Assembly (NCBI GenBank): GCA_963850305.1
Contig: CAWKKR010000001.1
Span: 736,001 to 800,000 of the forward strand
Reading direction: 5' to 3'
Origin: an uncultured delta proteobacterium
Lineage (GTDB): Bacteria; Myxococcota_A; Polyangia; Polyangiales; Polyangiaceae
Length of the DNA stretch: 64,000 nt
Made by a program: the position numbers and the translations under genes. The notes below the pieces were generated by a model. The model was not told where the DNA came from and ran no database searches. It saw nothing but the letters and a program-made list of their open reading frames with translations. Shown one piece after another: positions 1 to 64,000 of the stretch (position 1 is the stretch's first letter; every line of letters starts with the position of its first letter).

Positions 1-807
1 GCCCGCGATCGTGCCTTTCGTCGTGGCGTCACCGACGACGTCGTCCGCGTCGCATCCGTTCGGATCGCCGTCCGTCGCCAGGACGACGACGGTCTTCTCG
101 CCGGGGTGCGCGATCGCCCAGCCCGTCGCATATTGATAGGCGCCCTGCAACGCGGGGTACGTCGGCGTGCCGCCGCCGGGCCCGTGGTTGTTGAGCGAGG
201 TGGTGATGTTCGGACCGACGCCGGGCAAGAGCCCGATCGGCACGTCCGGAGTCGCGTAATCGGACACGGTGCAAGAGCCGCCCGTGTTCGAAAAACAGAT
301 GTTGACGAACGGAATGCACGTGCAGCCGGACTGACCCGACGTGCACGTTCCCCCGCCGGTACTCCCCGTATACGGAAAGTATCCGATGCCCGCGCTCGTG
401 CCTGTGTTCGTAGGGTCCGCGACGAACCCCTCGAGCGAGCCCGACACCGCTTGCCACTTCGACGGACTGCCGTCCGCCATCGAACCGGATTGATCGACCA
501 GAAAATACATGTCGAGCGGCTGGCGTTCGCCTTGATGGATTTCCGTTTCGCACCCCGAGTCGGCGTTGAGGCCACCGCCGCCGCTCGACTCTCCCCCGTT
601 CGAAAAGAGACCGCCACCGAAGCTCGTGTCGCCGCCGCCGCTCGTGGAGCCCGTGCTGCCCGAAGAAGAACCCGATGACGATCCGCTTCCGCCCCCGAGG
701 CCCGTTTGACCCGACGACGGCGAGCACGAAGCCAGCCACGACGCGGAAGCGAGCGCCGCGAGCAGAGCCAGCGGCGCGTACGGTCTTTCGTTGCGAAAGC
801 TATGCAT
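1..807 (-). CDS. vWA-domain lipoprotein (3' end runs off window)
   Basis: Own translation from ATG 807 (GAGGAG RBS upstream): MHSFRNERPYAPLALLAALASASWLASC (lipobox), Gly/Ser linker, then LDMYFLVDQSGSM (DxSxS MIDAS motif). Not in the ORF track because it is open-ended. Confidence 0.8.
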   Translation of the reverse strand, partial: MHSFRNERPYAPLALLAALASASWLASCSPSSGQTGLGGGSGSSSGSSSGSTGSTSGGGDTSFGGGLFSNGGESSGGGGLNADSGCETEIHQGERQPLDMYFLVDQSGSMADGSPSKWQAVSGSLEGFVADPTNTGTSAGIGYFPYTGSTGGGTCTSGQSGCTCIPFVNICFSNTGGSCTVSDYATPDVPIGLLPGVGPNITTSLNNHGPGGGTPTYPALQGAYQYATGWAIAHPGEKTVVVLATDGDPNGCDADDVVGDATTKGTIAG

Positions 808-1182
808 GATTTTGACTCCTCGACGCCTCGAATCACCTTGCCTCGCGCCGGCCAGGTTGCACGACGAAGTCTAGTCGACCAACCAACCGAACGCCTGCGG
901 TATTCCGTTTCGGAGACAAGGCCGTGCAAGTCTCGCCGCCGGGAGCCGTGAAGCCGTCGCCGCCGTCAACCCGCCGGTCCCCGCCGGTCCCCCGCCGTCC
1001 GCGAGCCGTCACGAACGGCGGATTTTGTTGCACTTTGAGAATGTTCGGCGCCGCAGCAGGGGTGCAGACTGCCGCGTGACCGAACGCCGTAGCGATGATT
1101 CCGGGCTCGCGATCGCGGCCATCCTCGCTGTCATCGCGATCGGTGCGCGGCGCACGCGCCGTTGGGGCCAGGGCGCGACGTC

Positions 1183-1770
1183 TCAGCAGAGAACGAGGCA
1201 CGCGTTCCCGTACGCGGATTGGGTGCAGGTCGTACCGTACTGCGTGCAGTAGGCGTCGCTCTGACAGAGCGGCGGAAGCCCGTTGATTGTCGCGCAATAC
1301 GAGATCCCGAACGCGAGCGGCGAACAGACGAGCGTCCCGGGGCATTTCGACGGCGTCCCGCCCGCTCCGCTCATTCCGCCCGCCGATGACGCGCCACCGA
1401 ACACCGAGCCGCCGGCGCCGAAGTCCGCGCCGCCCTGATTGCCCGCGTCGAGCTCGACGCTGTTGAAGCCGCCAGAGCCGAGCTCCGCACCAGCGAACCC
1501 GCCCGCGTTGAGCTGCGAGCCGCCGATCGAGCCATTCGAGCCGCCGGCCCCCGACGTCTCTTCGAACGGTGCCCCGCCGGAGGCATAGTCGAACGTCCCA
1601 CCCGTGGCCGCACCGCCCGCGGCCCCGCCTTGCCCGGCCGAGAAAAGCCCGGAATCCGAACCACCACTGCCGCACGCGATCAGCGTGAACAGCGCGAACG
1701 CCCCGACTACCGGGTTCTTCCAGCGGCAGGCATGAGTACGACGACGACGGTCGGAACGTGACGGACCCAT
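1183..1770 (-). CDS. Gly-rich lipoprotein with small Cys-rich C-terminal domain
   Basis: ALFTLIACGSGG lipobox, Gly/Ala linker, C-terminal Cys cluster; start uncertain. Confidence 0.7.
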   Translation of the reverse strand: MGPSRSDRRRRTHACRWKNPVVGAFALFTLIACGSGGSDSGLFSAGQGGAAGGAATGGTFDYASGGAPFEETSGAGGSNGSIGGSQLNAGGFAGAELGSGGFNSVELDAGNQGGADFGAGGSVFGGASSAGGMSGAGGTPSKCPGTLVCSPLAFGISYCATINGLPPLCQSDAYCTQYGTTCTQSAYGNACLVLC

Positions 1771-1942
1771 CGGATGAACACCGAGGGTAGCAGCGAATGA
1801 TCACGCACGCGGGCCGCCATTCCGAGATCGCTCACACTCGACCCTACAACCGATCCAAGAATCCGACATCGTTCGCGTTCGCGCGATGCGTTCCGCCCGT
1901 CGAGACGCCACCGTCCACGGGGATCACGGCGCGCCCGACTGC

Positions 1943-2304
1943 GCCTTTCCGATACAGCTTCGACTCGGGATCGGTCGAATCAGGCGCGCGTGTCGCGCCT
2001 GCTCGACGACGCGACGGAAGAACTCGCGGGCCACGTCACGCTCCATGATCCGCTCCCGATTCTTCGAGAACGTGCTGTGGTCGAACGGCATGCGCGTCAT
2101 GTCCATGTCGAGAAACCACCGGAAAAGCATGTTGTATCCGAGCTGCTCGCACAGCATCCGCTCGCTCCGAAGCGAGTAGAATGCGATCAGCAGGGCCCCC
2201 TTCAGCAGCGTTTCCGGCGGCACCGAGTCCCTTCCGCTGCTTGCGTACATCTCGTCGAAGCGGCTCGACAGCTTCTTCAGCGTGCCGAAGAAGTACTCCT
2301 GCAT
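1943..2304 (-). pseudogene. IS5-family transposase remnant (DUF772-type N-terminus), internally deleted
   Basis: GRDSVPPETLLKGALLIAFYSLRSERMLCEQLGYNMLFRWFL...FDHSTFSKNRER; in another frame STDPESKLYRKG at 1978-1943; the DDE core is missing. Confidence 0.85.
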
Positions 2305-2326
2305 CGAGTCACTCCGGAGCCCAATT

Positions 2327-2839
2327 ATGGGCGCGATGACCCAAGCCGAGCTGTCGGGGCCCCCGCCCGAGAATCCACGCGCTCGTCTGACCGAGTCCGG
2401 TCAGGGTGCCACCGACGGAGAAGACGTCCGTGAGCCAGTATTCACTGGCGACGCCGGCGCGACCTCCGATGCCGAGACTCCCCCCACCGGCGCGCACTTC
2501 ACGGCCGGCGCGCCCGTGGAGCTCTGGTCCGACTCCGTGGGCACTTGGCTCGGCGCGGAGTGGGCGAAGCTCCCACTCCATTACGACATCGACGTCACCC
2601 AGGGCGGCAAGCTCGTGGGCCGTGCGTCGTGCGACACCGACACGGAGGACGGCACGAGCGTCTGCGGCGTGGAGTCGAACGCCGGCGGGCGGCACCACGG
2701 AGACTGCGAGGTGCACATGATCTGCGACCTACCGAAGCTCGCCCCGGGCGACGTGACGCTCAAGGTGACCGGTCGCATCGCCGACCCCTCTCGCGTGAAG
2801 AGCTTGACGCGCATGTCGCTCAACGTGCGCGAGAAATGA
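2327..2839 (+). CDS. hypothetical protein
   Basis: ORF with globular-looking composition; start uncertain (2282/2327/2336), and the 5' end abuts the IS remnant. Confidence 0.55.
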   Translation: MGAMTQAELSGPPPENPRARLTESGQGATDGEDVREPVFTGDAGATSDAETPPTGAHFTAGAPVELWSDSVGTWLGAEWAKLPLHYDIDVTQGGKLVGRASCDTDTEDGTSVCGVESNAGGRHHGDCEVHMICDLPKLAPGDVTLKVTGRIADPSRVKSLTRMSLNVREK

Positions 2840-2856
2840 TGCGCTTCTACTAGGAA

Positions 2857-2922
2857 GGGGGGCGTTGCCCGCCCCCCGGGGCTTGCTACGCAACCCCTCC
2901 CCCCGGTACTCGCTGCGCTCGG
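2857..2922. repeat. REP-like palindromic dispersed repeat (partial copy)
   Basis: GGGGGGCGTTGCCCGCCCCCCGGGGCTTGCTACGCAACCCCTCCCCCCGGTACTCGCTGCGCTCGG closely matches the core of the repeats at 56107-56341. Confidence 0.8.
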
Positions 2923-3046
2923 TAGCTCCGCACCTCTTCAATCCCTCGGGGACGACGGCGTCGTCGATGCGGAACTACTGAAAACAGCCAGGCGGCGGGG
3001 GAGCGGTCGCGAAACCGCGGGGGCAAGGCTGGCAACGCCCCCTTTA

Positions 3047-3458
3047 CTAGGGCCGAGGGGGCTCGGAGATCCGCGGCGCGCGGTCGACACCGCGTGCTCT
3101 TCGGGCATTCATCGTCTGTGACAGCACGTAGCCGAACGCTGCCGCGAGGAGCATGAGGAGGACCACACGTACCACTCCACCGCGCGGCGGCGGCTGGCGA
3201 ACCCGGACGATTCGAGTTTTTCCGGTGGCCTCGTGAGAAGGTCCCGGCGCTTCACCTGCCATCTGAACGCCCGTGGCCAAGGGAGGGATGGCGCAGGTCT
3301 GGGCGGCGCGCCTCCAGGGCCGGCGGCCGAATCAGCGCCCCGACCACGACCGTGATCTCGTCGATCTCGTGGAGCCGTTCAAGTCCTCTACGTACCGGAT
3401 TCCTGGGCGGTCCTGCGGCGGAGGAGCCGAGTAGCCACGATAGGGGCCGCCGGTTCAC
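3047..3458 (-). CDS. small membrane-anchored hypothetical protein (probably one frameshifted gene)
   Basis: ORF 3252-3458 overlaps ORF 3047-3280; the latter has one TM segment (VVRVVLLMLLAAAFGYVLS); start overlaps the upstream gene's stop. Confidence 0.4.
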
Positions 3459-6400
3459 GGGTACGGCGGATAGTCCGCACGCACGTTCGCGCAGGTAGCG
3501 GCGTTGCTCATCTTCTCGGCCTGGAACGTGGCGCCCTTCGCGGCGCCGGCGCTCGGGAGGACGTAAACCGGGCGATTGTTATCGACGAAGGTCGATTGGA
3601 AGGCGTTGCACGACAGGCCCGTGCCCGCGACTTCGCAGCCGAGAACGTGGTCGTCTTCCTGCGACACGGTCGCCGACCCCGAAAGGTGCGTGCAGTCCGT
3701 GAGCGTTCCGCTCAACGCCGCCGTCTGCCTGAGCGCCATGTCGACGTAGTCCGCTGGAGTGCCCCCAAAGGCGGCGGTAGTGGGCACGTTCGTTGCGGCG
3801 GTGACGCCAGGCATACCGTCGCCGTCCTGGTCGACCTCGGTCACTCCGGCCGCATTCAGCGGGCCACGCTCCGGTCGCAGGAGCACGTCATCCCGATGAG
3901 CGACGTGAACGCAGCGTTGGTCTTGTACGTCGCGCCCGCCTTCAAGGTCGAGAAGGTCGTGGCCACCGCGGACGCCGACAGGTAGTCGCTGTCGAAGAGC
4001 GTCGTCGGGAACGTGATGAAGTAGGTCGTCGTGCCGGCCGCGCTGGCCGTGCTCGTGAAGGTTGGGAACGAGATGCCGCACGGCAGCACCGTGGTGGCGG
4101 TACCGGACGCCGTCGAGGTGACGAGCGACCAGACCTGGACGTTCCCGGCCCCTTCGCCAGGTTGAGCGTTCCCGGCCCACGTCACCGGCACGGTGAGAAG
4201 CATCGCCCACGAACCGTCGACGTCGCACTGGTTCTGGCAGTTCGCATCGCACGTCGGCGTGTTCGGCGGCTCGCACTGCTCGCCGGTTTCGACCACGCCG
4301 TCACCGCACGCGACGACGCAGGATCCGCTCTGACAGACCTTCCCTACGCCGCACGTGACCTCGTTCTGGGTCGGGTCCGCGACGGCCTGGCAAAGGTGAC
4401 CGCTCGTGCACGTCTCCATCTGGCAAGCTGGAGCCGCGCTGCAATCGGTTGCTGGATCCGCGCACGTGAGAGGTGCAGTCGTTGTTGCAACCGTCGCCGT
4501 TCACCTGGTTGCCGTCGTCGCATTGCTCGCCCGGATCGACGATGCCGTTGCCGCAGGCGATGATGCAGGCCCCCGCGCTGCAAACTTTGCCCGACGCGCA
4601 CGGCTGGTCGTTTTGCGTCGCGTCCACCGCGTTCTGGCAGACGTGGCCGGCGGAGCACTGCGCGACGTAGCAGACGGGGGCCGCGGTGCAATCGGTCGAG
4701 GGGTTCGCGCAGCTGTACTGGCAGTTGTTGTTGCAGCCGTCGCCGTTCACCTTGTTGCCGTCGTCGCACAGCTCGCCGTCGGCCGCGTCCACCAGGCCGT
4801 TGCCGCAGGAGTTGATGCAAGCGCCTGCCGAGACAGACGAGTCCGCTGCCGCAGGCGTGGTCATTCTGGCTCGAATCGGGGGAGGACTGGCAGATGTGCG
4901 ACGCGCTGCAACTCTCCGTCTCGCACGGGACCGGGGTGCAATCCGTCGCCGGGGTGGTGCAGCTGTACTGGCAGTTGTTGTTGCAGCCGTCGCCGTTCAC
5001 CTTGTTGCCGTCGTCGCAGACCTCGCCCGGATCGACGTGACCGTTGCCGCACGAGTTCCCGCAGGCGCCGTTGGTGCAGACCTCCGAGGAGCCGCACGAG
5101 TTCCCGTTCTGGCTCGAGTCGGCGACTGACTGGCACAGGTGGGTCGTCGCGCTGCAAGACCACTTGTCGCAGGTGCCGGCGTTGCCGGAGCAATCCGTCG
5201 CGGGAGTCGAGCAAGTGAACACGCAGTTGTGCTGGCAGCCGTCGCCGTCGGTAGTATTTCCGTCGTCGCACTGCTCGCCCGCGTCGAGGATGCCGTTGCC
5301 GCATGCGTTCACGCAGGAGCCGGTGGCGTTGCACGTCAGTCCGCTACCGCAACTCTTGTCGTTCGCCGACGGATCCGCGACGGCCTGACACACGTGGCTA
5401 TTGGCGTTGCACGCCCACTTGTCGCAGTCGGGCGTCGTGCCGTTGCAATCGGTTGCGGGGTTGGTGCAGCTGTACAGGCAGTCGTTGTTGCAGCCATCGC
5501 CGTTCGTCTGGTTGCCGTCGTCGCACTGCTCGCCATCGGCCGCGTCCACGATGCCGTTGCCGCATGCGTTCGCGCACGCTCCCGACGAGCACACCTTCTT
5601 CGTGCCGCAAGACGTGTCGTCCTTCGACGTGTCGGCGACGCTGCTGCAAACGTGGGCGAGCGAGCACGTCTCCTTCTGGCACGCGGGGGGCACGGAGCAA
5701 TCCGTGGCCGGCGTCACGCAGCTGTAGGCGCAGTCGTTGTCGCAGCCGTCGCCGTTCACCTGGTTCCCGTCGTCACAGGTTTCGGTCGGTTCGACCACCC
5801 CGTTGCCGCAAACCGCGGCCGTGCACGTGCCGGTCTTGCAATAGGAGTGAGCGCCGCACAGCGTGTCGTCGGGCTTCGCCGTCGGTGTCGGAGCAGACGT
5901 GCGTGCCGTCGTTGCACGTGGTCGGCGTTTCGCACGGCGTCTGCAGCGCCGTGCAGTCGCGAGTCGAGTCGGTCGAGACGCACGAGAATCTGCAGTTGTT
6001 GTCGCAGCCGTCGCCGTTCACGAGGTTGCCGTCGTCGCATTCTTCGGGAGCCACCGTGATGCCGTCGCCGCACGACGACAGGGTACAGAGTCCGCTCTTG
6101 CAGACGCTTCCCGTCCCGCACGGCGTTCCATCCGTGAGATTCGTGCCGGGCACGCACGTGTGACCCGAGCCGCACGTCTCGACGCCGTCGCACGGCAGAA
6201 GGTCGTTGCACAGAGCGTCGCCGGTTCCGGGCAAGCAGAACCAGTGACAGGTCTTCGTGCACCCGGTCGTGCCCTGCACGGCAGGATCGCAATCCTCGCC
6301 TGGATCGACGACTCCGTTGCCGCACTTCTTGCCGGCATCGGCGGCGTCCGTTTCGCCGCCGGCGTCAGACGGCCGGCTGGCATCCGGGCCCGTAGCCACG

Positions 6401-6767
6401 CCGCCCGTGCCTGCAGTCGCGGCATCGGCGGGGGACGCGTCCTTTGCGAGCCGGCGTCGCTTCCTTGGTTGATCCCGCCGGTGCCCGTTGCTCGCGCATC
6501 CGTTTGCGCGTCCGTCAGCGAACCCCCGTTCGTGCCACCGCCGGCGATCGTTCCGCCAGTGTTTCCGGAACCGGCACTGGCGGGCGCGCCGCCGCCCGCT
6601 TGTCCGTTCTCACCGCCCGTCGCGAGCGAGCCCCCGAACGCACCCGTGTTGCTCGATCCGCCGGTGCCGTCGTTGAAGAGATTCGCGGCCGAGCCGCCAG
6701 AACACCCGCTCAACGCCAGCAAGGCACCGCCGGCAACCGGCAGCCACAAGAACTCCATCCTGCGCAT
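3455..6767 (-). CDS. large lipoprotein with ~9 Myxococcus Cys-rich (DUF4215-type) repeats, split by ~5 frameshifts
   Basis: ATG 6767 after AAGGAG; MRRMEFLWLPVAGGALLALSGC lipobox; repeats CG[ND]GxxxxxExCDDGNxxNGDGC spread over ORFs 5773-6399, 4344-5798, 4301-4864, 3856-4419; C-terminus in 3455-4276. Confidence 0.85.
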
Positions 6768-6917
6768 CGAGCGACTCCTTGCCTGACGGAAGCTGAAAGA
6801 ATCCGGAAAGGCGATCGTACGCATATCCGCGGTGGCGAAGAAGATGGGAAGGGCAGCTCACGTCACCGGGAGCAGGTCCATTTCCAGACATGTAGGCGTC
6901 GCGAGGGCGCGACGTGA

Positions 6918-7045
6918 TCCTCTTCAGAGCGTCGCCGGATTCGGGACGCTCGGGCAGATCGGCGGTTCACTCAATATCTACAACAACGCGGCGCTCGCCC
7001 AGTTCGACGGCATCGACAAGCTCACGGCAATCGGGCTGAACCTGG
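6918..7045 (+). pseudogene. receptor-L/leucine-rich-repeat-like gene fragment
   Basis: LQSVAGFGTLGQIGGSLNIYNNAALAQFDGIDKLTAIG; no convincing start or full gene. Confidence 0.5.
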
Positions 7046-7060
7046 TGCCGTCCCCGTCCC

Positions 7061-7290
7061 GGCAACACGGGGCAACACGGGGCACGAAGAGCCCGCGTCA
7101 CCTACATTGACCTACACGCCCAAAAACTCAGGCTTATAAGGTTGGACGGTCAAGGGGCAATCGGGGGCGATCGAGAGCCTCTACGGCGCCGTTCGACATC
7201 GAAACACAAGGTAATGTGCGTGGGTTAAACGTGGCTCATGGTATGGCTCAAGTAAGGTAATGAGCGTGGGTTTTCATGGGTTTTCACCAG
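7061..7290. repeat. cluster of different short direct-repeat doublets
   Basis: GGCAACACGG x2, ACCTACA x2, GGGGCRATCG x2, AAGGTAATGWGCGTGGGTT x2, TGGCTCA x2, TGGGTTTTCA x2. Confidence 0.7.
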
Positions 7291-7391
7291 GAATTATCCA
7301 CGAAGCCTCATGAAGCGACCACTCTTGCCGCCTCGCCCAGGCACCTTCCCTTGGCGCGCATGTCATACATGCGGCGTGGGTCGCGGCCGCG

Positions 7392-8663
7392 TCAGGAGAG
7401 CGACTCGAGCTCGCGGTTCGTCGTCTCGGGGAAGAGGAACACCACAACGGCGCCGAGCGCCGTGACGCTCGCGACCCAGGGGATCGTCCGGGCGAGTTCG
7501 CCCGGGCTCTGGATTACCCAGCCGAGGACGAAGAGCCCGAGCGCGGCGCCGACGACGTCGAGGACTGCAAAGAGACCGGAGGCCGCGCCGCGGGAGCGAG
7601 TCGGAAACAGCTCGGTGGCCTGAGCGCGAAGAATGGCTCGGCCGCCCTGCGACGAGAACACGCACGCGGTCCAGGCGAGCGGCAGTGCCGCGCCCTCGCC
7701 ACGGTAGAAGATCGTCGCGAAGAGCGGGAACGACGCGAGCTGCGCCGCACCGACAATCCTCCGACCGAAGCGATCCGCGAGCCTTCCGGAGACAAGGTTT
7801 CCGATCACGCCCGCACCCCCCGACGCGACGACGAGGGCGGCGTACTTCTGCGGCGACCAGCCATGGACGGTCTGGGTGAAATACCCCGTGAACTGGAACG
7901 TCCCGATGATCCCGAACGACGGGAGGAGACCGCCGAGCGCGATCCCGACCGCGCGCAAAGGTCGCTCCTCTCCTAGCGCGCGGAGCGGCCGAAGCACGGA
8001 CCCGAGGCCGGCGAGCGGCGCGCCCGCGATCGATCGCGCGTGCTCTTCGAACCGGTGTGTCTCGGTCATGCGCTTCGAGAGGCCCGGATAAAGCAGCACG
8101 GCCGTCAAACCGACGGCATAGAGAAACCGCCACCCGAACGGGAGGTGGTCGACGAGCGCGAACAACACTGCCGAGAAGCCGTACCCGGTGATCGACAGCG
8201 CCCCGAGAAGTCCGATGCCGAAGCCACGATGCGCGGCGGGGAACTCTTCGGCGACGATGACGAAGCCGACCGCCGAACCCGTCACGAAGAATGTCCGGGA
8301 GAGCATCTGCGCCACGACGAACTCCGTCTCGGTACGGCAGAATGCCGAAGCGAACGTGAAGAGTCCGATGGCGACGACGGAAGCTAGGAAGACCCATCGT
8401 CGCCCGACCCTGTCCGCGAACGGAAGGAACGCGAGCGCCGGGAGGGCGCCGAGCCGGATGGTGCCGAGCACGCCGGGCAGTGCCGTCTCCCGGATGTCCA
8501 GGTCAGCGGAGATGTGCTTCAGCGCCGACGTGAGCGTCGCGACGTCGTACTCCTCGAAAAAGGAGGCGAGCGCGACCGCGAGGAGCAGCGCCAGGTGCGA
8601 GTCGAGAACGCCGTCCGGCACGCGCACCGCGGCCCGAAAAGGACGGAAGCCGGCACGTTCCAC
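7392..8663 (-). CDS. MFS transporter
   Basis: ~12 hydrophobic segments; motif A twice (ADRVGRR, GRLADRFGRR); ELFPTRSRG; FPET. Confidence 0.9.
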   Translation of the reverse strand: MERAGFRPFRAAVRVPDGVLDSHLALLLAVALASFFEEYDVATLTSALKHISADLDIRETALPGVLGTIRLGALPALAFLPFADRVGRRWVFLASVVAIGLFTFASAFCRTETEFVVAQMLSRTFFVTGSAVGFVIVAEEFPAAHRGFGIGLLGALSITGYGFSAVLFALVDHLPFGWRFLYAVGLTAVLLYPGLSKRMTETHRFEEHARSIAGAPLAGLGSVLRPLRALGEERPLRAVGIALGGLLPSFGIIGTFQFTGYFTQTVHGWSPQKYAALVVASGGAGVIGNLVSGRLADRFGRRIVGAAQLASFPLFATIFYRGEGAALPLAWTACVFSSQGGRAILRAQATELFPTRSRGAASGLFAVLDVVGAALGLFVLGWVIQSPGELARTIPWVASVTALGAVVVFLFPETTNRELESLS

Positions 8664-8772
8664 TTCGTCCAGGGTACTCGAGCCAAGGGTCCAGACGCGT
8701 GACGTAGCCGATGGAGCCGTGCAGCGTCACGCCGTCGTAGTGCCCGACGAAGCCGGCTAGACTCCGTGTTCG

Positions 8773-9849
8773 ATGGCGATGTCCCTCCACCGGCAGCGGG
8801 ATACACGGGTTCCGTGGCTCCTCCTCGTTGCTGCCTGCTCGGCGGCGGCGACAGGGGCCTGCGGGCGCATCGGCTACGAGTTCGTCCCCGGCGCGACGGG
8901 CAACGGCCCGGGCGGTCCCACCGGTGCCGGCGGTCTCGTGGGGGGCGCGGGCGCGGGAGATTCCGGGCGAGACGCATCGGCGAGCGACGCTGCCGGGTCG
9001 GGTGGAGCATGGAAGGACGCGGGAGACGGCGGGAGCACGGCCGGGGCCGGGGGAGCGGGAGACGCCGCGTCGGACAGCGGAGGCCCCGGTGTCGAAGGGG
9101 GGCTCGGCGACTCCGGCAGCGGCGCTCAGGATGCGGGGCCGCCGCCGTGCATCCTGTCGCCGCAGGATCTCCCGGACTGGTGCCAGCAGATCCCCGAGCT
9201 CGCCGCGCCACCGGTGATCGACGGCGCGCTCGAGTGCCCGCTCGCGCTCCGGCCGATCACCCCGCTCGGCTGGACTGCAGGCGGTTCTGCCGATGTCACG
9301 GTGGAGTATGCCATCGCATGGGCGGCGAGCGGGCTCTACTTCTTCGTCCGGGTTCACGATCCCGCCGTGGTGCCGGCGGCGCCGACGGAGTTCGTTTGGG
9401 AAGGAGATGCCGTGGAGCTCTTCGTGGACAACGACGGCGCGTACACGCAGGCGCCGGCCTTCGACGCCGAGGGGACGCGCCAGCTCATCGTCGCGGCGCC
9501 GGATCCGGCGGCGAGCGGTCCGTCGACGCGCGGAGTGATCTACCTCCAAGGAGGTGGCGCCAGCGTCCCCTGGACGTCGAGCACGTTCGCGAGCTTCCTC
9601 GAGCCGGACGGGTACGCGGTGGAGGCCTTGGTCGTCGCCGCCGACCTGGGGCTTGCGACATGGAGCCTTGCCGCGCAGGCCAGGGTCGGCTTCGACGTGG
9701 GCGTCGACGTGTCGTTCCCCACGGCAGCGCAGACGGGTCCCGAAGGTCACCGCATGGGCCAGTTCTTCCTGTCGCTCGCGCCCGCGGCCCCTCTCGAGCC
9801 CTACCAGAACGTGGGCGCATTCTGCGATCCCACGCTGGTCGCACGCTGA
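8773..9849 (+). CDS. lipoprotein with CBM9/DOMON-like sugar-binding domain
   Basis: lipobox GAC, Gly/Asp linker, PPVIDG, W..SGLYFFVRVHD, WEGDAVELFVD, GYAVEA, VGFDVGVD. Confidence 0.75.
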   Translation: MAMSLHRQRDTRVPWLLLVAACSAAATGACGRIGYEFVPGATGNGPGGPTGAGGLVGGAGAGDSGRDASASDAAGSGGAWKDAGDGGSTAGAGGAGDAASDSGGPGVEGGLGDSGSGAQDAGPPPCILSPQDLPDWCQQIPELAAPPVIDGALECPLALRPITPLGWTAGGSADVTVEYAIAWAASGLYFFVRVHDPAVVPAAPTEFVWEGDAVELFVDNDGAYTQAPAFDAEGTRQLIVAAPDPAASGPSTRGVIYLQGGGASVPWTSSTFASFLEPDGYAVEALVVAADLGLATWSLAAQARVGFDVGVDVSFPTAAQTGPEGHRMGQFFLSLAPAAPLEPYQNVGAFCDPTLVAR

Positions 9850-10211
9850 AGGTCGCGTGCCTCCAACGGCATTGGATGGCGGTTTCGTCGTTCTCCTCGG
9901 CGTGACATTCTTCGTGTGGCGGGGCTGCAGCTCTGGCGGGGCGAACGACGAGGGATGGAGCGACACGGCGGGAATGTGGTGAAAACGTCGGAGGGCTCCA
10001 GCAGCTTCACGAGCACGGCCTTCTGCGGGGGGTCGACGCCGTTCGCGTTGTTGGCCCATACGACCCGCGGAGATCCGGGTGCTCGCACGGTGCCGTGCGG
10101 CAATGAGCGAGAAACAAGCCGGAATCAAGGGCTCTGACAGAGTCAGAGGGCTATGGGCGCCTCCGATGGCTCGGTGAATCCGTGAACGGCCCAGTCTCGC
10201 GCCGTCCGACG

Positions 10212-10923
10212 ATGCCCGATACCGTGAGAGCGTTCGCGGACGCCATGCCCGACACGTACCGACGGCGGCACGCGGCTTCCGAGATCGAAGCACACTCCGC
10301 GATCGTCGGGCGTCGCGGTGGAGCGCTGGTGCACGTCGAGTCATGTCCGGGCCCCGCCGAAGGGGGGAACAGGACGTGGCTTTGCGTCGTTACCGACGAC
10401 AAGCCCCGGACTCCTGTCCTTGCTATCCGCCGCGCTCGCCGCCCAATCGCTGGACGTGCTCGCTGCCCGCATCTACGGTCGTCGCCGTCCGGGCAGGTCC
10501 GAAGAAGCTGTCGATCTCTTTCTCGTGCGGCGCCTGCGCACGTGCCACAACGCTCCGATCGACGCGAAGGAACTCGTCGCGATCCAGGGTTCGATGGCAG
10601 GGCTTCTACGCGGCGAGGTGCCGATCCCTCGCATCGAACGGCACCCCCCGAACACCTCGCGTCCGGCTCGGACGGCAGTATATTTCCGCGACGACGACCC
10701 CGAGCTACTTCTCGTCGAGACGCCGGACCGCCCAGGCATCCTCCTCGCAATCACGCTCGCGATCTTCCGCGAGCGGTTCAGCATCGCGCACTCGAACATC
10801 GCGACGTTCGCCGGCACCGCCTGCGACGAGTTCCGCCTCCGCGAGCTTGACGGTTCACGTCTGACCGACGGCCGGAAAACCGCTGTCGTCGAGAAGATCC
10901 GCGCCGCGCTGACTGAGCATTGA
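10212..10923 (+). CDS. stand-alone tandem ACT-domain protein (GlnD C-terminus-like), one frameshift ~10410
   Basis: LCVVTDDKP|GLLSLLSAALAAQSLDVLAARIY and LLVETPDRPGILLAITLAIFRERFSIAHSNIATF..DEF. Confidence 0.75.
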
Positions 10924-11910
10924 AGGTTCGCTGGGCCGCGCGTCGCTCCATCGTGATCGAAAGCACGGATGGGGACGCGCCGCGAGGTCTCCGAAGCCAA
11001 CGCCGAGCCGCCGACAGATTCCGCGACCGTGTGCCGTAGCGGGCCTCGCAGACGAGGTAGAGCGTTTCGCCGTCCGGGATGCGCTGCGCCCTCATTCCGG
11101 CGGAGGATAGACGACACGCCCCGCAAACACCCGACGGATAGCCGACATCTATGCGACGAGCACGCGGCGCCGCCTCAGGACGGTGGAGCGCGTCGAATGA
11201 AACCGATCATCCCGACGCCGTTGCGCGTCCGGACGACGACGTCGAAGCGATGACGACGGCCGACGAGTTCGAGGGCGCGAAGGACCGTCGTCGCGTCGTT
11301 TTGCACGACCCACCCGTGGCCAGCCCCTGTCGGACGACCAGATCAACGACGGTCTGCGGTTCTTGCGGAAATGGCACGACGAAAGTGTTGCCTCCCATGG
11401 GGGTCAGCACGCTAGCCGTTCGTGTCGAGCGCGGAAAACCTTGCGGAATTTACGTCGGTTCTGTCGGCTGCCCGTGACCTGGCCACCGCCCCGGTCGTCG
11501 AGACGCCAGCCAGGTCACCCGTGCTCGACGACCCGCACGCAGTGAGCAGCGCACCGACCGCGGCCCTCCGGACGCGGGCAAGGCGGGGCACGGTCAGAGC
11601 AAACATGACGGGGGCTATCGACTGGCAGGACGACGATCGTCTAACGGCGGGCGTCCGGGTTCTTTCCTCGATTCAGCAGGACGGCCAGCTCTCGAAGAGC
11701 GCTGCGAGCTTCACCCGGATCGGAAAAAGCAGCAATCAGGTGTGCCAGGCCGGGGGCCTCTTCTCGGAACTCGTCGAGCCGGGCGTTCGACCACAACCCA
11801 GCATTCTCTGCGTTCCGGCAGCGCCGAGCAGGGCTTAGCAGAGAGCGCTGACACTGCGAGCGTCGCTATGCCCTTCACCTGCTAGGTCAACGGAGGCGCA
11901 TCTTTTCATC

Positions 11911-12555
11911 TTGGCCGCACGGCGAGGAGCGGCGTCCCGAGGCGTTCACGGAGAGGGCGACTCTGACGCCGCGTTCCATCTGGCATCGGATCGGCTAGAA
12001 AGCAGAGCGCCGACCGTACCCCTTGTGAGATTATTCGATACGTTGCCCGAGAAACGTCTCGCACTCATGCCGCAGGGGATGCCGGCTCGTCATCAAGTCC
12101 ACGAGTCGCTGCTAGAGCTTCTGCTGGCATGCGGAGCTGACGTGAACCGGATCATCGATTCGTCCCAGGGGAACGTCGACGGGTTCGCACGCCACATTGC
12201 CCGAGCGCGGATGCTACCGACGACGCCGGAGCCACTCGTCGTGCTCACGAAGACGAGCCCGGTGGCCCTATCGGTGTTCAAGGTCCGTCGGGTTCTCGAA
12301 GACGCGCTACCTTCGCTGAAGCACGCGCCCTGGATAGTCTTTCACGATCCGGATGACGATCCATTCTTCGGCAAGGAGGCCCAGGCGACGGGGGCGCTGG
12401 ATGCCTCCATTGACGCGGCTCCGATCTGGACGACGTTCGGCTCCGGTGAGTACCTCGTCCTGGTCCCCGGCGTCGCCAAGGCTGATTTGAAGGCCCGCAT
12501 CGCCGATCTCCTGGTGTTGGCTGACACGGCGGCTGGAACCACGAAGCCACCGTAG
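11911..12555 (+). CDS. hypothetical protein
   Basis: 214-aa ORF with balanced composition; true start may be ~12026. Confidence 0.5.
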   Translation: MAARRGAASRGVHGEGDSDAAFHLASDRLESRAPTVPLVRLFDTLPEKRLALMPQGMPARHQVHESLLELLLACGADVNRIIDSSQGNVDGFARHIARARMLPTTPEPLVVLTKTSPVALSVFKVRRVLEDALPSLKHAPWIVFHDPDDDPFFGKEAQATGALDASIDAAPIWTTFGSGEYLVLVPGVAKADLKARIADLLVLADTAAGTTKPP

Positions 12556-12620
12556 CGGGGCGCAGTTCACCGGAATGCCCAGGTGGGCGTCATCGCCCCT
12601 CCAGCAATCACGTCGTGTCG

Positions 12621-13012
12621 TCAATCGGCCCGCTTTGGTCGAAGCGGTGGCCCGATTCGTTCTTCGTCGTCATCGACATCGGCGGGCGGAGGTTCCGATG
12701 GCGAGAACATCGGTGGCTCGACGACGGTGTGCTCGGCGGTGTCGTCGAAGCGAGCGAGGGGAGATGCCGAAGGAACGAGCCGCTTCAGATCCGGCACGAC
12801 GTCGGGATTCGACTCCTCGTTGGCCTTTCGCTCATTAAGGGCCGCCAAGAATTCTGGGCATCTCCCCGATCCACTTCCAGCGAGCCTCTCCGACGGGGCA
12901 GATCAGAGCGTGCTTTGGAACCTTGCCGGACACGAATCCCCTGGATCATCAGATCCGTGCTCACCGGGCCGACGGGCACTTGGCCGTCTGGAGCTGTCAC
13001 CCACCATTGCAT
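12621..13012 (-). CDS. GYF_2 (DUF4339)-like protein, frameshifted
   Basis: MQWWVTAPDGQVPVGPVSTDLMIQGIR, then in another frame KVPKHALICPVGEARWKWIGEMP and an acidic Pro-rich tail. Confidence 0.65.
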
Positions 13013-13286
13013 AGGAGACGAATCCAAGCGTACCACCCGGCTCAGCGCGTCGACCAGTTGAGGGCAGCAAGAATTCGTTCTGCCCGATCCGAGTGACAAA
13101 GCACCCAGCACGACAGCATGCCCCGGCGGTGCCCCGCGCTTCTTCGACGCCGCGGGTCGCGGGAAGCGACGGTACAGTGGCGCCAGCACGACCCGATCAT
13201 CCTCGGTCGGGCCAAAGACGTGGCCCCTGCTCACTGGAGCTGCCCTCCCATGGCCCTGGGGGCCTCGCCGCCACAGCGAGGCCCTC

Positions 13287-14507
13287 TCATCGACCGCCGA
13301 CCGTGAGCCACTGCACTACCACCGGACCTCGGGAAATGGCCTTCCCGGGCTTGGCGAACAGGTAGCCCTGGAGCAGATCGCACCCCAGCTCGATGATCGT
13401 GTCCCGCTCCTCGGCCGTCTCGATGCCCTCGGCGACGACGGCGATCCCCAGGTCCTTGCACAGGGCGCTCATGGACCGCACGAGCTTCTGTTTGACGGGG
13501 CAGTTGTGAACATCCCGCACGAGCGACATGTCGAGCTTCACGAACTCGGGTTCGAGCTAGGCGAAGCTCGTGAGCCCCGCGTAGCCCGCCCCAAGGTCAT
13601 CGATGGCGATGCGGAAGCCCATCTCCCGGAGCCGTCGCCACCCTCGGAGCGTGCGTCCTCGACCCGCGTCGAGCGACGCACGCTCGGTGATCTCCAGAAC
13701 GACCCGAGGGGCGATCGAGGTGAGCGGTGCCGATGGCGTCGCCGAGCATTTCGTCGTTCAGATCGCTCGCATGTAGGTTCACGAAGAGCAGCGGCGCGGG
13801 GGGCAGAAGGCCCATGGGCTCCGGCGCCTTCGAGCGAACGGTGCGGCCCACGTCGTCGAGCCTCCCGAGCCGTTCGGCCGCGTCGAGAACGGCCCCTGGA
13901 TGCGGGAGGGCTGGCTCGCTGCTGCGAAGGAGGGCCTCGTACCCGAAGAGGTTGCGCGTCGCGGCATCCACGATCGGCTGGTAGGCCATCCACAGGGTGT
14001 CAAGGGCCCGGTCGAGGGTCACCGCGAGGCCAGCCCGGTCGCCTGCTTCGGGGCGCCCAGTGTCGAGAACGCGGATCGAGTCCCGTTTCGCTTTTCCGAG
14101 CCCGCCGATGCTCACGGCTCGACGGATCTGTTTTCCAGCTTCTCCAAATCGAGTGGTTTGATCAGGTAGTCGAACGCACCGTAGCGCATGGCGTCGGCGG
14201 CCGACTCCACGCCCGGTATGCCCGTCATGAGGATGACCGGAACGTCCAGGTCGTGTTCGCGGACAGCGTTAAGTAACGCGATGCCGTCCATCCCGGGCAT
14301 CGAGATGTCGGAGAGCACGACGTCGAAGGGCGCTTCGTCGTCGAGTAGCCGCAACGCCCGTGCCCCGTCTTCGGCAGCGCTCACGTCGAACCCGGCTTCT
14401 CCAAGTACCCGAGTGATCGCTTGCAGTGCCGGCGGTTCGTCCTCGACCACGAGGATTCGTGGCCGTGACGCCTCCAACGGTCGCGAATGAACCAAAGCCC
14501 CGGGCAT
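13287..14507 (-). CDS. response regulator with EAL phosphodiesterase domain (several frameshifts)
   Basis: REC: ILVVEDE..VVLSDISMPGMDG..YLIKP; EAL: YQPIV..GYEALLR, FVNLH, IAIDDLGAGYAG, KLDMSLV, VVAEGIET, LLQGYLF. Confidence 0.9.
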
Positions 14508-14982
14508 CGTGATCCCTTCCCTCGGAACGATCGATCAACGACAAGCCTAGCACGCCGTGGCTCGCTCTGCCGGACAAGGCGACCGCACAGGGTAGTAGCC
14601 GCGCCTACCGCGCATCACTCTCGCTCGCTCGCGCTCCGCAGACTTCGCGGACCGGAGGGAACGTTCGGCGACACCGGCATGTTGCGTCATGCTCACCGAG
14701 CGTGCTTCCGTTTTCTCGCACGTTCAGAGCGTTGGTTTTTGGCCGAGCTTGGTTGTCGCAGCGGAACCGATATCCTCCGTGGAGGGTGCGAAGGAGCACC
14801 AGGTCATCCTCGCTTAGGCCCGCTGTGCGCCCTGGTCATCGCTCCTCGCGAAGATCACCGCGCCTCGGATTCATGTGCTCCCCGAAACGTCCGTTTGCCG
14901 GAAGGCCGGTGGCGTTATCGTTCACGAACATCGTGGCGCCCGACGTGTGGCCGGGCTCGTGGTGACTCTCTATACCCGTCTC

Positions 14983-15598
14983 TCAGCTCACCATCGCTGC
15001 ATGACGTCTCACTTCCAGCAAAGCCCCTTCCATGTCGAGCGCCAGGTCGGGCCGACCTCGGTGGCGCTCAGGTCTCGACCGCGGCAGGAGTCTGCTCTTG
15101 CAAACGGGCATCGCGGAAGGCTCCTTTCGCACACCAAAGCGGATGCGGATGGGCACGGAGGAGCTTCCCGATTCGCCGACGAGCACATCGACGAGTGCCA
15201 TGAGTTCGTGTCGGAGGCTATCTTCAGCGCCGCCGTCGATGGCCAGGACGAGTTCGGACGTATCCCCGAGATTAAGGTGTGCATGCACGAGGAGCGCCCG
15301 AGCAAGCAAATGGCGAGCGGCCATCGACTGATCGTCGAGACGGGGAGCCACGACCATAATGGCTTTCCCGACGGCGCGGGAGGACCGTTCGAGGACTGAG
15401 ACCCGCCGTATCGTCCGACGGGAAAGCTCGATAGGGTAGCTCCCCGTCACATTGCACGACGACGACTGTCTCTTCGCACTGATCGGGGGTGACGAAGGTG
15501 TCGAACCCGCACGCGCCGTCTTCCACGACGACCAAACGCACGCGCAGGTCTTCTGCGGACGTCGGCAGCACAGCCCTGAGCGCCATCGGCCGCATCAC
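14983..15598 (-). CDS. hypothetical protein (frameshifted)
   Basis: overlapping ORFs 15272-15598 and 14983-15450 join into one plausible protein. Confidence 0.55.
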
Positions 15599-15780
15599 TC
15601 GGCCGCCCGAGCTTCAACCCACGTCGTTCGGTGATGCCTGCCAGCGTCTTTGCGACGCCAGGGATCTCGCTCACGCGCGAGAGGTTCGACTGGGCGCTCC
15701 GGGCGATGTCACCGAGCGCCACGATGCCGATGAGCTTCCCGTCCGAATCAACGACAGGGACTCGACGGAGCTCCCGCCGA
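15590..15780 (-). pseudogene. CBS-domain protein C-terminal fragment
   Basis: Own translation RRELRRVPVVDSDGKLIGIVALGDIAR...GVAKTLAGITERR; the N-terminal CBS half is absent. Confidence 0.7.
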
Positions 15781-15789
15781 ATCGGGGAA

Positions 15790-16182
15790 CCCGCTCGGAA
15801 TCAGGGTAGCCTGTCGTTCCTCGAGCGCCGCCGAGAACTCGGGACCTCGCCATTCTACTTTCAGCTAGCTTCTCCAACAACGGGGCAGATCAGAGCGTGC
15901 TTCGGAAGGACGCTCGCCTCCCCCCTCGCTTCCCACAACGCGAACATGGCCTTCAGCCTTGCCGAGTGCCTTCTCACGAGGGCCGTGGCTGTCTCCCTCG
16001 GCATTTACCACTATGACGTCTGCCTTGACGGCGTCTGCGGCGGCCTCGAATTCGTCGGGGTTGGTCGAGAATACCGGTTCAGAGATGAGCACTGCGAATG
16101 GCCCCAATCCGAGGATGACCGTGCGTGCGTTCACAACGTCGGCGCTCTCCACGGCTGGTGCCTCGCGGCGGTGCCGCACCAT
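15790..16182 (-). CDS. hypothetical protein, possibly a paralog of 14983-15598, disrupted at 3' end
   Basis: AVLISE..ADVIVVNAEGDS resembles LVVVED..ETVVVVQCDGE of the neighbour. Confidence 0.4.
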
Positions 16183-16414
16183 CTCGGCACAGGCGACGAC
16201 AAGTTCTTCCCTTGGGGTCACCAGCACGACCACCGGTACCCTCCTCGCTGGCGTCCGTCTGATTCGACAACCGCGGACGTGCGATCCGAAACCCCCGAGG
16301 CCGGCGCGATCGGTTCGCTCCGCCCGGTCTCCAACCCGGCGTTCATGTCGTTGTTCACCATGTGCTTCTCTCTGAGCGGGGATGTCCTGGAGTGTCTGGT
16401 TCCTCACGCGGGTG

Positions 16415-17293
16415 TTACGTGGCCTTGTCAGACGCGGGGACGAGCGAGGCTGGGATGGGGAACGCCGGGCGGGCGAACAGGTACCCTTGGCCGTAGTGGA
16501 CCCCGCAGTCCCGGACAGCCCTGTACTCCTCGACCAGTTCGATCCCCTCGGCCACGACCGTCGCTCCCATCTCGCCGCAGAGCCGGGTCAAGCTGGCCAC
16601 GAGCTGCCGCTTCCTCGGCTTCAGATGGAGCCCCTGGATCAAACTCACGGTCGAGCTTCACGACCTTCGGTTCGAGGTCTGCGATGTCGACTGAGGTTCG
16701 AATACCCGGCACCAAGATTGTCCACGACGAGGTGAACCCCACCCCGCGAGCGGACCTCTCGGAGCACGCTGTGACAGAGATCGAAATACTGGGAAGGGCA
16801 CGCTCTCCGTGATTTCCAGATAGACATCGCTGCCGTGCGTGTAGATAGGATCATCTGGACGGACGAGCAATGGCTCGTTCAGCTCGGCGGGATGGACGTT
16901 CACGAAGACGGCCCCTTCGCCGCATACCGACAGCGCCACCTCACGGATTAACCTCCCCAGCAGGCCCGTGCAACCGGCGAGCGATGCATGGGCGAAGAGC
17001 TTCTCAGGGTTCTCGTAAGCTGGGACGCTGCACCGGACGAGGGCTTCGGTGGCGAACTCCACTCCGCTGACGAGCGACACGATGGGCTGGAACACCACGC
17101 TCAGGCTGTCGGACGGGACGGTGCTTCCGAGGAAAACGCCGCTCACTGGTCTATTGGGTGGTGCGCTGCGAGCGTTCGACAGGAAGTTGATGCCCGAGCT
17201 GACCTGGTACCCCATGCGTCCCAGCCGCCCGAGCCGGGGAGTCTCGGGGAGTTCGTCCACCCCCTCGGTGTTCTTCGTGCCGCCCTTTGTCAT
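16415..17293 (-). CDS. stand-alone EAL-domain protein (frameshifted)
   Basis: VVFQPIV..TEALVR, FVNVHP, LEITES, VVDNLGAGYS, VKLDR, VVAEGIE, GQGYLFARP. Confidence 0.85.
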
Positions 17294-17654
17294 CCCTGGC
17301 TGCCGTGTCCGTGGGGTGAGTGCTCCAGATCAGTCACGAAGCTGAAGACGATAGCCGGCCAGCGGGCCGCCTGAAATGGCCACTGTGTTCCGCTGGCTTC
17401 CCGTCCGAAGCGGGCGATCTCGCCGACGGATTACCGGAGGAGACGACAGCGGTTGTTATCGGCCAATGTAGGCAAGTCACGCCACCGGCAACGCCCTGGC
17501 GAGTGAAGCAGGCACCGGTCAAGCACACCGACGGCACGAGCCCAACAAAAGAGAATCCTAAGATGGGAACATGAGTGAGGAACCATTCGACCGGATCGCT
17601 CTCGCGGTCGACGGAGACGTCACCCCGACGCGCACTCGACCCGTGCGCCTCCCG

Positions 17655-18912
17655 TCACGGGCACGTTTGCGGCGCCAGCGAGCACTTTCTGCCGATGCAA
17701 TCCGCAAACGTGTCGCAGGTCGTCGCTCCGGGCAAGAGCGAGACCGTGCAGGCGGCGCCGTCCGCGAGCACGGTTGGGCAACGCTCCCCGATTGCGAGAC
17801 ACTGACCCACCCGGCACGCCGCGGTGGCGGTGCACACTTCGCCCGGCTCGATGTAAGTCAACGTCGCGCACGCTCCTGTACTGCTGGGTTGGTGACCTGT
17901 TGCCGCAGCCCAGGCCGGGGGCGCAATCGACGTTCGTCACGCACTGAGCTCCCGCCTGACCACCATCCGAGCAGGTGAAGACAGGAGAGCTGGCGGCAGC
18001 GTCTGGAGCTGAGCCCGAGGCGACCGTCGCCGCGCAAATCAGCGGGGCCTTGCACGCTCTCGGCGCGGGCTGGCCGGCGCCTCCGAGGTCGGTCTGCTGA
18101 TCGCACGTCGCGCCAGCGCCGACCACGTCGAGCGCCTTGCACGTGCCGGTGCAGGAAGGGCCGGTGCCGCACCCGCTCGACTCCTGGCAGTAGAGTCCGC
18201 CGGCACACTCCAGCCAGACGGAGAGGCTCAACGGATTGCAAGCCTCGCCCTCCGCGTGGGGTACCGCATTGCCTGCCGGCGGCGTCCCCGGCAGAGGCGG
18301 TCCGGACGTCGCGCGAGTCACGCACGTCCCGCAGCCGACGCCCTGCGCCGCGCAGTCGCCATTCAGGCACTGCTCGTTCGCGACGCACGCGGAGCCGTCC
18401 GTGAGAGTCCCGCGCGGGAACGTGCAGTCCAGACTGGCGTTGGGGACGCCGCCGGGCCCTTCGGCGTTCCCGTCTGCCGAGCAGCCGCGCGCTTCGACGG
18501 CTGCGACGCACGCATCGATCGCGTCCGGGGTGAAACCGGTGCCGGGCAAGGCCATCCGCGCGGCGCACACCGTCGCGTAGCGGCTCCGGAGGCGCGCGAT
18601 CCCGCTCGCGGGCAGAAGAACGCTCGCGTTGCCGCTGGCGTCGTCTTCGCACGGGAGGAGGACAGTCTCGAAGTATTGGTCGCAAGCCTGCGCGGGGTCG
18701 CCGACTCCTCCGCCGTCGGTCGCACCGCTCGCGCCGCCGCGGTTCGCGCCGTCACCGTTCGCGGCGACGCCGCTGTCATTGCTCTCGCTGGCGCCGCCAC
18801 CGGAGCCAGTGAGCGGTGCGCCGGTCTTGCCCGCGGTAGTCCCCCCGCAGGCGACGGCCCCGATGAGCGCCAGAGTCATCGCAACATGATGAGAGCGGAT
18901 CGATGTGTGCAT
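17655..18912 (-). CDS. Cys-rich lipoprotein (frameshift near C-terminus)
   Basis: ALIGAVACGG lipobox; many CxxxxxC modules; tail in ORF 17655-17861. Confidence 0.75.
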
Positions 18913-18978
18913 TGGAAGATTTCCTCTGAGGTTGGGCGGTAAGTAGAGAGAGCGTGGAGGTGCGCAGCCGATCCGGAA

Positions 18979-20160
18979 TCAGGGCAGCGTGATGCTGATT
19001 GAGTCGAGCCCGTTGATGGCCAGGACCCGCAGCGGGTGTGTGCCGGCCTCCTGGGTGAGCACCCGAGAGTGGCCTGCGTAGAGCGTCGCGCTGCCTGGCG
19101 GAAACCCCGTGAAGAGCTCGGGAGGAGAGCGTCGCGTCCGGCGGCCCGGGGAAATCGCAGAACCCCTGGACTCCGCTGAAGGAGCCGGGAACCGGGTAAT
19201 ACTCAGCGCCGACCGTGACCGTCTCGTCCGTCGGTACCCACGTCACGCCGAGGCCCAACGCACGATCGATATGTGATTGCTGCCAGGTTCGTCGGATTCG
19301 GGAGACGTGAGCGCGAGGGCCGTCGGAAACGTGAGCAGCGAGGCGAACGCCGGGACGGTCGAGCCTGACGCGCTGATTTGGAGCACGTCGCCGGGATGCC
19401 AGCGCTGCGCGGAGTCGCTGTAGGGCGCGTATACCCCGAAGCCATCGGGTGAAAGCACGACGTCGGCCCCGGTGCCGCCGTGGACGGTGACCGTGCCCGC
19501 CGAGACGCCGGTCAACCCCACGACGGGCCCCGCCTTCAACAGACAGTCGATGACCCTGCACGTTCCGAATTCCGTGGTCGAACAGCGTGGCGGGAGCAGA
19601 CCGAGCACGAGGGCGTTCGAGTAACCCCCGATGGGCGCAGCGGACGGGAAATCTCCCAGGGAGACCATCATCGGCGCGGTTGCCTCCGCTGCGGCAGCGT
19701 CACCTGCAGCGCTGGCGTCGCTCGCAGCGTTCGCGTCGCTAGCGGTGCCGCCATCGCTTCCGCTGCGGGTCGCAGCGTCGGAGCTGCCCGCGTCCGTGGT
19801 GTCGGAGACGTGCCGCACGCAGGCGCCGTCCCGGCAGTCGTTTCCCGCCGTGCAGTCGCTCGTCGCCTGACACCCGGCGAGGCAGAGTCCGGCGGTCCCC
19901 GCGGGCAGGGCAGGGCACGCGCTGAGGAGGGTGGCTCGTGGAGCGCAGGTCGCGCTCGACCCCAGGTCGCTGCACGACGCGCTCGCGCTGCAGGAGCGCG
20001 TGCAGAGCCCGCACGCACACTCGAGCCCTGAGGTGCAGTCGGCGTTCACATGGCACAGGCTGAGCCAGTTCGACTCGCCACCCCGGGTCTGCGCGGGCGA
20101 ACCGCAACCTGCGAAGAGAAGGAGCGCGGCTACGACGGCAACGACGATTCGAGCAATCAT
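18979..20160 (-). CDS. Cys-rich lipoprotein with ESNWL motif (frameshifted)
   Basis: MIARIVVAVVAALLLFAGC lipobox; GESNWLSLC..ADC..CACGLCT; C-terminus ..GLDSISITLP* at 18979; ATGA overlap with the upstream gene. Confidence 0.75.
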
Positions 20161-21151
20161 GTGTCTTCCCCGTCCTCGTCGGCGTCGAGCATTGCTTGCC
20201 CGACGTACGCAAGCAGTCGGTAAGCGGAGCTCGGGATCGAGCCGACGCTCGTGTTGTGCGCCTGGATCTTCTGACGCAGCGAGACCCCGATCTCGCGCGT
20301 CATCCGGAGGAACGCGAGGGCCTCCTCGGCGTGCGGGTGCCCTGGCCAGAGCTCGAAGATGTACGTGCTCCCGCCCGTGTGATCGTCGCGAGACGCCCGG
20401 CGCGAGCCCCGGCGGAGCTTCGTCGTGATCGCGGTCACGACGGCCTGGTAGTGGTCGAACACGGCCGCTTCCCACCCGGAGGGGCTCTCGAGAGGGATCA
20501 GGTATTCCCGACTCGTGTAGGTGCCGTCGGCGCCCCGTGCGGCGCGCCCGTCTCGCACGAGAACGGCCAGGGCCGCTTCGAGATCCTCGGCCGGCGCCGG
20601 GACGTGCTGCGCGAGCTCGCTCGATGCGAGGGGGCCCCAGTGATGGACCGCAACCCAGACCAGATCGGCGAGGCGCTCGACGCTCGACGTTCCGTCGGCG
20701 GCGATCAGATATCTGCCGGTTCCGAGGCGCGGAGCACGATGCGGTCGCCCGAGCCCGTGGCAAACACGAGCCCGGTCTCGATGAGGTCGCGCAGCACCGA
20801 CCGCACCACGACGTCGTCGTCACGGGAGAACCGCACGAGCACGTCGATCTTGCGCACCGGGCCCACGCTCTTCACGTGGCCCAGCACGGCTTCCCACAGG
20901 GACTGACCCCGGATCGTGCTGCTCTCCGAGAGCCGGCGCACGGTCTTGTGATAGTTGCGGAGCGAGAGCCCGAACATGTCCGCGATGACCTTGTTGCCGA
21001 GGCCCTGCTCCTTCAGCTCGTTCACCAGATCCTGGAAGATCTGGTTCGCCGTGTGAGCGAGCGTTGCCCGCGCCCCGCTCGCCGTCGCGATCTCGGCGAT
21101 GAGCACCGTCGTCTGGCGAACGATGGCGTCGATGAGCAGGTTGACGTTCAT
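20157..21151 (-). CDS. uncharacterised protein with putative HTH (frameshifted)
   Basis: MNVNLLIDAIVRQTTVLIA..GLGNKVIADMFGLSLRNYHKTVRRL; VRSVLRDLIETGLV; C-terminus GWEAAVFDHYQAVV..GGSTY.FELWPGHP in ORF 20157-20558. Confidence 0.75.
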
Positions 21152-21355
21152 GGAGGGCTCGTCATGGGTGGGATAGCGAGAGGCCGATCCGACCGACGTC
21201 CCCCTTGTACCCGCGCATCCCGCGGGGAGAGCAGTGCCCGATCGGGCACCACCCCGATTGGGGGCGCCGCGCGGGTCCCGCGGGATGAAATTCCCGCATG
21301 ATCTTCGGGCGCCCGAACTTCCGGCACCGAACCCCTCGGGCTCACCGCTTTTCGG

Positions 21356-21688
21356 GAGATCGCTGAGAGGCCGCACAAGGAGAAAAGGAAAAATTGGCTC
21401 TTTACCTGGCTCGACGACGGCGGCGAGCGCACGGCAGCAATCCTCAGCATCATCGCGACTTGCATCGCCCACGACGTCAACCCCCGCGCCTACCTCCATC
21501 TTGTGACGAAGCTCATCGTTCGGGCCGCCAGGGGCTGGCCGAACAGCAAACGTCTGCGAGCTCCGGCCCGAGCGAATCCTCGCCGAGCATCCCCGAGCTC
21601 TATGTCGGCGACCGCTCGTCGTTGCCCGCGTTCTCGGATCCGCCGTCGCTTCCCGGCCGATCCGTTGCCCCCTCCGTCAGCGCCTTAG
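21356..21688 (+). pseudogene. IS66-family transposase C-terminal remnant
   Basis: Own translation from 21386: RKNWLFTWLDDGGERTAAILSIIATCIAHDVNPRAYLHLVTKLI. Confidence 0.8.
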
Positions 21689-22049
21689 GTGGCTCCGCGT
21701 CCGAAGCCTCGCTCACGTCTTCATCGGAATCGCTTCGCGGATCACTCGGTCCGTCAGCTCATGGCGACTGACTCCATCCCGCACAGCTCGTCAGAAAACC
21801 GCTCACGCTCGTCGCCTGAAGAAACGCTGGGGCCCGCAGCAAATCATCGATCACGCCGTCGACGTCGAAGAGAAGGACCGCGCCCGCCGTGGACTGGAGC
21901 GAGACGCTGTGCCCCGCAGCCGGCACGAGCGGTTCAAGCCGGCCGAGGACTTCCGGATAGCGGAACGCGGGTGCACGCCAGAAGCCCCACCCGTATCCCA
22001 GAGCAGGCCAGGAACGGATTCCGCGCGGAGGCCTGGTGAGCTGAGTCGA

Positions 22050-24847
22050 GAACGAGAGTTCCCGTGATCGAAGAACGAGACGCTTGCACACCGTGCCTGC
22101 AGATCGGCGCGCGGCCGGTCCGGGTTGCGCCATAGCCGAGGTCCGGTTGCGGATCGCTTCCCGAAGCCTCGCTGGGTGAAGAACAGCATCCGTGCTCCCT
22201 CTGGCGAACGCCCTCCGGATGTCCGATCGGTGCCCTCGACGATGGGAACCGGCAGGCGTGGCCGCATTCGCCCGGGAGCGACGGGAAAGTTACGGCGGGT
22301 ATCCCGAGGTGTTCCACTTCATGGCCCGGGGCGCCTGGACGGCGCTCGTCGGTCATCCGCGTGTCTTCGTCGACGACGAGGAGCAGCCGAATCGAGGTGG
22401 CTCGCGGAACGGTGCAGGTCGTCGCGCGCTCGAAAGGGGACGCGTTCGTCGTTGCGCTCGAGCCCGCCGACGTTTCCGACGAAATCACGATCCGCCGCGA
22501 CGGAATCCGGATCGTGGTATTCGATCCCACCGAGGCGGTGCGCGGGCTCGCGCAGATCATCGGCACGGGTCTCACGCTTCCGGAGAGTGGCCGAGCCCGG
22601 GCGCTTGAGGCCCTCGGCGGCATCGCGCACCTGGTGCCCGTACAGAGCTCGGAGCAGAGCAAAGCGCGACGGGGTTCGTCGGATTCGACGCCCTGGGCGC
22701 GGCTCGTGCCGCGGGGCTCAGCGATATCGATCACGGTGACGGTGCGTCCTCTCGGAGGTGGCGGCTCGCACGTCGTGCCCGGGCTCGGCGCAACCACGCT
22801 GCTCGGGCGAGTGAACGGCGAACCCGTCCAGCCCGAGCGTGATCTGAAGGAGGAGCGACGGCTCGTGCGGTCCGTGATCGGAAGCGGTGGGGTTGGCCGA
22901 AGGCGAGGCGCTGGGCAACCCCGTCACGCTTGAGGATCCGGAAGCATGCCTCGAAGCGATCTCCGCGCTTCGTGCGCTCGGCCCGTCTGTTCACGTCGAG
23001 TGGCCTCAGGGTATGCCCCTCAGAATTCGTGGGCGCATCGGGAGGAAAGCACTCCGGGGGCGGCTCACCCAGGGCGTCGACTTCTTCCTGGCGACCGCAA
23101 CGTTCGCCGTCGATGACGACCTGTCTGCCGATCTCGAAGCCCTCCTCGCTCTGGTCGCTGAGCGACCAGGGAAATTCGTGCGTCTGGAGACTGGGGGGTA
23201 CGTGGAGCTTGAGCACGAGCTGCGAGAGTTGCTCGAATCGCTCTCTGCCGTTCGTGCAGAGGGGCGGGCACAGACCCGAGGCGCGGTGATTCCGAAGAGC
23301 GCGATCGGTCTGCTCGACCGGCTCACCGAGGCCGACTCCGGGCTCGCGCTCGACGCGGGAACGGCTCGCTTTCGAGAGCGACTCCTCCAGGTGACCGAGA
23401 AGCGGTTCCGAGTTCCTCGCGGGCTTTCGGCGGAGCTCCGCCCGTACCAGCGCGAAGGGTTCGAGTGGCTGTGCCGCCTCGCCGAACTCGAACTCGGCGC
23501 GTGCCTGGCCGACGACATGGGCCTCGGCAAGACGGTGCAGGCGCTCGCGCTGCTGCTCGCGCGCGCGAAGGAGGGGCCTGCGATGGTGATTGCGCCGACC
23601 AGCGTGTGCCGCAACTGGCAGGACGAGACGTGGCGGTTCGCGCCGTCCCTGGCGGTGCACTGGCTCGCGGACGCGACGGACCGGCCGGCGCGCATCGCGG
23701 CGATGAAGAGCGGCGAGGTGCTGCTCGTCTCGTACGGCCTGCTGGCCGCGTCGGGCGAGGCGATTGGCGCGCAGCGCTTCGCCACGGCCGTCTTCGACGA
23801 GGCCCAGCCCTCAAGAACCCCGACACGCGCCGCGCCGCCGCGGCCCGGCTCGTGCGCGCCGACACCGTCGTCGGCCTCACCGGCACCCCGCTCGAGAACC
23901 ACCTCGGCGAGCTTCACGCGCTCTTCGACGTCTCGCCCCCGGCCTGCTCGGCAGCCGCGAGAAGTTCGCCCGCGCCTTCAGCGGCCCCATCGCCGGCGGC
24001 GACCGGCGCGCGACCACGCAGCTGCGCGCGCTCGTGCGTCCGTTCCTCCTGCGGCGAACCAAGGCCCAGGTGCTCGACGAGCTGCCCGACAAGACCGAGA
24101 TGACACGCGTGGTCGCCACCGAACGACGAGGAGCGGGCCTTCTACGAGGCGCTGCGCCGTCGCGCGGTCGAGCGCGTCGAGCAGGCGGCGGCGACCCGGG
24201 GCCCGCAGGCGCGCATCCAGGTGCTCGCCGAGATCACCAAGCTGCGCCGCGCCGCCATCATCCCGCGGCTGAGTCGCGGGCGACGACGCTCCGGCCGGCG
24301 CCAAGCTCGACGCGCTCGCCGAGCTCGTGGCGGAGCTTCGTGACGAGGGGCACCGCGCGCTCGTCTTCAGCCAGTTCCTCGAGATCCTCGACGGCGCCGG
24401 TGAGCGCCTCGCGGCAGACGGAGCGCGGTGCGTGCGCCTCGACGGGTCGATGAACGCGGCCCAGCGCCGGCCGCGGTCGACGCGTTCCAGGCCGGCCAGG
24501 CCGACGTGTTCCTCCTCAGCCTGCGCGCCGGCGGCCTCGGGATGAACCTGACGGCGGCCGACCTCATCCAGTCCCGTGGTGGAACCCCGCCGTCGAGGAC
24601 CAGGCGACCGACCGCGCGCACCGCATCGGCCAAACGCGGCCCGTCACCGTCGTGCGCCTCGTGACGAGGGCACCATCGAGGAGCGCGTGCTGCGACTGCA
24701 CGCGAGAAGCGCGCGCTCTACGCCGACGCGCTGCTCGACGACACGGCCCGCAGCGCGACGCTCTCCGTCGAAGAACTGCGCACGCTGTTCGACGGCGGAG
24801 TCTTTGAACCAGACGTGTCTCCCCGATCCGTCGGACGGGCTCGGTAG
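22050..24847 (+). pseudogene. SNF2-family helicase/ATPase, no clear start, multiple frameshifts
   Basis: [70 protein letters not shown] across several frames; may be partly sequencing indels. Confidence 0.8.
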
Positions 24848-24981
24848 CCGGGGAGAACGCAGCCGTCCAACGCCAAGGGGGGGCTGACGGGAAATCTGCA
24901 TGTCTCGCCGAGGGCCCTGCCGGCGGAGACGCAGCCGAAGCGTGAAAACGCCCCCATGGCCTGCGTCTGCCGGTCGCTCTA

Positions 24982-26668
24982 GACTAGATCGCGGCGAAAA
25001 ATGCCGCCGGTGAAGCCGGATCCTAGCGTGGGCCGCGCGCGCGATCGAGGCTCGCGCGCGGCGAGGGGCGGAAGTCGACGACTAGGACACGGAAGGGCTG
25101 AATTTCTGGTCGACTGCGCACACCTTCGCGCTGCGCGCGAGTCGCCAGGGACGCGGAAGCGATGGGCGACAGCTACGTCGGGGCGGCGATCAGGTGGCGC
25201 GCGAGGATCAGCAGATTGCAGGCGAGCACCGAGCCTCCGACGTACGCGCGGAACGAAGCGAAGCCGCTCCAGGTGCAGCGGTCGAGGCCGAAGGCGCGCT
25301 TGAGAAAGGATATTCCTGCTTCGATGCCGGCTCGGAAGTGTCGAAGCTTTCGAAAGACCGACGTCGACTTGACCATCTCGGTGATGCGCATGCCGCAGGG
25401 TTTGCTGAAGCCGACGTCCCTGACGCCAAGCGCCTTGATCTCGGCCAGGTTCCTGCGCGACGCGAAGCCGCCGTCGAAGCTCACCTGACGCGGGGGTTTT
25501 CCGAACAGCGCGCAGTGGCTCTCCACCATCTTCGTCGCCAGCGTCACGTCGGCGGGGTTTCCTTTTTCGACGACGACAGTCGTCACCAGTCCCGATGCTC
25601 CCGTCGTGAGGCAGACCTTGTGCCCGTAGACCGCTCCTCGGTTGTCCTTGACGATGATGTCGGTGTGCGGCTCGAAGATCGACACGATCTTGTCCGAGGC
25701 AGGAACTGATTCCCCGCCGAGCACACGACGTTTCGTCTGGTTGATCACGCGCGAAGCGAGATCGCCATAGTGGCGCAGCTCCGCGGCGATGGCGGTCGCG
25801 CGCAGCATCTGCATCATGTCGGTGGCCTTCACGCCATCGAGACGCTCAGCGATCCGCTTCGCCTGCTCCGCGGTTTCCACGGTCACCTTCAAAAGGTCTC
25901 GATAGAGCGGGATTCTTCGCTCCATTCTTTTCGCGGTGAGAATGGCCACCATTCGGCGCTTTGCGCGGCGCCGTCGGTCGTTGAACGACATTCCGAACTC
26001 CTCGCGTGCCGTCTCCATCCCCCGAGCCAGTACGCGCACCGAGTCCCAGAGCAGGGTCGAATCGGTCGGGTCGTGGACATCCGACTCGATGGCAGTGCAG
26101 TCGGTCCGGATCCTGTCGCCGGTCTCAACGCCGGCCGCGACAGCGCTCCGAATAACCATGTCGTTGATTGCCGCCCACGTCTCCGCTCGCACCCGCTTGA
26201 TACTCTTCTGCAGGGTGGACTTCTTCGGTGGACGGTCGCCGATGCCCATGCGACAGAACCACCGGTAGCAGCTGGAGTCGGCGAGGTGGAACGCGAGTTG
26301 GTCGTAGCTGAAGCCATTCATCTGCTTGACGAGCATGGCGCGCAAGACCTGTTCCGCCGGCATGCCCTTGCGTCCGAGCCGCTTCGTCTTCGGGTGGACG
26401 AGATCGGCATGCACGAACTCGGCCGCCAAAGGCATGCAGTCGAGCAGTCCGCTGATCCGTTTCAATTCCTCGGCGTGGGCATGCTCGATGATGGTTGGAA
26501 CGAGCCGGGCTTGAAGGTGTATTCTCTCGCGCATCGAGGTCCTCGTTTTTTCGGTGGTCTTGGCCGACTCCCGACGAAACACGGACCTCGTCCAAATTAT
26601 TTCCATCCTCGCGCGCCACTTCCCCCTTTGTCTTCGCGCACTTCCGAATTTTTCGCCGCGATCTAGAC
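24982..26668 (-). mobile_element. complete IS element (ISNCY/IS5-like), 21-bp terminal IR, TA flanks
   Basis: GACTAGATCGCGGCGAAAAAT (24982-25002) vs ATTTTTCGCCGCGATCTAGAC (26648-26668): one mismatch, inner 19 bp perfect; TA on both outer sides. Confidence 0.9.
25173..26534 (-). CDS. DDE transposase (ISNCY/IS5-like), intact
   Basis: ATG 26534; GRKGMPAEQVLR..SYDQLAFHLADS, RTDCT..PTDSTLLWD, KIVSIFEPHT, SFDGGF, FRAGIEAGISFLKR. Confidence 0.9.
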   Translation of the reverse strand: MRERIHLQARLVPTIIEHAHAEELKRISGLLDCMPLAAEFVHADLVHPKTKRLGRKGMPAEQVLRAMLVKQMNGFSYDQLAFHLADSSCYRWFCRMGIGDRPPKKSTLQKSIKRVRAETWAAINDMVIRSAVAAGVETGDRIRTDCTAIESDVHDPTDSTLLWDSVRVLARGMETAREEFGMSFNDRRRRAKRRMVAILTAKRMERRIPLYRDLLKVTVETAEQAKRIAERLDGVKATDMMQMLRATAIAAELRHYGDLASRVINQTKRRVLGGESVPASDKIVSIFEPHTDIIVKDNRGAVYGHKVCLTTGASGLVTTVVVEKGNPADVTLATKMVESHCALFGKPPRQVSFDGGFASRRNLAEIKALGVRDVGFSKPCGMRITEMVKSTSVFRKLRHFRAGIEAGISFLKRAFGLDRCTWSGFASFRAYVGGSVLACNLLILARHLIAAPT

Positions 26669-26682
26669 TAAGCTGGCGCTCC

Positions 26683-27021
26683 ATGCAGGCCCTCGAAGCC
26701 ACGCTGCCTCCCTTGAAGGAAGATGCCGACGGCGTGCTTCGCGTCGCGGGCACGCGCGTCTCGTTGGACTCCATCGTGGCCGCATTCGACATGGGCGCGA
26801 CGGCCGAGGAAATCGTCGACCGATACCCGTCGGTCGGTCTCGCGAGCGTCTACGAGGTCATCGGCTATGTATTGCGACACCGAGGCGCCATCGACGCGTA
26901 CCTAGCCGATCGCGAGCGTCGGGCTGCGCAGGTCCGGACCGACATTGAAGCGCGCTTCCCGCCGGGTGGGGTTCGCGCTCGCCTGCTCGCTCGGCAGGGC
27001 GGTCCCGGCGCTGCACAATGA
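26683..27021 (+). CDS. DUF433-family antitoxin
   Basis: GVLRVAGTRVSLDSIV..GATAEEIVDRYPSV.LASVYEVIGY. Confidence 0.85.
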   Translation: MQALEATLPPLKEDADGVLRVAGTRVSLDSIVAAFDMGATAEEIVDRYPSVGLASVYEVIGYVLRHRGAIDAYLADRERRAAQVRTDIEARFPPGGVRARLLARQGGPGAAQ

Positions 27022-27371
27022 TTCGCCTCGCTGCGGACGAGGATCTCGACAACGACATCGTGCGAGCCCTGCGCCGGCGCCTGCCCACCGCGGATGTGCT
27101 GCGAGTTCAGGACGCGGGCCTCAGCGGGCACGGCGATCCGGCCGTCCTCGAGTGGGCGGCTACCTCGGGGCGCGTATTGATCACGCATGACGTCTCGACG
27201 ATGACGAAGCACGCCCTCGACCGCTTGCGCGAGGGACGGAGCATGCTTGGCATCATCGTGATCCCTCAGCGAACGGCAATCGGCGCCATCATCGAGGACC
27301 TTGTGCTTCTCGTGACATGCAGCGTGGAGGAGGACCTGGCGGGGCAGGTCCTGTTTCTTCCGCTGCGATGA
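27018..27371 (+). CDS. DUF5615 PIN-like toxin (VapC45-like)
   Basis: LAADEDL..VQDAGLSG..DPAVLEWAA..GRVLITHD; ATGA overlap with the antitoxin. Confidence 0.85.
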   Translation: MIRLAADEDLDNDIVRALRRRLPTADVLRVQDAGLSGHGDPAVLEWAATSGRVLITHDVSTMTKHALDRLREGRSMLGIIVIPQRTAIGAIIEDLVLLVTCSVEEDLAGQVLFLPLR

Positions 27372-27531
27372 GTGGAAGCAATCACGAGGATGCGCTGCTT
27401 ATGCGGTGCTCGGCTGAAGCAGCGGAATGGAGCGATCGTCTCCAATGCTGCGACAGGCCGCGTGGGGAGCTTGACCGGTCCCACTGGCCCTTGAATGGAG
27501 CTACCCTTGGTAGAATGGCCAGTGGAGCGCC

Positions 27532-29065
27532 ATGAGCTGCCGCAGGGAGCTTTCGATGGCGCTATGCGGGTTCGCTGCGGGCTGCGGTGGGCGAAGCGGT
27601 CTCGATGTCCCGGGGGCTGCCGCTTCGGCCAGCAGGGACGTCGCGACGGTTAGCGCCGGCCCCGTCGAAGCCGGCTCGTCGTCGAGCGGCGGCGGAATCC
27701 GGCGGGAGCAGTTCCAGCGGCAGAGGCTCAGCATCAGGCTCGAGCTCCAGTTCCGGCTGGAGTAGCGGGCCCACGAGCGACAGCGGAGACTTCAACGGTG
27801 GGCCCGACCGCGTAGCCACCGGTGATGCTGGTTGCTGCAACGCGAAGACGTGTGCCGACTACCCGGCGGGGACCTGCGGAGCGCAGAGCGACGGTTGCGG
27901 CGGCCTGACCCGGATTTGCGGCACGTGCGTCAGTCCTCAGTCCTGCGGGGGCGGCGGCGAGCTGAGCATCTGCGGAGTCGACCCTACGGAAGCGTTCGTC
28001 TACGTTTGCAATCCGATCACCTGCGCCGCGGTCGGCCCCTGTGGCCCGGCGGCAGACGGATGCGGGGGCGTCCTCATGTGCGGCACCTGTCCGCGGGCCG
28101 CGTACTGCAACGGGGGTGGACCGGACGCTGGACAGACGCGTGTCCCGAGGCTGGTGCTGTTCGGCGGGACCGACACTGGAGCGCCTTACAGCGACGGCGA
28201 CGCTCCCCTTGGCGATACCTGGACCTTCGACGGCGCGAGCTGGACCCGGTTCGACGGGATTGGGCCGACAGCGCGCTACGGCCACGCGATGGCGACGCTC
28301 GGCAACGTCGTCGTGATGTTCGGGGGGCTCGTCCTGACGAGCTACTACGGTGAAGTCGCTCTGGGCAATGACACCTGGACGTTCGACGGTACCCAGTGGC
28401 GGCAGGTCGCTAGCACGGGGCCGTCGCCGCGGTGGGACGCGGCGATGGCGACGCTCGGCAAGCACGTCGTGCTCTTCGGCGGAACCACCTACGGCGGCGA
28501 CGACGCGTATGACGATACGTGGACCTTCGATGGAACGAGCTGGACGCAGGTCACGGGCGCGGGCCCTCCAGGACGCTACAGCGCCGGCCTGACGACGGTG
28601 GGAGGCGAAGTGGTCCTCTTCGGTGGCATCGCCAGTCCCCTCGGCTCCCTCGTCCCCGCGTTCTTCAACGACACGTGGACCTTCGACGGCACGACCTGGA
28701 CCCAGGTGGCGAGCGACTCCGGCTCCTCGCCACACCCCCGGTACGCGCCGGCCATGTCGGCTCTGGGCACCCGTGCCTTACTGTTCGGAGGCACCTACGA
28801 CATGAGCTTCCAGCTCGTATTCGTCGACGACCTCTGGACGTTCGACGGCAGCAGCTGGGGGATGAGCATCTTCGACGCTTCCGCCGGACCGCCAGTACGC
28901 CAGTACCCGTCCGTCGCGACGCTGGGAGGGAGCGTCGTTCTTTTTGGAGGCCAGCACTCCACCTTCCTGAACGACACATGGTCCTACGACGGCTCAAGCT
29001 GGACGCAGGTGAACGTGCCTGGGCCGACGGGGCGCGCGGTCGCGGCGATGGCGGCCTTGCCGTAA
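27532..29065 (+). CDS. lipoprotein with Cys-rich module and Kelch-type beta-propeller (frameshift near N-terminus)
   Basis: FAAGCGGRSGLD lipobox in ORF 27532-27765; CG..SDGCGG modules; six LFGG...DTWTFDG.SW repeats. Confidence 0.8.
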
Positions 29066-29154
29066 CCCTCGGCGGCGCGCGGACCGCTCGCCTTCGCGAG
29101 CGCCTGCGCACCCACGTAGGCCAAGCCACGCGCAATAGTAGAGGATCCGTGCCG

Positions 29155-29279
29155 CTCGCGGTAACCTTGTCGACCCGCTGCACGTACGACGCCTTCTCGC
29201 GCACGAGCTGCTTTCGGATGCGCGTCAGGTCTCGCAACGCTTGCTCGCGTCCGGCGCATCGCGAATGCAAAATCTCCAC
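29155..29279 (-). pseudogene. IS110-family transposase remnant with internal deletion
   Basis: MEILHSRCAG (IS110-type N-terminus) joined directly to ALRDLTRIRKQLVREK..VQRVDKV (coiled-coil region). Confidence 0.7.
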
Positions 29280-29782
29280 GGGCTCGCAGCACCAAGTTCA
29301 ACCGACCTCGATACCGACGCTAAATGAAGAGTAACTTGTCTTGCTCGGTTCACGCGTTGAGCGTGCGGTCGGCTCGACGCGGTCCCCGCTCGTCGGCGGC
29401 TCGGGCTCGCTCTTCGCGCTGCTCGTCGTCGCCGCTACGGTCGACGGCCCGGGGATGCTCGCGTTCGTCACGGTGCTCGTGCTCGCCGTGACGAACATCG
29501 CGCACGCCTTCGGTGCGCCATGCGACGCTGGCGTGAGTTTCGGGTGCCACATCGAGGGCCTCGTCCTCGGAGCGGTCGTCGTCGTGCTGGCGCGCCTGCT
29601 TGGTGGCGATCTCCGCCGTGCTGTCGCTGTCTAAGCCTTGACGATTTTCAGCGGCACGACTTCGCCAGGTACCGTCAGCAGACCGCGCGCCGCGCGGAGG
29701 AGCGACTCGACCTCGGCTCCGGCCCCAACTCGCGCGAGCGCGGCGGCCTGCTCCAGCAGCGAGGCGGCGGCTTTCCGCCGCG

Positions 29783-29804
29783 CGTTGTCCACTTCGTTGT
29801 CCAC
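29783..29804. repeat. 10-bp direct repeat CGTTGTCCAC x2 downstream of the tRNA
   Basis: copies at 29783-29792 and 29795-29804. Confidence 0.6.
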
Positions 29805-29872
29805 CAGCCCCGTCGGCGCGCTCCCCGCCGGCGCGCCGTGCTCCGTGGATTCTTCTTTTATTTCAAGCGGAG

Positions 29873-29955
29873 TGCGAAGGGCGGGACTCGAACCCGCACA
29901 GGAGTAACCCCACTAGCACCTCAAGCTAGCGCGTCTGCCATTCCGCCACCTTCGC
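29873..29955 (-). tRNA. tRNA-Leu (GAG)
   Basis: GCGAAGGTGGCGGAATGGCAGACGCGCTAGCTT-GAG-GTGCTAG..long variable arm..GGTTCGAGTCCCGCCCTTCGCA; CCA not encoded. Confidence 0.95.
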
Positions 29956-29987
29956 GTGGGGCCGGGCTTGGACGCCCGGGGTCCCGG

Positions 29988-30015
29988 AAAGTAGGCGGTC
30001 GCGCATCAAAGTCAA
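29988..30015 (-). promoter_or_regulatory. sigma70-type promoter for tRNA-Leu
   Basis: TTGACT-N16-TACTTT about 30 nt upstream of the tRNA. Confidence 0.6.
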
Positions 30016-30042
30016 GCGGATGCGTCGGGCAACGGGTGGGAA

Positions 30043-31197
30043 TCAGACGGTGGTCTGAGCGATCACCGTGAGGGCTTCCACAATCTCCCGAACCTCGAAG
30101 GGCTTCCGCACCCACGCGGCGATGTTTGGCGCGGCCACGTTGGGCGCCACGGAGCCGCTGATGATGACGACGGGGCATCCAGGGCAACGCTGCTCGATGG
30201 CCGCCAGTACGCTCCCGGGGTTCGTACCGAGCGGCGAGAGGTCGAGGAGGAGGACGTCGAAGACGCCTTGCTGCAGCAGGGCCGTTAGGTCTCCAAGGGA
30301 GCCGGCGTTGCAGACGACGGCTCCCCGCGCAGTGAGCCCGACTTCGACCAGGGTCTGAACGGCCTGGTCATCTTCGAGGACGAGGACGCGCATGCCGTCG
30401 AGGGCGGGCGGAGGGATGCTGCGGTATGCACGCGACGGAGCGTCTCCCACCGGCCAGTCGAGGACGAACTCGCTGCCGGTCGACGCGGTACGACCCAGGA
30501 ACAGACGCCCGCCGTGAGCATCCGCCAGGGACCGTGCGTGGCGCAGACCGATGCCCGCGCCGCCGGGTCGCGTGGAGTCGGGTGACTGGAACAACGACGG
30601 CACACGCGCGGGCTCGATGCCCGGTCCGCCATCGACGACTCGAAAGCGCATGTGGTCGTCGGACGCCTCGACCGCGAGAACCACCGCGCCACCCGCCGGC
30701 GTGAAGTGAACGGCATTGAGTAGCAGGTTGATGAGAATCTGTTGCGCGACGTGCGCGGAATTGACGAGCAGATCGTTCGTCGCATGATCATCGACTCGAA
30801 CGCGAACGGAGCGGCGGGCGGCTTCCTGACCGACGCCGAGCAGCGCGTCGCGGGCCACGGAGAGCGCACTTCGCGCGATATTGCCGCCGTCGATCTCGGC
30901 GCCGATGGCGCGACGTGCGATGTCGTGGCCCAGCCGCGCGTGCGAAAGCGCGACGTCGATCGCGTCGTGCGCCGCGCCCTTCGGTACCTGGTCCTTCGCG
31001 GCGTCGAGCCAGCCGAGCACGACGGTGAGCGTGTTCGATACTTCATGCAGCGCGCCGGCGAGATCTTCGCCAACTCCCTTTGGTGGGGATGCGTGCTCCG
31101 GCCGAACACGTTTCACGGCAGACACACTATTACAGCGGAGCACGATGAACCAGTGGCTGGTTACATCTTCTCTAGTAGACCCTGGCGGGCGCTCCAC
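30043..31197 (-). CDS. hybrid histidine kinase/response regulator with little or no sensor domain
   Basis: H-box LHEVSNTL, N-box QQILINLLLNA, DGGPGI, GAGIGL; REC VLVLEDD..LLLDL..VRKPF; start probably ~31111. Confidence 0.9.
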   Translation of the reverse strand: MERPPGSTREDVTSHWFIVLRCNSVSAVKRVRPEHASPPKGVGEDLAGALHEVSNTLTVVLGWLDAAKDQVPKGAAHDAIDVALSHARLGHDIARRAIGAEIDGGNIARSALSVARDALLGVGQEAARRSVRVRVDDHATNDLLVNSAHVAQQILINLLLNAVHFTPAGGAVVLAVEASDDHMRFRVVDGGPGIEPARVPSLFQSPDSTRPGGAGIGLRHARSLADAHGGRLFLGRTASTGSEFVLDWPVGDAPSRAYRSIPPPALDGMRVLVLEDDQAVQTLVEVGLTARGAVVCNAGSLGDLTALLQQGVFDVLLLDLSPLGTNPGSVLAAIEQRCPGCPVVIISGSVAPNVAAPNIAAWVRKPFEVREIVEALTVIAQTTV

Positions 31198-31209
31198 CGA
31201 CGCGGCGCA

Positions 31210-33201
31210 TCATGGGGTCGTGCCGAGGGTGGAGGGGAGCACCAGGTCGAATTTTGCGTCGGGTCCTGTGCGGGTTTCCGCAATCTGCAGGACGGAGCGG
31301 ATACACGGCGCAGGCTTTCCGCTGACCACCGGGCTGCCCGCCGCTGCACAGCTGGGCAGTCCTTGAGGCTGGAGGATGGGGACGCCGTCGGCATCGCGAA
31401 CGACGAATGCCTGGATCAGAGCGCCGGGCACCGGCACCGGGCTCTGGTGACCGACTGGAATTTCGACGATGCCTCGTTCGATGATCGGAAGTGGCATCTG
31501 CAATCGGCCGAGGCTCACGGGCCCGGAGACAGTGATGTCGGGCTTCACGAGCCAGGGAAGATCACTGCCGTCGGGTGGACGGATCGAGACGTCGAAGAGG
31601 GCTCCATCGTCCGGGGTACACCCGCCGCAATCGACACCCGTGAGGTCGAACCTCCCCGCGTCCACGATGCCGCTCGCCGGTTGCGGAACGAACGCGTCGT
31701 CGCCGAGCGCGAGGTCGAGAACGCCGAGCGGCTCGGCCGCACAAGCGCTCGCGTCGATGCCTGATTCGCACCGACGCGTGCCGCTGCTTGCGGGCACGGC
31801 CTTGACGGACGCGACGTCGAGCGCCTTGCCGCCCACGGGCGCCGTCACCGAACCGGTGATGCTTGCCGAAGAGGGCACGAGGATGGTGCGCCCGCTGACT
31901 GCGCCGCAACTGTCGGGGGCGCCCGGCTGGCACGCTACCGTGAGCGACGTCTCGGTCGATGCGAAAGCCGAACCTGCTTGCGGCACGATGCGCACACGAT
32001 AGTCCCCGGGAAGGAGCTCGGCGGCGAGGGTGCCGTCCGATGCGATCGTGGCGCTCGAAGTGAAGGCAGCGAACACGCCGTCCGCGATCCCATCGAGGCT
32101 CGTCGCCGTGAAGGTGGCGGTACCCACGACAGGAACGTCGTCACCGGTCGCGAACCCGGCAGCCCCGTACACGACGGCGGCCAGGGTCACCGGTGGGCGA
32201 AGCACACCGAGGTCCGGCATGATCGCGCGCTTCGGCGAGAGCGCCTCTAGCCCGGATATCGCAAGCTGGAAGCTCGGCCCGAGCACGCCCTCCTTCGGGG
32301 ACAGACGGAGGAGCTCCTGTCCGGGCTTCACGGTGTCGTCGGTGCCGATGGGCGAATACGGCACGACCGCCGTGTAACCGATGCCGCCCGAGGGGATCGG
32401 AGCGGGTGCGCCGTGAAGCGCTTGAAGGCCTGAGAGGAGCTGGCCGGTGACCGGATGAACCACGCTCAGGGTCCAGCCATCGAGCGACGTGGCGCTCGCG
32501 TTCCACGGAATGTCGACGTCGAGTTCCTTGGGCGGGTTCGACGGTAAGGACAGGCAACTGTCCCCGACTGGAACGGACCTCGAAAGGAACAGCTCCGGCA
32601 CGAACTCGCAATGATCGTCCGCGCCCGCGTCGGCGACGCCCGTCGACACCGGGCGCACATAGACATCGTAGACGCCCGTCGGAACGCTGACGGAGAATTC
32701 TTGGACGGCCGCGACCGTCAACGGAAATTGGCCGATGCAGGCGGTCGACACACTCCCGAGCAACGTCGTCGCCACGTAACTCACCGTCGGCAACCCGTAC
32801 GCTTGTTCCTGCGGAGTGAGCGTCACGGTGGCGGGCAGCGTCGAGCCCGCCCCGGCGCACCCCTTGGACCCGCTGACGAAGCCGTGCACGGTCGAGACGC
32901 CGGTCGCGGGCAAGTCAATCTCGAAATCCTCGTTGCTATGAACGACGTTCTCCGAAACCTGAAGAAAAGGAACGCCGCCCACTCCCGGCGCCGTCGTGGG
33001 CGGCGTGATCTCGAGCAGGAGGGTCGACAAGAGTCCTTGATACGCGACGCAAGTACCGGCCGAACACACTCCGCCGCTGCAGTCAGAGTCCGACGCGCAC
33101 GTGTTGCTGCTCACGCCGCCCTTGTCCTGTTTGACCAGGCTCACGGAGCACGCGAGCGGTATAAGGGCAACCATCGAAGCGCTCAGATAGCGAAACGTCA
33201 C
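31210..33201 (-). CDS. beta-rich lipoprotein
   Basis: LIPLAC lipobox, CASDSDC..GVC module, beta-sandwich-like segments (LLPGDYRVRIVP). Confidence 0.75.
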   Translation of the reverse strand: MTFRYLSASMVALIPLACSVSLVKQDKGGVSSNTCASDSDCSGGVCSAGTCVAYQGLLSTLLLEITPPTTAPGVGGVPFLQVSENVVHSNEDFEIDLPATGVSTVHGFVSGSKGCAGAGSTLPATVTLTPQEQAYGLPTVSYVATTLLGSVSTACIGQFPLTVAAVQEFSVSVPTGVYDVYVRPVSTGVADAGADDHCEFVPELFLSRSVPVGDSCLSLPSNPPKELDVDIPWNASATSLDGWTLSVVHPVTGQLLSGLQALHGAPAPIPSGGIGYTAVVPYSPIGTDDTVKPGQELLRLSPKEGVLGPSFQLAISGLEALSPKRAIMPDLGVLRPPVTLAAVVYGAAGFATGDDVPVVGTATFTATSLDGIADGVFAAFTSSATIASDGTLAAELLPGDYRVRIVPQAGSAFASTETSLTVACQPGAPDSCGAVSGRTILVPSSASITGSVTAPVGGKALDVASVKAVPASSGTRRCESGIDASACAAEPLGVLDLALGDDAFVPQPASGIVDAGRFDLTGVDCGGCTPDDGALFDVSIRPPDGSDLPWLVKPDITVSGPVSLGRLQMPLPIIERGIVEIPVGHQSPVPVPGALIQAFVVRDADGVPILQPQGLPSCAAAGSPVVSGKPAPCIRSVLQIAETRTGPDAKFDLVLPSTLGTTP

Positions 33202-33800
33202 GGTCCAACGCTTCCCGTGGGAAAGCAGGAGTGCGCCGCGCCGGTCGGACCGAGAAAGTCCAGGAACCAGGTGACTTGCGCGGCGTCGAGTGGGTCCCTG
33301 GTCTCGTAGGAGCGGACGAAGTTGTCATGAGGAGACAAGATCATCGTGATCGTGTGGCAACCCACGGGCCGATTGTCCGGTAGCTGCCAGGCCTCGGAGA
33401 CCTCGCGCCCCGTTTGCTCGGCGAACGGTCGTGGGTCCGAAGGCACGGCGTTGTCGTCGACGTCCGAAGTCGGCGATACGTCCTTCGTCGGATCTAGATC
33501 GATGACGAAGTACGCGTGAAGATCCTGTCCGCCGTCGTCCGCGCGAAACGGGACGTCGAAGTCGAAGGTGGAGGCAGTGGCCGGGACACTCGCAACGCCG
33601 GTGGTCGCGGGATCGATCTGCGACGTGATCAGCACTGGCGGGACGAGGGACGGCACGGAATAGTCGGGTGGGGCGTCCACGCAACCGTCGACAGGGAGCA
33701 TTCCCGCGACGACAAGCGAGCCCCATGCCAAACGCCGAACGTGCGCGAGAAGTCGCGTTCGTGTCCGCCGGAAGGCTGACATGCCTGTCACACCCGTCAT
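33198..33800 (-). CDS. putative lipoprotein
   Basis: hydrophobic stretch followed by GC; overlaps the downstream start. Confidence 0.7.
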   Translation of the reverse strand: MTGVTGMSAFRRTRTRLLAHVRRLAWGSLVVAGMLPVDGCVDAPPDYSVPSLVPPVLITSQIDPATTGVASVPATASTFDFDVPFRADDGGQDLHAYFVIDLDPTKDVSPTSDVDDNAVPSDPRPFAEQTGREVSEAWQLPDNRPVGCHTITMILSPHDNFVRSYETRDPLDAAQVTWFLDFLGPTGAAHSCFPTGSVGP

Positions 33801-33803
33801 CCC

Positions 33804-36800
33804 CTAGCCCGAGCTCCCGATGCGGCCGCCACCTCGCAGCTGGTTCCACCGAGCGTTCGCATATTCCTGACTGGTCGCGAGTCGCACGAGGTCCGCGACC
33901 GCGGGGCTCGCGCTGCAGAGGGCGGCCAATCCTCCCGGCGCGTCGAGGCCCCAGGTGGAAACGCCGAGGTCTGCGCAGGTCTCGCGAACGGCGACGGTGA
34001 GATCGCCCGAGACGAAGAGACCCGCACGGCGCACCGCTTGCCGCGCGGCGTTCCGCGCCTCGGAATAGTCGATACGCGACGGGTCGTCGCAGAGCTCCCG
34101 CAGGCGGCGCTGGGATCGGGACGGAACACTTTCCCAGAGCATTTCGGCCAACGTCGCGATCGATGCGAGCCCTGTGCTCGTCGCCCGCGGCGGTCCGAAT
34201 GCTGCGACCAGGGCGCGAAGAACGTTCTCCACCTGCGCCTCGGACGCACCGTAGAGGAGAACGTGTTCGGGCATCGTCGCTGCCAGCATGGCTCCGAGGT
34301 GATAGCCGAGCACGGAGCTCTCGGCCTTCACCTCCCCCGTGAGGAGCAATGCGGGTGGCGAGAGGAGCGCGACGTTGATCGTGATGGCCTCCCCGCTCCT
34401 CCGCTGGAAGAGCGGCGTGCGCGTCATGCCCAGCAATCGACACGCGGCGGCGAACTGGCGAGCGAGCGGCGACGGGGCGGTCGGCGCGACGCGCTCCAGT
34501 CCCGTCACGCCGTAGCTCGACGGATCGCGACGGAACATGTGCTGAGCGCCCGTCCACACGAGCCCGAGAGCCTCGGTCGCGGGAGCGGTTGCTTCCCGAA
34601 ACAGGAGCGAGTGCACGCGATCGGGTTGCTCGACTTGCTCCGTGAGCAAAGGCGGCTCGAGAGACGCAATGTTGGGGTCGAACGCGCGCAGGACGTGCTC
34701 CACACAGCGCGCGTACACGATACTGCGATCGGCGAGCGTCGAGGCGTAGAGTCGATCGAGCACGGAGCGATCGCCGGGAAGGAGATACGCCACTCGACGG
34801 CACACGTTGACGAGATCGTGCGTGCGATCGGTCCTATTTTCGAGCTGGAGTATGAGCTCGCGGCCCGCCTCGATCGACCCGCGCGACAGAGCGTTGACGA
34901 GCATCTCCTCGTTCACGCTCGCCGCGTTGAACGCCGAAAGGCGAGGCACCGAGGGCGGCCGGACGACGGACGCCGGCGGCTCTGCCGGCAGCACCGAACG
35001 CGGCGCAGAGTCCAGCAGGGGTAGAGGCAGCTCGGGCGGCGGCATCGGTGGCGCTGCCCGAGGCGATGACGGCGGAGGACCGGACAGCGGGGCCGTCGAT
35101 GTTCGTGCGCCAGGTTTCGGCGGCGCACTGGCGCGCAGACTCCCCGGGACATGCGAGGCGCGGCGAGACTCCGGCGTGTCGTCGACATTGGTGACGTCGC
35201 GACGAACGCGGAGCTCGATCGGCGGCTCGCTCTGCCGGCGCAGTTCGAGAACGGGCTCGGCCGAGACGTCCCGGGATGCGTTCGCGTCGGGTGCGGGCCC
35301 GCCGTCCGAGTCCGGGTGCACCGCCAGCGTCTCTTCGAACGCGGGCATGAGCGGAACGGGCGGTGCCGAAAGTGGACGCGAAGGAGCTGCCGATTCCTGG
35401 ACTCGCGCCGCGTCGCTCAACCGGCCGAGGGCGGTACGCAGAATCCGTCTGTGCAGCGAGCGCCCGCGCCCGTGTGTCCGGCATCGCTGCGGCGACTTCG
35501 AGGTATTCGAGAGCCCGTTCCGGCAGTTTTGCGCGCTCGGCAGCGGCTGCCGCGACCAGCGCGACCTCGCCGCGCCGGCGCAGCTCGCGCAGCTCCCCCT
35601 CGAGAGCGGCGTCGAACGACGGGAGCGACCGCGCCGGCTCGATTCCTCGCGCGAGCCGCTCGGCCATTCCGAGCGCGATGAGCGGGAGCGCACCGAGTTC
35701 CGCGTGCACGCGGGAAAGCTCGCGCATTCCCTCGCCGTCGCTCGCCGACACGTCGAGCGCCTCGGCCAGCAGGAAAGCCTGAAGCTCGCGCTGTGATGGG
35801 TCGAGCGCGTCCCGGATCGCCCGGAGCTCCGTGACGGTCAGCGCCGCCTCGTCCCGCGTTCCCGCCCCGCGTTTCCGGTATTCGAGCAGACGCGCGAAAA
35901 GCTGCGGCTCCGCGAGGTCCCGGGCAATTCGCGCCGCCCGTTGCGCTTGCCCGAGCGCAAGAGGCAGCTGACCGCCGACGAGTGCGGCGCGAGCCGCTTC
36001 GACCAGCAGACCCGCGCGGGACCGGGGGGATCCATCGAAGAAAGGGCCATCTCTTCGAGCGCCTCGGATAGCGCAAGCGGGTTCTCGCTGCGCCGCTCGA
36101 TGTCGACTCGCAGCGCGACGAGCCTGGGCGTTCGCGGGTACTCGCGCATTTCGCCGAAGAGCCGCCGCGCCATCTCGACGTCCCCGCCGTCCAGGTAGGC
36201 CTGGCACGCGCGCCGAGACAGTTCGCCCGCTTCCGGGCGATCCTTCGGCATCGCACTCGCCCGCAGCCAGAGCGGCGCAGCTCGGAGCTTCGCACCCAGC
36301 CGCTCGTTGAGATCGGCCAGTCGCGTGAGCACCTGGAGATGATCGCCCGTCCCGGCAAGCAGCGCCTCGAGCTCCGTCCTTGCATCCTCGGACCTCCCCA
36401 GACGCGTCTCCAGGATCTGCGCACGGTGAAGCCGCACCTGCCGCGCCTCGTCCGCGCTCTGCGGCAAATTCGCCCGCCGCGCGAGTAACTCGGCCAGGGC
36501 GTCCCAGTCCCCTCGACGTTCCGCGTCGCGTTCGAGGGCGCCGAGCGCGGCCGTGTCCCGCGGATCGAGCGAGAGGATGGTCCGAAAACGCGCGACGGCA
36601 CCGACGTCGTCACCTTCGGTGCTCAGCAGATCAGCCAGCTTTCGGAGGAGTGGCAACCGCTTCGCGACGTCGGTTTCGAGCTCGGAGAGGCGTGTCAGCG
36701 CTTCTATCTGACGACGCGGAGCGTCCGCGGCGACCGCCTGCGTGAAGAAGTCGGCTAGCAGATGTCGATCCGTCGGAGCCAGGGCCAGCAGTGCGTCGAA

Positions 36801-39800
36801 CACCTCGAACGCCTCGTCGTGTCGCCCGAGGTCGGCGAGCAGCGCAGCGAGTTCGCGTCCCTGTGCGATGCGCGAAGGCGCGGTCGCATCGACCGGAACT
36901 TCGCGAAGGAGCACCTCGAGCTCGTCCCAGCGTCTGGCCTGGCGATAAAGGTCGCGTAACCGACCGGCGAGCTCCAAGCGAATTTCATCCGAGAGCCGAT
37001 CGAGGCCCCATGCCTCCTCCAGCGCCGATATGGCGCGCGGCAAGTCGCCCTTTGCGGCAGCGGCCTCGGCTCGCTCCCGTAACGACGCCACTCGTCGTTC
37101 GAGGGGGACGACGGCGAGCACCTCGCGGAGTAACTCGGCGTCGCCGGATTCGCGCGCGGCGAGCTCTGCCCGCGAAACGATCTCCGCATCTTCGGGCTCG
37201 CGCCCCGCCGCTGCTGCCAGCAGGCGCGCGCGGAGAAGCCGATCGCCGAGCACACGCGAGAAGGCCTCCGCGAGCTCGATCAGCGCAGGCCCGAGGTTCG
37301 CATGGGGCGAACGGATGAGGCTCTCCACGTGCGCGACGAACCGGCGGATTTCCGCGGGCTCGACCGCGAGCGCGGCACCGAGGGCCACGCAGTTGCGATA
37401 CTCGTCGATGCTCGAATCCGTGTCCGTCGCACGCATGAGCGCGCCGAGCGCGACGCCCGTTGCCCCGAAAGTGGCGAGCGCCGTCTGCGCGGCCTCCACC
37501 GCGACGCGAGCCCCTTCCGGACCTTCGAGTCGCGGTAGCATCGCACGCAGCGCCCGCGTGAAACGCAGCTCGGCGATGTCCTTTTCTTCGGGAACCGCTT
37601 TCACCAGCTCGGTCAGCGCGACGCCGAGAGATCGAAGCGTTTCGGTGTGCGGATTCGCATCCAGCGCGCGAAGCAGGACCTCGACCCGCTGCCGCTTTCC
37701 CTCGTCGCCAGAACCCGCGACGAGCGCGGCGCGACGAAGCCACGCCGCGCGCTCTTCCGCGTTCTTGGCGTGCGATGCGACGCGTTCGATGGCCTGCACC
37801 GCCTCGGTCGAGTCCCCCGCGCGCTCGGCCAAGCGCATCATGAGCACGAACGTGACCCCCTCGGCGGGGACGGCCTCGAACGCGAGGATCGCATGCCTCA
37901 GCCCCCGCTCGCGAAATCCCCGCCGCTCGAGCTGCCGCGCGGCGCGATAGTGCGCGGCACGCTCGCCGTAGAGTCCGAGAGCGCCCCGTGCGACGATGTC
38001 GTAAGCTCGCTCGAGCGCTTCGATGTCCCTGTCGGTTGCAGCGCGTTCCGCGATACCGAGCACGTCGGCCCGCGACGAGTCGGCCTCGAGCGCGCGAATG
38101 GCGAGCGCCAGAGCCATCGCGTCGAGTGAGCCGTCCAGCGCGACGCAGGCGGCTGCCGCGAGGGCCCTGGCGACGTCCGCGCGGTTTCGTCGACGTGCCG
38201 CGATGTCATCGAGCCGTCGAGCAGCTTCCTCGTGGCCAGAGAACGCGACGAGGTCCCGTGCAAATTTCTCGAGGCCATTCTCGCGATCCAGCGCCGCTCC
38301 GCGCTCCCACGCCGCGATGGCGCCGTCGCGGTCGTCGGCCAGATCCCACCGGGCTGCGCCGAGGTCACGCCACGCGTTCGCCGTTCCTTCGAGCTCCGCG
38401 GACGACAGCCCGCTCAAGACCTCGGCGCGACATTCGAGGAGCGATATCTCGCCATCCGAACTTTGCGCCGGCAGAGCGACATCGAGCTCGGAGAGAACGG
38501 CGCTCGGGTCCGCGCCTTCCGCGAGAGCTCGCACGAGAGTGCGCGCAGCGCCGTCCGCGTCCCCCGCGTGACGAAGACGTCGCGACAGGTCGAGAAGCAT
38601 TTCTGCTCGATCGCTCCCCGGTGTCCCGGATGCGAGCTGACGTTCCAGCACGGCGATCGAAAGCCCGCGCTCGCCTACCGAGTCCGCAGCCGCCAGCACG
38701 GCGTCCCGAAGCTCGCGGACGCGGGGGCCAAAAACGTCCAGCGCGCGACGAGCCAGCGCCGCACCACGAACTGGATCGAGCTCGGCGAGGCGGCAAACCG
38801 CACGGCTCACGAGGGGCACCAGATCGGAGAGCGGCTGCGGTTGCGCCAGGAGCCAGGACAGAGAGTCGCCGAGTCTCGACGCGTCCCCGGCTGCGGTCAC
38901 GCGCTCGAGCAACGCTGCACCCACCGTCCGGTCTCCGGGGCGGAGCGCGAGCGCCTGCTGAGTCCACGCGAGGGCTCGGCCGGGCTCTCCGAGCACATCG
39001 AAGGTTTCCGCGAGCGCCCGACACCAGAATCCCCTCGGCACGACGACCCCGACGGCGCGTTCGAGCGCGAAGGCCGCGACGCGATCCCGCTGGCCCAGGG
39101 TTGCACGCGCCAGGGCCGCGATCGACCGAGGGGAAGAGCTATCGGCGTGGCACGCCTGTTCGGCGGCGCGACGGGCATTCGACTCATCGCCAGCGGCGAT
39201 GAAGAGGTCGGCAGCGATGCTCGACAGCAAAGCGGCCAGGTGCGGTTCGAACCACTGAGCGATCCGGCGGAGCGCATCGGCACGGAGGCCCGCCCGTCCG
39301 GCGGACGTGGCGAGAGCAAAGAGCATTGCCAGGCCCGCCCGGTGCGACCCTGGATCCTCGAGAAGCGGCTCCAGCGCTTCGAGCGCCGCCGGCACGTCTC
39401 CGCGCGAGCGAGCGAGCGTCGACAAACCCAGACGCGCTCGTTCTCTTTGCGCTCGGGAACTCGATCGTGTCAGGTCGTCGCGCCAGAGTCTGTCGAGCGA
39501 ATCCGAGCGCCCCTGACGAGCGAGCGCCCGTTCGAGCGATTGTCGAAGCGAGCGCTCTTCCGGCACCTCGCCGATCAATTCCTGGAGAATGGCGATGTAT
39601 TCCTCGACCTCGTCGGGACGTCCCCGGAGCGCACCTGCGGCGAGTCGCAGGAGATCGAGGCGCGCCGGGCCCGTCTCGTTCCGCAGCTGAATGCGAGTCG
39701 TGGCGAGCGCCTCGTCGTCCCGACGAACGCGCTGCGACAGACGACTGCCGATGGCTCGCAACTCTTCGTCGCGGCCGTCATCGACGAGCAACTTCCGGAC

Positions 39801-41195
39801 GGCCCAGAGCGCGAGCGACGGCTCGGAAAGACGTTGATCCGCGAGCACGACCAGTTCTCGAAGGCACGAGGTACGTGCAACGCTCGCGGCGCCATCCTCG
39901 ACGCTGCCGGCGCGGAGCAGCGCCTCGACGAGCGGCATGGGATCGCCCGTGCCCGCGGCGTGCTCGCGCAGAAGCGACTTCGCGTCCTCGTTCGACGGCT
40001 GCGCGACCAGCGCGTCAATCCATGCTTCGACCGCGCGCTCGGTACTGCCCAACGAACCCGCGCAGACGCGGCCCAGCGCCAGACGAGCGCGAGCGCGCTC
40101 CGCGCCCGATAACGCTTCTGCAGAGAGTTCGAGACGCGCCGCGATGACCTCGTGAATCCCCAGATCTGCGAGCAAGCGGTCGAATGTGACGAGATCGGCA
40201 CCCGAGTCCTCGGGTTCCGCCGAACGCACGACGGAGCTGGGGTCGAAGCCGCGATCGAGACCAGCATCGAACAGCGCACCGAGCGCGCGCGCCGAATCGC
40301 CGTCGACAATGGCATCACGAAGCCGCGCGCGGTGTATCGCGATCCCCTTGTCGCCACACGCCCGCGCGTGCTCCCGCAGGATCTCGTCGGCCGCGCCCGT
40401 TCTTCCGCGGAGCGCGAGGTCACCGGCGAGCCGCTGCGCCGCAGGGCCGAAGGCCGGGGCCATCTCGAAAGCACGGAGCATGTCTTCGAACGCGGCAGCC
40501 TTGTCGGCTTGGTTCTCGCGCCGGCGCGCGGCTTCCAGATATGCGGCGGCGGCTTCGTCGGCAGGAACCGCGTCCGGGGCCCACGCGCCGATCGCGCCGA
40601 GGAGTTCTTCCGCGACCGGATCATCCGGCCACTCTCGCGCCGCACTCGCAAGGGCCTCCGCCGCAGCGCGCGCTTCACCGTGCCGCCCCAGAAAGACCGC
40701 GACACGAACGAGAAGCCGCCCTAACCGTTCACCCGACTCGACCTCGACAAGAGGGCGCAGCGTGGCGGCGGCAAGCCCGGGCTCGCCGAGCGCGGCAAAC
40801 CAGGACGCGAGCTCTTCGCGAAGCACCGGATCTTCGCCCAGCATGAGCGACCGCCGACCAAGCTTCGTCGCCGTATCGAGCTCGGTGCCTCTGGCGGCGA
40901 GCGTGCGAGCGAGCGCCGCCGTGGCAAGCCGTTCGCCCTCCGCCTCCCCGGTTTGCGCAGTCTCGAGCTTGGCTCGGAGGGACGCGATCTCGGCCCGCGC
41001 TCCGCGTCGGCGCGCGACCGGCGCGTGTCGCGAGAGCCACTCGAGTGCAATGCCGGACACGGAGCGCGGCGCAGACCACTGCGGCGGGGGCAAGGTCCGA
41101 CGGCGCGGGGGCATCCCCTCGACCCGCTGCTCCCGCAGGGCATCTTCTTCGAGTGCTCCCTGCCCCTTCAAATCGGGCTCCTGTGGCAGTGTCAT
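33804..41195 (-). CDS. giant TPR/alpha-solenoid protein (~2400 aa), probably one gene with frameshifts near 36010 and 35450
   Basis: 1785-aa Ala/Leu/Arg/Glu helical ORF continues in frames 34834-36207 and 33804-35693. Confidence 0.75.
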
Positions 41196-41325
41196 GCGGG
41201 GAGTCCACTCCGCTCCGGGGAAATCCGGGGCGCCCTGTCACTATATCGAAGCCGGGGCTTGTCGCGCCGTGCCTTGACGTTCTAGCCTGAAGTACTTCCC
41301 CGACATCGAAGACGGAGATTCGACG

Positions 41326-42405
41326 ATGCGAACGCATTCCATTATCGCCCACTTTCCCGGATTCGGGGGGGCCGTTCTCGGTCTCACCCTCGCCACGACC
41401 AGCCTGCTCGCGACTCCTGTACACGCCGCACCCAGGAAGGCCAAGGCCGCGGCCAGCGCGGGTGGCCCGGATGCAGCCAAAAAGAAGGAGGCGCGCGACG
41501 CGTACGGCGCGGGAGAGAAAGCCTACGCCGCCGGCGATTACACGACGGCCTACGACGATTTCAAGAAGGCCCATGACCTCATACCGACAATCCATGCCGA
41601 GTATTGGATGGCGATGAGTCAGTCTCAGGGGACCGACATTCCGACGGCTTACGATGCTCTGGCGGCAGTCGTCGCGTCCCCGGACGCCTCGAAGCTCGGC
41701 GACGAGAAACTGGCGGCGGCTACGGCGCGGCTCGCCGAAGTGAAGAAAATTCCTGCCACGGTGGCGGTAACGTCGCTCCCTTCGGGCGCAGAGCTCTCCG
41801 TGGACGGTGCAGCCCAGCCGGGAACCACGCCCCAGACATTGAGCTTGACCGCCGGCAGTCATCGGCTCGGGGTCGCTCTCGCTGGGTATGAAGCGTACGC
41901 CACTGATTTGACACTGAAACCCGGGCAAAAACTCAATCAGCAGGTCGAGCTCAAAGCCTCCGCTCCGCCGCCGGCAGCAGCAGCCGCGGTGGCCCCACCG
42001 CCACCACCCGCAGAAACCGCGCCCGCACCCCCTGCAGCACCCCCTCCGGCTCCCGAGGCACACAGCAAGGTCCCCGCTTACATAACACTCGGGGTCGGCG
42101 TCGTCGGTGCCGGCGTGGGAACGATCTTCGGAATCTCGGCGCTGAGCGCCAAGAGTGATTTCAACAAGAACCCGACGAACAGCGGCGCGGACAAGGCGGA
42201 GCGTGATGCGCTCATCGCAGACATGGGATGGGCCGTGGCCATCACACTCGGTGTCACGGGGATCGTCCTCTTGACGACGAGTGACTCGTCATCGGAAGTC
42301 TCGGCGCAGAACGGCCTCGTGCACCAGCACGTGCGCGCACGCCTCGACTTCGCGCCGGTGGTCACAGCCAGGGTGCAGGGAGCCGCTGCAAGGTTGACGT
42401 TCTGA
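41326..42405 (+). CDS. PEGA-domain protein with N-terminal TPR
   Basis: signal peptide, TPR-like helices, VTSLPSGAELSVDG..GTTP..LTAGSHRL, Pro linker, C-terminal hydrophobic region. Confidence 0.85.
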   Translation: MRTHSIIAHFPGFGGAVLGLTLATTSLLATPVHAAPRKAKAAASAGGPDAAKKKEARDAYGAGEKAYAAGDYTTAYDDFKKAHDLIPTIHAEYWMAMSQSQGTDIPTAYDALAAVVASPDASKLGDEKLAAATARLAEVKKIPATVAVTSLPSGAELSVDGAAQPGTTPQTLSLTAGSHRLGVALAGYEAYATDLTLKPGQKLNQQVELKASAPPPAAAAAVAPPPPPAETAPAPPAAPPPAPEAHSKVPAYITLGVGVVGAGVGTIFGISALSAKSDFNKNPTNSGADKAERDALIADMGWAVAITLGVTGIVLLTTSDSSSEVSAQNGLVHQHVRARLDFAPVVTARVQGAAARLTF

Positions 42406-42522
42406 GCGCAGCCTCGAGCTTCGCTCGGGAACACGCCAGGTAAGCCGCGGACCCCCTCTCTGCCACGCTGGCCTCGCGGCTGGACCGCGGGATACGCTCG
42501 TCGCGAGAAGGGGGAGGGTCTA

Positions 42523-44133
42523 GTGATGGGCACGCGGGTCAGACGGTGGGCGGCGCTCGTTCGGTCGGCCGAGGGAGCCGCACTTGCGATCACGCTCATC
42601 GCGCTCGCGCTCCGGCTGATCCGAATTGGGCCCGTGTGGGGTAGCTCCGACGCCGCCGATCTTCCACGGCAGGTAAGCCACCTGGTGTGTCGACCCGGCG
42701 GATTCTTCCACGCGATTCGCGAGGCCGCGCTTTACCGGTTGGGCGGCGTGGAGCCTCTTCTTCTCTTTCTTCAGATGAGCGCGATGCACGCGCTCCATCT
42801 CCGAGTGACCGAGCTCGGCTGGACGCTTCTCGACCTCCTCGCCGGGACCGGAGCTGTCTACCTGGCCTTCCTGCTCGTGCGCGAGTTCGGCGGAGTCGGA
42901 GCGGGGATCGCCGCAGCTTGCCTTTTCGCGGTGTGCCCGACTCACGTCATGGAAAGCCGGCACCTGGCGGCGCCCTGGATGTACGAGCAAAGTCTGCAGC
43001 TGTTTCTCGTCTACTCGCTCGTCCGGCTGGCGAACGCCCCCACTCGCGCGCTGAGGGTCGCGTTTCACGTCGCGCTCGCGACGTACTTCTGGGCGGGCAA
43101 CCAGATGCTCGGCATTCTACCGGTGCTCGCGTACGGCTTCGTCGCAGCCGCCGTCGAGCGCGACCGCAGCGAGAAGGCGGTGCGATTCCTTTCCCGTCGC
43201 TACGGCGGACCGTCTGCTCTCTTCCCCGCCATCTCGGCACTGGTTCTGCTCTACGCGACGTTCGTGCTCCACGAGGGGCATCTGGCCCACGCGTTGTTCG
43301 ACAAGCGGCACCGTGTCGGCTTTTACTTCGATCACTGGCTCGGCGACGTGTCCTCGGACATCGGCCCGGCGGTGACCTGGTTCGGTCTCGCATCGGTGCT
43401 CGTGGCGTCGGCGATTGCACGTCGGCTCTTCACGAAGGAGCGGCTCCTCGTGGTCCTGTTCGTCTGTTACGCGGGCCCGTTCTGGTCCTTCGTGCCACCG
43501 GGTAGCACGTTGACCCGCGGCTACGTCGTCTACGGCATCGGAGCGCTGTTGCTGGTGCTTGCGTCGTCACCGTGGGCGAGCGAGTCGCGGTCATGGGCGC
43601 GGTACGCGCTGCCGGGGTTCTCGGCCCTCGTCCTCCTCGCAGGCACGGGACAAGCCGTGTACGAGCTCTATTCGCTACCGATCCTCTCGGCCAAGGGTTT
43701 CCAGGGTAGCTATTCGCCAGACAATGGCGTGAAAGCCGCGGCGCTCTGGATCCGGAATCGGCCGCCGTCGAAAGGCTTCGTTTTCTCCGACGCCGCCGGA
43801 GGCGGAGGACTCGAGCCCCCACTGGTCGAGCTGTATTTTCAGCGACCGTACCTCGCGATGTACGACGCGGTCCCGGCAAATCGCCCCTACGTGCACTTCA
43901 AGTCGCGCGCCGCCGACATCGATTATCTCCTCGTTCTGCCGCAAAATCGTCCCCTCGTGCACCGATACTTCCGCGACGAGTTCGTCCCGGCCGTTCGCAT
44001 CACCGACGGGATGTTCGGCGAACGTTTACTCGTCTATGCGCGCAAGGGAACCGTCGGCGCGATGACGACGCTCGACGTCGCCGGCGCCGATCCGGCCTTC
44101 GACGCGAAATACTCGCTGCTCTGCGGGACCTGA
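42523..44133 (+). CDS. GT-C fold (ArnT/PMT-like) membrane glycosyltransferase
   Basis: multi-TM; AVYLAFLLVREFGG..GIAAACLFAVCPTHVMESR pattern. Confidence 0.65.
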   Translation: MMGTRVRRWAALVRSAEGAALAITLIALALRLIRIGPVWGSSDAADLPRQVSHLVCRPGGFFHAIREAALYRLGGVEPLLLFLQMSAMHALHLRVTELGWTLLDLLAGTGAVYLAFLLVREFGGVGAGIAAACLFAVCPTHVMESRHLAAPWMYEQSLQLFLVYSLVRLANAPTRALRVAFHVALATYFWAGNQMLGILPVLAYGFVAAAVERDRSEKAVRFLSRRYGGPSALFPAISALVLLYATFVLHEGHLAHALFDKRHRVGFYFDHWLGDVSSDIGPAVTWFGLASVLVASAIARRLFTKERLLVVLFVCYAGPFWSFVPPGSTLTRGYVVYGIGALLLVLASSPWASESRSWARYALPGFSALVLLAGTGQAVYELYSLPILSAKGFQGSYSPDNGVKAAALWIRNRPPSKGFVFSDAAGGGGLEPPLVELYFQRPYLAMYDAVPANRPYVHFKSRAADIDYLLVLPQNRPLVHRYFRDEFVPAVRITDGMFGERLLVYARKGTVGAMTTLDVAGADPAFDAKYSLLCGT

Positions 44134-44152
44134 CGGACCCGGCGCGCCGGCG

Positions 44153-45478
44153 TCACGAGAAGTGCCGGGTGATCACGTCGATGACCTGCCCGTAATCCGG
44201 GGGCAGATAGACGGGCGGATTCCCAAACCGCGCGTCAATGCCGTCGAGCGCATGCTCGTGGTAGCGAACCTTGAACTCCGTGAACTTCAACCCGTTCGCC
44301 GTCGAAATGCAGACGACCCTCTCCTCGGGCTTGATTGTGCCCTTCGCCACGAGTTTCTCGATGACGGCGAGCGCAACGGCGGTGTGCGGGCAGGTGTACA
44401 TCCCGGTCCGGTCGGCTCGGGCCGCAGCGTCCGCGAGTTCTTGCTCGCTCGCTTGCTCGACGACGCCGTTCATCGCTTCCAGGGCGCGCATTGCCCGCGG
44501 CGCACTGACCGGGTTGCCGATCTGGATCGCGCTCGCGAGCGTCGGCTTGGCCACGATGGCCTCGACCTCTCGCTGTCCGGCGGACCAGGCCCTGTAGAGC
44601 GGGTTGGCGTTCTCCGCCTGGGCCACCGCGAGCCGCGGGTATCGGCTGATGATGCCGAGGTCCCGCATCATCTTGAACCCCGCGAACAGCGCCGACGCAT
44701 TACCCAGGTTGCCGCTCGGTATGACCACCCAGTCCGGTACTTCCCAGTCGAACTGTTGCACGATCTCGATGCCGACCGTCTTTTGACCTTCGATGCGCAA
44801 CGGGTTCATCGAGTTCGCGAGATAGATCAGGCCCTCTTCGGCGAGCCGCTGGACAATCGCCATGCATCCGTCGAAATCCGTATCGAGCCCGAGAACGAGC
44901 GCGCCGTTCGCGAGCGGCTGGACGAGCTGCCCGGTGCTGATCTTGCCACGAGGCAGGAGCACCACGACCGGCAGACCCGCTGCAGCACCATAGGCAGCCA
45001 GGGACGCGCTGGTGTCCCCCGTCGACGCGCAACAGAGCGCTTTGACCTTGAGGCCCCGCTCGATCGCGAGGCGCGCGACGCTCACGAGGACCGTCATGCC
45101 GAGATCCTTGAAGGACCCGCTGTGACTGTTGCCACAGAGCTTCACCCACAGATCGGGGAGCCCTATTTGCTTGCCGTGGCGCTCGGCCCAGAAAAGATTC
45201 GTCCCCCCCTCGTCCATCGAGACGATGAGTTCGTCGGGAACGGCGGGCATCACCCACTCGCGCTTCCCCCAGACCCCTGACCCGTAAGGCCAGGCCGTGC
45301 CCTTGTACCGCTCCTCGAACACCTTCATCCAGGCGGCGCCGCTCCGGTCGCGAAGGGCGTCGATGTCGTGGGTGACTTCGAGAAGCCCGCCGCACTTCGG
45401 ACAGCGATAGATCGGCTCAGTCACATTCCAGGAGCCCTCGTGACCGGCCAGGCAGGTGAAGCGACACGTGTACTGCAC
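44153..45478 (-). CDS. thrC: threonine synthase
   Basis: [16 protein letters not shown] (PLP Lys), [30 protein letters not shown]. Confidence 0.95.
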
Positions 45479-45555
45479 GTCGCCACTATAACAAGGAAGC
45501 GCGATGGAGGGCTGAGCGTGCGGTCCTCCATGCCGCCGCGATCATTTGCTCTCGT

Positions 45556-46677
45556 TTGCGGCCAGAGCGCGCTACCGTGCGCGCCGTGAGCGGACCCTGG
45601 GCGCTCGTCCTGACCCCATCGGGCGGCGATCCGGCTCGCCGGGTCGGCGGTCTTTCGATCGCGCTTCGGCTGGCGCTCGACGCGGCGCGGGCCGGCGCCA
45701 TCGCGGTCGTCCTCGACGCCGGCAGCGGCGTGTCGCGGCAGGTGCTGTCGGACCCTCGACTGAAGATCCCCGTCCTCGACGCGGTGCCCGAGGACGTGCG
45801 CAGCGTCTCCGCGGGGGCGAGCATCATCTTTCATCGCGATGTGTTCAAGGCGGCCGCAGCGAACCGCGGAAACGTGGCGCTCACGCTCGACACCCCCAAG
45901 GGCCCGGCCGCGTACGCATTCTCGCCCATCGACGTCGCGGACGGGGAAAGTGCCGCACGCGCGGAGGCGGAGCTCTTTCGATCGCTCCGAAAGCCGCAGG
46001 ACGGCTGGACGTCCCGCCATCTCAACCGATACATCTCGCTCTCGCTCTCGCGATGGTTGGTCAGGACGCCGCTCTCGCCGAATCAGGTGTCGGTCGGCAT
46101 TCTCGCGATCGGCCTGCTCGGCGCGTGGCTCGCATCTCGCGGCACTTACGGCACGATGCTGCTCGGCGCGTTTCTATTTCAAGCCCAGAGCGTTCTCGAC
46201 GGGTGCGACGGCGAGATGAGCCGGGTGACCTACCGGGGTTCGCTCCTCGGCGAGTGGCTCGACACAATCGGCGACGATCTCACGAACTACGGCTTCTTCG
46301 CGGGGACGTCGCTCGGTCTTCACGCGGCGACCGGCAGCGAGCTCTATCTCGCGGCCGGCGCGGTCACCGTAGGTTGCGGGGTCACCGCGAGTCTCGTGGA
46401 ATACCGGTACCTCGTGAAGATCGGCTCCGGGGATCTGCTCCGCTATCCGACGAGCCAGGTGGCCTCGCAGGGCAAAGGCTTCTTCGCGATCATCGCGCCG
46501 CTCTTCAAACGCGACACGTTCGTGTTGCTGACCCTCGTGGCGGCGCTCTTCGACCTCCTCGGGCCGATGCTCGTCGTGTTCGCGTTCGCCGCGGTGGGCA
46601 TCCTCGTCAACGTCTTCATCGCCGAGGCGCAAATGGCGCGCGGCCGGCGGGCTCCCGGGTCGTCGTCCCGGTCATGA
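45556..46677 (+). CDS. CDP-alcohol phosphatidyltransferase family protein with N-terminal extension
   Basis: SPNQVS, LDGCDGEMSR..S..GEWLDTIGD motif. Confidence 0.9.
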   Translation: MRPERATVRAVSGPWALVLTPSGGDPARRVGGLSIALRLALDAARAGAIAVVLDAGSGVSRQVLSDPRLKIPVLDAVPEDVRSVSAGASIIFHRDVFKAAAANRGNVALTLDTPKGPAAYAFSPIDVADGESAARAEAELFRSLRKPQDGWTSRHLNRYISLSLSRWLVRTPLSPNQVSVGILAIGLLGAWLASRGTYGTMLLGAFLFQAQSVLDGCDGEMSRVTYRGSLLGEWLDTIGDDLTNYGFFAGTSLGLHAATGSELYLAAGAVTVGCGVTASLVEYRYLVKIGSGDLLRYPTSQVASQGKGFFAIIAPLFKRDTFVLLTLVAALFDLLGPMLVVFAFAAVGILVNVFIAEAQMARGRRAPGSSSRS

Positions 46678-48196
46678 ATTCTCGCGGCGGAAGGGCGGCC
46701 GCTCTCGCGACGGCCACCGGTCTGGCGATGCTCGGGAACGACGCTCAGGGCGCGGGCCCACTCGGCCCGGATGGCGCGCCGATCCGCACGAGCAGTTACA
46801 GCGTGGACCTCACGCAGACACCCGTGCTCGCCAGCTCGCGCGTCACCGGCCTGGCAGGAGCCTACGTCGCGATCGCCGAAGGGATCGACGGCGACACGCA
46901 GACGCCAGTGGCGCCCGCCGTTCGAACCCCGAATTCGCTGGAGCACTTCGACTACGAGCTCGGTCTCGGCTTGACGCTGCCGGCAACGCTCACGTCGACG
47001 GACTTTTTCAACACCGGGCACCAGCGCACGGTGCTGAGCAACGCCAAGCAACAACGCTTCGTCTTCCTCACGCCCGCGCTGAATCTCGCATGGGGGACAT
47101 TCGGGCTGGGCGCGACGGCGGAAATCTCGAACTACTCTCTGGCGCGCCGCACCGGGGACGAGAACGCCATCAACGACGACCTCTCCACCATCTTCGTGAT
47201 CGGTCACGTGCAGGCGGCGAACGCGTTCGCGCACGGCCAGTTCGTCGGCGGCGTGGGCCTGCGCGTCGTGGGCCTGAACGTGACCGATCCCCAGGCCCCT
47301 GCGAGCGCGACGAATCTCTTCGCGACGCTCGGCGCCGGAGTCGAGCTCGGTGCGCTGTGGATGCCAATGCGATTGCCGTTTCGCATCGGCGCCGCTTTTC
47401 GGTCCGGCGTGTCGAATACTCCGGCGCCCAAGAGCCCCTTCGCTCTCGATGCGCAGGGCGATCGCGTCGTGGGCAATCCATCCGATCCAGTCAACGCATT
47501 CTGGCTCCCGAACCAGATCAATCAAGCGTGGGACCTGAACGTCGGCGCGGCGGTTCAACTCGGTCCGCGCCCGATGAACCCGGAGTGGATCGACCCCGAG
47601 ATCGAGGAGACCGAAGAACGAACGGTCGAGGACGCCCGGTCGGACGCGCGCGCGAGAAGGCGCGCCATCGACTACGGCGATGGGAGTGGCGAAGGGCTGA
47701 TCGAGCGCGCCGTGGGCGCAGCCGAAGACTCCCTGGTCGACGCTGACCGGGCCGAGGCCGAGCGAAGGCTCGAGCAAGTGCGGCACGACGCGCGGCGCGC
47801 CGCAGCCCGCAGGCGCGACGCTCTACCGCGACGCTACTTCCTCGTTTCGGCATCGTTGCTGGTCACCGGCCCGCTCGCGAACGCGGTGGGCGTCGAGTCC
47901 TTTCTGGAGCGCGTCGTAGCGCGCTCCGGGGGCTCGGCCACCTTCTCGCCGCGACTCGGTGTCGAAACGGAGATGGTTCCCAATTTCATCAGGGTCCGCG
48001 CCGGGACCTACGAGGAACCCTCTCGATTCGCGACGAGCTCGAGCAGACTCCACGGGACACTGGGCTTCGACGTCAAAGTCCTCCCCTGGACGGTCTTCGG
48101 GCTCTTCGACCCGGACTCCGAGTGGCGCCTCACGACTTCGGGGGACGTCGCCGCGCGGTACTTCGGCTGGGGCGTGAGCATCGGGATTGGCACTGA
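46674..48196 (+). CDS. secreted/outer-membrane beta-barrel-like protein
   Basis: ATGA-coupled start, signal peptide, SRVTGLAGAYVAIAEG, amphipathic beta strands; likely ends ..SIGIWH* at 48196 if one T is missing. Confidence 0.65.
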
Positions 48197-48226
48197 TCGA
48201 CTGGCCCGGGGTAGAGTCCGAAGGTT

Positions 48227-50899
48227 ATGGGCGGGCCTCTCGACCACTCCCTGCTCCGCCAAGTCGAGGAGCTCATCGAGCACGACGACATGGCAGAGGC
48301 ACAGCGCGTCCTGGGCTCGCTCGGCGACCGACGTGAGTTTGCCGACGGGGTGGCGTACCTGTCGACCCGGATTCTCTACGCTCGCGGCCGACTCGACCTG
48401 ACTGGCGTCACGGATCGACTCCAGGACCTGCTCTCGCGATCCCCTCGGTTTCCGGAGGCTGCCGCGTTCCTGTCACGCGCGCTCGCCGGAATGTTGCCTC
48501 CGCCGACGGCCGTCTCCGCGGCGCCCAGCGCGCCCACGGCGGCGCCGGGCAGGATGTCTTCGGCACCGAACGCGGCGTCGCCACCTCCGAGACCTCCGTC
48601 AGGTCCGCAGGCGGGGCACTCGACGGCTCCCATGGGTTCCCAGGTCCATCCCGTCATATCGGCGCCACCTACGGTGCGCGCGTCGCCGCGAGCTCCGGGG
48701 CCGAAGCGGGAAGCCGACAATCATTTCCCCACCGAGCCGCTCGGCCATTCGCACTCGAGCCCCGAACGGATGCCGCCCGGCGATACCGAAAGCGACATCA
48801 AGCCCGAGGTTCGTTCGCGGCAGTTCTCGCCGATTTCCGGACTCGAGCCTTTCACCAGCCCGCAGGCGACGACCTCCAGACCGCCAGACCCCGCGCGTAG
48901 CAAGATCCCGGACATCCCTCGCGCGCCGGCCCTGCCGCAGTTCCGTGACAACAGCTCTCCACCGAGCTACGCGCCGCACGGAGCCGAGCCCGAATACCGG
49001 CCCCCGAAGAGCCTCCTGCCCAGAAACGCAGGGCGATACAGCGAAGCGCCGTCGGCCGCCGATATCGTCGGACCGCGACGGGCGCGCGCGAGCCATCCCC
49101 CACCCTCGAATCCGCCGGTCTCCGACCGCAGGGGTCGCGAAACGGTGCGCGGGACTCCACACCGCATTCGTTCGGGGATCCCGCCGCGGGATTCGACGAA
49201 CCTGCCCACACTGTTCGAGATCGCGTCGTGGATCGACGAAGGGCGCCATCGGGACGCCATTGCGGCAGTGAACCGCGCGGGACCCGACGCCGGGCTCGAA
49301 TACGCGGTGCTTCGCGCGCGTGCTCTCGCCGGCGCGGGTTACATGGACCAGGCTCTCGACGCTCTGGAGAAGATCGAAGCCGCCCCGCGGCTGGATCCGG
49401 AGCTGCGAGCGGCGTGCGCGCGCTTGTACGTGGAGCTCGGCGATCCGTCGCACGCCTTGCGGCTCGCGCGGGCGGCGGTCGAAGGCGCCCCGGATCGCCC
49501 GCTCGTTCGACTCACGTACGCGCTCGCTGCCGTGCGTCTCGCGCGACGAAAACCGGACGAGGCGCTGCTGGAAGAGGCCGACCGCGCGATCGAGCTACTG
49601 AGGGGCCGCGAAGGTCCGCTTCCGGCGCTGCTCCAGGCACTGAAAGCCTGCGTGCAGGCGGGCAGCGGGGACCCGGAGCGGGCCATCGGGCTCGCACAGC
49701 GCGCCCTCGGGCTCGATCCGAAATCGCCGGACGCGCTCGCCGCCGTCGCGGAAGCTTCCGCGCGGCTGGGCCGCGTCGTCGACGCACGTCACGCGTGGGA
49801 GCGTCTCTCGACAGTGGCCCCGGAGGAGGCCGATGCGGTGGCGCCACTCCTCGCGCGCGCCGGGGTCTCGATTGCCGGTCACGGTACGACGGCTGACGTG
49901 TCCCACCATGCTGGCTTCTGGGAGCCCGCCGAGATCGAGATCGGCGCAGGACGCCGCACGGGCGCCATCGCCGTCGTGGAGCAGGCGGCTCACGACATCG
50001 TGCGCCGGATCATCCGACCCGCGTCGCAGAGCGGGCTCACCGGGATCGCATCCGTGGCCGCCAGCTTCCTGACGTCCACGCAGGTGCTCTCGACGTTCGC
50101 GCCGTACGACATGTCGCTGTGGAGTATCGAGCGACTCGATGCGGCGCTCGACGTCCTTTACGGGGGAGACCTTCGCCCGCGCGTGAGGACGGACGAAGCC
50201 GGGCTCGTCTTGCTCCTCGGTGCTTACCTCGGAGAGTCGCTCCGGCTGGCTCACGGCGGGCACTGGAACGGGAAGGTCTCGGAGCTCGACAGCGCCAGGC
50301 TCATCGCCGGCGAACGGACCTCGTACCCCTTCCGCATCCTGTCCGCGCGCGTTCACCAAGGGCGCCGCGCGAAGCTCGCGGACACGCTCGGGGACGCGCT
50401 CTCGAAGCATCATTTCCCTCCCTGGCGCACCCGCATTCCGAATCCGGTCGCGCCGCCATCGCCGTGGGGTCCGACGACGTGGCCCAAGCCGAGTCAGATT
50501 GCGGCGCTCGGTCGGTCCGTGTCGAAATCACCCATCGGCAGGTACTGCGAAGAGCTGGCAGAGGGGCCGCTCGACAACACGACGTCGAGTCTGATCGCCC
50601 TGGACACGTACCTCGACCTCATTGCACCCCGTGACGCGGCAAGCGATCCCGACGCCGCGTGGACGCGCCGCATCTCGGTCCTCGTGGGCGGCTACCTGGG
50701 GGAGACCATCCGGGAACTGGTGGGCGGCGAGTGGATCTACGGCGTCGACACGGCGACCGACGCGCACGCGTTCAAGCTCGAGCTCAAGGGCACGGTCGAG
50801 GCCATGCCCGTCGCGCACGTGCTCGAACGCGTCATCGGCGAGCGTTCGTCGACCATGGTCGATTACGCGAAGACCCTGGTGCGGCGCGCGGGCCGCTGA
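48227..50899 (+). CDS. Pro-rich/TPR protein with two DUF3806-like C-terminal domains
   Basis: TPR helices; LGAYLGESLR..GGHW and VGGYLGETIR..GGEW repeats. Confidence 0.75.
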   Translation: MGGPLDHSLLRQVEELIEHDDMAEAQRVLGSLGDRREFADGVAYLSTRILYARGRLDLTGVTDRLQDLLSRSPRFPEAAAFLSRALAGMLPPPTAVSAAPSAPTAAPGRMSSAPNAASPPPRPPSGPQAGHSTAPMGSQVHPVISAPPTVRASPRAPGPKREADNHFPTEPLGHSHSSPERMPPGDTESDIKPEVRSRQFSPISGLEPFTSPQATTSRPPDPARSKIPDIPRAPALPQFRDNSSPPSYAPHGAEPEYRPPKSLLPRNAGRYSEAPSAADIVGPRRARASHPPPSNPPVSDRRGRETVRGTPHRIRSGIPPRDSTNLPTLFEIASWIDEGRHRDAIAAVNRAGPDAGLEYAVLRARALAGAGYMDQALDALEKIEAAPRLDPELRAACARLYVELGDPSHALRLARAAVEGAPDRPLVRLTYALAAVRLARRKPDEALLEEADRAIELLRGREGPLPALLQALKACVQAGSGDPERAIGLAQRALGLDPKSPDALAAVAEASARLGRVVDARHAWERLSTVAPEEADAVAPLLARAGVSIAGHGTTADVSHHAGFWEPAEIEIGAGRRTGAIAVVEQAAHDIVRRIIRPASQSGLTGIASVAASFLTSTQVLSTFAPYDMSLWSIERLDAALDVLYGGDLRPRVRTDEAGLVLLLGAYLGESLRLAHGGHWNGKVSELDSARLIAGERTSYPFRILSARVHQGRRAKLADTLGDALSKHHFPPWRTRIPNPVAPPSPWGPTTWPKPSQIAALGRSVSKSPIGRYCEELAEGPLDNTTSSLIALDTYLDLIAPRDAASDPDAAWTRRISVLVGGYLGETIRELVGGEWIYGVDTATDAHAFKLELKGTVEAMPVAHVLERVIGERSSTMVDYAKTLVRRAGR

Positions 50900-50957
50900 C
50901 CGACCCTGCCGGCGCCCGGCGGCGGAAAATCCCTCGACGGTCCCGCGAGACGGACGG

Positions 50958-52013
50958 TCAGACCTCACGCATCGCCGACAGGAGCGCCGCGATCTCCGCG
51001 TCCGTGCCGACGGTGATGCGGAGCCCATCATCGAGCAAGGGGCGATCGAAATAGCGGACCAGGATGCCGCGCTCCTTCAGGGAACGATAGGCGTCGCGGG
51101 CGCGTTCGGCGCTCCCGAGCCGCGCGAAGACGAAGTTCGCCGAGCTCGGCAGGACCTCGAGACCGAGCCCCGATAACCCCTTCGCCAGCGCGGCACGGGT
51201 GGCGCGGATCTTCGCGACGTTCGCGCGCATGAAGTCGCCGTCCCCGAGCGCGGCCGCGCCCGCGACCAGCGCGAGCCGGTCCAGGTTGTAGCTATCCTTC
51301 ACCTTCGCGATGCCGGAGACGAGCTCCGGCGCGCCGAACATCAGCCCCACGCGCATCCCGGCGAGGCTATAGCTCTTCGAGAACGTGCGAAGCACGAGCA
51401 CGTTCGGCAACGTGCGCGCGAGCTCCAGCGCGTTTCGATCGGCGAAGTCCGCGTAAGCCTCGTCCACGACGAGGAGCCCGCGAGGAAGACTGACGGCGAG
51501 CTCCGCGAGGGCCTCCGCGGGATACGACGTCCCGGACGGCGAGTTCGGGCTCGCGACGAACACTATCTTGGCGTCGGAGCCGTAGAGCTGCCGGGGCAAC
51601 GCGTAGTCGCGGTCGAACGGGAGGGCGCGCGCCACCGCGCCGGTCGCTTCCGCGAGCGTCTCGTAAAGGACGTACGTCGGGTACGGGTATTCGATCACGT
51701 CGCCCTCGTCGCAAATGGCGCGCATGATGAGCGCGAGGAGCTCGTCGGAGCCGTTCCCGGCGAGGATCCGTTCGACGGGGAGCCCCGTGACCGACGAAGC
51801 CGCGCGCCGCAGACCGAGGGCCGCGGGGTCGCTGTAAAGCCTGAGGCGCTCGCCGCCGCTCGCGAGCTCGGCGGCAATCGCTTCCGCGACTCTCGGACTC
51901 GGCGCGTAGGGGTTCTCGTTGGTGTTCAGCTTGATGACGCGGGACCCCGGCGCCGGCTGCTCACCGGGCACGTAACCGTGCATCTTCGCCACGTTCGCAC
52001 GAAAGAATGTCAT
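50958..52013 (-). CDS. hisC: histidinol-phosphate aminotransferase
   Basis: IKLNTNENPY, GNGSDEL, SPNSPSG, VVDEAY, RTFSKSYSLAGMRVG. Confidence 0.95.
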   Translation of the reverse strand: MTFFRANVAKMHGYVPGEQPAPGSRVIKLNTNENPYAPSPRVAEAIAAELASGGERLRLYSDPAALGLRRAASSVTGLPVERILAGNGSDELLALIMRAICDEGDVIEYPYPTYVLYETLAEATGAVARALPFDRDYALPRQLYGSDAKIVFVASPNSPSGTSYPAEALAELAVSLPRGLLVVDEAYADFADRNALELARTLPNVLVLRTFSKSYSLAGMRVGLMFGAPELVSGIAKVKDSYNLDRLALVAGAAALGDGDFMRANVAKIRATRAALAKGLSGLGLEVLPSSANFVFARLGSAERARDAYRSLKERGILVRYFDRPLLDDGLRITVGTDAEIAALLSAMREV

Positions 52014-52039
52014 GGGTTGGGCGGGGTGACGGGTTTGGT

Positions 52040-53902
52040 TCAGATGCCGGGCCAGCGGTGAGCTTCCGCGAGGCGCCGGCTGAAGCCCCGGGTCCTTCGC
52101 TCGCGCGCCTCGCGTTCGACACGCGCGCGCCGCACTTCCTTCCACCGCTCGAGGTAAGCGTCGAGGACGCCCGGGTCGGCATCGTAGCGGCGGAACGCGT
52201 CGGCGTTCGCGGAGCGGAGCGCGACCGCACCGTTGTAACCCCCGAACCCCTGCGTGGGGACGAGGACGCCGCCATCCGGATCGCCGCGCAGCGGCTCGCG
52301 CCCCAGCCGGAAGTGTTCCGCGGGTTCGCCCAGCTCATCGTCCAGACGCTTGAGCGTCGGCACGCCGACGGATGGCTCGCCCAGTAGATAATAGATCGCC
52401 TCGCTCACCGCCTTCAGCCCTGTTTCGCCCATGGAGTGGCCGTCCCCGATGGCCTTCGGAGCGCCGACCGTCATCGGCGGCAACCGTGAGGTGAACCCCT
52501 GGAGCTCCGCGGCCGCCAGCCGGGCGGCCTGCGCCGCCGCGAGGTCCGTCCTCGAATTCGTCCGTGTTCCGGTCGCGTGCGCGACGAGGTGACGGAAGTC
52601 CGCGATGCCGTAGCCGTGGCCCAGGAAGGCCATCTCGAGTGCGGTGATCGTGGCGTTCTCGCCCCCGAATCCCACGCCGGCGAAGTGCCCCTTGCCGCCC
52701 GTTTCTCCGCTCTGCCCCCACCCGACGATGAGCGACGTGACGTCGAGGAAGTTGCGCAGCGCGAAGTCGAGCGTCGTCACGATCACGCCGGAGGCAGCGT
52801 GCCCGACGATCGTCCCATGGGCGTCCACGTCGAACGGCGCGAGGCACTCCGCAACGGAGCGCCGCTCCTCCGGGCGCCGCTCCGCGTTCAGGACCTCGAG
52901 CTTCTGCCGGCTCATCATCGCCCCGACCCCGAAGGCTTCGAGGAGCCGCGCGTCGGGCTTCAGCGCGGCGTCCGCCGCCGTCCAGAGCAGCATCTCCGTC
53001 GGCTGATGCCCCGGGTACGACAGGAGCATCGCGGACGCGGCGTCCGCAATGCACACGAGCGCGCTCGCGCACGCTGCGCTCGTCGTCATGGGCGCCTGGG
53101 GCACGCGGCGCATCGGCGACGAGGGGGAGCGCAGCGCGTCGAGCAGCGCCGGGTTCCTGCGAACGCGGCTCAGGTTGAACGCGGGCGACAGCATGGTGGA
53201 TACCAGCGCGGGGCCGTGGCTGCTCAGCGTCGCGGCCAGCCGATACGCAAGCTTGTCGTTCTTCCTGTCGGGGACCGTCTCGTGCTTCGGCTGCATGCCT
53301 AGCAGCAGACTCTCGAAGCTGTCGTTCCCCGAGAACGCGCTCGCCGCGATCACCCGGAACCGCCGCGGATCGGGCAAGAGCTTCGCGAGCGGCTCCGGCA
53401 AGGCCGCGAGCGCGCCCAGCCCGCCGTACAGGAACAGCTGCGCCTGCAGGCTCGGCCCGAGCCGTGGATCGTCGTCGAAGAGACCGAACATGTCCGACAA
53501 TTCGGATTGTCGGATATCCGCGAAGCCGATTCCCGCGAGGCGGCGCAGCCCGCCGTCCTCCAGGTCGTGCGGCAGCGGAGCCGCCAGGTCCGTCGACAGG
53601 TGCGGCGCCATCACCGAAGGGTCGAGCGCGCGGATCCCCATCCGACTCCGGAGCTCCGTTCCCCAGCGCGCCTCCATGTCCTCGACGGACATGCGCCCGC
53701 CCGCCCCTTTTCGCAGGAATGCGGGCTCCTCGGCCGTGCTCGCGGACGCATCCACTTCCACCAATCCCGCGTCGAGCGCGGCGAAGCCGATGGCGAGCGG
53801 GCTCCCCGTCACGACCGCCCGGTGCGTCTCGGTACTGCCGACCGCCGACATCGTGCACGGCGTGCCGATGGTGCAGAGGACTCGGCTCGGGTGAAGTCGC
53901 AT
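52040..53902 (-). CDS. atypical stand-alone beta-ketoacyl synthase (FabF/KS-like)
   Basis: SAACAS (Cys), AHATGT (His), PKAIGDGHSMG (Lys/His), GFGGYN. Confidence 0.8.
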   Translation of the reverse strand: MRLHPSRVLCTIGTPCTMSAVGSTETHRAVVTGSPLAIGFAALDAGLVEVDASASTAEEPAFLRKGAGGRMSVEDMEARWGTELRSRMGIRALDPSVMAPHLSTDLAAPLPHDLEDGGLRRLAGIGFADIRQSELSDMFGLFDDDPRLGPSLQAQLFLYGGLGALAALPEPLAKLLPDPRRFRVIAASAFSGNDSFESLLLGMQPKHETVPDRKNDKLAYRLAATLSSHGPALVSTMLSPAFNLSRVRRNPALLDALRSPSSPMRRVPQAPMTTSAACASALVCIADAASAMLLSYPGHQPTEMLLWTAADAALKPDARLLEAFGVGAMMSRQKLEVLNAERRPEERRSVAECLAPFDVDAHGTIVGHAASGVIVTTLDFALRNFLDVTSLIVGWGQSGETGGKGHFAGVGFGGENATITALEMAFLGHGYGIADFRHLVAHATGTRTNSRTDLAAAQAARLAAAELQGFTSRLPPMTVGAPKAIGDGHSMGETGLKAVSEAIYYLLGEPSVGVPTLKRLDDELGEPAEHFRLGREPLRGDPDGGVLVPTQGFGGYNGAVALRSANADAFRRYDADPGVLDAYLERWKEVRRARVEREARERRTRGFSRRLAEAHRWPGI

Positions 53903-54062
53903 CACGGCGCTCCACGACCCTAGCGCAGCCGGGCTCATGGATGGATTCGAAACCGGTACCGGATTCGGCGGTCGGCCCCGTGACCCGGGACCCCCCACCG
54001 CTTTTTCGCGCCGCCGTGACAGCTCGTTCCAAACGGGTGAACGGAGTGATATTGCCGAAACA

Positions 54063-55248
54063 ATGAGCGAGCCCATCAGTGTCGATGCCCTTTCCGCCCT
54101 CGATGAACACCTGACCGAAGACGAGCGGATGGTCCGCGACACCGTGCGCCGCTCTGATCCGGGAGCGGTATTTGCCGCGCGCCGGCGACCTCTTCGAGAA
54201 AGAGGAGTTCCCGGACGACCTCATCCCGGAAATCGCCGCGATGGGTCTGCTCGGCGCGACGCTCAACGGCTACGGCTGCGCGGGAATGAGCTCCGTCCAG
54301 TACGGGCTCGTCCTGCAGGAGCTCGAGTACGGCGACAGCGGGCTCCGTAGCTTCGTCAGCGTCCAGGGGTCGCTCGCGATGTACGGCCGATCTGGGCGTA
54401 CGGGAGCGAGGAGCAAAAGCGGAAGTACCTGCCCGAGATGGCGACGGCGGAAACTCATCGGCTGCTTCGGCCTGACCGAGCCGGACAGCGGCTCGGACCC
54501 CGGCTCGATGAAGACGCGCGCGAGGCGCGACGGTGACGGCTGGGTGCTCTCGGGCACGAAGATGTGGATCACCAGCTCGCCCTTCGCGCACCTCGCGGTC
54601 GTCTGGGCGAAGGTCGACGACGGCGAGGCCGACTCCATCCAGGGCTTCATCGTCGAGCGCGGAGCTGAAGGGCTTCGAGACGCCGCGCATCCACGGCAAG
54701 ATGAGCCTCCGCGCCAGCGAGACCGGGGAGATCGTCCTCGACGAGTGCCGCGTGCCCGAGAACAATCGCGCTCCCCAACGTCCGTGGACTGAAGGGTCCG
54801 CTCGGGTGTCTGACGCAGGCCCGCTTCGGCATCGCCTGGGGCGCGATCGGCGCGGCCAAGGCGTGCTTCGACGCCACCGTCGACTACGCCCGCAAGCGCG
54901 TCCAGTTCGGCGAGCCCATCGCCTCGAAGCAGCTCATGCAGGAGCAGCTCGTCGACATGGGCTCGGAGATCATCAAGGGCGATCTCCTCGCGCTCCACTA
55001 CTCCCGCCTGAAGGACGAGAAAGGCATCAGTCCCGATGCAGGTCTCGCTCTGCAAGCGGAACAACGTCGGGCACGCCCTCGCCATCGCGCGCACCTGCCG
55101 CGGCATCCTCGGCGGCAACGGCATCCTCCTCGAGTACCCCGTAGTGCGGCACATGCTGAACCTCGAGAGCGTCTACACCTACGAAGGCACGCACGAGATC
55201 CACACGCTGGTGCTCGGCAAGGCGTTCACCGGCTACGACGCATTCTGA
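54063..55248 (+). CDS. gcdH: acyl-CoA dehydrogenase, glutaryl-CoA dehydrogenase-like (several frameshifts)
   Basis: [58 protein letters not shown]. Confidence 0.85.
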
Positions 55249-55393
55249 ATCCGCGCCTCGACCGAGCCTTCAGGCGCGCCCCGCAGGAACGGGCGCGGCA
55301 CAAGACGGTTCGCGGCGCTCCGTGCCGTGGACCGTCGCGTGGCACGGTGCCGCCGCGCCGGCGCGTCGCTGTCGACGCCCGTCTTCGCGCGGC

Positions 55394-56017
55394 TCAGGGA
55401 CAGCCCACCACGCCGGCGTTCAGCGAGGGGCAGAGCCCGGCGCACGGGGCGCGGCTCGTGCAGCAGTCCAGCGAGTTGAACTCCGTCGTTGCCGGCGCCG
55501 AGCCGACGGCGCACGCCGCGCACTGGAGCGGGATGATGCAGCTCTCCACGCAGACGACCATGCTCCAGCAGGCCGGGTCGGCCTTGCACGTCACGGTCTC
55601 CTGCTGACAGTGCTGCGTCGCGCACGCCGCGCACTGCGCCGAGACGATGCCACCCGTCGGGAAGACGATGGGAGCGACCCCGGCTTCTTCCAGAGGTGGC
55701 GTTGCAGCATCTCGTCCTGCCGATCCCGCGTCGGGGTTGCCGCCGAAGGAGGCTCCGCCGATTGGCTCCTGACCGCCGGCCCCCGCTCCGCTCTCGACGC
55801 CACCGAATCCAGCGCTCCCGCCGAATCCAGCGCTCCCGCCGGAGGCCGGCGCGCCCGCCCCGGCCCCGCCGCCGCCCGATGACCCGCCGAAGAGGTTCCC
55901 GGTCCCCGCCGAGCCGCACGCGAGCACCTGCACCGCGCCGAGTACGAGCACTGTTCCGCGAAGCCCCGCGCCTCGCCGCGCGCTCGCGCCGCGAAGGCTC
56001 GCTGCATCACGGCCCAT
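55394..56017 (-). CDS. Gly-rich lipoprotein with Cys-rich C-terminus
   Basis: VQVLACGS lipobox, CAAC..HC..C..C..C..C module. Confidence 0.7.
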   Translation of the reverse strand: MGRDAASLRGASARRGAGLRGTVLVLGAVQVLACGSAGTGNLFGGSSGGGGAGAGAPASGGSAGFGGSAGFGGVESGAGAGGQEPIGGASFGGNPDAGSAGRDAATPPLEEAGVAPIVFPTGGIVSAQCAACATQHCQQETVTCKADPACWSMVVCVESCIIPLQCAACAVGSAPATTEFNSLDCCTSRAPCAGLCPSLNAGVVGCP

Positions 56018-56106
56018 CGGCCAGGAGCCCCTTTGACCTGCGAAGAGCTGGAGCATACCGAAGCTGGCCGCGGCCAGTAACCAGAACGCTACTCGGTTTC
56101 CCCGGT

Positions 56107-56341
56107 GACGGCGGGGGGTTTTGTTCTTGGGGGGCGTCCCGCCCCCCGGGGCTTGCTTCGCAACCCCGCCCCCCGGTACTCGCTACGCTCGGCTCCGTGA
56201 ATCGGCTGGAGCAAGCGGGGGCAGAGACGGCGGGGGGTTTTGTCCTGGGGGGCGTCCCGCCCCCCGGGGCTTGCTTCGCAACCCCGCCCCCCGGTACTCG
56301 CTACGCTCGGCTCCGTGAATCGGCTGGAGCAAGCGGGGGCA
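56107..56341. repeat. two tandem ~119-bp REP-like palindromic repeats
   Basis: near-identical copies at 56107-56223 and 56226-56341; hairpins GGGGGGCG-TCC-CGCCCCCC and TTGC-TTC-GCAA. Confidence 0.9.
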
Positions 56342-56410
56342 CAAGTCGGCGGGGACCCGGACCTCGAGGCGTCTGTTTTCCGGACACCTGTCCGGAAGAC
56401 GAACACTCTG

Positions 56411-56504
56411 CGAACGATGATCGAACGATGATCGAACGATGATCGAACGATGATCGAACGATGATCGAACGATGATCGAACGATGATCGAACGATGATCG
56501 AACG
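56411..56504. repeat. perfect 11-bp tandem array (CGAACGATGAT) x8.5
   Basis: 8 full copies plus CGAACG, read directly. Confidence 0.95.
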
Positions 56505-56568
56505 GCACCGCGTTTGCAGCGCTCGGGCTCGGCGGTAACGCCTTTGATCGATACCCCCGAGGTCGGAG

Positions 56569-56826
56569 ATGGCGCAGGTCAGGAATAATCTGGTCGTTCA
56601 GGGTTTGTCCGGCATGCTCGGCAAGCAGCTGGTGCTGCGGACCCGCAAGAACGGGAAAACCTTCGTCTCCGCGGCCCCACGTCGCCGTGCGGACTACGTG
56701 CCGTCGGAAGCGCAGAAGAAGCAGCAGGCACGCTTTCGCGCCGCGGTCGCCTACGCGAAGGAAGCAAAGAACCGGCAGGAGTACCGGGCGGGTTTTGGCC
56801 GATTCTACCCGCCGATGTTCATTTGA
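56569..56826 (+). CDS. small basic uncharacterised protein, possibly C-terminally truncated
   Basis: MAQVRNNLVVQGLSGMLGKQLVLRTRKNGKTFVS..PSEAQKKQQARFRAAVAYAK; GAGG upstream of the ATG. Confidence 0.75.
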   Translation: MAQVRNNLVVQGLSGMLGKQLVLRTRKNGKTFVSAAPRRRADYVPSEAQKKQQARFRAAVAYAKEAKNRQEYRAGFGRFYPPMFI

Positions 56827-56852
56827 GTGAAACTGAGCGATGATCGATCATC

Positions 56853-58178
56853 GTGCCTGAGGAGCGCGCGCAAGTGATTTCGGTCGAGGAGCGGGCGGCG
56901 CTGATGGCGGCGCCGCGGCCCCGACGCGATCTGCCGCTCGCGGCATTGTCCGCGGAAGGTGCGCGTCGCCGGTTGCCGCTCGCCGACACGGTGCGGGAGA
57001 AGGATCGCCGCGCGCGCCCCACCTCCGCCGTTTGGGAGCTCACGCTGAAATGCGATCTCGCGTGCCGCCATTGCGGATCGCGCGCCGGACACGCGCGCAA
57101 CGACGAGCTGACCACGGCGGAGGCGCTCGACCTCGTTCGGCAGATGGCCGAGCTCGGCGTGCTCGAGGTCGCCGTCATCGGTGGCGAGGCGTATCTGCGC
57201 GACGACTGGACTGCGATCATAGCGGGGATCCGCAAGCACGGGATGCAGGCCACACTGGTGACCGGGGGCCGCGGGGTGACCCGTGAGCTCGCCGAGGCGG
57301 CCGCAGCCGCCGGCCTCCAGAGCGCGAGCGTGTCCATCGACGGCGCCGAAGCCACGCACGATCGGCTGCGCGGCGTGCGTAGGTCCCATGCGTTGGCGCT
57401 CGAGGCGCTCGGCCACTTCGGGCGAGCCGGCGTGGCGTTGTCCGTCAACACGCAGATCAACCGGCTGAGCCTCCCGGATCTCCCGGACATCCTCGATACA
57501 GTGATCGGGGCGGGGGCCCGGAGCTGGCAGTTCATGCTCACGGTCGCGATGGGGCGCGCCGCGGACGAACCGGACGTGCTGCTCCAGCCGTACGACCTGG
57601 CAGTGCTGTTCCCGATGCTCAGCAAGCTCAAGCAGCGAGCGGACGCGGCGGGTGTGCGCTTCTGGCCAGGCAACAACATCGGGTACTTCGGGCCGTACGA
57701 GTCGTTGCTTCGGGAAGGGACCCTCCGGGGGCACACGGCATCGTGCGGCGCGGGCCAGAGCGTTCTCGGGATCGAAGCCGACGGCACGCTGAAGGGTTGC
57801 CCGTCGCTCACCACGGATAGCTGGGCAGGCGGCAACATCCGCCAGCACTCGCTGCGGGACGTGTGGGAGCGCGCCGCCCCGCTCCGCTACACGCGAGATC
57901 GCACCGTCGACGATCTCTGGGGCTTCTGCCGCACCTGTTATTACGCGGACGAGTGCCGCGCCGGATGCACGTGGACAGGGGACGTGCTGTTCGGGCGCCC
58001 CGGGAATAATCCGTACTGTCACCACCGAGTGCTCGAGCTCGCAGGCCGGGGGCGACGGGAGCGACTCGTCCAGGTGAGTGCCGCGCCAGGGCGTCCGTTC
58101 GACAACGCGCGCTTCGAGATCGTCGAAGAAGATTTGCCTTCGAGAGCAGTGAGCTCGAACGAGGAGACGCATTCATGA
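56853..58178 (+). CDS. radical SAM/SPASM peptide maturase, splicease-like (PlpX/rSAM_nif11_3/GDL-associated clade)
   Basis: AVWELTLKCDLACRHCGSRAG; GNNIGYFGPYE; CGAG..LGIEADG..KGCPSL; CRTCYYADECRAGCTW; GNNPYCHHR. Confidence 0.9.
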   Translation: MPEERAQVISVEERAALMAAPRPRRDLPLAALSAEGARRRLPLADTVREKDRRARPTSAVWELTLKCDLACRHCGSRAGHARNDELTTAEALDLVRQMAELGVLEVAVIGGEAYLRDDWTAIIAGIRKHGMQATLVTGGRGVTRELAEAAAAAGLQSASVSIDGAEATHDRLRGVRRSHALALEALGHFGRAGVALSVNTQINRLSLPDLPDILDTVIGAGARSWQFMLTVAMGRAADEPDVLLQPYDLAVLFPMLSKLKQRADAAGVRFWPGNNIGYFGPYESLLREGTLRGHTASCGAGQSVLGIEADGTLKGCPSLTTDSWAGGNIRQHSLRDVWERAAPLRYTRDRTVDDLWGFCRTCYYADECRAGCTWTGDVLFGRPGNNPYCHHRVLELAGRGRRERLVQVSAAPGRPFDNARFEIVEEDLPSRAVSSNEETHS

Positions 58179-58708
58179 TTCTTGTGCCCTGTCCCGCCTG
58201 TCGCCGTCACGTGCGCCGCAGCGAGCCCGCGTGCCCTTTCTGCCACGCGACCCTCGGGTCCTCCACGAGCATTCCGGAACGCGTTCGTGCGCCGCGAAGG
58301 CGCAGCCGGGCCGCGCTCTATGCCCTCGCGGTCGCGAGCGCCGGGTCGACCGCGTGCGGTGGCGTCACCAGCGAAGCGAGCCAAGGTCGCCCGCAGCAGG
58401 GCGCCGGAGGCGCCGGGAGCGGCGGCGCACGCGGCGACGGGGGCAGCGTCGTCATGACAGGCGGCGCTCCGGGAACGGGCGGTGAGCCGCGCATCGTCGT
58501 GCAGCCGAGCACTGGTGGCACGACTTCATCCCCCGACGCCGGGAAGGACGCCGGCAGGGACGCGAACTGGTGCGACTACAACCAGTGCGGCATCTACAAC
58601 GGGCCGCCGCCTCCACGACGCGCGCCCGATGGTCGCGGAGGGTTCGTCTTCTACTTCGAGCGGCGCGACGAGGATTCCGACCTCGTGGAGGACGACGAGG
58701 CGGACTGA
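58175..58708 (+). CDS. putative rSAM substrate/partner: Zn-ribbon, lipobox-like segment, Gly linker, YNGPP motif
   Basis: ATGA overlap with the rSAM gene, GAGGAG RBS; CPACRRHV..CPFC; ALAVASAGSTAC; WCDYNQCGIYNGPPPP. Confidence 0.8.
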   Translation: MILVPCPACRRHVRRSEPACPFCHATLGSSTSIPERVRAPRRRSRAALYALAVASAGSTACGGVTSEASQGRPQQGAGGAGSGGARGDGGSVVMTGGAPGTGGEPRIVVQPSTGGTTSSPDAGKDAGRDANWCDYNQCGIYNGPPPPRRAPDGRGGFVFYFERRDEDSDLVEDDEAD

Positions 58709-58929
58709 GGTCCCCACACAGCGAAGAGGAAGAAAGGCCGGCGGGTCCGCCAGCCCCCTTCGCGTCCGTGTAGGCGAAAGACCCACGTGGCACGGGCGGA
58801 AAACATTCCGCTCCGGTTCGCATGCGGCTCGGGATGCCGGATGACGGCGCGCGGCAATCGGTGGGGCCGGCGTGGACCCCCGACAGACCACGCTTGCTTA
58901 TTGGCGGCCGCCTTAGGAAGAATGCGTCC

Positions 58930-60634
58930 GTGCTTCGAAAAGCCCTCTCTTTGGCCCTGGCCGTGCTGTCGGCGCTGGTGTTGTTCGGGGCGGTCGCGGC
59001 GGCCGCGCCGAGAGACAAGGCCGCGGAGAAGAAGATCAACGAGGCCATCAACTCGAACTTCCTGAACACGGACTTCGACGGCGCGGAGGGGCTGCTCCTC
59101 GGCACCATCCGCGCTTGCGAGGACAAGTGCAGCCCCCAGGTGCTCGGCAAGGCCTGGATGTACGTGGGCATCGTCCGCGGGACGGGCCGGAACGATATGG
59201 CCGGCGCGGCGGAGGCCTTCAAGTCGGCCTTCGCGTCGGACCCGAACGTCGCGCTCGATGGACAGAATCGCGACCGATCCCGTGAAGGCGCTGTTCGCCA
59301 AGCTTCAGGCCAGCAGCGCCGCGGCCACGCCGGCGGAACCCGCGGCCCCGAGCGCTGCGGCCTTCAAGTGCGCGCCCGCGGTGACAGAAGTGCAGACGCG
59401 ACGCGCCGTTCCGCTCGAGTGCGAGACGGACGCCGAGCTCAGCTCCGCCTTCCTTCACTACAAGACGTTCGAAGACAAGGGCTGGGACAAGGTGAAGATG
59501 GCGCAGAACGCCGGAGCCTGGCGCGGCACCATCCCCTGCGCCGCGACGCAGGACACCGGCACTCTGAAGTATTACGTGGAAGGGCTAGACGCGGATGGCA
59601 ACGTCTCTGCTCTCCTCGGGAGCAAGGAGAAGCCCAGCACGGCCGACATCGTCTCGGAGACGAGCGCGGATCCCCCCGCCTACCCGGACGAAGACCCGCC
59701 GAAGCGCTGCGACGTCATCGAAAACGCGGGTTCTTCGGAGTCTTCGCCGAGCGCCGCTTCCTCGTCCTCGGGCGGCACTTGCGGAGCCTGGGGCGAGCCT
59801 TGCGGGACCGACGGGTGCTGCGCGGAGGGACTCACCTGCAACTCCGGCACCTGTGAGAGCCACTGCGAGGCCGACTCCGACTGCAAGGACGGGCAGAAGT
59901 GCGACGACGGAAAGTGCGGGGGCGGGGGCGGCGCGGGCGGCGGAGGCGGCGCGGTCAAGAACCTCGTCGGCATCCACTTCGGGATGGATCTCGCGAGCAT
60001 CTCCAGCGACGGCGCCTGTCTAGCCGGGTCGCGCGCGGACCACATTGCCTGCTTCGTGAACGGGACGACCTACGAGGGCACGCCGAGCGCCGCCGCGCCG
60101 GGTCGCATCTCAGGCGGGCTCACCGTGGCCACCATCCCAATCCTCGCGTCGTACGAGCACCTCTTCGGCCACTTCGGCCTCGAAGCGCGGCTCGGGTTCG
60201 CGTTCAACGGCGGTCAAACGCCGACGGGCGGGTCCGCCTTCGTGCCCATCCACGCCGAGGTCCGCGCCAAGTACTGGCTCCTCGGCGATGCCGCCTACAC
60301 CAAGCCCGGCATCCGCCCCTGGGTGCACCTCGGCGGCGGCTTTGCCGAGTTCGACGCGACGGTGAAGACCGGCATAGTGGACTGCCCGAACCCGACTGAT
60401 CCGAAGGTGCAGGCCGCCTGCGTGAACGTCACCGACGTCAACCAGGTCAAGGGGAACCCGACGACCGCCAACGCGACGAAGCAACTCGGCCTGAGCTTCG
60501 TCACCTTTGGCGGCGGGGTCATGTACGCCGTCGCGAAGAACCACGGCCCGATGCTCAACATCGACCTGATAGTGCCGTTCCCGTCCTCGGGCTTCGTCGT
60601 GGAACCTACGCTCGGGTACGAGTACGGGTTCTAG
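58930..60634 (+). CDS. secreted protein with TPR-like N-terminus, Cys-rich module and C-terminal beta-barrel (frameshift ~59265)
   Basis: signal peptide; ORFs 58822-59856 and 59258-60634 join; ends with the OMP-type EPTLGYEYGF. Confidence 0.75.
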
Positions 60635-60966
60635 TAGTGCTAGGGCTCGGGGTGGCTCATGCCTTCCCTGGCGCAGGACCCGTGACAACGAAGCGTCGTG
60701 CATGGGCCGCTCCTTGCCGCCGCTGGCGCGGGGCGTGCGCAGTGCCTACGACGTCGGCTTCTTCAGCGCGCTGCTAGAGGCTGGGAGCGGGGCGGGCTCG
60801 GGGAGCAGGGCTCGGACTGTCTCAGGAAGGCCATTTCTTGGCCCTGCCCCGCACCTTCGGCCATGACGGAGGCGGAGTCTGATGCCTCGGGTGCTTCGCG
60901 CAATCGTTCCGGCTGCGGCCAAGGCGCCGGTGGCGGCGCTCCGGCGGCGCCGGCAACAGAATCGTC

Positions 60967-61305
60967 GTGCGCGCTCCGGGGTCGGTGCGCGCGTTCTCCC
61001 TCGACGAGCGGCGAATTCATTCGCCCACGCTGCCCGGCCTCGGCTTTCGCGAAGAGGCGGACACCATCCCCGTCATCGGCGGCCCGAACGCCGACGAAGT
61101 AACCCCCGTCTCCCACGTGCGAGCCCGTGTCGCCGTCCTCGTCGCGCACCCGAAGCCCGCGGACGCGAGTCCCATGAACGTCGGCAGCCCCGTCGCTCGG
61201 ACTCGTCCTGTGACCCTCCTCGACGACGTCCACGACAGCCTCTCCCGCGACTACCTCGCCGAAGCGCGTGCGCTCCTGGCAAGCGGGATCTTCAAGGACG
61301 ACTAG
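60967..61305 (+). CDS. hypothetical protein (start uncertain)
   Basis: plausible C-terminus LSRDYLAEARALLASGIFKDD; stop overlaps the rlmE stop. Confidence 0.4.
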   Translation: MRAPGSVRAFSLDERRIHSPTLPGLGFREEADTIPVIGGPNADEVTPVSHVRARVAVLVAHPKPADASPMNVGSPVARTRPVTLLDDVHDSLSRDYLAEARALLASGIFKDD

Positions 61306-61934
61306 CCTCTCCCGCGCCCGCCCTTCAACTCGAACCCCACCACGTATATCTCCGTGCTGTTCGAGCGCGTGCCTTCTGGCTTGAGCACGCGACACGTCGC
61401 GAAGCGGGTCGCAACCGAGCGCCGGGCGTCCGGAAAGTCCCCGCTCATGAAGATCTTCCCGACGAACGCCGCGCCCGGTCTCCCGAGCTCTACCGCAACC
61501 TCGAGAGCGGACATGAAGAGCTCGTAGCTCCTGACCTGGTCTGTCAATCTGGTCCCGCTCGTCGCGGGCGCCATGTCGCTCAGCACGACGTCATACGGTG
61601 AGCGCGCGACGACAGGGTCGTCCGCGTCCCTGCCGTTCGCGGCGTCACGAACGGCAAAGGCGTCGCCGCGAACGACCATGACGTTCGCGAGCGCGAGCCC
61701 CACTATCTCCTGCAGGTCCACAGCGACGACCGCGCCGCGCGCGCCAACCCGCTCCGCCGCATAACGACTCCAGGAGCCCGGCGCCGCGCCGAGATCGAGC
61801 ACACGCTGCCCGGGCCGGAGGAGCCGCCAGCGTTCGTCGATCTCCTTGAGCTTGAAGACGCTCCGCGCGGCGTAGCCCTGGGCCTTCGCCGCGCGCGTGC
61901 GCGCGTCGGGCCGCGCGTAAGGGTTCCGGCTCAG
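61302..61934 (-). CDS. rlmE: 23S rRNA Um2552 methyltransferase
   Basis: Frame open upstream of the track start: SRNPYARPDARTRAAKAQGYAARSVFKLKEID..VLDLGAAPGSW..VLSDMAP..KPEGTRSNSTEIY. Confidence 0.9.
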   Translation of the reverse strand: MSRNPYARPDARTRAAKAQGYAARSVFKLKEIDERWRLLRPGQRVLDLGAAPGSWSRYAAERVGARGAVVAVDLQEIVGLALANVMVVRGDAFAVRDAANGRDADDPVVARSPYDVVLSDMAPATSGTRLTDQVRSYELFMSALEVAVELGRPGAAFVGKIFMSGDFPDARRSVATRFATCRVLKPEGTRSNSTEIYVVGFELKGGRGRG

Positions 61935-62599
61935 GCTTTCGCCTTGCCGCCGTCCTTTTTGCGGGACGCGCCGCGCACCACGACGACCGAGTTCGGCGCG
62001 CCTGGAACGCCGCCGCCGACGAGAACCAGGTTCTTCTCCGGCACGATCTTCACGATGCGCTGGTTCATGACGCTGACGGTCCAGTTCCCGTGCTGCCCGG
62101 GCATGCGCATTCCCGGGAACGTGCGACCCGGCGTCTTCCTTTGCCCGATGGACCCGCCGTGACGCCGATACTCGTGTGTGCCGTGCGTCTGGATGTTGCC
62201 GGCAAAGTGATGCCGGCGCACCACGCCGGAGAAGCCGCGACCGCGCATCGTGCCTTGCACGTCGACAATCTGGCCCTCCTGGAAGACGTCGGTCAGGACG
62301 AGTCCCTGTCCGACCTCGAACTTGGCCGCGTGCTCGGCGCTGCAGCGGAACTCCTTGAGCACGCGCTGCGGAGCGACGCCGATCTTCTTGTATGCGCCCG
62401 CGAGGGGCTTCGAGGTCTGCTTTTCCTTGCGCTCCTCGATGCCGAGAACGAGCGCGTCATAGCCATCCTTCGCCTTGGTGCGCTTGGCGACCACGATGGG
62501 CTTCGACTCGATGACGGTGCAGGGCAGGACACTGCCGTCCTCGGCGAAGAGCTGCGTCATTCCAATCTTGCGGCCGACGACCCCGGGGTGTTGATTCAT
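61931..62599 (-). CDS. rplC: 50S ribosomal protein L3
   Basis: GRKIGMTQ, KDGYDA, GRGFSGVVRRH, THG, GSIGQ, GMRMPGQHG. Confidence 0.97.
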   Translation of the reverse strand: MNQHPGVVGRKIGMTQLFAEDGSVLPCTVIESKPIVVAKRTKAKDGYDALVLGIEERKEKQTSKPLAGAYKKIGVAPQRVLKEFRCSAEHAAKFEVGQGLVLTDVFQEGQIVDVQGTMRGRGFSGVVRRHHFAGNIQTHGTHEYRRHGGSIGQRKTPGRTFPGMRMPGQHGNWTVSVMNQRIVKIVPEKNLVLVGGGVPGAPNSVVVVRGASRKKDGGKAKA

Positions 62600-62793
62600 G
62601 ACTGGCTGGTGCCGACCCGCCCGATGCTGTCACCCGAAAAGCCAGGCGCGCGCGGAATGGGAACGGAGGGCCAGGCGGAATAACCTCCGATCCGGAACGA
62701 GTCAAGCCTCGGGCCCACGTTTCGGCGGTGCTCCTGGGACCCGAGGAGGCCGCACGTAGCCTCCCCCAATCGACGAGAGCCCGCGGGAGCGGA

Positions 62794-62821
62794 TTGACGA
62801 CATGGCACAGGAATGCATAAT
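62794..62821 (+). promoter_or_regulatory. sigma70-type promoter for rplS
   Basis: TTGACG-N16-CATAAT about 90 nt upstream of rplS. Confidence 0.55.
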
Positions 62822-62911
62822 GCGCGTCCTCTTCGAGGCCTCGCCCCGCTCACGCCCCCGCGCGCGGGACCGGTCGCCTGATTGACGTCCCCTTCGGAAG
62901 CGAGCGCGACC

Positions 62912-63271
62912 ATGTCCATGAGCCCAGCCAAGATCGAAGCCTTCGAGCAGAGCTCGCTGCGAAGCGACATCCCGGACTTCCGCGTCGGGGACACCGTGGC
63001 CGTGCACTACAAGATCGTGGAGGGCGACAAGCTCCGCGTCCAGATCTTCCGTGGGATCGTGATCAAGCGGCACCGCGCCGGCGCCCGGAGCACCTTCACG
63101 GTGCGGAAGATGAGCTTCAGCGTCGGGGTCGAGCGCACGTTCCCCTTGCACTCTCCCCGGCTCGAGAAGGTGGACGTGGAAGCCCGGGGCATCGTCCGCC
63201 GCGCCCGGTTGTTCTTCCTGCGCGACCTCGAAGGCAAGGCGGCGCGTATCCGCGATCAGAAGGACCGTTGA
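62912..63271 (+). CDS. rplS: 50S ribosomal protein L19
   Basis: [46 protein letters not shown]. Confidence 0.97.
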
Positions 63272-63360
63272 TCGCGTCGTTTGGGTAAGCGGCTCGGCCC
63301 GGAGTAAGCTGCGCCGGCACGGGATTCCGGAATGCGCCGGACCCCTGCCAGTGAGCCTCG

Positions 63361-64000
63361 ATGAGCCAGTGTCAGCGCTGCGGCGCCACGAATGAGCCAG
63401 CCAGCAGATTCTGCGTCGCCTGCGGGGCTCCGCTCGTAGCCCAGGGCTCGGCCCAGATTGCGGCCATGCCGAGCGGGCAGCCTCGGAGGCCCGCGGCCGG
63501 AAGCGCTGCGCCGGCCGATGCGGGCGGCTTCGAGTATGCGCCGACCGCGGCACCCCCGACTCGCGAAGAATTCGAGGCGTTCGAGGCGCAACGCGCCGCC
63601 GCCCAGGCCGCCGCGGCCGTCATGCGAGGGTCAGGCGCGCCGCCCGCGGTCGCGCCGATGACCGCGCCGCCACCGGACCACGGACGGCCACCATCGGTCG
63701 CGCCCGATGCTCCCGGTACGCAGCGTGCGTCGGTGGGCATCGCCGGTGTGGCGCAGGACCCCGAGGACGTACCGGACGGCGCGCCGCGGCTGCTCGCGGG
63801 TTTCATCGTGAGCTACGACTCGCAACCGCTCGGGCGCTTCTGGCCGCTCTACCAGGGCCGAAACCGCGTGGGCCGCGAGGGTTCCGGCGCCGACCTCGAC
63901 GCCGGACTCGATCACCCGACGACCTCTTCGCGTCACGCCGTCATCCTCGCCGCGGCCCGTCCGGGGCGCCTGAAGCTCGAGGACATCGGCAGCACGAACG
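63361..64000 (+). CDS. zinc-ribbon + FHA domain protein (runs off window)
   Basis: Own translation MSQCQRCGATNEPASRFCVACG..GRNRVGR..HPTTSSRHA..EDIGSTN. Confidence 0.85.
   Translation, partial: MSQCQRCGATNEPASRFCVACGAPLVAQGSAQIAAMPSGQPRRPAAGSAAPADAGGFEYAPTAAPPTREEFEAFEAQRAAAQAAAAVMRGSGAPPAVAPMTAPPPDHGRPPSVAPDAPGTQRASVGIAGVAQDPEDVPDGAPRLLAGFIVSYDSQPLGRFWPLYQGRNRVGREGSGADLDAGLDHPTTSSRHAVILAAARPGRLKLEDIGSTN

Follow-up and report, generated by a model that had tools for sequence, protein, structure and literature searches.

Spliceases remove all of a tyrosine except C1 and join that carbon to the preceding residue, as described in the available part of PMC9811515. Wherever a target motif is named in the accessible portions of the splicease papers it is XYG (PMC11414181, PMC11626197, PMC9811515, PMC10849128, PMC11002830, PMC10533398, PMC8326336, PMC9484694, PMC10373908, PMC5995677). 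The accessible portion of PMC10533398 counts 27 characterised and 939 predicted systems, and that of PMC10849128 describes a large survey in which systems were located by YG motif frequency. Given these 939 predictions and that means of detection, the myxobacterial YG family discussed below is probably included in Scott et al. 2022; systems lacking YG would be under-counted, since the survey counted YG motifs.

The type I spliceases PlpX and PcpX (TIGR04103) belong to the same clade as the enzyme considered here, and the sites of that family consist of X-Tyr-Gly followed by small residues and Pro. In contrast to PlpX and PcpX, the gene pair in the window (the whole stretch of 64,000 nt that was analysed) has no Nif11 leader, no Y gene and a lipoprotein-type partner; where PlpX and PcpX combine Tyr58/Gln228 with YG, the window enzyme has Ser58/Met228 and its partner YN. 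NCBIfam and Pfam scans of the partner and the scanned neighbours gave neither a Nif11-leader precursor nor a PlpY-like gene. Homology of the partner's leader to PlpY-like proteins was considered and rejected (hhalign to a Nostoc Y-like protein, probability 0.1%), as was homology to DUF1843 proteins. The binary spliceases RhaX/RhaA, RcsX and RasX, as presented in the accessible text of PMC11414181 and PMC11626197, comprise two genes and no Y protein, as here, and RhaX has the Tyr58/Gln228 of the myxobacterial consensus. However, the substrates of RhaX, RcsX and RasX are short released YG peptides, whereas the window partner is a 177-aa Zn-ribbon/lipobox protein without YG. The GDL maturases (TIGR03913), with their DUF1843 precursors, are the second-best match, but the window enzyme falls under their cut-off and has an unrelated precursor. 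GDL enzymes with His58 or Leu58, which accompany Tyr-Ala or Tyr-Met precursors, keep Gln228, unlike the window enzyme; myxobacteria are not alone in departing from YG, since GDL precursors include Tyr-Ala and Tyr-Met. The TIGR04133/TIGR04134 system also joins a SPASM enzyme with a lipoprotein, going by its family description, but the enzyme family is another one. Leader, lipobox, linker and gene order are common to the window pair and a myxobacterial Zn-ribbon lipoprotein/splicease family, for which no NCBIfam or Pfam model was found, and the YS/YA clades of this family are the nearest parallel to the window YN.

The radical SAM/SPASM frame and the 177-aa frame, with their ATGA overlap, are as the earlier note had claimed (Table 1), and the Zn-ribbon, the lipobox-like STAC, the Gly-rich linker and the four Tyr contexts without YG are confirmed in the partner: Tyr49 (LYA), Tyr135 (DYN), Tyr141 (IYN, codon at 58595) and Tyr160 (FYF). 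The true start of the enzyme is probably the GTG at 56874 rather than 56853, because GAGGAG lies 9 nt before it and DNA similarity to a paralog on another contig of the genome (C8) starts there. The absence of an adjacent protease or transporter, also claimed earlier, holds for the flanking ORFs scanned (three against NCBIfam, four against Pfam). The neighbouring genes at about 54170-55250 and 58930-60630 read as frameshift-split, through either local assembly indel errors or real lesions.

Table 1. Features of the splicease-like locus (positions in the window)
Feature	Position	Strand	Basis
Lineage-specific insertion of about 3.7 kb bearing the gene pair	55249..58930	.	flanking-gene spacing in congeners
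Splicease-clade radical SAM/SPASM enzyme, 441 aa	56853..58178	+	profile scores, identity, AF2 model, fold comparison
Ser58, opening strand beta1 (Tyr in the family), candidate +1 specificity position	57024..57026	+	conservation, model strand
Ala107 and Val136 (family Thr/Thr), putative polar inner face of strands beta2 and beta3	57171..57260	+	alignment
Arg177 (AGG), family Gly, possible damage	57381..57383	+	private change, invariant column
Met228 on strand beta6 (Gln in the family), candidate +1 specificity position	57534..57536	+	conservation, clade comparison
Partner/predicted substrate, 177 aa	58175..58708	+	translational coupling (ATGA overlap; GAGGAG 9 nt before the start)
Zn-ribbon-like leader C6-x2-C9-x2-H12-x7-C20-P-F-C23, putative metal binding	58190..58243	+	invariant in 32/32
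Basic n-region, Ala-rich h-region, lipobox-like STA-Cys61	58298..58357	+	Cys61 invariant
C133-D-Y135-N-Q-C138, second Tyr-Asn within a Cys pair	58571..58588	+	PWM score -18.9
I140-Y141-N142-G-P-P, predicted splice site	58592..58609	+	alignment with C8 partner 2; PWM 4.5

The radical SAM CxxxCxxC of the window enzyme is formed by C67, C71 and C74, and SPASM cysteines are present at 298, 316, 359, 362, 368, 372 and 389. Together with its placement among PlpX-type enzymes, these mark a splicease in the wide sense (PlpX-like clade). The earlier assignment to the splicease clade is borne out by the two best-matching families, TIGR04103 (nif11-class maturase 3) and TIGR03913 (GDL-associated maturase), by 52.7% identity (E 7e-148) to a Nostoc TIGR04103 member that itself scores 853 bits on TIGR04103, and by a tree, weak in its deep branches and with one long outgroup, that places the enzyme with the Nostoc and GDL enzymes; PlpX itself was compared by eye only. 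Membership of the equivalogs did not follow, as the scores of 490.6 bits on TIGR04103 (cut-off 725) and 464.7 bits on TIGR03913 (cut-off 591.75) lie below both cut-offs. The C8 paralog enzyme scores 522 bits on TIGR04103 (cut-off 725). The next-best NCBIfam family stands at 159 bits, about 300 bits lower, and with 159.3 bits on TIGR04133 (rSAM_w_lipo; cut-off 425) the enzyme is not a member there. Judged from its sequence, the window enzyme is a splicease by descent that lies outside both TIGR equivalogs. Its AF2 model (pLDDT 88.4) has the SPASM-maturase fold, closest to SkfB, PqqE, SuiB and anSME; no splicease structure was found in PDB searches, and ESM Atlas matches are Myxococcota clusters only (scores ≤0.79). 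Matches to the enzyme occur in 38 out of a set of 61 related genomes and, with a different query and threshold, in 200 of 401 genomes of the order.

C6, C9, H12, C20, P21, F22, C23 and C61 do not vary in any of the 32 leaders aligned, and R45/A46 hardly do. Cys61 follows an Ala-rich stretch in all 32, which upholds the description of the partner as lipoprotein-type; n-region, h-region and lipobox Cys, the sequence marks of a lipoprotein, are all present in the window partner. Ser at -3 of the lipobox is non-canonical with respect to the lipobox consensus. As the lipobox Cys is invariant and the genome has three Lgt genes above the Pfam cut-off, a membrane-anchored, lipidated product would be the natural reading. 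The partner itself matches no NCBIfam family and no Pfam family significantly. In the alignment, Tyr141 falls on the terminal Ile-Tyr-Gly site of the second partner at the C8 locus, which has the same aromatic/acidic tail, and the I140-Y141-N142 site ranks by PWM score above the 10th and below the 25th percentile of the family's 459 YG sites; both support the earlier suggestion that GIYNGPP occupies the position of a YG site. The invariant leader residues and this alignment argue that the features of the partner are not due to chance. The C133-Y135-C138 site is a poor match to the family site motif and, in the alignment with the C8 paralog, lies opposite a run of Asn. The XYG motif of spliceotide precursors, absent from the window partner, is present in 163 of 180 scorable family loci.

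The architecture of a Zn-ribbon leader, a lipobox Cys and X-Tyr-Gly-x-Pro repeats characterizes a large Myxococcota family, and a profile of the leader matched 4537 cluster representatives at E≤0.001. Partners were gathered with a leader-only profile, which contains no YG and so leaves the YG tally unbiased. The 194 distinct partners, from 191 loci (L197, from the unpublished genome G155, serving as a background row only), contain 459 YG sites and 64 other Tyr; the nearest loci are mostly from Myxococcota, class Polyangia. YN occurs three times, twice in the window partner and once in the linker of a YG-bearing protein. A further 151 leader-bearing proteins (154 ids less three: the window partner, a zinc-ribbon repeat protein that is unrelated and an entry that did not match) contain 322 YG and 2 YN, both YN in linkers. 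In motif context, YN is thus found in 1 of 194 locus partners, that of the window, and in 0 of the 151 further proteins. The earlier note had accepted that YN would be private decay or an error if all close homologs kept YG, and the tally shows YG kept throughout by the partners of close homologs, as well as by the C8 locus of the same genome. YN as a family-wide rule is therefore rejected. Some partners elsewhere also lack YG and carry, like the window partner, one site with Ile at -1, which is Ile-Tyr-Ser or Ile-Tyr-Ala. YS/YA is the non-Gly rule that recurs in the family, with YN as a single extreme case.

On the enzyme side, column 58 is Tyr in 145 of 172 other enzymes and Ser in none, with His or Leu in both clades that have YS/YA partners. 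Column 228 was Gln in 148 of 180 enzymes and Met in 5 of 180 prior to the targeted search, and is Met in 15/15 members of the two non-Gly clades. The enzymes of YS/YA partners thus have the rare Met228 in common with the window enzyme, together with a residue other than Tyr at 58. The change from Gln to Met (CAG to ATG) involves two base changes. For a blind test, 401 class and 383 family genomes were searched by a Met228-containing enzyme motif and 19 loci were fetched, the partners being read last. Among loci without Tyr58, 13 of 14 partners have YS or YA only (11 of 12 when two repeats of earlier loci are subtracted), and all five Tyr58/Met228 loci have YG partners, as does a sixth found later. 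The pooled set holds 214 distinct enzymes, of which 180 are scorable and 34 without a scorable partner were dropped; the Met228 class in it is enriched by design, residue 58 and partner state being unselected. Non-Tyr58 with Met228 gave 16 non-Gly loci and 1 Gly locus, Tyr58 with Gln228 gave 0 and 118, Tyr58 with any other residue 0 and 20, non-Tyr58 with Gln228 0 and 9, and non-Tyr58 with a residue other than Gln or Met 1 and 7; residue 58 was not covered in eight enzymes, all with Gly. Neither Tyr58 nor Gln228 is present at any of the 17 non-Gly-only loci. As a sole determinant Met228 is rejected, since 6/6 Tyr58/Met228 loci have YG partners, and so is the loss of Tyr58, since 9/9 scorable non-Tyr58/Gln228 loci have YG. 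Exceptions are apparent: locus L243 pairs a His58/Met228 enzyme with a YG partner, seven loci have neither Tyr58 nor Gln228 yet retain YG partners, and at L192 a YS partner adjoins a Tyr58/Gln228 enzyme.

The YS/YA loci form two separate clades. With the window enzyme excluded from the definition, 58 and 228 are the only columns changed in both; of the 217 conserved columns, 15 are changed in the window enzyme, 58 and 228 both among them (hypergeometric p 0.0045). The new substrate rule proposed by the earlier note is supported in this form, as enzyme-side convergence at 58 and 228. The YN site alone is a one-off, and its value is that it marks a third lineage in which the same two enzyme positions changed independently; with three independent pairs, the sign test gives p 0.25. 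A phylum-wide search for Met228 enzymes found them in 3 of 401 genomes, one new, and added no new non-Gly origin, and an order-wide search with a YS-clade enzyme gave no close member (best 70%).

Of the 11 residues that are the signature of its own genus clade (FastTree support 100; SH-aLRT 93 in a smaller tree), the window enzyme has 8; of the 34 and 9 that mark the two non-Gly clades it has only one each, Met228 both times. These residues argue against transfer from the YS/YA clades and for a separate lineage. Transfer or recombination as the source of Ser58 and Met228 was rejected, as no segment is clearly closer to a YS/YA clade and the signature residues are contrary. In 4 of 13 sliding windows, the best single YS/YA-clade member is closer than the nearest own-clade value, by 0.09 at most; in the AU test, grouping with one non-Gly clade is rejected (p 0.009) and grouping with the other is not (p 0.32).

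In radical SAM enzymes, the polar strand face lines the substrate cavity. In the AF2 model, strands beta1, beta2, beta3 and beta6 carry residues 58, 107, 136 and 228, respectively, all on the polar face by alternation. Four of the 15 conserved-column changes fall on 16 positions assigned to the inner face and none on 9 outer positions (p 0.017), this assignment being made by strand alternation and not by coordinates.

The pair in the window represents an additional copy, placed at a new locus; the ancestral enzyme and two YG partners are on C8. The C8 enzyme is Tyr58/Gln228, is 75.7% identical to the window enzyme and has two partners with three YG each; among the 194 partners the aromatic/acidic tail occurs only in C8 partner 2 and the window partner. 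In two congeners the only copy is found near a gene that also lies near the C8 copy. The genes that flank the insertion are 165-276 bp apart in three of five congeneric genomes searched, and 0.8 and 3.3 kb apart in the remaining two. Three leader-bearing ORFs are present in the genome, two of them on C8, and no further substrate candidate was found there. The window enzyme is 70-76% identical to congener enzymes, and the best 120 matches contain no ortholog above 77% identity and none with Ser58 or Met228. Unique changes number 50-62 in the window enzyme and 16-21 in the C8 enzyme when counted against the five closest outgroups, a rate two to four times faster (41 vs 20 and 38 vs 23 with two distant outgroups). 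Private changes number 29, against 6, 8 and 1 in three kin enzymes, and GC at four-fold sites is lower (0.86 vs 0.93). Pairwise dN/dS of the window enzyme is 0.20-0.23, from which branch values of about 0.25, and about 0.14 for C8, were derived.

The pair is proposed to be a two-gene splicease system that has departed from the Tyr-Gly rule. Usual tyramine excision under a relaxed +1 rule is predicted at Ile140-Tyr141-Asn142 and is judged an even prospect. By the anatomy of the family, the Zn-ribbon/helix leader would engage the enzyme, which would act in the cytoplasm on the unexported partner; lipidation at Cys61 would then lead to display as a membrane-anchored lipoprotein, for which a release protease or transporter would be unneeded. 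Clade membership suggests a net loss of tyramine (-C8H9NO, -135.07 Da) from Tyr141, and the product would be an Ile-derived alpha-keto-beta-amide joined to Asn142. Because only Tyr and the preceding residue are rearranged, according to the available part of PMC9811515, the +1 residue would be a requirement of fit and not a reactant; as it contributes the amide nitrogen only, replacement of Gly may call for room and not for new chemistry. Tyr58 and Gln228, for which the correlation is given above, may act as a ‘Gly gate’: His or Leu58 with Met228 would admit Ser or Ala, and Ser58 with Met228 (and Ala107, Val136) would admit Asn. According to Vagstad et al., the radical reportedly starts at Tyr C-alpha. 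YN may have arisen along the codon path Gly to Ser to Asn or by a 3-nt insertion, and the enzyme would meet Tyr-Asn-Gly-Pro-Pro in both cases. By analogy, the ketoamide could function as a surface-displayed protease-inhibitor warhead; a surface-anchored inhibitor appears the likeliest role, since spliceotides inhibit proteases (PMC11414181, PMC11626197, in the portions available). The wider proposal, that a two-residue switch at Tyr58 and Gln228 has repeatedly freed spliceases from Tyr-Gly, with the window copy as the most extreme case (Tyr-Asn splicing, perhaps at both YN, giving a membrane-anchored ketoamide) and with a switch transplantable to PlpX-type enzymes, is advanced tentatively, at somewhat less than even confidence.

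A decaying duplicate, in which selection is relaxed, the YG sites are lost and the enzyme is weak or dead, maybe after a YS/YA-adapted phase, is unlikely but carries appreciable weight. A single 3-nt insertion between the Tyr and Gly codons would suffice to create YN, YN is private to the window pair, an intact and redundant YG locus is present on C8, and the 3.7 kb insertion adjoins repeats. The 29 private changes, faster relative rate and lower four-fold GC would fit such a history, as would Gly177Arg, private at a site that is Gly in 180/180 and 120/120 homologs (Asp occurs in one distant GDL-type enzyme). Yet both frames are open and coupled and all Fe-S, Zn-ribbon and lipobox cysteines are retained; only two departures occur at columns at least 90% conserved, under the family median of three, and the branch dN/dS of about 0.25 also speaks against decay. 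Random loss is unlikely to change both 58 and 228, with Met via two base changes. Pure decay is not the best reading, because two YS/YA clades changed Tyr58 and Gln228, as the window enzyme did separately. The earlier note had also raised different chemistry, here a Tyr-centred radical leading to a crosslink (e.g. a thioether to Cys133/Cys138, -2 Da) or to backbone cleavage. The four changes assigned to the inner barrel, the two Tyr-Asn sites at a spacing of six residues, one of them flanked by a Cys pair, and the mildly unexpected second YN (Asn is 2.4% of core residues) would accord with it. However, the invariant splicease columns are kept in the window enzyme, Cys occurs beside YG sites in ordinary family members, and the YS/YA partners with Met228 enzymes have no Cys near the site; no evidence gives different chemistry preference over the usual reaction with relaxed specificity, and it is considered improbable.

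That the window enzyme is a second splicease of broadened specificity which serves the YG partners of C8 in trans, while its own partner is only an activator or relic, is very unlikely: the enzyme is translationally coupled to its own partner, which retains the I-Y-x-G-P-P site and the tail, and the C8 partners have their own enzyme. On the other side stand L243, with its His58/Met228 enzyme beside a YG partner, the activation of spliceases by leader helices independently of the core (PMC11414181, in the part available) and the three leader-bearing proteins of the genome, two of them on C8. An assembly error as the origin of YN is hardly credible. Two neighbouring genes seem frameshift-split, but YN requires two substitutions or an in-frame 3-nt insertion, and an error would leave unexplained the matching enzyme changes 1.1-1.6 kb away.

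With tyramine excision under a relaxed +1 rule as the preferred reading, natural covariation names two residues as candidate readers of the residue after Tyr, and one genome holds both a YG and a YN enzyme, with 76% identity, for a clean comparison. If true, it would explain the usual need for Gly, widen the choice of splice tags for protein labelling and place ketoamide groups on membrane-anchored proteins rather than released peptides; on the wider proposal, transplanting residues 58 and 228 would reprogram PlpX-type enzymes to non-Gly tags. The literature search, which did not reach key primary splicease papers, returned nothing on non-YG splicing or the myxobacterial lipoprotein family, and no specificity residue is named in the portions of the splicease literature covered. 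This silence on non-YG splicing is weak evidence of novelty, and Scott 2022 (Chem), Vagstad 2024 (Angew) and Morinaka 2018, with supplements, may already cover the myxobacterial type or non-YG sites.

Tyr, Thr, Gly and Gln occupy 58, 136, 177 and 228 in PlpX, PcpX and RhaX, as read by eye from the available part of the PMC11414181 supplement. In both of the GDL-type plasmid loci read (2/2), an enzyme with His58 or Leu58 adjoins precursors with Tyr-Ala or Tyr-Met, which may be taken as an independent hint for residue 58.

Loci at which the site tyrosine is followed by a residue other than glycine also occur elsewhere in the family. Two enzyme clades (L242-L247, L059, L137 and L176; L249-L253, L255 and L089) have partners with a single Ile-Tyr-Ser or Ile-Tyr-Ala site, and these are cleaner test cases than the window pair. 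At L109 a partner with a Tyr-Arg site accompanies an enzyme with Val58/Ala228 at the candidate +1 specificity positions. Likewise, among GDL-type enzymes (TIGR03913-like maturases with DUF1843 precursors), Tyr-Ala is present in two of three precursors on an Aureibacter plasmid (L263), next to a His58 enzyme, and Tyr-Met in one of three on an Azospirillum plasmid (L261), next to a Leu58 enzyme.

At L192, L030, L094 and L096 the family leader (the N-terminal Zn-ribbon) and site precede a folded C-terminal domain in one fusion protein; at L068, L069, L077 and L099-L101 they are joined to long Cys-rich repeats. The L192 fusion, whose C-terminal domain we take to be OmpA-like, has a Tyr-Ser site. 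Given these fusions, the modification may decorate full-size lipoproteins.

Features around the window pair and the ancestral YG locus
Feature	Location	Strand	Remark
Acyl-CoA-dehydrogenase-like gene (presumed)	window ~54170-55250		split over several frames
Lipoprotein-like ORF, 220 aa	window 55394-56056	-	within insertion
118-bp GC-rich repeat, two copies	window 56107-56354		just upstream of pair
11-bp tandem array, 8.5 copies	window 56411-56504		just upstream of pair
Basic ORF, 85 aa	window 56569-56826	+	
Next downstream gene	window ~58930-60630		split over several frames
Helix-turn-helix-like ORF (presumed)	L031:5413-5865 (source genome, contig C8)	-	after ancestral YG locus

Within the insertion, the lipoprotein-like ORF has no Pfam match; it contains an 18-bp repeat and a Gly linker, and its C-terminus is rich in Cys. 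The basic ORF has no family match in NCBIfam or Pfam; two paralogs lie on contigs C6 and C4, each with the 118-bp repeat nearby. Because similarity to these paralogs stops at about residue 73, the window copy may have been truncated at the insertion junction. Further copies bring the spread of the 118-bp repeat to at least seven contigs.

Congener counterparts of the two split genes match at 67-85%; the broken reading frames point to local assembly indels or lesions. An AT-rich spacer also follows the ancestral YG locus on C8.
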